A DNA stretch of 64,000 nt from the NCBI RefSeq assembly GCF_000315625.1, contig NW_005434613.1, positions 209,309 through 273,308 of the forward strand. Direction: 5' to 3'. The position numbers were made by a program, and so were the translations under genes. Positions 1-64,000 of the stretch are shown here, one piece after another. Origin of the DNA: Guillardia theta CCMP2712. Lineage: Eukaryota; Protista; Cryptophyta. Within the stretch, counting starts at the first letter, position 1; every line of letters begins with the position of its first letter. Under the pieces are notes generated by a model. That model worked only from the letters and a program-made list of their open reading frames with translations, did no database searches and was not told where the DNA came from.

Positions 1-3000
1 CTCGCTACGCTTCGTCGTCATCATACGACCCATCCCAAAGGCGACAAAGTTACAAGCAGTGAGTACCGAGACGAGGAAGGAAAGGCGGTGGGAGCAGGGG
101 GAGCAGGAGAAAGCAAGGGATGGGAGAATGATCTCAGCTACTATACTGCATTTGTGGTGACGTTGTATCAGAGATGGCTCGAACAGCAAGACGATCAAGA
201 GGAGCAAGGCAGATCTAGAAGCTTGCCTTCCACCATCGTCGAGGAAAAGACGATTCCGTCTCAAAGAACCGCTGGACAGGTTGTATCGTGTTTGTAGGAC
301 ACGTTTGCGCTCAGGGTCTTTTGTTTGCCCTGCAATCATGCTGAGCGATGCGAACTGACCCGATGGATGGTCGAGTGATTCGATGTTCAGATACATCACC
401 ATCGTGAGGACAGCAGAAGAAGCGAAACGTGTTGTGGAGTATCTCAGCCAACCGCGAATGGGTAAATCGAAAGCGATTGAATATGACGACAATGACGATG
501 ATGAATGTGGCGATGGTCACAAGATGATGACATGATTGATCTGATAATGCTGAGGCAATGATGCTGAGATGATGGCAAGACATCGAGTTGTTGTGCAGCC
601 ATCACGATGAGAAGCGTTGGGGTGCTGACGTCACTGAATAGAAAAACTTACTTTCGCTTGCGACACGGAGACCATTAACATCGACCCGACTTCAGAGAGT
701 CCAGTAGGGAAGGTACAAGAAAAACACTGCTGTGGTGGATGGGAGCAGGAGCAAGAGCAGGAGCAGGAGGAAGGACCAGGGCGAGGGCGAGGGCAAGAAC
801 GAGGAACAGGAGGAGCTGTAGGGAGGGAGAGAGAGCGAATAAGGAACGGGAGGATTGAAAAGACTCTGATTGTCCTACAGGGCGAGGTTGTTTGCTTTTC
901 CCTCTTTGCGGGCCCCGGGGGTGTCAACTTCGCCGATTTCGCGGAGACGGTGGAACTGAAAGAGATCGAAATTTACAAGGGCGGCAAGAAAGCACGATCA
1001 AAGTCTGTTAGAGCAGTGAAGAGTACACGATTATGGGTTGACACGACTGGAGATGAAGGGAGAAAGGTAAGACGTGAACGAAATATCAGACGATTGTTGT
1101 GCTTGACAACATCTAGATCCTGGAAGTTTTTAAAGAATGGTTTGGCGATGATAGGTTCAAGAAGGTGATTAATTTCGATCTTCTTGCCTCCGACCGCAAT
1201 CTTGCAATCATGTTTTTGCTCATTTTTTGGAAGTTTCCTTGCTTGCTCCAATAATCTTTCTGCAGATTTTTCACAACTGGAGTTTTGATGGACATCTCCT
1301 TGCAAATCACGGGATTGAAGTGGGCGGATTCAAAGGCAAGATGAAAATTAGATCCTTGGACATCGATGTCGTCGAAGTAGACGCTGATGTTGACTCTGAT
1401 GTTATTGTTACTGTGCAAATGTCATGCCGTGTGTTAGATCCACGATGAAGTTTCTGGGACATGCACGTTCCGCTTTCCTCACATGCTCTGAGCAGGTGAT
1501 ACAGTTCACATGGCCAGGTTGTGGGACACAAGCAGGCAAGGCAGAGGAGGATACAAGCTGTCAAGCCTCATGCAGGACCTGCTGGGTTGGGGCAAAACAG
1601 ACATGAAAGAGGTGAATCTGTAGCGTGTAGTTGAAAGAGCAGGGAGGGAGGAGGAGGAGGAGGAGGAGGAGGAAGAGGAGGAGCAGCAGCATCAGCAGCA
1701 GAAGCGGCGGCGGCTGTGGCGGCAGCAGCAGCAGCAGCATGAGGAGAATTTTGGGGAGAAGGGTAGCAGAAGGGACGTTGGGAAATTAAAGGATGGGGTG
1801 CAAGGGAGGGAGGGGGAGGGAGGGGGACTGTGCTGCAGCGATACAGCAACAATGACACGTCCTTTGAAGGTTTTCGGCCGTTTCAAGCTGAAGAAAGACG
1901 GGACCCCCGGCAAAGTCGTTTACCTTCCGGACTCGTTGACCCTGCAGGTAGCGCAATCGCATGCATAAGTTATACTTATGAGGACATGTTTCTTGCGTCA
2001 TCGCAGACAGATCCGAACGTGACCATGTTCGAAAAGTGGATCCACTACTCTACCTACGACACGATCTGCACGTGGTATCTCTATTTCTCCCTCCGGAAGG
2101 AGCTGGAAAACATGTCGTGGAGCCCCGATGCGATCGTGTACGAGAACGAGTTGTTGAAGATGAGGGGTGAGAAAATTTTCAACTGTGTAGCCAGTGGGTC
2201 TGACATTTCGATTCCTCCGTCCCTCTCATTTCCTCCTTCACTCCCTCCGACGTACTCCCTTGCTCATTTCCCCTTTTCTCTCTCTCGATGCCTACCTCCT
2301 ACTCTGTCCCTGTTCGTCTGTACTCGACTCCCCCCTCCCCCTCTCCCCCCTTGAACTCGCTTCCCTGCTCTTGCTCGACCTTGGCAGCTGATCGGACGCT
2401 CTTCACTTTCTATGACTGCTTCTGGAGGCCTTTTGGACAGATCCTGACGGACATGGAAAGGAAGGGAATGTACATCGACAAAGACTATCTGTATCAGCAG
2501 GCTGAGAAGGCCCAGGAGGACAAAGAGAAGAGGACCGAGTCGTTCATGCAGTGGGTTCGCTCCCTATGCCCCGACGGGAAGTATATCAACATCAACAGCA
2601 ACCCACAGAAACGACACCTCCTCTTCTCCAGCATCACTGTAAGTTCCTCCTCCCTTCCCTCCCATCCCTCCCTTCCTTTCCTTCTCCTTCCCCTCCCCTC
2701 CCTTCCCTCCCTCCTCACACCTGACGGTGGAGCAGGTAAGGATCGTGTCCTCGCATCCTGTCAGAGACAAGGACATGCGCCTGACCTTCAAGCCGGACGA
2801 CGTCGTCGAGCTCGCCTACAGGGATGGAGAGAAGCTCATCCGCCAAGGGCTGGCGGTGGAGGAGGAGCCTGATGACGCTGGTTCCCGCGAGCCGCACATG
2901 AGAACGTTCCAGGTTGACAACAAGGTGGAGGAGGAGGAAGAGAGGGAGGAGGAGGAGGGAGAGGAGGGAGAGGTGCTGTTTCTGTCTCCTCCTCGTTCCA

Positions 3001-4458
3001 AAAGAAGCATCTCCCTCCTCGGCCTCGCCCTCACCCCCGTTGCTTACACGGCGACCGGACAAGCGTCTACGGCTGGTGCTCCTCACTCTCCCTCTCCCTC
3101 TGCCAGTCCTTTCCGACTACGACTACCTATTTTTACTCTCTCCTCCTCCTCCTCCTCTTCCTCTTCCTTCTCCTTCTCTCACACCTTCGATCATCCTCTC
3201 TCTCCATTTCCTTAGCCCGTATTCCACTCCCCCCCCCTTGCCTGCCTGCCTGCCTCGTGCCTCCTCCTCCTCCTCCTCCTCCTCCTCCTCCTCCTCCTCC
3301 TCCTCCTCCTCCTCCTCCTCCTGTTCAACCACATCCCCCGCCATGACCTCGATCGCAGGCCAAGTGATCCAGAAGCTCGCCGGGAAGCCTTTCGCCTCTC
3401 CTCCCTCCTACGGCACAGCGTTCAAAGACCTCGGAGGAGGAGAGGAGGGCAAGGCTGCGTGCGAGGCGCTGGCTAGCCTGCTGGAAGGGGAGGCGATCGA
3501 GAAACTGCTGAGCACCTTCCTCCTCCCACTGCCGGAGCAGACGGACGAGGCGAGCAGGATACACACTTCCCTGAACATCAACACAGAGACTGGGAGGCTG
3601 TCGTCGCAGCGCCCCAACCTGCAGAACCAGCCGGCGCTAGAGAAGGATGTGTACAGGATGAGGAAGGCGTTTTCCGCTCCTCCGGGGAGGAAGCTGATCA
3701 TAGTGGACTACGGGCAGCTGGAGCTGAGAATCATGGCACAGATGACGGGCTGCCGGAGTATGCTAGACGCGTTTGAGCAAGGAGGAGACTTTCACTCGAG
3801 GACAGCGATCGACATGTACCGCTACATCGCTGAAGCTGTGGAGAGGAAGGAGGTGCTGCTGGAGTGGAACTCGCACGACGGGGCTCCACCAGCGCCGATG
3901 CTCAAGGACAAGTTTGCGTCTGAGAGGAGGAAGGCCAAGACCCTCAACTTCGGCATCGCGTACGGGATGACGAAGATGAAGGTGGCGAGGGACTGGGGGG
4001 TGTCGCTTGAGGAGGCGGAGGAGACTATCCAGACATGGTACTCAGCACGAAAGGAGGTGAAGCAGTGGCAGGAGGAGGTGATCGAGCGAGCAAGGAGGAC
4101 CGGGTATACGGAGACGTTCCTGGGGAGGAGGAGGTACCTGCCCGAGATCAACGGCAGGGACGGGGTCGGCCGGGGGCATGCGGAGCGAGCAGCGATCAAT
4201 ACGCCGATCCAGGGAGGAGCAGCAGATATCGTGATGATGGCGATGCTGAAGCTGCGCGGGGAGGAGAGGATCAGGAGGCTGGGATGGAGGATGGTGATGC
4301 AGATTCATGACGAGATCATCCTGGAAGGGCCCGAGGAGACGGCGGAAGAAGTTTTCCCCCTGGTGCGAGCATGCATGGAGCAGCCGTTCGACTCGCCGCT
4401 GAGCGTTGAGCTGCCAGTGGATGGGAGCATAGCAGACAACTGGTATGAAGGGAAGTGA
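1..4458 (+). CDS. Organellar family-A DNA polymerase (POP / Pol I-like) with 3'-5' exonuclease; multi-exon, 5' end outside the window
   Basis: Spliced exons give ExoI FACDTETINID (~650-680), IFHNWSFDGH, HMARLWDTSR and the POP-like FGRFKLKKDGTPGK. The last exon has TETGRLSSQRPNLQNQP, motif A DYGQLELRI, motif B RRKAKTLNFGIAYG, NTPIQG and motif C QIHDE. The poly-Ser start of ORF 2914 is intronic. Confidence 0.95.
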
Positions 4459-5141
4459 GGGAGGAGGAGGAGGAGGAGGAGGAGGATGAGGGAGAAGAGA
4501 GCAGCAGCATTAACAGCAGCGGCAGAATGACGTAAAAGTTAGTGATGATCATGATGAGCCGGAGGACCCGGTGGAAGAGGTGAGGAAGAGCAGGAGAGGA
4601 GGAGGAAGAGGACGACGACGACGATTAGGAGGAGGAGGAGGATGAGGAGGATGAGGAAGAGGAGGAACGATGACAGGAAGAGCAGGAAGAAGAGGAGAGG
4701 AGTTGTCGTATAATATGTCTTCATTCACTTCACAAAGTCACGAGTAAACATCACAAACGTTAGGGGCAACGACAGATGAGACTATCTACACTTGCTGGAA
4801 AAAAATTACATGAAACGAGCTTGTCATGGTTAGTGTTGAAAACCTCCCCTGATGCGCGAACCTCGGGGTCCTCCTCCTCCTCCTCCTCCTCAGCTTCCCG
4901 CTCCTCCTTGGTCTGTTTTGACTGCCATGAGCGGCTGACAGCATCGCTCTCAGTCTTCATCCCCATCAGCACTTGACGCGTGCCGGTTATCCATCCTCCT
5001 CCTCCTCCTCCTCCTTCCAAGACGTCCGGTACCCGCTCTTGTCCAAGTTCCGGTCCCCATCCCAGTCCGCCGCGCTTCTCTTCTTCCTCCTGCTCCTCCT
5101 GCCATCATCTTGTATCCTGACCTTCGTCCACCACCTCCCCT

Positions 5142-7460
5142 TCAACCATGGTAGTTCGCATACCCATCATAGGCATACACAGGATACTGATAGGGATAGT
5201 AGTACCGGTTATCAACCGCAGGGGGCATGTCGTACCCCTCCTCCGGCTCGTAGTACCCGTACCCGTCCTCCATCCTCGCCATCCCATCCTCCTCCGGCAT
5301 CCCAGCAAACCACCCGTAGTCGTAGGAGTGACCGTAGTACTCCTCGGGGACGTACTCGGGGAGGAAGGAGGTGGGGAGGGGAGGGGAGAGGTACCTAGTG
5401 GTACTGTCCATCCTGGCCCTCGCCCTCCCCTCCTGCGAGCAGCCCAGCCCGTCTAGCAGGAGCTCGTCCTCAGCAACTTGCCGCAGCTCCTCCTCGTACA
5501 TGACCTTCGACTCTGATATCACGCTCTCTATCCTGTGCAGCAACTCGTTGACTGTGTTCTCATGCCTGTCCAGCTGTGCATGCGCTGTCCTCCTCCTATG
5601 GTTCCAGTCCTCCGCTGCCCTCCTCCTCCTCCTCCCCTCCCTCGCGCGCGCGAGGGTCTTGAAAAGCTGCACGGCCCGCGCCTCCCTCCTGTTCTGCAGC
5701 TCCTCCTTCGCCCTCTCCGACTGATCCTCCTCCACTTCCTCCGCCCGCACCGCCGCCTGCTCCCACCCGGCTGCCTCCGGCTCCTGCTGCTTCCCCGCTA
5801 CATGTTCCTCATACACATCGTCTTCAATGATCTCGTTCTCCTCCAGGTCACTTTCCCGCTCTCCCCTCTCCTCCTCCTCCACGTACGCCTGCTGGTACGG
5901 AGCTGGGTAGCCATAGTGCTGCTCGTATGCCCCGAGATCGTACTCCTCCTCCCCATGCTGCATGTAGTACGTGTCCTCCACTCTCCCTTCTTCCTCCTCG
6001 TCCACCCTCGAGCTATCTCGGAGACGCTGTGTGATCTCGTCTCTGAACCTTTGCTCGATGCTCGCGTTCTCCTCCTCAGTGAAATCCCCGTACATATCCG
6101 AGGAGGAAGCAGCAGACCTGACTCTGTGCAGATCCTGCTTCCTCCTCACCTGCTGCTCCAGCACAGCCGCTTGCTGGTACTGCTGGTGCTGGTGCTGCTC
6201 GCCGAACTCCTCCACTTGCCCTGTGGCAGAGAAGCTCTGAACGCTCGGGTCAGGGTAGGCAGCGGCATCGTCGATCTCCACAGCAAACTCTCGCACATCC
6301 AATGTGTCGTACTTGCCAACTGGATCGTACTCATACGCTCCAGCTCCAGCTCCAGCTCCAGCTCCAGCAGATGCCAAGTACTCCTCGTCCTCCTCCTCCA
6401 GCAGGTACTTGTCAAGGTCCACGTCGTTCATGTCAGACAGCTGCACATCGTCGTCCTCCCCCAGCTCCTCTCCCAGCATCTCCCCAGCATAGTCGTCGTA
6501 CTGATGTCTGATGGCTGATAGCGACTCTCCAACATCAAACTGGTCCTGCAGGTACTCCCCACCACCCAGCCCAGCTGCTACTTCACCTCCAAGCCCAGCC
6601 ATCGGGACGTCCACAAACGCCTCGTCGTACCCTGACAGCGGCTCGTCTCTGCCCAGCAGCTCGTCCACGTGCTGGAACGCCTGCAGACCCGGGTCGTCGA
6701 AGGGGGGAGAAATGTGGAAGTCGGCGGTGAGAGCGTCGTCCCCGTACCCCAGCGCCGTCCCCTCTCCACCTCCCACGTGTTCTTCCTCCTCCTCCTCTCC
6801 TCCCTCTCCATCGTACACATCGTAGAACACCTGGTGTCCGGACATGATGCTGAACTGCATGACTTTCTTCTCCTCCTCAGCGATCTTGTAGTCGAATCTC
6901 CTCTTCTGCTCTCTGCTCAGCTCCTTCCTTCTCACCGTCTCTCCCGCCGTCCACATCCTCCTCGCCCTCTCCCTCGACGCCGACGCAAGCTTGTTCGCTA
7001 CCAGCCTGATCGCTTCCAGCTTCCTCTTCGCCTCCTTCACCCTCTGCGCCGCATCCTCTGACGCCGGCCCCTCATCGCGCAAGTTCATCACCGAGGCAAG
7101 CAGGAGCTCAGCATCGCTCGTCATCGACTTTGGGTAGGAGGGGGAACGAGCAGCCAGCAGGGCCTCTACGTCCTCTATCTCACTCTCCGGCATGCTGTCC
7201 TCGCGCAGGACGGCGGCAGCGGCGGAAGCAGCAGCAGCGGCAGCGGCAGCTCCCTGCTTGCTTTTCTTCTTGAGCAGAGCCTGCTCCCAGTCCGGTGAAG
7301 AGCTGCTCATGCTCAAGTCCTCTGCGGAAACATCGTCTGCTCGACCTGCTGCCAACTGTGAGGAGGAAGAAGAGGGGAGGGGATTGTTGAGAAGGAGGAG
7401 TGAGGGAGTAGCAAGCAACAGAGAGGGAGAGGGAGAGAGGGAGAGGGAGAGAGAGAGAGA

Positions 7461-7504
<44 letters not shown>

Positions 7505-8609
7505 TGTTGAGAAGGAGGAGGGAGGGAGTGGTGAGAAACAGAGAGCGAGTGAGATGAGGAGGAGCGAAGACGAGAAACGGAGGGAGACGCGGAGGATGAA
7601 AAAGCCACTGACCTTGCGCGTGTTCCGGAACGAGCAAAGTCTGCAACAAGTAGGAAGAAAAGAAAAGACAAGTCAGCAAGGGAAGTTGTAAGCAAACATA
7701 TCATAACATGGAGCAAGATGAAGAAAACGCCGTCAAACACAGGACAACATGTCAAAAACACAAACAACAAACACGCCTCTATCAAGTCACAGCATCACAT
7801 GCTCTACCTTGACAGCTGAGAGTGTGTTTGACAGCATCCTGTCTCTCCCCTTCTTCCTCTCCTCGTCCTGCTCTCCCTCCTCCTCCTCCTCCTCCGGCTT
7901 GATCGAGGCACTGTCGCGAGGAGAATGCAGCATCATCACATTATTCCCTCCCGTTTTGAACCCGTCATCGTCCACAGCAAACTCACGGGACAGCACCCAC
8001 TGCGATGAGAGTGAGGAGAGAGGAAGGAGAAGGAAGAGAAAAGAGGAGGAGAAACAGGAGGAGGAGAAGTGCAGAGACAAGGAGGACGACGAAAAGAGAG
8101 AAAGAGGAAAAGATGAGAGAGGAGGAGGGGAGGAGAGGATAGAGGAGGAGAAGAACAAACGAGGAATGAAGTAAAATTATCTCACTCTGTCATCCTCGAG
8201 GAACTTGAAACAATGCTTCCCTGCTGGCAACCACACCTGTCACACGCTGTTAGAGAACTACTAGTCTCCTCCTCCTCCTTTCTCATCTCTCCTCCTCTTC
8301 CTCCCTCATCTTGTACTCACGTAGGTCTCCCAGGTATCTCCGTCCACTCTCTCAAGCTCGTGCAATTGCGTCCAGTCAGACCATGAACCAACCTGAAGAG
8401 AAAAGTAAGAAAGGATGTGAGGTAAGACAAGACAAGACAAGACAGGAACACAGATGACGATGCAAAGCAAGGAGAGGAAAGGGCTCTTCACTCACCAGGT
8501 TGACAGACTTGACGTTTGGAGCACTGTGATATCTGCAAAACATAATCAAAATCAGACAGCACGAGACAAACAAAAACATCGACAAAACATCATTATCATC
8601 ATCATTGTC

Positions 8610-8643
<34 letters not shown>

Positions 8644-10250
8644 ATATCAGCATCAAGACACATGATCACCACTGTCAATCATTCAACAAACTCTCACCTG
8701 ATAGGAACGAGAGAGATCGCTCCTGTCCAGCTGAGCCTCTTTTCCAGGCCCTTGACAAAAAGTTGCTGGAAGGCCTCGATCACCTTCTCCTGTGAGAGTT
8801 GCGAGTCGCCAACGATGGACTGACAACAAGATAAGTCCTCCTCCTCCTCCTCCTCCTCCTCCTCTTCCTCCTCCCCCTCCTCGTCTTCGTCCTCGTCCTC
8901 GTCCTGCTCCCCTTTCCCCCTGCTTCTTCTTTCTCGTCCTCCTTCTCCCCTTTCCCTTTCCCCTCTTCCTCTCCTCACCTGCAGGTTGACTGTCGGAGCG
9001 ATCCCAACGGACTTACCGAGATCGTTTCGGTTCTCCTGTAGAGCAAAAAGAATCAGGAAGAACGAAACGGCTGGAGTATCAGGGAGGAGAGAGGAGGGAG
9101 GAGAAGAGAGTAAGGAGGAAGAGAGAGGAGGGAGAAGGAGATGAGGGAGGAGAGAAGGGAGGAGACCCAGGAGGAGGAGGAGGAAGAGGAAGGGGAGGAG
9201 GAGGATAGAGAGGAGGAGGAGGAAGATGGAGAGGAGGAGGCGGCGCTGGCCACAGCGCTAGCTCACCATGGGCGTTGGCATTGCGATGACTTGACCGAGC
9301 TTCTCCGAAACGTCTGCGCTGATTGAGGCAGCGAGCAGAAAGGATCTGTCAAGGCTGTTGGCGTTGGCCCTCCTGTTCCTCTCGCTCGTCTCGTCGATCT
9401 GCTTCAGCCCGTACAGGGGAGCGCCGGCAACTAGGATGTTGTTGCCTGCTCGCAGAGTGAGAGGGGAAGGAGGAGAGAAGAGGGAAATGAGGGGAGAGGA
9501 GGGGACGAAGGAAGGTGTGAGAGGAGAGGAGAGGAGAGGACAGGAGAGGAGAGGAGAGGAGAGGAGAGGAGAGGTTTTCACCGCATGTTTTCATTCCATC
9601 ATCCACTCTTGGCCAGTCGGGGGAAGCGATCCACTTATCAAGACATCAGAAAGAGAATCGCAAGAGGAGAGGGAGGGAAGAGAAGCGAAAGGAGGAGGTT
9701 GTAGGGAGGGAAGAGAAGCGAAAGGAGGAGGTTGTAGAGACTGACCTTGCCGTCTACCACGAACTTGAAGGCATGGAATCCTACAGGCAGCCGAAGCTGA
9801 AAGAAGCTTGTCAGAAGGAAAGGAGGAGAGAGGAACAAGGAGGAGGAAGAGGAAGAAATAGTACTGTTTTTACCTCAGCTCCCCATACATATTGCCCGTT
9901 CTTCTTGAGAATCTTTTTCATTGTAGTCTGCAGGATTCATATCAGACGGCAAGAACAAGAGAAGGAGGAGGAGGAGGAGGAGGAGGAGGCGACAAGTGAA
10001 TGAACATGTAAAGACAGCATTTCATAGTGAAGGAATCGGACAAGTGAAGAGAGAAGTTGATAGTGGAGAGAGAGAGATACAGGGGGAGATTTTCCAAGAG
10101 AGCTGGCGAATGACGAAGAAGGTGTTTGGGAACAGTGCAGCACAACTCACCTGCTCTGCCCACTTGGACCAGGAGCCCGCAATGTTGACCTGAAGGGAAG
10201 AACATCGATCAGTCATTACCAAGAGGCATCCAGCAAACAAACAAGAGGAT

Positions 10251-10282
<32 letters not shown>

Positions 10283-10786
10283 GGAGGAGGAGGAGGAGGA
10301 GGGTACCTGATGTGCTGACTCTCCACCCTTGAACTCAACCCAAACTTTCACCATCTGCCCTCCTTTTCGGCACCTGACCAATTCAGTTCAGCACATGGCA
10401 AGGCTCCAACGGCTGCCGCTACCTCTCCTTGCTCTCCCTCATGTACTTCTGAACGAGCTTGAGCGTCTTCACATTCAGCATCTCCTAGAAGCGCCAAGGG
10501 CGTCAGCCTCCTCCACAACAAAATAGCTCCTTTTCTGTCTCACCACGTACTCCTGGTTCATCACGACCTTGCACTGCTGCCCCTTCTTCTGAACCTCCAG
10601 GTCGCCTCTCCTCTCTCTCGTTGCAATGTGTGCTTCTCCTCCCCGCAGACGCTCCACCATCGGCCTCCTTGACGTCCACATGACCTTCTTGTTGTATCCT
10701 GACCATGCTGGCCCGTGCTCGGCTGCATGAGCGCAGCACTGGACCAGACATGCGACGAAGAGGATCCTCCCGCTGTCGAATCTCAT
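5142..10786 (-). CDS. Signal-peptide protein with two CBM48 (AMPK-beta-type glycogen/starch-binding) modules and a long acidic/coiled-coil C-terminus; multi-exon
   Basis: N-terminus MRFDSGRILFVACLVQCCAHA...ERLRGG. CBM48 motifs VNIAGSWSKW...LRLPVGFHAFKFVVDGK...W...NNILV and VGSWSDWTQLHEL...LPAGKHCFKF...QWV...GGNNVM. Large terminal exon ~7356-5142. The 3' end is uncertain. Confidence 0.75.
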
Positions 10787-12467
10787 CTTGTTCGTCCTGT
10801 CCTTGCTTCCTTGTTCTTGGATCTGAACCCCTCGGGAGCTGGTCTTGCACGGGCCAAAGGGATGCAGGAAAGTTCCTTCTCGTCCAAAGTCAGCAGCGTT
10901 ACCGAACGATACAGAAAAGGAAGGGATAAACTTTCAGAATACTAGAAGAAAGTTTGAGATAGTTTCTACATACAAACACAGCCTTTGGCCTTTCACTTAT
11001 GCACTTATGAGACATCTGCTTTCAAACTTGCGGAATGGAACGAACAAAGTTTTCGAAATTTTGAAAAACACTCGCTATATGAAACACATGGTAGGCTTTC
11101 CTCCAGTTTGGTCATATCATTTGTCACGCACAACGAATGTCTTCATCTTCGACGTCTCATCGCTCCTCGTCAACAAATAATACGCTGCCTACATGCCCTA
11201 CAAAGAAAAGGGGAACACATATTTGAGATATTCGTTGACTATCCTCCTGACCTTCTGTCGCACCCTGCAGCATTCTTCTTCCTCCTGTTATCAATCATGG
11301 TTCAACCCATGCTCTGCCTCTCCTCCTCCTCTCTTCTCCCCCTCCCATCTTCGGCATCGGCATCCACGATAGCGCTCCCCCTGCCCATGGATCTCCCTAT
11401 TCGCCCTTATCCCTGACACCCCCAACCCCAGCCAAAAGACCCCTAACCCCTTATTAAGATACCCCACCTACTCAATTACCACAAAAAACATAGCGTCGTA
11501 CCCTCTGATAGACACAGTTTTGACCTCCCTTGGCAATTACACCCCCAAATTTAGTACCCCCACCGCCTCTGATCGATCGGGTCCTTTGTACCTTTCACCC
11601 CACCCTGATTATCTGAGATGACAATACCCCCAGGTCTTGTTTTACCCTAGAGGGACTCTTTTTACAACTCACTACCCCTACTTTTCACTACACCCCACCC
11701 CCTAATCAGTCTTGGCATCCAGCCCGTTCACTCCATGGACAGCCCTACCCCCACATCTCCCAAAAAACCCTCCACCCCACTTTCAAGTACCCTATGAACT
11801 TCTGGGACTACCCACCTCAATAATGAAAAGTACCCCATTATTATGACAATACTTTGTACCCCCACCCCACCACAAATCTCATTCCCATTTGTGTCAACAG
11901 TACCCCTGCTATGGACAGCATGACCCAACCACCCTACCAACTGTGAACCTCCGGAGATATACCCCGAATCACCACCCTACATTTAAACACCCCACCCCCC
12001 CTGTGCTATCTCGCCCCCTTCTTTCCCCTCATACTTTCCTTCCCTTCTGTTTTACAGCAAACTTCCCGAGAAAACTTGAAAAAGAAAATTCCCGGGCCGC
12101 CGGGCCGCCGGGTCCGAGTCCTTGCCGATGGCCTGAGACTGAAGTTTAACAAATCTTTTGATCAATCATGGCAGGACGAGGAGGCCTTTGAATCAATTCC
12201 GAGTCACCGCGGGTCACTGTTCGAGCAAGTTGGCCCGGGCGGCGGGCGGCCGGGGCGCTGGCCGGGCGGGCCAGGAGCTTAACGATTAAGACTCGGGAGC
12301 GGCTGAGCTGCCTTCCTTGAATCAAACTTAGAAACTTAGCATCCGTCACGGTGGACTTGCTCATTAAAGTTTACTTGCTGGTTTCAACAAGCGCGGCCCT
12401 GCGCGCGGCGGCTGCTACTCACTGCGGGAGGTGTCCGACTGAGTCTATGCCCCCTGTCGCCTCCTCC

Positions 12468-13630
12468 TCACTCTACTGAGATGTTCTGAAGCCCTGCAGC
12501 CGCTTCCTCCACCTCCTCGTCGGAGTCCTCCCCGTCGTCGAAGTCGTACTCGATGAGAATATACTGGGCCTCGGGGGGGGTGTTGTACTGCCATTCCTCG
12601 CAGATCTGAAGCCCTGCAGCCTCCTCGTCGTCCAGGTCGTACTCGATGAGAAGCGCCTGGGCCTCGGGGAGGGTGTTGTGCTGCCATTTCTCGCACTTCT
12701 CCTTCAGGTTCAGCCAGTCAGGAGGGCAGGTGCCCTCCCTCCTCCTCCTCCTGTACTCCTCCAGCAGCAGCCGCAGCACGGGGAAGCCTTGCTGCACGTC
12801 GCGATCATAGATCTGAGCGTAGTTGATGCTGGTCGACTGCTGCCCTCCTCGTCGCACGAAGATGTCCGCTCCCTCCTCGATCAGCATGCGAACCATCGCG
12901 ACGTCGCTCCTGTACACGGCATAAAGCAGCGGCGTCATGCTGTCGATGTTTGCCATCGCTGCGTTCCTCCTCCCATCGAAGTGATCGTTAACAGGGCTCG
13001 GCCCTCTTGCTGTCCTCAGGAACCTCCGCACCTCTTCCACGTCTCCGGCCTGCAGGGCAGAGACTGGCGTGTGAGCTGAGCCCAAGCTGAGAAGCAGCTG
13101 GACTGTGTCCGTCAGCAGAAACTTCGCGGCGATCTCGATCAGGCGGCAGCCGACGAGCCTGAGGTCTTCGTCCGGTCGAGCAGCTGAGAGGGGATGCGGG
13201 CCTCGCCGGCCCCCGATGAAGGCGCTCTCCGGACATCTTTCAGTGAGTAAGCGAGGATGCCTACGGGCCCTCTCCCCCAGCTGCTCCCGAGCTGCCTCGC
13301 TGCCGGACAAGACCGCCAGCACGAACGCGTCCAGCTCTATCCCTGCCGCTCGGTAGTGGGGGAGAAGGGCCTCTACCACGTCAAACCTGCGGTACAGAGC
13401 CGCGGCGACGACAGGGAGGACAGGGAACCCGTTCCTGCTGTTAAGACGCGGCGAGTTGAGGATCTTGTCTACTCGCAAGGGCTGGCGGAGGAGGCTCGAG
13501 TCCTCTCGGAGCAGCTGCTCGATCCGATCGATCTCGCCGCACTGTATCGCCTCCTCCCAGCCCGGCTGCAACGGTACAAACGCCTCCATCATGCGCTCGA
13601 AGTCCTCGGGGTCCGAGTCGGGGCAGTCAA
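12468..13630 (-). CDS. Ankyrin-repeat protein or region, intronless
   Basis: Ankyrin motifs PVVAAALYRRFDVVEALL, LIEIAAKFLLTDTVQLLLSLG, TPLLYAVYRSDVAMVRMLIEEGADI. A ~31-aa unit is duplicated at the C-terminus. The start is either ATG 13592/13589 or a frameshift continuation of the upstream ORF. Confidence 0.8.
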
Positions 13631-14893
13631 GTCGTCTGCCCTCCTTTCGGGCGCAGGATCTTTGACGAGCTCGGTGTCGGTGGTACCTTGGAGGCGCCTG
13701 ACGTCTCCTCTCCACATCTCCTTCTTGGGGCGATCGATCGGCGTCCCATGCTCGTGCGCGACCTTGCCCATCATCAGGCGGAGCACAAGATCTGTAGGCT
13801 GACCCGTCGAGTCAAGCCGCAAGGATCCTCGTCCGACTCCGATCCGCCTGTACACGGCTTGCTCGTTGTCGTCGTCGTCGTCGGAGTGGAGGCAGACGAC
13901 ATGGAAGGAGATGTTGTTGCCCTGCTGTAACTTGTTGAGAGGTAGGATGGTGTACTTGTAGCTCGACGACTTGCCTTCGTACTTTGCGTCCCTGTACGTC
14001 CAGCGCCCGGCGACCTCCGGCAGGCAGGAGACTGTTACTTGCATCAGCTCCACCAGTCGACCGAACCCAGCGTGCGGGAGGGGAAAGTCTTCCCCCTTTC
14101 CGAACTTGACCCATGAACGAGCATCTGCCTCATCTGAACAAAGTCTTCTCTGTATCATCACGTCGGGGCCCACGATGCCTCCCACCGACAGTTTGACTCC
14201 CCTTCCCGGTCGTTCATGATGGTCGTTGGTGCTTGCATGAGACATTTCGTCTGCCAGCCTGTGGAGCAACTGGTCGTCCATGTCTCGCCAACGCTCCTCC
14301 TTGAAGACTTGGTCATCGCGCTGCCCTCGCTCCACGATTCTCTCCAGTCTCAGCCTCTCCCTCCGAGCTCTGGGAGGCGCCTGCCGCTCAAGCCCGACGA
14401 CCATGGCGTCGAAGTAGCTCTCCTCATGCGACGCTCCAAGTCTGTGCAGGCCGAACCCTATCTCTGCTCCATCGCCTGAGATGTCCAGAACGCCAGCAAA
14501 CATGATCTTGTCCTTGTCCTGCACGAACGCGTAGGCCGTGTCGGCTGTAAGCCCGTCAGCTCCATCGGCAGCTCGTAGGAGAGGCCAGAAGCTCGTCAGC
14601 TCGTTGCGCCATGCAGTGATGAGCCGCTTGCCGCTCGTGACGACAGTGATGTGATCTGAGACGTACAGGACCGCAGCTGCGAAGTCTCGCCGCCACCCTC
14701 GGCGGACAGTCTCCCGGATGAGGTCGAAGTTGATGTCTCGTTCGTGCATGCGCAGAATGACATGATGGGTGAGCTGCTGCTGCAACATGTCAGTTGACAT
14801 GTGGGAGACATCAGTGAAGGATGTCCTGGACGTGCTGTCTTCTGCCGAGCGCGTGTCCTGCATCACCATCCCGCGATCCGTTTGATAGGACAT
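13589..14893 (-). CDS. Intronless ORF with an N-terminal DUF4258-like (RelE-fold-like) domain
   Basis: LTHHVILRMHERDINFDLIRETVRRG...ITVVTSGKRLITAWR fits the HAxxRMxERxI...G...VV...ITay pattern. 434-aa ORF with GC-rich third codon positions. Confidence 0.6.
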   Translation of the reverse strand: MSYQTDRGMVMQDTRSAEDSTSRTSFTDVSHMSTDMLQQQLTHHVILRMHERDINFDLIRETVRRGWRRDFAAAVLYVSDHITVVTSGKRLITAWRNELTSFWPLLRAADGADGLTADTAYAFVQDKDKIMFAGVLDISGDGAEIGFGLHRLGASHEESYFDAMVVGLERQAPPRARRERLRLERIVERGQRDDQVFKEERWRDMDDQLLHRLADEMSHASTNDHHERPGRGVKLSVGGIVGPDVMIQRRLCSDEADARSWVKFGKGEDFPLPHAGFGRLVELMQVTVSCLPEVAGRWTYRDAKYEGKSSSYKYTILPLNKLQQGNNISFHVVCLHSDDDDDNEQAVYRRIGVGRGSLRLDSTGQPTDLVLRLMMGKVAHEHGTPIDRPKKEMWRGDVRRLQGTTDTELVKDPAPERRADDLTAPTRTPRTSSA

Positions 14894-15184
14894 GCTTGCT
14901 CCTTGCAGAGATGTTGAAAGTGCGGGGAAAGGCGAGGATAAAAACGAGGAGGATGGGAGTAGATTGTTGTTCTTGTCGTAGATTTTAGGGATCTACGCAG
15001 AGGAAGTGGAAGAGAGGGAGAGCAGGCAGGGGGACGAGAGGAGGAAGAAGATAGTAGGGAGAAAATAGAAGATAAGAGGAGAGATGAAATGTGGCGGGCG
15101 AAGAGATGGAAAGTAAGGAAGAGAGGAGATGGAAATACACGCTCACGAGGTAGGAGAGGAGCAGAGGAGGAAAAGAAGAGAAAG

Positions 15185-15495
15185 GATGAGAAGAGAAGAA
15201 AGGAGAGGAGGAGAAGGTAGGAGAAGAGAAGCAGAAAGGAGAAGAGGCGAAGGTAAGAGGAGAGGAGGAGAAGGTAGGAGAAGAGAAGCAGAAAGGAGAA
15301 GAGGCGAAGGTAAGAGGAGAGGAGAAGGTAGGAGAAGAGGCGAAGGTAAGAGGAGAGGAGAAGGTAGGAGAAGAGGAGAAGGTAGGAAGAGAGGAGAAGG
15401 TAGGAGAAGAGGAGAAGGTAGGAGAAGAGAAGCAGAAAGGAGAAGAGGCGAAGGTAGGAGGAGAGGAGGAGGTAGGAGGAGGAGGAGGTAGGAGG
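15185..15495 (+). repeat. Purine-rich minisatellite, ~18-nt unit (AGGAGAAGAGGCGAAGGT variants)
   Basis: Visible tandem units; produces the repetitive spurious ORFs (SSPTF)n and (GEGRRR)n. Confidence 0.85.
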
Positions 15496-15974
15496 GGAGG
15501 AGGTAGGAGGGGAGGAGGTACGAGGAGGTAGGACGAGTTCTCAGCGACTGGTTGCTGGGAAATACAAGTTTGAGTTTCCATGGCACCCGCTGACCTTCGG
15601 ACTGGGCCGGCCCAGGGCCTGAAAGAACAAGGCAGTAGTGATAGACTACAGAATATCAATCACAATCATAGCAATGCCTAAATCATTTGCTAGTAAATTC
15701 AAACGAGGCGGGCTGGCTGTCAGATATATTTGATCGGATATATTTGATGAGGCAGGCTTGTGGTCAAGTGCAGAATGTCGGGGCAGGGCCTGGCAGGTGA
15801 TGGGAGGGCGGAGGAGGGAAGGGATGGAGGAGAGGGGTGAGGGAGGAGGAGAGGAGAAGGGAGAGGAGAAGGGAGAGGAGAAGGGAGAGGAGAAGGGAGA
15901 GGAGAAGGGAGAGGAAGGCGGAAGAAGGAAGGGAGACTGCGTGGAAGATCAGGAAGGAAGGGGGTTGAAGAAGG

Positions 15975-17819
15975 CGTGCGAGTGGATTGGAGCTGCCAGT
16001 GCCTCATCTTCTACGGGAGCATCGTCTACATGCTCCTCGTCCTGCTCGTTTCCACCTTTCAGCTGGGTCCGTTTGCTCCTCCTCCTCTTCCTCCCGTGAC
16101 CCTGAAGGAGAGAGAGGTCGTAGAAACTGCCACCACTCCAAGGTAACTTGCAGGAAGGCTGGACGTTCGATGCAGCAGCTGATGTTCGTCTTTCAGGTTC
16201 GACATCTTCGTTCATCCCTCCAGCGAGGATCGCTACATCTCTCTCTCCCTGCAGCGAGAGGGCATCTGGGAGGACGATGTGCATCGCCGTATGCAGCAGC
16301 TGCTGGGGCGGTACAGGGACGGGGCTCTTTTGGACGTAGGAGCCAACATCGGGTTCCACTCGCTGGCGGCAGCGGCAGCGGGTCATGATGTCATAGCAGT
16401 CGAACCTGTGAGTTTAGTGATAGAGGAGGGGAGGAGGAGCGTGCAGACAGAGGGAGAAGGGGAGGAGGAGGAGGAGCGAGAGGGAGGAGGAGGAGGAGGG
16501 GGGTGAAAGAAAGGAGAGAGGAGACAGGGGGAAGGGGGAGAGGATGGACAGGCAGGGCAAGCAAGGAGGTGTAGAAGACTAGACTAGACGAAGGGGCAGG
16601 GGAGGGAGAAAGAGGTTCTGTTGTCCTCGTGTCCGGTGACTTGTGGTGATCCTCCTCTCTTCCCTCCTTGCTCTGTCGTCCTCCTCGGTCCAACTCCGCC
16701 TCCTGCTCATCGTTACGCTCTCAGGTGGATCAGAACTGCCTGCTCTTCAACAAGAGCATCATCGCAAACTCGCTGAACAACATCAGACTCCACAAGCTGA
16801 TCGCGGGCAACGAGAGCGATGCGAGGAAGTGTATGCATGTTTCAGACATCAACAAAGGCCACAGCTTCGTCCGACCTCAGCATCTCCACCATGACATGTG
16901 GGTTTCTTTCTTTCTTGTTGCCTGCGATTCCTTGAGATTTGTAGTGACTGTTGTGTGGCGCTGATTTTAGTGTTCGTTGTGAGGTGATGTGTCTTACTAC
17001 CGCTTTCATACCGTGTCGTTTCTCATTCATAACTTCTCATTCATATCATGCTGTTCTCTTCTGACATATATCTCCCAGGGAGCAGAAACCTCACGGTGTG
17101 TCGTTTGTCGATCAGATCGGACATGTTGTATCCCGCATCCTCTCCAGGAGCAGCTCAGAAGCTCCAGCCAGCGTCCTCGAGGACTATCACCACCAGCGAC
17201 ACTCCTTGAATGACTGCGAGTTCCACCAGTCAACAACTCTGGACCAGGTTCTCCGTCAGGACCAAGACATCTCGCAGAGGTTGCTTGTCGCCAAGTTTGA
17301 CGTTGAAGGCTACGAGCTGCAGTCGCTGGCAGGCATGCGTTCTACTCTGCTCTCCCCGTCCGCTCCCTGCTACCTGCTCGTCGAGCTCTTCCCAAGGCTC
17401 CTGGAGCAGCAGAGGACGAGGACGGTGAGGGAGCGCTGGTGCTGAGACTGTTTTAACGTGTGGGAAGGAGGAAGTTGTACGTTTCCTCTCCGAGAAAGGG
17501 TATGAGCTACATCCCCTCGGAGGAGAGGAGGAGGAGGATGAGTCGGCTGCTGCTGGAAGGTGAGGGAGGAGGGGGAGGAGGAGGAGGAGGAGGAGGAGGA
17601 GGAGGGGAATGACATGTTCGAAGTTACGAAGCGCACGAGGAGTATGAGGAGAGCGAGAAGACGAGAACTTTTGTCTCCATGAGGGATAAGATGACGATGG
17701 CAGAGTTCAGGAAGAAGGATCTTAGGACCTGCCTGTCAAGGTTCGAGAGGAGGAAGGAAGGGGAAGAGGAGCCAAGGGAGAAGTTGGAGGGGAGGAGCGG
17801 GAGCGAGGGAGGACAGTGA
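15975..17819 (+). CDS. FkbM-family SAM-dependent methyltransferase with N-terminal membrane anchor; multi-exon
   Basis: LLDVGANIGFHSL...VIAVEP, TTLDQVL, VAKFDVEGYELQSLAGM, YLLVELFP. Hydrophobic LIFYGSIVYMLLVLLV upstream. Ends are approximate. Confidence 0.85.
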
Positions 17820-18252
17820 CGGTGAGGAGGAGGAGCGGGCGGGAGTTTTAACAGCGCGGATGCACCGAGCTGAGTGTAATGCTTGTTGAGACATTGTGTA
17901 TAATACAAGGGACTTGATGACAATCGTTGAATACTGAAAATGTACATGAAGTGGGAGGAGAGAAGAGGAGAAAGAAGAAGACTCAGGGAGGGGGGAGGGG
18001 AGGAGGGAGGAAGAAGAAACAATTAAGGAGGAAGGAGGAGGAGGGAGGAAAGGAAGTGGAAGGAATGATGTGGAGGAAGAAAACAGGTGGGAGGAGATTG
18101 GTAAAGTGGAAGTGGGAGGAGGAAGAGGGAGGAACAGAAGGAGAGGAGAGAAGAAGAGGAGGGAGCAAGTAGGAGGGAGAAGGGAGGAGGGAGGAGGGAG
18201 GAGGGAGAAGGGAGAAGGGAGGAGGGAGGAGGGAGGGAATTCCTCGAGCGTT

Positions 18253-18641
18253 TCAGTTTCGCCTTATGAGGACCAATGAGTGAGCCCCCCCGGCCCACAC
18301 ACGCAACTCGACCCGCCGCTCCTCCTTCCTGCCAGCGTCCTCCTCCTCCTCGCCATCCTCCTCCTCCTCCTCCTCTCCACCCTCTTCCTCCTCCTCCTCC
18401 CAGGCACTTTCCAGCTCCCTCGGGTGCAGCACGGGGTCATAACTAGTCACCACCGTGTCCCCCAGCTTGTGAGAAGTCGACGAGTCCAACCCCAGCTGAC
18501 CGTACCGGTTGTCACCCCACGCCAGCACCTGGACCGGTGGTGGGTAAGACTCAGCTGGGGCAGAGCTGGAATTTCTTTCTCACCTTCCCGCTGGATGTGA
18601 TAGCGATGGTGTGGTGGTCCCCGCAGGCAAAGGAAACGATT

Positions 18642-18674
<33 letters not shown>

Positions 18675-18941
18675 CTGCGCATGCCCTCTACCTCCCTCGC
18701 TCGGTACACCTCCTCCCCGATCGCCACGTCGGGCATTCCCAGCTGCAAGGGGAGAGCAGGAGAAGGAAGAGGAAGGTCGAACAACGGAGAGAGAAAATGG
18801 GGAAGGGAGGATGAGACAGTCAGATTCGGGAGAGAAACAGAGTTTGCAGCCTCTTTCTCATTTGGTTTGCTGCTATGGAAGTTGAATCTACAATGCTCCT
18901 CCTGTTCTGTCTCAATCTCTCGTTATCATCCCTATCCAGTA

Positions 18942-18983
<42 letters not shown>

Positions 18984-20453
18984 ATCTCGCTCCTGCTGCT
19001 ACCAGCACAACCTTACCTGCCCATGAGAGTTGCATCCCCACGCAAACAAGCATCTTCTCCCCGTCTTCTCGCTCCTCCCTATCGCGACACTGTGGCATAC
19101 TCCTGCTCTTATCTCAGTTCCTTCTATTTCCCCCTCCCCCTTCACCCCTCCTGCTCTTCCTCCCCCCCCACCGCTTCTTGGTCCTCCAACCTCCTCCCTC
19201 CCCTTCCTCTGGTCCTCGCAACCCTCCCCACGATTGCAAACTTCTGCCCATTCCTCCTCCTCTCCACCCCCCCCAACCTTCAACCTCCTCCCTCCTCTCA
19301 CCGCACTGGATGTCTGTCACATGCTTGTCCAGCAGGGGCTCCACGAGCTGCGGGACAGGCCAGGCAGGGGGGCCTCCTCTGATCCCCGTCCCCAGCAGGC
19401 CCCCAGCATTCTTTCCCACCACGAAAACCTTCCCCGACGAGCAGAGGAAGAAAGAGAGCAGCGGTCCTCCCCTCACCTCCTCGCACTCCTCCCCCTTGGG
19501 CAGCCACGGCATGACATGCGGCGAGCTGACATTCTGCTGATGCCCCAGCCCGAGCTGGCCGAAGTCGTTCCTCCCCCAGGAGAACACCACCCGCTCCTCT
19601 GTCACCGCAAAGCTTGAGCTCCCACCACAGCTCACCCTCACGGCTCCCTTCCCTGCCAGGCTCCTGATCGCTGCTGGCTCCGTCTGATGCCTGCACGTCC
19701 TCCTGTATCCCAGCTCTCCTCCTCCCAGCCCCAGCTCGCCATCGAGGTTGCTCCCGCACGCAAACACCGCTGTGCTCTGCTCCTGCACCAGCAGGAGCGT
19801 GTGGAAGTCGCCGCAGGCAATCTGTAGGACAGTTCTGTTGAGCAGGAGGGAGACCAAGGCCGGTCTTTCCCTCCTGTCTCCGCATCCTGTGTTAGCTCCG
19901 AACGCGTCGGGGCGGTCCTCGATCGTGTTGGATGTCCCGATGCCGAGCTGGCCGCAATGGTTCTCTCCGCAGCCCAACACCTGCGAGTTCATGAGCGATT
20001 TGTGTGCGGGTTAGGAAGAAGACGAGAGGAGAGACGAGAAGACGAGGTGGTGGTGGTGGTGGTGGTAGAGGAGGAGGAGGAGGAGGAGGAGGAGGAGGAG
20101 GAGATAATGGTGGTGGTGTTGATGATGAAGACGAGGAGGAGGAGGAGGAGGAGGAGGAGGAGGAGGAATTCGACTCCCAATTCCGGGGGGAAGGATAGGG
20201 CGTATGGGGTAACAGGACCTGGCCGTCCTCAGTCCTGATCATGGTGAAGTTGCGACCGCAGACGAGCTCAGCAGGCATCTTGTTCTGCAAGAGAGAGGTC
20301 AAGTCCGTCGGCCTTGTATGCTCGCTGCCATGGGCGTCGGGGGAAACGTGAAGGAGCTGCCCCTCCTGGTGCAGAGCCATGGTCAGGAGGACAAGGTTTC
20401 GCCATCCCATCGCTCACATCATTCTTGCCGAACCCTAGCAAGCGCCATATTCT

Positions 20454-20485
<32 letters not shown>

Positions 20486-20549
20486 TCCTTCTGCCGTGTC
20501 CTCCTGCTCCTCCTGCTCCAGCACTTGCCCTTGCGTCGTGCTGGAGCAT
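18253..20549 (-). CDS. RCC1-repeat protein; multi-exon
   Basis: Repeats CGENHCGQLG, IACGDFHTL, CGSNLDGELG, SWGRNDFGQLG, AWGCNSHGQ, ACGDHHT, AWGDNRYGQLG, AGGAHSL. Confidence 0.92.
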
Positions 20550-21144
20550 GGAATCGGATCAGGACCTGGATGACACCAATAGTTGGGGTTAGTAGAGAAA
20601 TGGGTGGGTGGTACTTGGTAAATTGGTGGTCATGTACCATATGAAAACACGATTGAGTATGGGGTGGGTAGTGAATGGCGGGGGTGGGGTGATAGGAAAA
20701 GTTTCGACGATGCAGGAGAGGAGGGAGGGAGGGGAGCGCAAGGAGCCGAAGAGGGAGAAGGAGGTGCAGGAGATGTAGCTCATGGTGGAAGTAGACATGC
20801 CATGATCACAGGACAACGTAGGACATGGTTCAATGATGAGCACGAGAGCAGACTGAGAGGAATTCTGTTGAGAAGCGATTGAAGGATCATGGTAGAGGAG
20901 GGCAGGGGAGGAAGGGGCAGGAGAGGATGATGAAGATAAGAGAAGAAGATGTAAGGTGTGATAAGAGGAAGCTGATTGCAATCGACAGTGGTGAAGTAGC
21001 GTGAGGGCCCAGCCTGGCGGAGGGGATGAAGGGTGAAGGAGAGAGTGGAGGAGGGAGCCTGGTTGAATCGTGACCAGATGAGGTGTAGCGTGAGAGAAGG
21101 AGAGGGGGTAGCTCGTCGAGACATTCCTGACCTGAAGATGCAGG

Positions 21145-21812
21145 ATGTCAGGCGAAGCAGGGAAACGTCCCCCCCCTCCTTCTCCCCTGGAACGAAGCAA
21201 CAGCGTGGGGCAGATACAAGCCAAGAGGCCTGCGTCGGGAGCAGCTCCTCCTGCTTCGGGGAACGCCGTGACGGTAGCAGCGCTAGCAGCTCAGATGCAG
21301 GACGCAAAGAGAACGAGAGATCATCAGAACCAGAGGCAGACTGCGATGCAAGTACGTGGACGTGTCCAACTTTGCGCCTCCTCTTGTCCTGTGCCGTGTC
21401 GCTGTGTGTTTCTTGCTCTGGGCATGTGGATATGCCGAAATCTCTTCGAGCCTCTTCTCTCTCGTTCGCTCCCCTTCCTCCTTCTCCCCCTCCTCCCTGT
21501 CCTCCTCCTCCTCCTCCTCCTCCTCGTCTTCCTCCCCCTCCTCCCCCGCCCCCCGCCCCTCCTCCTCCTCCTCCTTCTCCTTCCTTCCCCCCTATCATCT
21601 CATGACGAGATGGGCTGTGCGCATACACTGACTTCCCCTTCCTCTGCAGGCGATGAATGCCAAGAAATGCACGCTCTATGTGAGATGTTGAGTTTGCTGT
21701 TCCAGCCACTGACACTGTCATGCAGGAAATGTACAACTTCAATGGGTTTGATAATGTACAGATTGTTCCTTGCTTGCCATCAGCGAAGCCCAAAGAGCAA
21801 GTCCAGAAATGA
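21145..21812 (+). CDS. Small hypothetical protein (spliced)
   Basis: Coding-like exon SGEAGKRPPPP...QRQTAMQ ending at a GTACGT donor, followed by short exons. No family recognised. Confidence 0.3.
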
Positions 21813-22267
21813 TATCTATCTGTAAATGTACAAGTAAAACAACATACAATGATGCGAGGCGATGTGCAGGAGGAGGAGGAGGAGGAGGACAAAAAATGGT
21901 GGCGATGGTGGTGATCGAGGTTGGTGGGAAGGGAACAGGAAGGATTTTTGGTGGTGGAACACGGTACTTGTACAGTTATTCAATCATCGAATCAAGAAAC
22001 CGAAGGGCTTCCCGTTAAGTTAGCAATCAAGCATAATTTGAGTCAGTGTCCTTTGCGCTCGCTATCGTACATATTCAGATATTTTTCCTTCGATCAATAC
22101 TGCAGAACAACAACAGGTGTCAGTGGAACAGAGACAGCAAGGTTAGAAGGGAGGGAGACAAGACTCACGTAATATCCCTGCACTTCCACTGTTGCACAAG
22201 ATTGATGTCAGTCCACGTTCCAACAGGCAGGGCCAGCAAAAGTCACCTTCACTTCCATCGTCTATCC

Positions 22268-24431
22268 TCAGAGTGATCTCGTGCGTAGCAGTCTGGTCCG
22301 GCTCCCGGTCCGGTACCACCTGCGAGGGGACGCGTTAGATCCCGGCGGCGCTGCAACGACACTCGTTGACAACAGGCGACGCAGGCAAGAGCTTGCAGGG
22401 GGGGGGGGGGGGAGAGGAGGTTCAAGAGCAGGAGAAGCGAGGAAGGAGGACGAAGGAGACAGGCGAGTATGACTGTAGCTGATCCCATCGGGGACAGCCA
22501 CGTCAGCACAGCACACAGCAACTCCCCGCACACCCTCCACATCGATCAGACCGGCTGCACAATGTAGTCCAGCTGCACTCCAACAGCCGTGGAGAGCCTC
22601 CGTATCCGATTCGTCCCGTATCCCCTGACCTCTTGACCTTCCCCTACGCCTCCCTGCGGATCCTCCGTCCCTTCCCCGGCTTCTGCGGGATGAAATTCGA
22701 GGACTTGGCTGTGCTCCTCTTGCTGCCCTCCCTCGGCACCCTCCTGCACGTGATCGGAGGACCTTCGATTGCGGGAGACTCGCCGAGCCTGCTCGTGGCC
22801 ATCAACGGGTGGAACAGCAGGGATTCAGAGCGGAGGGTGTGAAGAAGGAAGTGGTGGAGCAAGATAGGATGGGATGGACGAACCCAGAGGTAGACAAGGA
22901 GGAAGAGGACGGGGGAGTGGGAGTGGGACAAGCTCGAGAGCACTTCTATGGGAACAACAAGGAGCACAGGAGAGAGGATGCAAGAGGAAGCATTGAGACA
23001 GGAACAATAAGGGAGTGTTAGAGGGAGGAGGAGGAGGAGGAGGAGGAGGAGGGAACGGACCGGCACAGCAATCGCGATGCACTCAAGCATGTCGTCCTTC
23101 GTGACATTCTCGTGAGGCAGCACAACAAGTGCAACTTTCTTCTCCGGCTGCTGGTCCTCCTCAGGCTGGTCATGGTTGACCACCGACACAGTCCGGCTGC
23201 AACCAGGCATGAGCGAAAAGAGTACACCACCAGCTCAACGATCAGCTCACCTTCTGAAGATCCAGCCGACCGCAAAGATAAGAACCCAATCCGCTGCCTC
23301 CGCAGAAGCGGGGTAGACGAACTGCATGTCGTAGGAGAGCATGAAAGTCTGGATGATCTGGAGGAGGACTTGGACGAACAAGTAAGTGACGATGCTGGTG
23401 CGGAAGAAGGCGTAGACTCTGACAAGCTCCTTCAGGATGTTGTACTCAGTGTCCCTCCTGTTCTCGCTGTCAAGGTGCATCAGCCGCCCGATGAGAGCTT
23501 GGTAGTTGAGAGCGATGGAAGCGAAGATTATCCTGAGCACGATGATGAAGATGAACACCCACATGAAGAGGAAGAGCCCTTGGAAGAGATCATAGGTAAA
23601 GGTCGCGATCGCTAGCCAGCAGAGTGAGAAGAGGATAGTCCTGAGCTCCGTAATGTTAGTTTCCCACCTCACCACCATCAGCCCCTTGGCCAGCACGAGG
23701 AGAGCAGTAAAGAGGACCCCTCTGTAGATTGAGCTCGAGATGTATCGAATGACGTTCAGCCATGGAATAACTTGCCCGGTCACTCTGACATCCTCCCAGA
23801 ATTTGTGGGTGATTGCCATGTTCACGGCCTGAACCATCGGCACGCACGTCAGCATCTTCTGCAGCATTACGTTGATGTCTCGTCGCACGACCCACGTCAG
23901 CACCCAGAGAGCCGACGTGAACACCCAAACGCCAGTGAGAAAGAGGTACACTTGTGAGTAGTTTCTGTACTCACAACTCAGCTGCCCGAAGCTATTCAAG
24001 TATTCATATTGTATCAACACGCCCGCAGTTGTCTGCTTGTTGGTGTTGGAGCACATGAGCATCGCAAACACTTTCTTGCCATTCACATGCTTGGCCCGAG
24101 CTGTGATCTGTCCATCTACCGAAGGAATCGCTCGCTCACAGAGTGAGCTTGCAGGCAACGAGCATAGATCACTCGCAGTGTAGATGCTGTAATATTGTGA
24201 CTCAGAGCAGATGAGCAGGTTGACACTTGAGCAGGTTTCGCAACGGGCCTGCACATCTATCTGCAGAGATCCGTCTTCGAAACAAAATTGATCAAAAGAC
24301 AAGAATTGTTGGTTCGTGGTTACGGACAGCTGGCCTTTCATGGCATCACAAACTTGCAATATGAAGAGCAGCGGTATAAGCCCATGGCGAAGCAAGCAGG
24401 GTCTATAACGCTTCTCGATCATCCTATCCAT
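22268..24431 (-). CDS. GOST / lung seven-transmembrane receptor family (GPR107/TMEM87-like) protein
   Basis: Signal peptide, Cys-containing luminal domain (F..F.F...G), YEYLNSFGQLS motif, then ~7 hydrophobic helices with LLVLAKGLMVVR. Further short 3' exons are approximate. Confidence 0.8.
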
Positions 24432-26256
24432 GTGATCTTCTTCAAATCATGTGTTTTTCATCATCATCTTCCCATCGTGTTCCCAATGTTTCAGAAAGGT
24501 AAGGAATTTTCACTTCCTCCGAGCGCTTGGTTCTCCTCTGAGCATCTGTGAGAAATTGTCAGCAACGAGGCTACAAAGCTTACGGGCACATGCTCAAGTG
24601 AGGTGAGATTTCTAGCTCACATCATTTTTGACCTAATCCTTTATCGTTCTTCAACCTCCCCCAAACTAAGATTCAGCAACTATTCTATTATTCAAGTCCT
24701 TCGAAGCCTGTAAGAGAATGATCATGTGATCTCCTCAATTAAAATGCAATACAACAATCGACAGGTTCTCCAATATGCTGCTTGTTGTTTGCCAGCTCTG
24801 AATTTTGAACTCATCGACCCAACAATCTTTCGTCCTGATCCTGTTTCTCACAAGATAACCTCACCATACAGACTTTCAGCTCTATGATCACACATATGAT
24901 ACGATGTTCACAACTTCTCCTCGCCATATTTCGCTCCCTCCATCTCACCTCATGGTGTCCTGGCGGCTCCTGCCATGCATTCGCCACAGCCGACCCGCCA
25001 GCCATGAAACTGATCGAGCTGTGTCGTAAAAAGCAGATAAAAGAAATATTTTAAAAAATCGGGAAGTGAGCAATAGAATATTGAACATTTATTGTATCCG
25101 ATACTCTGGATATTGACCTTTATGTGGTTGCGGCAATTGAATTTGATGAGAGTCGTTTCATTTATATGCCGACCACCATTGTAAAACACTTCTACAGTTT
25201 TCTTGAGCATTTGTACCACCAGGTGAGTTATAGCACACAATAATTAATTTTTTAATAATAGAATGTTTTTGGTCGGATCCTTCCGACGGTGAAAGATCTC
25301 TGCCAAAAAGTAGGGGTACTGAAAGGAGATATGGGGGTGGGGGGGACCAGTCCAGCTTCACTGATGATGTGGCTTTGATATGGGCTGATATGGCTCTGAT
25401 ATGGACCCATATCAAAGCAATGGGCTGGTCCTTTAAAATTTAATATCTATAAATTATAATAAAATTGTGCCGCATATGGAATGCGCCTGAAACCATTCGT
25501 ACAATCAACTTATGTTAATAATCATTGTTGCTTTTCGTGGTACAAGTAAACAATTCATATATAAGTTTACTTTTTGAAAGTTTGGACCTTTAGCTCCACG
25601 ATAACACAATCATGAGAAGTTCCATTTCCAAAGTTCCAAAGTTAGAATATTGTCGAGGGGTAGGGGTAGTATTTTCAATGCGATTGTCTGAAAATGAGGG
25701 TAGGGGTGCTTCAAAAGTTCAAACAACCGGTACTTTACTCGGGAAATATTACCCGCTCTTGGGGAACTCTGGCCCAATGCATTGGGTAAACCAGGATAGG
25801 TGGGGTGGATGGCTCTGGTAGGTGGGTGGGGGTAATGCGGTAGAGGGTAGGGGTGCAACCCAATCGCCACGCAGGCATCAAGATTCCATGCAGGACGAAC
25901 TGAGGAGTAGCGGAAGGGAAACCAGGAGGAGCGGTAGCAGGAGCAGGAAGCAGGAAGCAGGAAGCAGGAAGCAGGAGGCAGGAAGCAGGAAGCTGGAAGC
26001 TGGAAGCTGGATCAGGAGCAGGATCAAGAGCAAGAGCAGGAGCAGGAGAAGGAGCAGGAGGAGGACATTTGTCAGTTAATTGTTTTATGAAGGAATTCGA
26101 GACTTTGGACATAGGAACAGCAATTCCGTTGTTGTAGAAGATCTCAAAACTTTCAACATGAGGCAAAGTGCTGAGAATCCTGAGCGAACTGAACCCATCA
26201 CTTGTGTTCTCGATCCAAGTACACACAAACTGAGTTCAAGGGGCAGGCCGTACAAG

Positions 26257-27612
26257 ATGCCTATTGCCACGAGATTGCTCTTGCTGGTTGCCCTGGTATG
26301 CACTCTTGCGATGTCCCGCATGATGATGTACTGCCGCTAATGTTCAAGCGAACAGGGGAACATGGCAGTCTCCTTCAGCCTCCCAGTGTTGCAAGAGGAA
26401 CCATCAGGTGGGAAATTAGTTGCTGTTCCTCACGGAGCCAGTATTCCGGAAGGTGCAACGTCAGTGCCAGAAGGACTCAGAATGCCAGCTCATGTTGTCG
26501 CAGATGCAACACAGAGAGCAAGGCTGAGCGGCAAGGTGAGAAGCAGGCAGTAGAGGAAACGTTGGAGCAGAGGGGATCGGGAGGGAAGGAGGGTGGGAGG
26601 TTGGGATGAAGGGATACTGTTATCTGGTATATTATTCGTCCTGAGACAGATTGTGATCGTATTTGCGTACCTGCAGGCAGTGGCAGTTGATATCCCCAAG
26701 TCAGCCATACAGGGAGCGAGCAGTTTCTCAGACACGCTGGCTCGCAAGACCAGCCACAGGCAGAGGATGACTACCATGCGGGACAGCCAGATCGGTGCGA
26801 GAAGCTACTCCCGCGGCGTTGAGGGCTGAGGAGCTTGCTGGCAGGGGACGGGGCTGACCAGATCTCGGGTGATGGAGCGACGGCAAAACGACAGCCCGTG
26901 GATGAGGTGCCGATACTTGCCTTTCTGATAACTTCGCTCCTCCTCCTGTCTCTTAGAGCCTGCCGTGCCCTTATGGATCTCGCATTGAACCCTTCTTGCG
27001 GCCCTTTACCATTCAGAGCAGAAGCATAGTTCTTCCCCCTTCCTGCTTCATACCAGAAATGGCGTGTATTTCTCTGACTGTGCAACGCTGGGCTCCAGGT
27101 CTCACGACTCATCTCGATGCTCCCGTATGCGTTCGGGATGGTTGCAGTTGCTGTTGTGCTTGTACTATGCTTGATCGGAAGGTGAGTGCTGATCTTTCAG
27201 AGCCTGTTGCGCTCTCGCCAGGCTTTCTTCCTCCTCTCTTCCTCCTTCTTCATCCTTCCTTCCTACTTCTTCCTCCTTCTTCCTCCTTCTTCCTCCTCCT
27301 TCCTCCTCTCTTCCTCCTCTCTTCCTCCATCTTCCTCCTTTCTTCTTCCTCCTTGCGACGTATGCTTCAGAGATCTTTGTGACGTATGCCTTGTCAGGAT
27401 TTCCAAGTACGTGTCCTCAGAGAACTCATCGTATTTCGCCAAGGATGGTTCTCAGGCACAGCACAAGTCTGTGCCCAAGGGTGTGGTAAGTCCCTTTTGC
27501 AATGTTGTGCACTCTTGGAGGTCGTGAGGTTCAAACCGTCTTTGTCTGCGATGTCGTTGTGTAAGGAGAGCGGCTCTCTTTATGTGGTATGATGTATCCG
27601 AGCACTCTCTGA
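26257..27612 (+). CDS. Hypothetical single-pass membrane protein (signal peptide plus C-terminal TM); multi-exon
   Basis: MPIATRLLLLVAL start, plausible GT-AG exon chain, TM MLPYAFGMVAVAVVLVLCLIG at ~27118-27180. Confidence 0.45.
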
Positions 27613-27770
27613 CTGTTGAGCACAGGGAGGGATGGGGAGAGTGGGCTTCCGAAGGTACTAGACAAGTCTTGTTGCAATTCTTATTATCGAAACAAAGGGA
27701 GATTGTAAATAAACGTCTTGCTACTCGCACCGAAACGCCATGGAGGTGTAAGAAAGCAAACGGAAGGACT

Positions 27771-27895
27771 AGGTCGGGGTAGTCGCTCAGGTGTGCCCAG
27801 GGGGCGCAGAGCAGGGGGGAGGGAGAGTGGAGGAGGCAGATGTCAAGGGGGTAGAGGGCAGCGACGGCATCATCGATGGAGGGGAGGAAAGACAT
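27771..27895 (-). pseudogene. Truncated MYB paralog (first ~42 codons only)
   Basis: MSFLPSIDDAVAALYPLD...SDYPDL nearly identical to the array genes; similarity stops abruptly at 27771. Confidence 0.85.
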
Positions 27896-29024
27896 GGGAG
27901 GAGGGAGGGAGAGTGAGTCTGAGACGGGGAGAGGGAGGTTTATATTGGAAGGGAAAGGGTCAGCAAGTCGACGGAAATCGCAATGGTTCGGGGGGGATAA
28001 ATCCAGGTGGTCACATGGTCTACCTCCCCCGCGCCTGTGTCCCTTTTCATGAGGTACCGTTGGTTTTCACTTACTTGTGGGAGTAGTAACAGAGCGACAT
28101 TGAGTCACTTCAACAAATATTCAAGGATGACGAGGTAGACGAGTCGGAGTAAAGCGATTTTCCGGCTTTCCAGTCAAACGTCTCAGTGAAGTTTCCTGAC
28201 CCCTTGATTTGGCCAGGCAGGCGGATCGGACCGACCGACCGAAATTATATCACTCTTAAAAGTTGGAACGACAGGATGGCGATCACGTGACTGATTGACT
28301 AAACTCATTCAACATCTCCTTTACTCAAAGTTAAGTTAAACATCAGTATCAGTAGTTCTTCCCATTGCGGGCTCCTCACAGCAGCAGCAAGCTCCGACTC
28401 TTTTATTCTGACAGAGTCAGAGAGTTCGATGAGCTTCGCTAGCTGGACGATCGAAACCTTCCAGTCACAATCGCGTGAACCTCCTTCGTTCAAGGTACCG
28501 GCAAGCTAAGGCCTTCACATGACGCATCCTGATTGAGCAAGAGGAGGCAGCCGGTGAAACTCAATCCTACAGTACCCTACCATATCGCACCATTGCAAGC
28601 ATCAAGAGGCGGGTTCGCTTCACGTATCTCTACACCCCTGGCGTCTGTTATCTCAACTGAATGAGACGAGCAGTTCACAATCTGACAATGAGAGCGGACT
28701 TGCTCCCATCCAGCCCTTGAGCTGTGTGCAACAAGTGCACCTCAAAGAATCTCATCACTACGTGATCCAGCGCAAGTACATACTTGCACACTTGAGTCAT
28801 GTAGAGGTCAGCCCTGACACGAGAGACTGACAGTCTGTCATGTTACTGCAGAGGTACCAACCATGTCCAGAGCAGGGATCACGGCAGAGAGCACCACACG
28901 CTTAAGCCTTGAACAAGGCAGAACGGTCTTGTGTAAAACCAGTCTACTTAACACACAACCCGAGTCAAGAGCTTCATTGCTACACAACAAACACACAATC
29001 AACTCGACCACCTATACTTGCTCC

Positions 29025-29597
29025 TTACTGCCTCCAGCTCCCTGCTCGCCTCCTCTCCTTCTCGTAGTGCTTCTGCGCGTGTGACCGTACTTGCTCGCTC
29101 GTCTTCGTCCCGATGTACGCTGCCATCTTCGCCGCCGTCCCCCGCCCCAGCCCCACCCCCGCCCTCCCCGCTTGCCTCCCCGTGCCTCTCCCTGCCCGGC
29201 CGTACAGGGAGAGGGCCTCGAGGAAGCGCCTGTGCTCCTCTGCCGACCACACTGACCGGCTCGCTATCACGATGTAGGACGTGGAGGAAGCCGTAGACTC
29301 CGAGGAGCTCGCGACGTCGGGGGAGGAGGGACAGAAGGCAGACGGGAACGATGAAGGCGGGAGGGCAGGGGCTTGGCTCAGACGGAGGGGCTTGTCGGGG
29401 TCCTGCCCGGCGGGAGCCAGCGGCAGGACGCCGGGGCGTGCAGGGCCGCTCGGGGCGCTGTAGAGGAGGGGAAGGTCGGGGTAGTCGCTCAGGTGTGCCC
29501 AGGGGGCGCAGAGCAGGGGGGAGGGGGAGTCGAGGAGGCAGATGTCGAGGGGGTAGAGGGCAGCGACGGCATCATCGATGGAGGGGAGGGAAGACAT
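29025..29597 (-). CDS. Single-repeat MYB-related transcription factor, SHAQK(Y/H) class, copy A
   Basis: WSAEEHRRFLEALSLYG...IGTKTSEQVRSHAQKHY; intronless. Confidence 0.9.
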   Translation of the reverse strand: MSSLPSIDDAVAALYPLDICLLDSPSPLLCAPWAHLSDYPDLPLLYSAPSGPARPGVLPLAPAGQDPDKPLRLSQAPALPPSSFPSAFCPSSPDVASSSESTASSTSYIVIASRSVWSAEEHRRFLEALSLYGRAGRGTGRQAGRAGVGLGRGTAAKMAAYIGTKTSEQVRSHAQKHYEKERRRAGSWRQ

Positions 29598-30912
29598 GGG
29601 AGGAGGGAGGGGGGGGGAGGATAGGGGAGGGAGGGAGGACGGGGGTAGAGTTGCCGACCGGGCCGGGCAGAGTTTGCCCGGCGAGCGATGCGGCCCTCGA
29701 CGGGCACTGAGCGGCTCGGGCCGCGTCGGCCCCGGAGTCGCGGAGCCTCGGAGGTTTGGACCCTACAGTTGAAATATGAATTCTTCCATTATCAAGTTAC
29801 AAAGGTGCTCGTGACCGTGTGACTTGAACTGCGACCGTCCGGGACGGGCCCGAGACCAGGTTACGTCGGCTGACTGATTTCGACTGTTATCCCGACTCGG
29901 AACCGCTCGGTCTTGCTAGCCATGAGGATACAGCCAGACGAACCAGTCGTCGCCTACCGTAGTAGCAGTCCGAGGTAAAACTCCCCCCTGCCAACGGTGC
30001 CATCACGGCGGCCCCCCACCCCCGTTTTACTGTGGGTGGAGCGAACGATTCCTACTAGCATATCCCCGGCGAACCGTTGCTACATGGGATCCTTTTCATT
30101 CTCCCCCGGCCCCCTCGCCCCCCGGGGCCTACCGTACTGGGCCGCAAGCATTAAGTTGTAAGTTGCCGCGTTGCGGCTCGCCGCTGGCAGCCAGTACCGT
30201 CACGGCCCGGCCCGGCGGGCCGTATGATGGTACAGTACTGCTCAGCCCCGGTGCAGCCCGGCGTGTGACTCAGTCTGTGTTTGGAGATGATCCCGGGATA
30301 CCAGAGGATGATTGAACTTGAGTTTGGCAAAGCAGTATCTTTGTGCTAACTTCAGTGGCATTGGCCGCTACTTGCGGCCACTCCGAGTCAGTGACTCTCT
30401 GTAGTACAAACGTGCCGACTCAGGGCCTGTTGGGCAACAGCAACTGCAAAGTACGGGAGTCCCTTGCCGCCCAATCCTGCTCAATACAATCATCCTACTG
30501 CGGAGGACTGAGCTCCCCTTCGCAGAGCTCTGATAGCCTGGTTCAGGGTTTAGGGTTTACCCCTGACAGCCCTGTCTGTCGTGCTATCCAGCAGGGACTA
30601 CCACCAGGATGTAAGTTCAACAGCGATAGGCGTCAACATGAAGATATGGTCGAGTCATAGCTGGCGATGGTGAGAGGGGATTTCGACCGGGTGAAGCAGA
30701 TGAACGGATAGCAACAAACTTCTGCTCGAGGCAGAGAGGGAGCAAACGACGTCCCCGCACCAACAGCACCTCTTCCTCCTCGTACCACTTGTCAGCCCAA
30801 GTCCATACGACACCTGACTTCAGACACAAGAGCGCTGGAACCGGACTTATTACCAGAAGGATACCGAAGATAGAGGGTCACTTCATTACTCAGTCATCAC
30901 ACAACAGCACCT

Positions 30913-31506
30913 CTACTGTTTTCTCCCTGCTCGCCTCCTCTCCTTCTCGTAGTGCTTCTGCGCGTGTGACCGTACTTGCTCGCTCGTCTTCGTCCCGATG
31001 TACGCTGCCATCTTCGCCGCCGTCCCCCGCCCCAGCCCCACCCCCGCCCTCCCCGCTTGCCTCCCTGCGCCCGTCCCTGCCCGGCCGTACAGGGAGAGGG
31101 CCTCGAGGAAGCGCCTGTGCTCCTCTGCCGACCACACTGACCGGCTCGCTATCACGCTGTCTCCGCTGCCTGCACAGTACGATGATGGCGAGCCGCCCGC
31201 CGTAGACTCCGAGGAGCTCGCGACGTCGGGGGAGGAGGGACAGAAGGCAGTCGGGAACGATGAAGGCGGGAGGGCAGCGGCTTGGCTCAGACGGAGGGGC
31301 TTGTCGGGGTCCTGCCCGGCGGGAGCCAGCGGCAGGACGCCGGGGCGTGCAGGGCCGCTCGGGGAGCTGTAGAGGAGGGGAAGGTCGGGGTAGTCGCTCA
31401 GGTGTGCCCAGGGGGCGCAGAGCAGGGGGGAGGGAGAGTGGAGGAGGCAGATGTCAAGGGGGTAGAGGGCAGCGACGGCATCATCGATGGAGGGGAGGGA
31501 CGACAT
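30913..31506 (-). CDS. MYB-related SHAQKH factor, copy B
   Basis: Same domain; different linker (AGGSPSSYCAGSGDSV) and C-terminus. Confidence 0.9.
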   Translation of the reverse strand: MSSLPSIDDAVAALYPLDICLLHSPSPLLCAPWAHLSDYPDLPLLYSSPSGPARPGVLPLAPAGQDPDKPLRLSQAAALPPSSFPTAFCPSSPDVASSSESTAGGSPSSYCAGSGDSVIASRSVWSAEEHRRFLEALSLYGRAGTGAGRQAGRAGVGLGRGTAAKMAAYIGTKTSEQVRSHAQKHYEKERRRAGRKQ

Positions 31507-32626
31507 GGGAGGAGGGAGGGAGAGTGAGTCTGAGACGGGGAGAGGGCTTGGGGGTTTATATTGGAAGGGAAAAGGGTCAGCAAGTCGACGGAAATCGCAA
31601 TGGTTCGGGGGGGATAAATCCAGGTGGTCACATGGTCCACCTCCCCCGCGCCTGTGTCCCTTTTCATGAGGTACCGTTGGTTTTCACTTACTTGTGGGAG
31701 TAGTAACAGAGCGACATTGAGTCACTTCAACAAATATTCAAGGATGACGAGGTAGACGAGTCGGAGTAAAGCGATTTTCCGGCTTTCCAGTCAAACGTCT
31801 CAGTGAAGTTTCCTGACCCCTTGATTTGGCCAGGCAGGCGGATCGGACCGACCGACCGAAATTATATCACTCTTAAAAGTTGGAACGACAGGATGGCGAT
31901 CACGTGACTGATTGACTAAACTCATTCAACATCTCCTTTACTCAAAGTTAAGTTAAACATCAGTATCAGTAGTTCTTCCCATTGCGGGCTCCTCACTGCA
32001 GCAGCAAGCTCCGACTCTTTTATTCTGACAGAGTCAGAGAGTTCGATGAGCTTCGCTAGCTGGACGATCGAAACCTTCCAGTCACAATCGCGTGAACCTC
32101 CTTCGTTCAAGGTACCGGCAAGCTAAGGCCTCCACATGACGCATCCTGATTGAGCAAGAGGAGGCAGCAGGTGAAACTCAATCCTACAGTACCCTTCGCA
32201 CCATTGCAAGCATCAAAAGGCGGGTTCGCTTCACGTATCTCTACACCCCTGGCGTCTCAAGTGAATGAGACGAGCAGTTTACAATCTGACAATGAGAGCC
32301 GACTTGCTCCCATCCAGCCCTTGAGCTGTGTGCAACAAGTGCACCTCAAAGAATCTCATCACTACGTGATCCAGCGCAAGTACATACTTGCACACTTGTC
32401 ATGTAGAGGTCAGCCCTGACACGAGAGATTGACAGTCTGTCATGTTACTGCAGAGGTACCAACCATGTCCAGAGCAGGGATCACGGCAGAGAGCACCACA
32501 CGCTTAAGCCTTGAACAAGGCAGAACGGTCTTGTGTAAAACCAGTCTACTTAACTCACAACCCGAGTCAAAAACTTCATTGCTACACAACAAACACACAA
32601 TCAACTTGACCACCTATACTTGCTCC

Positions 32627-33163
32627 TCACTGCCTCCAGCTCCCTGCTCGCCTCCTCTCCTTCTCGTAGTGCTTCTGCGCGTGTGACCGTACTTGCTCGC
32701 TCGTCTTCGTCCCGATGTACGCTGCCATCTTCGCCGCCGTCCCCCGCCCCAGCCCCACCCCCGCCCTCCCCGCCTGCCTCCCCGTGCCTCTCCCTGCCCG
32801 GCCGTACAGGGAGAGGGCCTCGAGGAAGCGCCTGTGCTCCTCTGCCGACCACACTGACCGGCTCGCTATCACGATGTAGGACGTGGAGGAAGCCGTAGAC
32901 TCCGAGGAGCTCGCGACGTCGGGGGAGGAGGGAGGGGCTTGGCTCAGACGGAGGGGCTTGTCGGGGTCCTGCCCGGCGGGAGCCAGCGGCAGGACGCCGG
33001 GGCGTGCAGGGCCGCTCGGGGCGCTGTAGAGGAGGGGAAGGTCGGGGTAGTCGCTCAGGTGTGCCCAGGGGGCGCAGAGCAGGGGGGAGGGAGAGTGGAG
33101 GAGGCAGATGTCAAGGGGGTAGAGGGCAGCGACGGCATCATCGATGGAGGGGAGGGAAGACAT
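32627..33163 (-). CDS. MYB-related SHAQKH factor, copy A' (12-aa in-frame deletion)
   Basis: Near identical to copy A, lacking ALPPSSFPSAFC. Confidence 0.9.
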   Translation of the reverse strand: MSSLPSIDDAVAALYPLDICLLHSPSPLLCAPWAHLSDYPDLPLLYSAPSGPARPGVLPLAPAGQDPDKPLRLSQAPPSSPDVASSSESTASSTSYIVIASRSVWSAEEHRRFLEALSLYGRAGRGTGRQAGRAGVGLGRGTAAKMAAYIGTKTSEQVRSHAQKHYEKERRRAGSWRQ

Positions 33164-34494
33164 GGGAGGAGGGAGGAGGGGGGAGGATAGGGGAGCGAGG
33201 GAGGGAGGGAGGGATAGAAGAGGTAGAGTGGCCCATGGGAGCGAGGGGGCCGGGGGAGAATGAAAAGGATCCCATGTAGCAACGGTTCGCCGGGGATATG
33301 CTAAAACGAGGACTGTTCAACGGGTTGTTGCGAGGGGGGGTACTCACAACTTGATTAGAAGGGGTGGGGGGCCGCCGTGATGGCACCGTTGGCAGGGGGG
33401 AGTTTTACCTCGGACTGCTACTACGGTAGGCGACGACTGGTTCGTCTGGCTGTATCCTCATGGCTAGCAAGACCGTCGCCGCGAGCGGTTCGGGAAAACA
33501 GTCGAAATCAGTCAGCCGACGTAACCTGGTCTCGGGCCCGTCCCGGACGGTCGCAGTTCAAGTCACACGGTCACGAGCACCTTTGTAACTTGATAATGGA
33601 AGAATTCATATTTCAACTGTAGGGTCCAAACCTCCGAGGCTCCGCGACTCCGGGGCCGACGCGGCCCGAGCCGCTCAGTGCCCGTCGAGCCGCGCCGCTC
33701 GCCGGGCAAACTCTGCCCGGGGCCTACCGTACTGGGCCGCAAGCCGCATGATTAAGTTGCGGCTCGCCGCTGGCAGCCAGTACTAGTACCGTCACGGCCC
33801 GGCCCGGCGGGCCGTATGATGGTACAGCCGTGACTGCTCAGCGCCGGTGCAGCCCGGCGTGTGACTCAGTCTGTGTTTGGAGATGATCCCGGGATACCAG
33901 AGGATGATTGAATTTGGCGAAGCAGTATCTTTGTGCTAACTTCAGTGGCATTGGCCGCTAGCCACTCACTGACTCTCTGTAGTACAAACGTGACTCAGGG
34001 CCTGTTGTGAGGCAACAGCAACTGCAAAGTACGGGAGTCCCTTGCTGCCCAATCCTGCTCAATATGATTCCTACTGCGGAGGATTGAGCTCCGGGGCTTC
34101 ACAGAGCTCTGATAGCCTGGTTCAGGGTTTAGGGTTTACCTCTCACAGCCCTGTCTGTCGTGCTATCCAGCAGTGACTACCACCAGGATGTAAGTTCAAC
34201 AGCGATAGGCGTCAACATGAAGATATGGTCGAGTCATAGCTGGCGATAGCGAGAGGGGATTTCGACCGGGTGAAGCAGATGAACGGATAGCAACAAACTT
34301 CTGCTCGAGGCAGAGAGGGAGCGTCTAACGTCTCCGCACCAACAGCACCTCTTCCTCCTCGTACCACTTGTCAGCCCAAGTCCATACGAGACCTGACTTC
34401 AGACACAAGAGCGCTGGAACCGGACTTATTACCAGAAGGATACCGAAGATAGAGGACAGTCACTTCATTACTCAATCATCATACAACAGCACCT

Positions 34495-35088
34495 CTACTG
34501 TTTTCTCCCTGCTCGCCTCCTCTCCTTCTCGTAGTGCTTCTGCGCGTGTGACCGTACTTGCTCGCTCGTCTTCGTCCCGATGTACTCTGCCATCTTCGCC
34601 GCCGTCCCCCGCCCCAGCCCCACCCCCGCCCTCCCCGCCTGCCTCCCTGCGCCCGTCCCTGCCCGGCCGTACAGGGAGAGGGCCTCGAGGAAGCGCCTGT
34701 GCTCCTCTGCCGACCACACTGACCGGCTCGCTATCACGCTGTCTCCGCTGCCTGCACAGTACGATGATGGCGAGCCGCCCGCCGTAGACTCCGAGGAGCT
34801 CACGACGTCGGGGGAGGAAGGACAGAAGGCAGACGGGAACGATGAAGGAGGGAGGGCAGCGGCTTGGCTCAGACGGAGGGGCTTGTCGGGGTCCTGCCCG
34901 GCGGGAGCCAGCGGCAGGACGCCGGGGCGTGCAGGGCCGCTCGGGGCGCTGTAGAGGAGGGGAAGGTCGGGGTAGTCGCTCAGGTGTGCCCAGGGGGCGC
35001 AGAGCAGGGGGGAGGGGGAGTCGAGGAGGCAGATGTCGAGGGGGTAGAGGGCAGCGACGGCATCATCGATGGAGGGGAGGGAAGACAT
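34495..35088 (-). CDS. MYB-related SHAQKH factor, copy B'
   Basis: Near identical to copy B; start placed at ATG 35088 by homology with the other copies. Confidence 0.9.
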   Translation of the reverse strand: MSSLPSIDDAVAALYPLDICLLDSPSPLLCAPWAHLSDYPDLPLLYSAPSGPARPGVLPLAPAGQDPDKPLRLSQAAALPPSSFPSAFCPSSPDVVSSSESTAGGSPSSYCAGSGDSVIASRSVWSAEEHRRFLEALSLYGRAGTGAGRQAGRAGVGLGRGTAAKMAEYIGTKTSEQVRSHAQKHYEKERRRAGRKQ

Positions 35089-35588
35089 GGGATGAGGGAG
35101 GAGGGGAGGGGGGAGGGAGGGAGGGAGGGATAGATCAGGTAGAGGAGGCAGTGAAGGGATGAGATAGAGAGGAAGAAAATACCGCATCCTTTGCGGGGAA
35201 AAAAAGTTGCTGGTGGTCTTTATTCATATCCTCCTTGTACCCCCTATTATCACCTTTACATGTACCGGTGTTCACAGTGCCGACCTTTTAAGACAGGTGT
35301 AACCATCCAGGCGAGTTCGCGATATCGCAGCGCTTGGATGGGGCAAGACCTAACAGATGTCATCAATCACGGTACCGTCAACTTGGCCTTGAACCCCCCC
35401 CCCCTACCCCTACTCTTCACACTCAAAGATAAAAAACTCTCAAGTTCAGTTGACTGCTCTGTAAAGAAGAAATTTACCAGGCTCAAGGCAAGTTTCAGTC
35501 TGAGCGCCCGGGCCCCGGCGCCGGGGGCCGTACGATCAACACCGTGGCATCCGAACTGAGTGACTTTGATTGTCCTCGTACTGATTTT

Positions 35589-36066
35589 TAACTTAACTTT
35601 GAGTAAAGAGTGAAAAGGTCTTGACGCCGGCAAACCTTAACAGCGCCGGGGCCGCGGCGTGGCGGCCCGGGAGGCACCAGCCCCTTGGAAGAAGCCTACA
35701 GTACTAGGACAGCGGCCCGGGTGTGCTCAGGAGCGGCGGTGTATCGGGACCCTGGCTTTCATCCGTTTGCGTGCTCGTCTGTTTCGGCAGTATCGCTCTC
35801 GTATGGGTCTTGCCGTCCTCCTCGCAGGAGCCTTGCGCTACTGCTCTTTGTCCTGATCCTTGTTCCCCTGCTTGTCTTGCCTGCCGTCACTTTCGTGGTT
35901 CAATGGAGTACTACCGCGGTTTTGCTGCCTCCTCCGTTTCCTGGTGTGTAAGTTTATTGAGGCGGCTTTATAGGTTTTCTCCTTTTCCTCCTCGTTTGCT
36001 CCGGTTTGCCTTTCCTTTTTCAGTCAATCAATCGGAAATTGACAAGGTTTACTCAAAGTTAAGTTA
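35589..36066. mobile_element. Possible MITE-like element or inverted motif pair
   Basis: Perfect 19-bp inverted repeat TAACTTAACTTTGAGTAAA (35589-35607) / TTTACTCAAAGTTAAGTTA (36048-36066). Confidence 0.35.
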
Positions 36067-37228
36067 GAGGACAGTCTCTCTGAATGTTCCGAAGTTCTTT
36101 TGACGCGGACTGAGACTGCCGCGGCGGCCCAGAAGCGCTCAACGGTAGAGAGAGCTCTGTTGGTGTATCGAGAGATACATGCACAGCTCCCCTGGACCAC
36201 CTTCCACGGATATCATGCAGCAAGTTTGTCGAAACAGCAGCAATTGCAATGGCAACGGGAGGAAACTGCAAGTAGATGCTGCAGCAAGTAGATGCCGAGG
36301 CTCAAGTAGATGCTATTCCAGGAAACCGTCCGACCTATTCCTCCTAGCAAATAACCATTCCTCACCATCATCGCAAATCACTTCTTCAACTCCTCTGGAG
36401 AGACATCTTCCTCCTCTTCATCCCGAAACCACAGTGTTACCTCCTAGGTCTCAACGTGCCACGGCCAGCCTCCCCGTCGTCCTGGACGTCACTGTCTGAC
36501 CTCTGGCATCTTTTCCCTCCTCCTCTTGCACCTAAGAGTCAACGAAGGCCTGCCGGTAGAGGAAGCAGAGGATCTCCTCGTCATATGACATGTTTCTCTG
36601 CCTAGATGTTGAACATCCCTCCAGGTCTTAGAGAAGAAGCCTTGCTCTCTCTCCGAGGGGAAACAACCTCGTCCTCAGACAAGCGAGGAGGCTTCTTCCT
36701 ACGGGTCCTACTTCCTCTCCAGATATCTCCATAACGTACAAAAGTGTTCTCCAGAACAAGAGCAAGCTAACAGAATAACTATATTCTTTAGATAATTCAC
36801 ATTAGGAGATCTCTTCTTCGAGCTCGAGCTACCGCATCACTCCTGCTGTAAACATGCGCCAGCTTCGTCCAAGTATCTCCCCCCTCCTCTCCTCTCTGAT
36901 CAATCCTCCTCACCCGCTGTCCTGCTCGCTGTCCCCGTACCTCAGCGTATGCGCCTATGACATTGTTGTCGCCTATCCGAATAGAGACTGTCAGTTAGAA
37001 AGGCTCAAGCCTTCTCCCTCGCTCCCTCTCCTCTCGCAATGACCACTGGCTCCTCCCTCCAATGTTGCCTTTCTGCTTTCCTGCTGCCAGTCTCCTATCT
37101 ACCTCCCTCCCGTGTCATTGCTATGCCGCTTGCCTTCCATCCCACATAGCTCCTTGCTCGATTCCAGCTGTCTATCTCTATCTGGCTGCCTTTGCTTCTC
37201 GTACTTGATCTCTTTTCCCTCACTTCGC

Positions 37229-50387: not shown

Positions 50388-50778
50388 NNNNNNNNNNNNN
50401 NNNNNNNNNNNNNNNNNNNNNNNNNNNNNNNNNNNNNNNNNNNNNNNNNNNNNNNNNNNNNNNNNNNNNNNNNNNNNNNNNNNNNNNNNNNNNNNNNNNN
50501 NNNNNNNNNNNNNNNNNNNNNNNNNNNNNNNNNNNNNNNNNNNNNNNNNNNNNNNNNNNNNNNNNNNNNNNNNNNNNNNNNNNNNNNNNNNNNNNNNNNN
50601 NNNNNNNNNNNNNNNNNNNNNNNNNNNNNNNNNNNNNNNNNNNNNNNNNNNNNNNNNNNNNNNNNNNNNNNNNNNNNNNNNNNNNNNNNNNNNNNNNNNN
50701 NNNNNNNNNNNNNNNNNNNNNNNNNNNNNNNNNNNNNNNNNNNNNNNNNNNNNNNNNNNNNNNNNNNNNNNNNNNNNN
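50388..50778. other. Assembly gap
   Basis: Run of N. Confidence 1.
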
Positions 50779-50879
50779 CGTTGTTCTTCTTCTCGTTGTT
50801 TCAAGCACCGGGTCCGCGGGACCCCCATCATCATCTTGTTGTTCTGCAGAGGAAAACTGTGGAGGAGGAGGAGGGAGGT

Positions 50880-50910
<31 letters not shown>

Positions 50911-51256
50911 TGGATGGATGGAGAGACGGCGATGTGACGAAAAGTAAACAAACAAGAAGAAAGAACGAGAGAGATGAGATAGGGAGAAGATGAGGAGAAC
51001 AAAGGTTGAAAATCCAAAGGGAAAGCATGTCCAGATGACCTTGCTTGGTCTCTCGTTGTGTCGTTTATCGGCATGGATTCGTAGCTTGTTGGGTCGATAG
51101 ATCCAATGGCGCAGTGTCATCTTGATAGCTCCTAGGCTCGAACATACGCATGAACCGCAATCCATCTTGCTGTATTGGATGTGCTCTGAGATGAGGAACA
51201 GAGTTCTATTGTGTTAATGCATTCCTTGCATTGCCTAACTAAACAAGTTTTGGAAG

Positions 51257-52858
51257 ATGTCGAGCTTCAGGAAGTTCTTGAGATTCGGAGTTGTCTCCGC
51301 TGCCTCCCTCTCTGCGTGCTCAGCGTCTGCACACACTGCCGGTAATCTATGCTTCTATCCTATCCCTCAACTGGTTCCGGGCTTTCTCACTCCCCATCAT
51401 CCTTCAAAGCACGCACTCGTTGATGTCCCCTTCGCTCCCAATCACTCCTAGCTGCAGGAAAGATCGCAAAGATCTCCGGTGCTGCCTCCGTGTCTCAGCT
51501 TCGCCGTTTTGATGGCGTGAACAAGCTCTCTGCCGCCGCTGGTTGGCAGCATTGCGGTGGTTACTTCGCTCTTGTTGACACGTTGGCAGGTCTTCGTGCC
51601 ATGTCTCTCCGTGGAGGAGCCGCCATGGCGAAGGAGGGAGATGCTGTCCCTTCGGTTGACACTGCTCCTGCCGCCTTCCTCCTTGCCTGACGAGCGTCAC
51701 CTTGTGTGTCAGGTTGTCTTCAAGTGCCGCGTGCGTGACAACTCGATGACCAACACGGCCAACCCCTTCACCTGGAAGGACGTGAAGAGCGAGGATCTGT
51801 TCAAGGGCAAGGTGATGAGATCGGAACCAGAGCATGGCGAGCTGCCTGCTGTTGTTGACACGGTCGAGCGCAGAGGGTCGTTGTCTTCGCTCTCCCTGGA
51901 GCCTTCACTCCCACCTGCTCCAGCACCCACCTGCCCGGGTACGAGAAGCACTACGACGAGATCAAGAAGGTGGAGGATGTCTGCCTGCATGAGGAGCAAG
52001 TGACGGTCGTTGTGCTCGCCAGTGCGGAGTCGACGAGGTCTACTGCTTGTCTGTCAACGATGCCTTCGTCATGCGCCAGTGGGGCCTTGCCCAGGTTGGT
52101 GGAGGAGGAGGGAAGGAGACGGGATGGGGAGGAGAAGAGAAGAGGGGAGGAGACGAGCGGGTCTGACTTGTTTGCAAGGGATGCGAGGAGGAGAAGACCT
52201 CCACTGAGAACCCCCTCAACCCAGGTTGTTTCCCGCATCAAAAAGAGTCAGCGTGCTCGGGGGATGACACGACCTGCAGGAAACTTCAAGAAGGTCAAGC
52301 TCCTTCCTGACGGCGCCTGGTAAGAGAGCTGACGGTCTTTTTCCTCGTTCATGTTCTCTTGACTGGTTGTGAGCGCAGCTTGTTCACCCGCGGAATGGGA
52401 ATGAGCTGCGTCTGGGACTCTGAGAGAGGATTCGGAGAGCGATCCTGGAGGTCTCCTCCTCCTCCCCCTCCTCCTCTTCCTCCTCAATTCTTCTCCCCTC
52501 CCTCCCCCTCCCCCTCCTGCTCCTCCTCCTCGTTCTCTTCCTCCCTACCCCCTCTCCTCTTCCTACCACTACCACGATCAGTCACAGAGTTGGTGCTGAC
52601 ATGTGGCGAGTGCAGGTACAGTGTCGTCATCAATGACATGAAGGTCGAGAAGATCTTCGTCGAGGCTGGACAAGTGAACCAGGTGACTATCGCGCCCTCC
52701 CCTCTTGCTCCTTCCGCTGATTTCACTCGACAGAACTCCGGCCCCGATCCCTTCGAGGCAATCCCTTGGCAAGAGCCTGTTCCTCCTCCTGACGTATTGT
52801 GCTGCAGGTGTCTGACGCCGGTACCATGCTCGGGTACCTCCAGTCTGCCAAGAAGTGA
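51257..52858 (+). CDS. Type II peroxiredoxin (Prx5/PrxII, redoxin family) with N-terminal targeting extension; multi-exon
   Basis: Spliced sequence [28 protein letters not shown]...[14 protein letters not shown]...LLPDG...FTRGMGM...[15 protein letters not shown]...[12 protein letters not shown]. Confidence 0.95.
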
Positions 52859-53499
52859 GAGTGACATGTGCCGAGATGCTTGAGGTCGTTGTAGCCAGCT
52901 ACGTTATGATGTGAAATGAAAGATGGCGCATCATCAGCCTGCTGACTTGGCTCCTTCAAGCATGTTGGATGGGAGGGAGCAAGGGAGGAGGTACGAGATC
53001 CTCAACTCCTCCCTTGCCCCTTCCAACTTTGGTGTTGGATGAGGTGAAGGTGGAGGAATCAGAGGGGGTGGGAGACTTGAACGATTATATACCTGTACAA
53101 GTGCAAACGTTGAGATGTTGGTAGGGGGAGATGGGACATATTCTACAGGGAGCACAAACAAAACGTCATCTGACACCGTTGTCAAGGCCTTTGAGCAGCG
53201 ACTGCGCCGTTTCCTGCTCCAGGCTTGCAGCAAGAAACACATGGGCGAAGAATTGAGAAGCCAGGACGAGGGCCGATGAATCGACTCTCTCGTCCACCCC
53301 TGAAGCTCCTCGTTAATTCTCCATCCTCCGTCTCCGTGATCCTCCACATTCTCCTTTCCACCTTCGTGCATCTCCACCAGAACCGTACCCGTACCCACAC
53401 TCGTCCCTTCCTCCCCGCTCCTTCCTCTCTCCTTGTATTTCTTCCCTGGCAATCCTCCGCTCGCTCTACCACCTCCCAACCCCCTCCGTATCCTGCCCG

Positions 53500-55880
53500 A
53501 CTTTCTCACCCTCTCTGCCTATCCGTCTCCTCGTTCTCAACCTCTCCCTCTCGTCACCGTGGATGGTTGCAAGATCTTCAGGCGTCCAGATGAAGGGGTT
53601 GTACTTGTAGATTCTGCCTGCTGCGATCTCATGGTAATGGCGCGAGTCAGAGAGAGCGATGAAGAGCGAAGGCGAGATGACAACGTCCCCTTGCGTCGCT
53701 CTGTACACCAAGCTCATTCCACCACCACCTCCTCCTCCTCTTCATCCACCACCACCCCTTCCTCCTCCTCCTCCTCCTCCTCCTCCTCCTCCNNNNNNNN
53801 NNNNNNNNNNNNNNNNNNNNNNNNNNNNNNNNNNNNNNNNNNNNNNNNNNNNNNNNNNNNNNNNNNNNNNNNNNNNNNNNNNNNNNNNNNNNTTTCCCTT
53901 CCTCCCCTCCCCTTCCTCCCCTCCCCTTCCTCCCCTTTCCTTCCTCCCCTTCTCTTCCTCCCCTTCCCTTCCTCCCTGTCCCGTATCCCCCCCCCTTCAA
54001 TTCCACTTTCTTCACCCGCACACTCTCCCTCACCTTCAGCTTCGGATCATCCGCCAGGCGTCTGTCGAGCTCCAACACCTCCTCCACCTCGTCTCCCGTC
54101 ACCAGCCGATGGTTGATCGTGGCACTGGCTGTCTTCGGCAGGGCAGTAGAGGAGAACCCTCCTTGAGCCAGCGTGACAGCAGTCGTCGTGCGGAACATCG
54201 TGGCAAGTTTCTCGTCCACGGTCGAGAGCAGGGCGACGGTCCCTCGGAAGAAGGAGGTCCTCTTCAGCAGGAATCCTACAGGCCATGGCATGTGGGGAGA
54301 AAGAGTCCACAGCATCTGCTTCACAGGTAGCGGATGCCGCGCACGAGCTCTGTGCTCTTGTATCCTCGTCACTGCGCGTGCGACCCTCGCGATCGACGTC
54401 CCGGCCGAGGGGGGGTAGGAGGCGTGGCCTCCGGTCCCGTTGCTCTCGATCAGGACACAGGCGATCCCCTTCTCAGCTGTCCCGATGAGGGCGAGGTTGA
54501 AGCGCTTGTTAACCGAGGACGGGTTCGCCTTCATGGTTGGGTTTCCCTCATCCAGTACGAACTCGAGCTCTCCAAACTCCCCTCCCTTCCTCCTCAAGTG
54601 TTCCACGATCTTCTTTTGCCCTAGCATCCCTCCTACCTCCTCGTCGTGCCCGATCGCAAACAGCAGCTGCCGGCTCCTCCTCCAGCCCTCTGGCCGCTGC
54701 AGCAGCATCTCTGCCGCATGCAGCATGGTCACGCAGTAGGACTTCATATCAAGAGCTCCCCTTCCCCAAACTTGTCTGCAGAAGGAGCAGCGCACGGCGA
54801 GCAAAGGACAACATGTCAGCCAACAGCACAACCATCCTCCTTCGTCTCTTCTCCTCACTCCTCTATCATGTTCCTCTGCCGCCTCCTCCTCCTCCTCCTC
54901 CTCCTCCTCCTCCACCACCACCACCACCACCACCACCACCATCAACATCAATATACAACACCTTCACCTCCTCCTCCATAACCACTGGGCCAACATAAAA
55001 ATCTCACCCTTGATAAATTTCCCCGGAGAACGGACCGCACGTCGAGCAGTTGTGGTTCTTGCCCCACAAGCTCACCGTCTCCTCCTCCACAGGAGCCACA
55101 TCAAGGTGGCACATGACCAGCGCCGGTCGTGGGCGAGCGCCGCTGCTCTGAGTCGTGGAGGGGAGGGAAAGGAGAAGACTGTAGTCACTGACAGTCTCTA
55201 CTTCCTGCAGCAGATCAACCATCGTCAGCAGCGGCAGGCAAGGGAGGGAGAGTGGAACTAACGGAGAGCTCGAACAACTTGGGGAAGAACCTTCAAGGTG
55301 CGGGACAAGTCAGACCGAGGAGGGCAGGGAAACAAGCTTGTTCACCTCCGCAGCAGCTCGTGCGATCTCCTCAGGTTCCTCCTCGCCTCTTCGCTCAAGT
55401 GATGCTGCTCGCTCTTGTTCGAGATGGTGTTCAGCTGCGCGAGGGGGTCAGGCTGTCAACCATCCCGTGAAGGATCAAGGGTTGCCTGGAGGAGACTAGA
55501 AACCATCTGGGCTAGACGTTCCTCATCGAAACGAGGGATATGGCCCTGTGATGAAAAGCTGTCACCTTCCCCTCAAGTCGTCGTCAATGATGGTAACGCG
55601 ATCACTGCTGCCCCTTATCGCAAGGGAGAGGGACAGAGAAAACGAGGATGGGGGGTAGAGGGAAGGAGAAGGAGAAGGAGAGAGGACGAGTGGGAGGGAG
55701 GAGGAGGAAAGGAGGAGGAGGAGAAGGAGGAGGAGGAGAAGGAGGAGGAGAAGGAGGAAGAGGAGGGAGGGAGGGAGACTACGTCCGTACCTTGAGATTT
55801 GCCAAGTCCATCTCAACGGGAGAGTACGACTGGAAGTCTCTCGGTTCCATGAAGACGATGGCTGTAGGGATCAATCAAGG
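53500..55880 (-). CDS. M20 family metallopeptidase (PM20D1 / Gly-X carboxypeptidase-like); multi-exon, spans a gap
   Basis: CHLDVAP, WGRGALDMK, GHDEEVGG, FVLDEG, AEKG, GGHASYP, TINHR, SDSRHY, TIHG. Both ends are approximate. Confidence 0.9.
53793..53892. other. Assembly gap
   Basis: Run of N. Confidence 1.
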
Positions 55881-57479
55881 TATCCATCTTTCCTCACCAA
55901 CACCCACTGCCTCCACTATCCCTCTTCATCCTCGTCTCTTTCAACTTCCTCAGTTCCGATGCTGAGCAGCCCTCGTGTCATCCACCATCGTCTACATTCC
56001 AGTGCTCCCCCCTTGCTTCCTCTGCCCACTTGCTTCCTTTCCGATCCGACTGCTCTTGTTCACTGCTCGCTGCACTCCTTGACCTCTTCGGTCTCCTCTC
56101 CCACATCTCGTCACTACCATGCTCTTCCATAATCGACTTCTTCTGCATTCTCCTACAATCTTTCACCCTCTCCGTATGCTTTCATGTCATCCCACTGCCC
56201 TTCTCTTTCCTTACTCCCCCCAGTCCCTCCAGATCCCCCAGTCCCCTCCTCCCTCCCCATCATCATCCTTCTCCCCATCATCCTCCCTCCTCCACCACCA
56301 CTCACCGATCGCCATGGCCACCATCGCCGCTATCATCGCTCCTTTCTCCGCCATGCTCCCCTTGCCTAAAGGGATTGCGCCTTTACTGATTTCAAAAACT
56401 GCTTATTTTAATTTGTACCGATATTCCTAATGACTAAACAGAATTTGTACTTTCATATCATTTGTAGTCCTGGGAAGCACTGGCATTATAGTACACTTTT
56501 CAGATATAATGGTACAGTAATAATTACTTATTCGACACTTATTATTGTTTTTGCTCAGTTGGTCACTCCGACTGGTTCCGGGCATCAGCCTGGCTACCTC
56601 CGTTGAAAGTACCCCACAAATCCCAGGGAAAAGTAGGGGTATATTAAAAACGGTCGTAACTGGATTCAAGTTTCATGATATGAAATTAAATTTTAGATGA
56701 ACATTTCAAATGATTCTGCTGCCTCACGGCAGGGATAGAAGCATCACTACGTCATTTAGCTGCCCCAAATTCTTAAAACCCTTTTAGAAGTATGTTTGTT
56801 GTGATTCGTACAAGATTAAAAATATCAATTTTAGTTATATATGGAGTATATATCCATTTACTTATATAACTTGTAAAGATATGCTTTTGTACAGATTTGT
56901 TATTTCAATATAGTTCCATAATAGTAAAAGCACAATACTGCCTGTGTATAGCCCTTTGGGTGCAGGTCAAATCATTTTGGTTTCAGAGTTGATTCATGTT
57001 AAAACACAATTTGAAATTATGACTTTCATTTTTGAAATATTCAAACTAAAAAGCTCGTGTGGAGGAATATAAAAATATTTTTATTGGAGGCTATTATGGG
57101 GTGATTTAACTGAACATTTATATAGAGTATCTAAATTTGGTTTTTTATGCGATCCCTTCAAAAGTATATAAAAGTGCTTATTACAATGTTGTAAACACTG
57201 GGTATGACAAAAGCTTCGGCGGCAATGGCAGGGAGGCAGAAGGAGCCGAGGAACGATGGGCATGGCGAGAAGGGATGGAGGATGAACGTCGCAAGTTGAA
57301 GATGTCACCACGTTGTAGGAGCAGGAACCAAAGAAGGAGCTGGAGCAGGAGCTGGAGCTACAAGAGCAGGAGGAGCAGGAGCAGATTTTGGAGGCACAGA
57401 GGAGTCGTAGATCAGGAGAAGCAAGGGCAGGAGTAGCGTGAGGGAAACAGTACCGTACATGGAAATGCATTGGGATTTC

Positions 57480-60400
57480 AGAAGGATACGCTTGTAAGGC
57501 AGAAGTATATGCCATGCAGTGCTGCTGTCCAGGAGCGCTTGTGGCACTGGTGGGTTTGCAAGTGCCCCCTTGTAAAGAGTCGACAATTGACAGTCTGATG
57601 AGACATGTCGATCGAAGGTGGAGGATTCCTTGCAATCTTTGCATATTGTTTTTGTTAGAGTCAAAATTATTCATCACTTCGTTGTTAGACAATCGTTCGA
57701 TCCATCCATCCATCCATCCATCCATCCATTGCTTTGGTTTCCGTGCTGCTCACTGACACTCTCTCGTGGTAGAGTGGAACACTCTGGAGATGCCTGCCGA
57801 CAAGAGCAAGCAGCATCACGCTCTTATCAACAATGTGATTCTTCCCTTTTGAACCCTGCGGTCCTTGTTTGCTAAGTGGAATTTGCTCTGTTGCAGGCGA
57901 TATTCTTTGCGGTCGCTGCTGCCATTCCTGCTGTCTTGGGAAGGAAGTTTGGTACACTCTTGAACCCTTGTTATGAACTCAGCCTGACCGATGTTGCAGA
58001 TGGACTTGCCGTCTTGCCGTTACTCTACGTGACGACGGTACGATTGCTGCGTCTGATTGAAGGATCCACTCACTTCTAATCTCTTGATATTTGTTGCTTG
58101 TGACTTTCTCCCCTGCAGTTCCGCATCCGCAAAGCGTTCCTGTACTTTGCAGCTTTTCCGCTCGTTTGCGTCGCGATTTGTGCTGTAGGTGAGAGCTCGG
58201 CATCGGTTTTGATTCCCGCAGCTGACGAACATGGACCTTCAGACAAGCGCTGGGATCTCAACAACATCAACCTCGAAGATGGATACAAGTTTGTTGCACC
58301 CATCCTCGTCTCTGTCGTGCTCCACTACGCGGGTGCTTTCATGGCATCGGACTGGAGGGTGACCTCTCGGTACAGCCCTTGACCCCTCGACCATTCGGCG
58401 ATTTACCTGGTTGAACAGTGCGGCATTAGACGAATTCTCCGAGTCGGTCTCCGGCTTCTTGGACAGAAAGTGCTACAAGGAAAAGTCTTGGCCTTCGCTC
58501 TTTTACATGAAGGCCGAAAGGGTTAGAATCCCTCGAACTGTACCCGAAGGACTCTCTTGACCCTTCCGTACCCAGGTGCTGATCTCGTTTGTGTGCATCT
58601 TGAAGATCATTCTTGCCGTCGCTTTTCTCGTCTTCTTTCTTGTTTTCAACGGGGTACGCACTCCTACGGAACTGCCCTCGGGGCTGACGTTTCCGAAGAT
58701 CCCCTCGGATGTTGTGGGATGCAGCGCTACGGATCCGAAGGCAGAATCCTATCTACGGATGTGGCTCTGGGCCTTTTATGGTACGTTGCTCCTCTCAAAA
58801 TTATCCTTAGTCGCTGAGACGCTTCGGCTACAGCGATCGTGTGCGCCACCGAGGTTATGTACCATATGGCTCTATACATGTCCAACCAGATCAGGTCCAC
58901 CTGACGATGTTTTCTTCTCCTACATCGTTGATCGTGGTGTGAAGCTGTGCTGTTCCTGGATCGTTCACCATGGCGGTGTTGCAGCCTACGTACTGGCAGG
59001 TAGATCTGGTGAACATGCCTCCTCCCTCCTCGTGACCAGGTGGTTCATAGTGGTATTTCATCGCTTCCTACGCCCCGTCCAGGGGCCTCTGGATCCCTAT
59101 CCTCACTGAATGTAATCCCTGCCTCTTGCTCGCTCGGCTGACCTCCGCGAGCAGCTCTGCGCACGTGCTCTGTGAGCTTCTTCCGCATGCAGGTCGGTGG
59201 GACGGCACGGTGTTGCCAGGGTCCTGATCTGCCTCGTTAGGACAAGGACGACGTTCTTGTCAGCCCTCTGATGTCGATGATCGAGTTCTTCCACGTGTTG
59301 CTCATGATCGCCCTTGGGGTCAGTGATCGTTACGTTTGCCTTGCGCTCCTCATCCTCTCTTGCCGCAGAAATTCTCCTCCTGCGCGTACCCGGACGCCAT
59401 GCTGTACCGCGAGCTCTTCCTCAGCTGCTTCTTCCTCTACAGCATGATCACCTTCAGGTCAGACGTCGAGCTCGTCTCCCTGCTGGGGTCGCTCGTCAGA
59501 GCTGCGGAGGTTCTGAGAGCCCATCCAGGTACAAGAAGTGGAGAACGTGGAGCAAGGCCAGGAAGCTCGTTCAAGCTCGACTCTACTTCCCAGTCCACCA
59601 CAAGGAGATCGAGTGCTACGTTCGCAAGTGGCAGAAAGGGATCAACCTGCCCGATGGAGGAGGCGACGTGGAGTTTCCCGAGGATCATCCTGCATGGAAG
59701 AAGTCCCATGGAAAGCCGAATGTTAAGTAGGACTTGCCTACTCAGACTTCTGTTGCTGACTCTTACTCCTCTCTCTACCTTGTTCTCTTCCTCTATCCTA
59801 TCCTATCCCTCCCTCTCCTTCTCTGTCCTTCTTCTTTCTCCCTCTCCCCCTCCCCTTTGCTCTCCTCAGGTATTTCCCTGAGCTATCAATCTCCCGCAAA
59901 GAGTCTCGCCCAGACTGGGGAAGTGAAGTGCCGAAGTTTGTGACCTTCGAGGTGACCAGCCCAGACAACTCATGACAGCCTCACCTCCTCCTTTATCTCC
60001 TCCTCCTTCATTTGCCACCACCACCACCACCACCACCTCATCCTCCTCCTCCTCCTTCTACTCCTCCTGCTTCGTCTCCTCTCTTCATCCCAAAGTTCAC
60101 CCTTAAAAACCTCGTTCCTACTATCCTCGACTCAAACGCCTCTGACAAGCCCCCCTTCTTCAGAGGAAGACTCAGATGCCTGGAGAGTGGATCTGCGTCG
60201 AGATCGGGACCGACGCTGGGGTCCTGCTGGATGAAAACGAGATGGACACTGGTCTCAAGGGTCAGTTCCGCGTTTTGCATCCTCTGGTCGACTCCAAGGG
60301 TGTGCTCGCCTACTGGGGAGACTTCGGGCCAGGCAAGCTGTTTGCGGCGAAGAGATACAAGAAGGATCCGGCGGGGGGATGGGACATGACAGTCCCCGGA

Positions 60401-62228
60401 GACGATGCGACGGAGGCGGAGCTCAGTGCAGCCAGGAATCGCCATGTTCGCCTCCTCAAGCCATACTTTCAGGACTGCCTGATGCAGGAGAAGGCGGCGG
60501 AGTTCGGTAGGGCCTTCAATAAGGTCGAAAACCTCCCGGTCCGCAAAGTCGAGCTGCTGCGAGCATGCGTGCTTGAGATGGAGTGGGACAGTGCCCTGCC
60601 GCANNNNNNNNNNNNNNNNNNNNNNNNNNNNNNNNNNNNNNNNNNNNNNNNNNNNNNNNNNNNNNNNNNNNNNNNNNNNNNNNNNNNNNNNNNNNNNNNN
60701 NNNNNNNNNNNNNNNNNNNNNNNNNNNNNNNNNNNNNNNNNNNNNNNNNNNNNNNNNNNNNNNNNNNNNNNNNNNNNNNNNNNNNNNNNNNNNNNNNNNN
60801 NNNNNNNNNNNNNNNNNNNNNNNNNNNNNNNNNNNNNNNNNNNNNNNNNNNNNNNNNNNNNNNNNNNNNNNNNNNNNNNNNNNNNNNNNNNNNNNNNNNN
60901 NNNNNNNNNNNNNNNNNNNNNNNNNNNNNNNNNNNNNNNNNNNNNNNNNNNNNNNNNNNNNNNNNNNNNNNNNNNNNNNNNNNNNNNNNNNTCATCATCA
61001 TTATCAATCTCCTCCTTGTCCTCTCCATCCACTCTTCCACCTCCTCCGTCCTTCCCCCCCCCCCCCTTCCCTCCTCCTCCTCCTCGGCCTCCTCTCCACG
61101 GAGACTGACCTTCTGCCGCAGTTCAACAACAATGAGTACGTTCCTGGGCAGCAGGCGGTGCAGAACACTCCCAACATGCTCTCCCTCTTCAGGTCCGCAG
61201 GAGGAAGGAGGGGACACCGACGAGCGGGGGAAGAGGAGGAGGAGGAAGCTAACGCTGCCCACAGCTACTTCCATTCCGATCGCCAGCTGCTCCTCTGTGA
61301 TGTGCAGGGCAAGAAGTACAAGTTTACAGACCCTCAGTTCCACTCGTCCGAGAAAGACTCGGCCGAGGATGACGACTACGAGGAGGCAAGTCTCCTCCTG
61401 CTTTGCCTACTCCCTAGCACTTTCCCAGCTGCTCTGCACCCCTCTCCCTCCTCCTGCTCTCCTACAACTCCTGCTCTCCTGCAACTCCTGTCTTCCTGTA
61501 TTATCTCCCTCTTCTTCCTGTCTATCCCTCTCCTCCTACCTCCCTCCCCCCCCCTTCTCCCTCTCTTCCCCTCGCCGTCTTGTCTCCTCACTCGGGTTCC
61601 AGGGCGAGCTTCGTGACTGGCTGCACTCGGACGGAGGTATCGAGATGATGAAGCGAGTAAGAGGCTCTCAGTTTGCGCCCCTTCTTTTCTGACTCAGCTG
61701 GAGGTTCTGGTGGGCCTGCACGAGCAGAAGTCCCTGCACGCGCTGTGTAACCGCGTCTGGCCGGAGAAGATGAGAGAGTTCAACAAGGAGGTGAGGAGCT
61801 GGAGCTGGAGCTGGAGAGGGGAGGAGGAGCAGAGGGGAGGAGGAACAGGGAGGGGGAGACGATGCTGACCGTTGAATAGGTTGAGCAGTGGAAGGAGGAT
61901 CCAGAGTTTAAGAAACTGGTGAGAAAGGAGGAGAGGAAAGGAGGGGAGCGGGGAAGAGGGGAAACGAGAGACTGGCCGTGACATTGACGTTCATCGGGCA
62001 GCTGGAGCAGTGGGAGAAGGAGGCGAGGCTGTACCGCAAGTACTTCGCCAACCTCAACCCTGTGCTGGACGCGGGTGTGGGCGGCATGGCAGGTGGAGTG
62101 GAGCTGGGAGGGAATTTGCGGGGTTTGACAGGGTGGCAGACATGGAGGAGGAGCTGGACGAGGCGATGAAGTCAAGCCTGATGTCTGTGCCTACTAGTCA
62201 GGCCCGTAGTGGATCCGTCCAGCGATGA
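57480..62228 (+). CDS. Multi-pass membrane protein fused to a C-terminal alpha-kinase (eEF2K/MHCK family); multi-exon, spans a gap
   Basis: Kinase motifs G.FR, FAAKRYK, YFQDCLMQEKAAEFGRAFN, FNNN, LLLCDVQG, FTDPQFHS. Upstream hydrophobic exons join in frame via exons 59529-59726, 59870-59951 and 60164 onward. Ends are approximate. Confidence 0.78.
60604..60991. other. Assembly gap
   Basis: Run of N inside the kinase gene. Confidence 1.
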
Positions 62229-64000
62229 AGTGCTGTGAGCAGGAGGAGGGAGATGGGAGGGGAGGAGTGGAGAGGAGCGAATAGAGGAGGAGGAGGAGGA
62301 GGAGGAGGAGGAGGGAGGAGGAGGAGGAGGAGGAAGTGGTGGTGGTGGTGGGCGGCACCATGAAGGGGATGACCAGTTGTCGAGCTCTGCTCTCCGAGAC
62401 GTATGCTGAGGCCTTTGGACCATCCTGCAAGAGCAGAGGAGGAGAGAAGAAGAAAAGGACGAAAAGGAGGAGGGGAAAGTTAAGAGGAGAACAAAAAGAT
62501 GAGAAGAGGGGAAGATGGAGAGGGAGGAGTGGGGGAGAGAAAGAAGGAGATCGTAAGGTTTTGAAGATGTTGAAAGAAGTTCAAACCTTGAGGTCCAATA
62601 GTTTCACGTCTGATCGCTTGCTGGGGTCAAAAGCTCCTTGTCCTGTTGTACTGATTTCATTCGTCTCACCCTCATACATAACTAAGGTCGAGAGGAGATG
62701 ATGAGATGAGATGAGATGAGATGAGATGAGATGAGATGAGATGAGATGAGATGAGATGAGATGAGATGAGATGAGATGAGATGAGATGAGATGAGATGAT
62801 GAAAAGACAGGCAAGACAAGACAAGTTGAGAAATGCTTCTGGAGGATAAGCAGGATATACGATAAGATCAAGGAAGATTGTAAGATAAGGTTGTAAGATA
62901 AGGTTGTAAGATAAGGTTGTAAGATAAGGTTGTAAGATAAGGTTGTAAGATAAGGTTGTAAGATAAGTCATGCTCTGTGTCGTCACCGTAAAGGTCCATC
63001 GTCTGCTTCTTCGTCTTGCCGACAAGTTTCATCAGCTGAGAACAAAGTCAGATGCACAACCGCTGAAGAACAAGCTAACGCAACGACGACAAGAACTAAT
63101 GAAAGCAAGAATGAAGGCAAGACTAGACAACACTAGACAAGACAAGACAAGAATAGACAAGACAAGAAAAGACAAGATAAGACAAGAAAAGAAAAGAAAA
63201 GACAAGACAAGACAGGACAGGACAAGAATCAGAAAATGAGCGGAAGAACGAAGTGTCTGCTTGATGAACCTGACTCAAGTTCAACCAGATGGTTCCCTTG
63301 TCATCGATGTGAATCGCAGCTTTCAACCCGCAGACCTTGTAGGCTCGCAGTCAGAACAAGAGCAGCAGCATGGATTGCGAAGCACATGAAAAGAAACAGA
63401 GATGGAGACAAATCAAATGTCGACATGTCGGAGATGAAAAAGCTCACAGGCAACAAGGAATTGGACAGAACATGAGGAAAACAAAGAAAATAAGGAGAGA
63501 GAAAGGAGGAAAGATAGTCAGCCAAAGGAAGAAATAACACAGGTCGCAACGACTAGATCACAAGAAATGTCGTTAACAAACAATGTCAACCAGAAGGCAA
63601 CAACATGGAATAACAAACAACATGGAATAACAACATAGAATAACAAACAACGTCGAATGACAACATGGAAAGACAACACAATGAAATGACGACAACAAGG
63701 AATGACATCAACAATTAAGATCATCAACAACTTACACGGACATAGAGAGGTCTGCTCATGTCATAATGTGATGGGCAGAAATGCCACGAGCAGCAGTCTT
63801 CTCTCGTGGGATTGTGACCCACACCCTTCCATCCAGCGTCAGGGATCCTCCTCCTCCTCCCTCCTCCCTCCTCCTCCTCCTCCTCCTCCTCCTTCCCTTC
63901 CCCCATACTTTACCCTCTCCTCCTTCATTATCATCCTACTTTGCTCCCTCCCTCCCTACATTTCGAGTCCTCTTGCCATCTTTCCTTCCTCTCCTCTCCT
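62194..64000 (-). CDS. 3' part of an unidentified multi-exon gene
   Basis: Short exons such as KAAIHIDDKGTIWLNLSQ and VMYEGETNEISTTGQGAFDPSKRSDVKLLDLK between microsatellite-filled introns. Confidence 0.4.
62696..62797 (+). repeat. (ATGAG)n microsatellite
   Basis: About 20 tandem units. Confidence 0.95.
62878..62967 (+). repeat. 13-bp minisatellite (GGTTGTAAGATAA)n
   Basis: About 6-7 tandem units. Confidence 0.95.

What the first reader, a model, noticed from the sequence alone, without database searches (positions are those of the whole stretch)
57480..62228. Polytopic membrane domain spliced in frame to an alpha-kinase (receptor- or chanzyme-like)
Seen: hand-spliced exons from ~57790 give roughly 8 hydrophobic segments (AIFFAVAAAIPAVL, AFLYFAAFPLVCVAICAV, FVAPILVSVVLHYA, VLISFVCILKIILAVAFLVFFLVF, MWLWAFYAIVC, FFHVLLMIALG, LFLSCFFLYSMITF). 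Introns 59727-59869 and 59952-60163 keep phase into the kinase ORF and remove the TAG at 59728-59730. Known: the characterised membrane-integral alpha-kinases are the TRPM6/7 channel-kinases. I see no TRP or pore motif here. Inference: an independent membrane sensor-alpha-kinase fusion.
Basis: partly seen in the sequence, partly recalled or inferred. Interest (0 to 1): 0.72.

Follow-up and report, generated by a model that had tools for sequence, protein, structure and literature searches.

The report
Membrane barrel fused to alpha-kinase
A cryptophyte alga makes one spliced transcript that joins a ten-helix membrane domain, whose predicted fold resembles fatty-acyl-CoA-handling barrels, to an atypical (alpha-type) protein kinase. 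The layout is kept in every full-length relative I found, and I found no paper that describes it.

Summary
Spliced transcript contigs from two runs cross every intron from ATG 57790 to TGA 62228, including the two introns that remove TAG 59728-59730. They give a 24-exon, 2301-nt CDS of 766 aa. The first 420 residues hold about ten membrane helices and a conserved linker; the rest is an alpha-kinase (Pfam PF02816).

The N gap hides 49 nt, which complete 17 codons. Contig arithmetic keeps the frame, and orthologs carry exactly 17 residues at that point.

The genome is Guillardia theta CCMP2712. GenBank already fuses both halves in XP_005828226.1 ('hypothetical protein'), but that model misses the catalytic DxQG exon and so misses Pfam.

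All nine other full-length relatives (629-784 aa) carry the same fusion; the named ones are Hemiselmis and Geminigera. No stand-alone membrane domain was found.

The membrane domain has no Pfam match and no TRP or pore feature. Two AlphaFold models both match ELOVL7 best (Z 11.6 and 12.2), then TMEM120A and ceramide synthases. These share the six-helix acyl-CoA barrel, but the double-histidine motif is absent here.

The fusion is independent of TRPM6/7. A sensor role is plausible and untested. I found no paper on it.

The parts
57790..57834 (+). Exon 1 with the start codon ATG 57790 (MPADKSKQHHALINN)
   Evidence: The orthologs' N-termini align from this point. The extra N-terminus 'MSIEEWNTLE' in the GenBank model is not supported by the X1 contig, which is colinear across 57400-57834.
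57897..59457 (+). Exons 2-14, encoding the ten-helix membrane domain (residues 16-327): 57897-57951, 58000-58037, 58119-58188, 58243-58369, 58419-58521, 58576-58653, 58699-58780, 58834-58894, 58945-58999, 59051-59111, 59155-59192, 59241-59318, 59369-59457
   Evidence: GT..AG joints in the X1 and X2 contigs, refined. The frame is open. No Pfam hit. Models of orthologs match ELOVL7, TMEM120A and CerS best.
59529..59726 (+). Exon 15: conserved cytosolic linker (YKKWRTW...HHKEIECYVRKW...)
   Evidence: Contig piece 59526-59726. Single copy in its own genome. Residues R353, P357, H360 and W370 are invariant in the family.
59727..59869 (+). Intron 15 (GT..AG, 143 nt), which holds TAG 59728-59730
   Evidence: Absent from the X1 and X2 transcript contigs by record arithmetic. 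Splice sites. Present in the DNA contig of X13, which is colinear across 57400-60006.
59870..59951 (+). Exon 16: 82-nt mini-exon (YFPELSISRKESRPDWGSEVPKFVTFE)
   Evidence: The 80 letters between contig pieces plus 2 ambiguous letters. Homologous residues are present in P0002, P0003, P0013 and P0026.
59952..60163 (+). Intron 16 (GT..AG, 212 nt)
60164..60603 (+). Exon 17: start of the alpha-kinase (residues 421-566), running into the assembly gap. It holds the presumed ATP-binding lysine in FAAKRYKKDP.
   Evidence: Pfam PF02816, E 0.0033, profile positions 36-82. Contig piece 60162-60603. 97% identical to P0001 and 68-71% to P0002 and P0003.
60604..60991 (.). Assembly gap (N). It hides 49 nt of exon 17, which complete 17 codons, and the start of the next intron.
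   Evidence: Record arithmetic. Orthologs have 17 residues here.
61122..61192 (+). Exon 18 (FNNNEYVPGQQAVQNTPNMLSLF)
   Evidence: Invariant FNNN..QNTPN block in the family.
61265..61385 (+). Exon 19: catalytic core (YFHSDRQLLLCDVQGKKYKFTDPQFHS), followed by a GC..AG intron at 61386-61602
   Evidence: Pfam PF02816, E 1.5e-9, 38.6 bits, profile positions 126-166. Contig piece 61262-61383. This exon is missing from the GenBank model P0001.
61603..62228 (+). Exons 20-24: C-lobe and tail of the kinase: 61603-61656, 61698-61790, 61886-61918 (or 61704-61790 with 61880-61918), 62002-62092, 62140-62228, ending in TGA 62226-62228
   Evidence: Contig pieces 62001-62086 and 62134-62245 plus the length constraint of 271 nt. 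One pair of acceptor sites is left undecided.

Best explanation
Shown: 57790-62228 is one Guillardia theta gene (GUITHDRAFT_142162) of 24 exons. It encodes a protein of about 766 aa made of three parts:
- an N-terminal domain of about ten membrane helices, with both ends on the cytosolic side by the positive-inside rule;
- a conserved cytosolic linker of about 95 aa;
- a C-terminal alpha-kinase that keeps the lysine, DxQG and TDP catalytic motifs.
The family is found only in cryptophytes so far, and every full-length member is fused.

Inferred from structure prediction: the last seven helices form an ELOVL-type barrel. This is the six-helix acyl-CoA barrel shared by ELOVL elongases, TMEM120A/B and ceramide synthases. 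Three extra helices precede it, and the catalytic double histidine of those enzymes is absent.

Proposed mechanism, not tested: the barrel sits in an ER-type membrane and holds a CoA, acyl-CoA or lipid ligand in a cavity open to the cytosol. Occupancy or conformation is passed through the conserved linker to the kinase. The kinase then phosphorylates cytosolic or membrane-proximal substrates. That would make the protein a metabolite- or lipid-coupled membrane kinase rather than a channel-kinase.

My odds: single fused gene 0.95; ELOVL-class fold 0.6; ligand-coupled regulation 0.25.
For: - Spliced contigs from two runs span all junctions and the gap. The frame is open and the CDS is 2301 nt.
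- Pfam Alpha_kinase hits on window exons and at E 1e-24 to 1e-28 in orthologs. The nearest solved relatives are MHCK A and eEF2K, with DIQG and TDPQ aligned.
- Ten proteins of 629-784 aa match the membrane and linker region. All carry PF02816 except the faulty GenBank model. Complete MMETSP transcript ORFs are among them.
- Metagenome contig L003 has the membrane domain as one intronless 332-aa ORF, followed in order by the linker pieces and the kinase ORF.
- Two independent AF2 models (pLDDT 71.7 and 79.8) both rank ELOVL7 first: Z 11.6 and 12.2, with 219 and 216 of 256 residues aligned. TMEM120A (Z 9.2), CerS6 (7.3) and yeast ceramide synthases (6.1-7.2) follow. Foldseek also ranks ELOVL7 first.
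- PMC11919693 states that CerS6, ELOVL7, TMEM120A/B and HACD share a six-TM barrel suited to acyl-CoA.
- Loop charges fit ten helices with N and C termini inside.
- Invariant polar residues lie in or near helices: K153, E155, R156, E215, H219, Y245-W248. The linker is strongly conserved.
Against: - The fold match is not statistically secure. Foldseek E-values are only 0.05-0.12. The VIA tool warns that helical bundles can reach Z of about 13 by arrangement alone.
- There is no sequence-level link to ELO, TMPIT or TLC families.
- No conserved HH or HxxHH motif.
- The models rest on shallow alignments of 12-14 sequences.
- I could not obtain a residue-level superposition, so I do not know whether the conserved residues line a cavity.
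- No ligand, localisation or kinase activity has been measured.
- The zinc-binding module of the kinase looks altered (LHxLCxRxWP).
- Only 3 raw reads of the one true RNA-seq run (X17) fell on the locus, so expression may be low.
Confidence: 0.6

Rival explanations
1. Passive anchor. The membrane domain only tethers the alpha-kinase to a particular membrane, such as the ER or the outer plastid-ER membrane. It brings the kinase near its substrates and senses no ligand.
For: No ligand-binding or catalytic motif could be identified. Many alpha-kinases in this genome are fused to assorted targeting modules (earlier unchecked notes).
Against: Ten helices carry many invariant polar residues (E215, H219, YWQWY, RMQDKxD), and the linker is strongly conserved. 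That is far more constraint than an anchor needs. The domain is never replaced or lost in any full-length relative.
Confidence: 0.25
2. Membrane enzyme plus kinase. The barrel is itself an acyl-CoA-using or lipid-modifying enzyme with a non-canonical active site (for example H107, E215, H219). The kinase regulates it, or is regulated by it, in cis.
For: The three best-matching fold families include two acyl-CoA enzyme families (PMC11919693). Invariant His and Glu sit in helices.
Against: The double histidine used by both ELOVL and CerS is absent. There is no sequence similarity to any enzyme family. TMEM120A shows that the fold can exist as a plain CoA binder.
Confidence: 0.12
3. Channel-kinase. 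The membrane domain conducts ions and the kinase is coupled to it, as in TRPM6/7.
For: The only characterised membrane-integral alpha-kinases are channels (PMC2827801). TMEM120A was once proposed to be a channel (PMC8376247).
Against: No TRP, ion-transport or pore motif. No channel appears in the top 50 structural matches. Channel activity of TMEM120A was not reproduced (PMC8376246, abstract).
Confidence: 0.03
4. Two neighbouring genes, a membrane protein and a kinase, wrongly joined by read-through or by contig assembly.
For: Logan contigs cannot prove a single molecule over their whole length. TAG 59728-59730 would end the frame if intron 15 were retained.
Against: The junction introns are removed in contigs of two runs. 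Complete single ORFs of 629-784 aa from independent transcriptomes of other cryptophytes carry both halves. The residues encoded across the junction are conserved.
Confidence: 0.02

Closest known systems
TRPM6/TRPM7 channel-kinases (animals)
   Same: A polytopic membrane domain at the N-terminus and a cytosolic alpha-kinase at the C-terminus of one polypeptide.
   Different: TRPM6/7 have a six-helix tetrameric cation channel with a TRP box and a large cytosolic N-terminus. Here there are ten helices, no TRP or pore feature and an ELOVL-like predicted barrel. The kinase is closer to MHCK A and eEF2K in the solved-structure search. The fusion arose independently.
ELOVL fatty-acid elongases (ELOVL7, PDB 6Y7F)
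   Same: Best structural match to both models: Z 11.6 and 12.2, about 217 of 256 residues aligned. Seven helices, and both the match and the query end in the cytosol.
   Different: No Pfam ELO match, no HxxHH histidine box, three extra N-terminal helices, an amphipathic helix inserted after the first barrel helix, and a kinase attached.
TMEM120A/B (TACAN), a CoA-binding membrane protein
   Same: Second-best structural match (Z 9.2) over the six-helix barrel. It is an example of this fold used as a CoA binder without known catalysis (PMC8376247).
   Different: TMEM120 has an N-terminal coiled-coil dimerisation domain and no kinase. No sequence similarity.
Ceramide synthases / TLC domain (CerS6 8QZ6, yeast Lac1 8IZD)
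   Same: The same six-helix barrel class (Z 6.1-7.3).
   Different: No Lag1p double-histidine motif and no Pfam TLC hit.
Dictyostelium MHCK A and eEF2 kinase (soluble alpha-kinases)
   Same: Nearest solved kinase domains (E about 1e-9). The DxQG and TDPQxH motifs are conserved.
   Different: They are soluble, with WD-repeat, coiled-coil or calmodulin-binding regulatory parts instead of a membrane domain.

Membership tests
Alpha-kinase (Pfam PF02816) | Profile match above the curated cut-off of 21.3 bits | tested here: met
   Window exon 61119-61391 scores 38.6 bits. Orthologs score 87-100 bits.
Alpha-kinase (Pfam PF02816) | Catalytic residues: ATP-binding Lys, the Asp and Gln of DxQG, and the Asp of TDP | tested here: met
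   The window encodes FAAKRY, CDVQG and FTDPQFHS. They align to DIQG and TDPQIH of MHCK A via ortholog P0003. K487 is invariant, and DIQG and TDP are at least 90% conserved.
Alpha-kinase (Pfam PF02816) | C-terminal zinc-binding His/Cys module (H...HxCNxxC) | tested here: inconclusive
   The family has a conserved LHxLCxRxWP. One His and one Cys are clear, and the second Cys was not found. The comparison with the canonical motif rests on my memory of it.
Alpha-kinase (Pfam PF02816) | Phosphotransferase activity | not testable with these tools
   Needs an in vitro kinase assay.
TRPM6/7 channel-kinase | TRPM channel domain (six helices, pore loop, TRP box) | tested here: not met
   No Pfam ion-channel or TRP hit in the window pieces or the orthologs, even at E up to 10. 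No channel among the top structural matches.
ELO elongase (Pfam PF01151) | Sequence profile match | tested here: not met
   No hit at E up to 10 in any of 12 members.
ELO elongase (Pfam PF01151) | HxxHH histidine box | tested here: not met
   No HxxHH in any of 11 sequences, and no conserved HH.
ELO elongase (Pfam PF01151) | Seven-helix fold with a six-helix barrel | tested here: inconclusive
   ELOVL7 is the top match in both models and with both aligners (Z 11.6 and 12.2). The Foldseek E-values of 0.05-0.12 and the tool's warning about helical bundles keep this short of proof.
TMEM120 (TMPIT) | N-terminal coiled-coil followed by a six-helix CoA-binding barrel | tested here: not met
   The barrel matches at Z 9.2. 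There is no coiled-coil: the N-terminus is three membrane helices. No Pfam hit. CoA binding cannot be tested here.
Ceramide synthase / TLC domain | Lag1p motif with a double histidine | tested here: not met
   No conserved HH. No Pfam TLC hit. Fold match only Z 6.1-7.3.

The most novel reading that the evidence does not exclude
A cryptophyte-specific receptor-like kinase of a new kind. An ELOVL/TMEM120-type membrane barrel binds CoA, an acyl-CoA or another lipid, and switches a covalently attached alpha-kinase through a conserved linker. That would link membrane lipid or acyl-CoA status directly to protein phosphorylation. It would be the second known polytopic alpha-kinase architecture, evolved independently of TRPM6/7, and the first signalling use of this barrel fold.
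Probability: 0.25. Interest if true: 0.8.

Novelty: new variant of a known kind. Interest (0 to 1): 0.6.

Why it matters
Alpha-kinases built into the membrane are known only as the animal TRPM6/7 channel-kinases. This family shows that the kinase was fused to a polytopic membrane domain a second time, in a different eukaryotic lineage and with an unrelated fold.

If the ELOVL/TMEM120-like assignment holds, it gives a testable idea for the function of this barrel outside acyl-CoA enzymes, namely coupling lipid or CoA status to phosphorylation. It also gives a handle on the unexplored signalling of cryptophyte algae.

On the practical side, the reference gene model XP_005828226.1 needs correction. 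It loses the catalytic exon and is therefore not recognised as a kinase.

Tried and rejected
- **Pfam on single exons of the membrane part and on whole orthologs.** Nothing except chance NPCC or DUF hits.
- **Own-genome search with a membrane exon and the linker exon.** Self hits only, so the gene is single copy and has no paralogs to compare.
- **Word search with P0003:1-420.** It timed out. Shorter queries and a profile found only the same cryptophyte clade.
- **ESM Atlas by features and by shape.** No usable match, TM below 0.35.
- **Foldseek against PDB.** No hit at E below 1e-3.
- **First exon-chain script.** I replaced it with a constrained enumeration.
- **Choice between acceptor pairs 61698/61886 and 61704/61880.** It could not be settled from the tables.
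- **Joint 61249 to 61925 (TA..GA, depth 6051).** I take it as an artefact of GGAGGA-type low-complexity contigs, not a splice.
- **Raw RNA-seq run X17.** Only 3 reads, so it gave no start, end or strand information.
- **Joined exon model.** Searches used single exons by reference or database proteins (P0001-P0077). The joined translation was used only inside scripts, to check frame and hydropathy.
- **Literature.** Searches for alpha-kinase with Guillardia, cryptophyte or algal kinomes found nothing relevant.
Full report
**1. What is in the sequence**

Pfam confirms the kinase on single exons. Window 61119-61391 scores 38.6 bits against PF02816 (E 1.5e-9, profile 126-166). Window 60176-60601 gives a sub-threshold match to profile positions 36-82. 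The membrane-side pieces hit nothing.

**2. Transcript evidence**

The look-up of sequencing runs found eleven runs that hold about 43-45% of the words of 57700-60600, as expected for spliced RNA. Four runs hold 70-80%, as expected for DNA.

I laid four runs on 57400-62400. One contig in X1 (2868 nt) and one in X2 (2339 nt) lack fourteen GT..AG introns of 43-81 nt between 57835 and 59528. Each then continues 59526-59726, then 80 letters, then 60162-60603, then 61262-61383, and (in X2) 62001-62086 and 62134-62245. The 80 letters plus two ambiguous ones equal the 82-nt mini-exon 59870-59951.

The DNA-type run X13 gives a contig colinear with the genome over 57400-60006, which shows that the spliced contigs are cDNA.

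Splice sites were refined. The joined frame from ATG 57790 to 60603 is open: 17 exons, 1700 nt, no stop.

**3. The assembly gap (tested first, as asked)**

The contig has 117 letters between genome positions 60603 and 61262. After allowing for exon 61122-61192 and three ambiguous letters, 49 nt of exon lie inside the N run. 440 + 49 = 489 nt = 163 codons, so exon 61122 starts in phase 0 and the frame is kept.

There is an independent check. Orthologs P0002 and P0003 have exactly 17 residues (QLYLCEPFLDEKTPFRK and QLYLCEQFLDDSVPFRK) between '...LP' and 'FNNN'. The letters themselves remain unread in this assembly.

Downstream exons are 61122-61192, 61265-61385 (followed by a GC..AG intron), 61603-61656, 61698-61790, 61886-61918, 62002-62092 and 62140-62228 with TGA. 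One pair of acceptors is undecided: 61698/61886 or 61704/61880.

The total CDS is 2301 nt, or 766 aa. This matches an independent estimate from the X2 record coordinates.

**4. Identity of the gene and the public model**

The window is contig C61 of an 87.1-Mb, 669-contig assembly.

I searched 1.84 billion representatives with the kinase exon. The word search could not do this job, because candidates are limited to 0.55-1.75 times the query length and no stop-free reference is long enough to reach a 766-aa protein. The search returned only 23 hits.

The best hit, P0001, is EKX41246.1 / XP_005828226.1, 'hypothetical protein GUITHDRAFT_142162 [Guillardia theta CCMP2712]'. That model already joins the membrane part to the kinase, but it differs from the RNA in five ways:
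- It adds an unsupported upstream exon (MSIEEWNTLE).
- It uses an acceptor 24 nt too early at 58219.
- It keeps the 45-nt intron 58654-58698.
- It skips the gap.
- It loses the catalytic exon 61265-61385 and mis-splices 61603-61656.

As a result it has no Pfam Alpha_kinase hit and no informative name.

**5. Conservation of the fusion**

P0003 (784 aa) is a complete MMETSP transcript ORF from Hemiselmis andersenii (UniRef A0A7S1DXX6). P0002 (653 aa) comes from many metagenome or metatranscriptome contigs. Both have the membrane region, the linker and a full Alpha_kinase domain at E 1e-24 to 1e-26.

A region-restricted search with the whole of P0003 found ten proteins of 629-784 aa that match the membrane and linker part. 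Every one carries PF02816 except the faulty P0001. Named sources are Guillardia, Hemiselmis and Geminigera. A partial record comes from Baffinella. All four are cryptophytes.

Shorter hits are fragments cut at introns or contig ends. In metagenome contig L003 the membrane domain is one intronless 332-aa ORF (4088-5086). It is followed on the same strand, in order, by the linker pieces and the 360-aa kinase ORF.

I found no stand-alone version of the membrane domain. I also found no paralog in the Guillardia genome.

The full-length alignment shows strong conservation in all three parts (58% mean column identity), including the linker.

**6. What the membrane domain is**

There is no Pfam family, even at E up to 10, in 12 members. 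The ESM Atlas gives nothing by features or by shape.

I made two AlphaFold2 models from shallow family alignments:
- P0003:1-425, pLDDT 71.7, pTM 0.66.
- P0024:1-326, pLDDT 79.8, pTM 0.79.

Both show about ten membrane helices plus one amphipathic cytosolic helix.

An exhaustive VIA-align search of 48,161 PDB representatives puts the same families on top for both models:

| Match | Z, model 1 | Z, model 2 |
|---|---|---|
| ELOVL7 (6Y7F) | 11.6 (219 of 256 aligned) | 12.2 (216 of 256 aligned) |
| TMEM120A | 9.2 | 9.2 |
| CerS6 | 7.3 | 7.3 |
| Yeast ceramide synthases | 6.1 and 6.4 | 6.8 and 7.2 |

No GPCR, channel or transporter comes near. Foldseek also ranks ELOVL7 first, but at E 0.12 and 0.05.

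[quoted passage not shown] TMEM120A is a CoA-binding protein with the ELOVL fold (PMC8376247).

Loop charges fit ten helices with N and C termini in the cytosol. Helices 4-10 then have the orientation of ELOVL TM1-7: lumen to cytosol first, with the C-terminus cytosolic. This mapping is my inference by helix count.

The catalytic double histidine of ELOVL and CerS is absent, with no conserved HH or HxxHH. Invariant polar residues do exist in or near helices: K153, E155, R156, E215, H219, the P-T-Y-W-Q-W-Y helix, and RMQDKxD.

I therefore describe the domain as 'ELOVL/TMEM120-class barrel by predicted fold, not a member of any of those sequence families', at about 0.6 confidence. The tool itself warns that helical bundles can reach Z of about 13 without common ancestry.

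**7. The kinase**

The nearest solved structures are Dictyostelium MHCK A (3LKM) and eEF2K (7SHQ), at E about 1e-9, with DIQG and TDPQxH aligned.

The window encodes FAAKRYKKDP, CDVQG and FTDPQFHS, so the catalytic set looks intact. The zinc module looks altered (LHxLCxRxWP), and I could not judge that further.

**8. How it probably works**

Shown: one polypeptide, with a membrane domain, a conserved linker and an apparently active alpha-kinase that faces the cytosol.

Inferred: the barrel binds a CoA, acyl-CoA or lipid-like ligand, and the linker passes its state to the kinase.

Rivals:
- a mere membrane anchor (0.25);
- a non-canonical membrane enzyme with an attached kinase (0.12);
- a channel-kinase (0.03);
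- an artefact of two genes (0.02).

**9. Comparison with what is known, and novelty**

The only characterised membrane-integral alpha-kinases are TRPM6/7 (PMC2827801). This family shares the layout but not the membrane fold, and it arose independently.

I found no paper on it. The proteins do sit in public databases, unnamed or named only for the kinase. I rate it a new variant of a known kind, at moderate interest.

Earlier notes of this scan list other alpha-kinase fusions in the same genome. They suggest that this kinase has been combined with many partners in Guillardia. I did not check those notes myself.

**10. Limits**

- Folds are of orthologs, not of the Guillardia protein itself.
- Logan contigs cannot give transcript ends, strand or abundance.
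- The one raw RNA-seq run gave three reads.

Noticed in passing
window 57606-57770, 58189-58242, 58654-58698, 61265-61656: The GenBank model XP_005828226.1 (P0001) differs from the RNA contigs. It has an extra 5' exon with intron 57618-57770 that is not removed in the X1 contig. It uses an acceptor 24 nt early at 58219. It retains the 45-nt in-frame intron 58654-58698. It drops the catalytic exon 61265-61385 and mis-splices 61603-61656. Because of this the reference protein has no Alpha_kinase annotation.
   Followed up: yes
window 57400-57789 (and at least 192 nt further upstream): The X1 contig is colinear with the genome for at least 580 nt upstream of ATG 57790. This stretch holds upstream ATGs, for example an 80-codon ORF at 57514-57756 and ATG 57606. 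It could be a long uORF-bearing leader or a contig merged with a neighbouring or antisense transcript. The X2 contig starts only about 22 nt before the ATG.
   Followed up: no
window 61386-61602: A GC..AG intron with donor GCAAGT, inferred from the joint position and length arithmetic. All sixteen introns refined before the assembly gap are GT..AG.
   Followed up: partly
cluster of P0002: Two NCBI records labelled 'MAG: Promethearchaeia archaeon' (MGB1596023.1, 516 aa; MGB1596024.1, 84 aa) belong to the 90% cluster of this cryptophyte membrane alpha-kinase. They are almost certainly eukaryotic (cryptophyte) contigs mis-binned into an Asgard archaeon MAG.
   Followed up: no
L003:4088-7083: In an uncultured relative (ENA contig of 113 kb) the whole 332-aa membrane domain is one intronless ORF. 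Guillardia splits the same region with 13-14 introns of 43-81 nt. This is a large difference in intron density between cryptophyte lineages for one gene.
   Followed up: partly
window 62697-62800 and 62880-62965: Just downstream of the stop codon there is a (GATGA)n microsatellite of about 100 nt and a 13-nt tandem repeat (GTTGTAAGATAAG)n. Further on, at 63120-63230, there are (GACAA/GAAAA)-type repeats.
   Followed up: no
window 61249-61925: read laying lists a joint 61249 to 61925 (TA..GA, depth about 6000) and many loose ends in GGAGGA-rich stretches. These look like unrelated, highly expressed low-complexity contigs landing on purine-rich intron and exon sequence, not like a splice of this gene.
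   Followed up: partly
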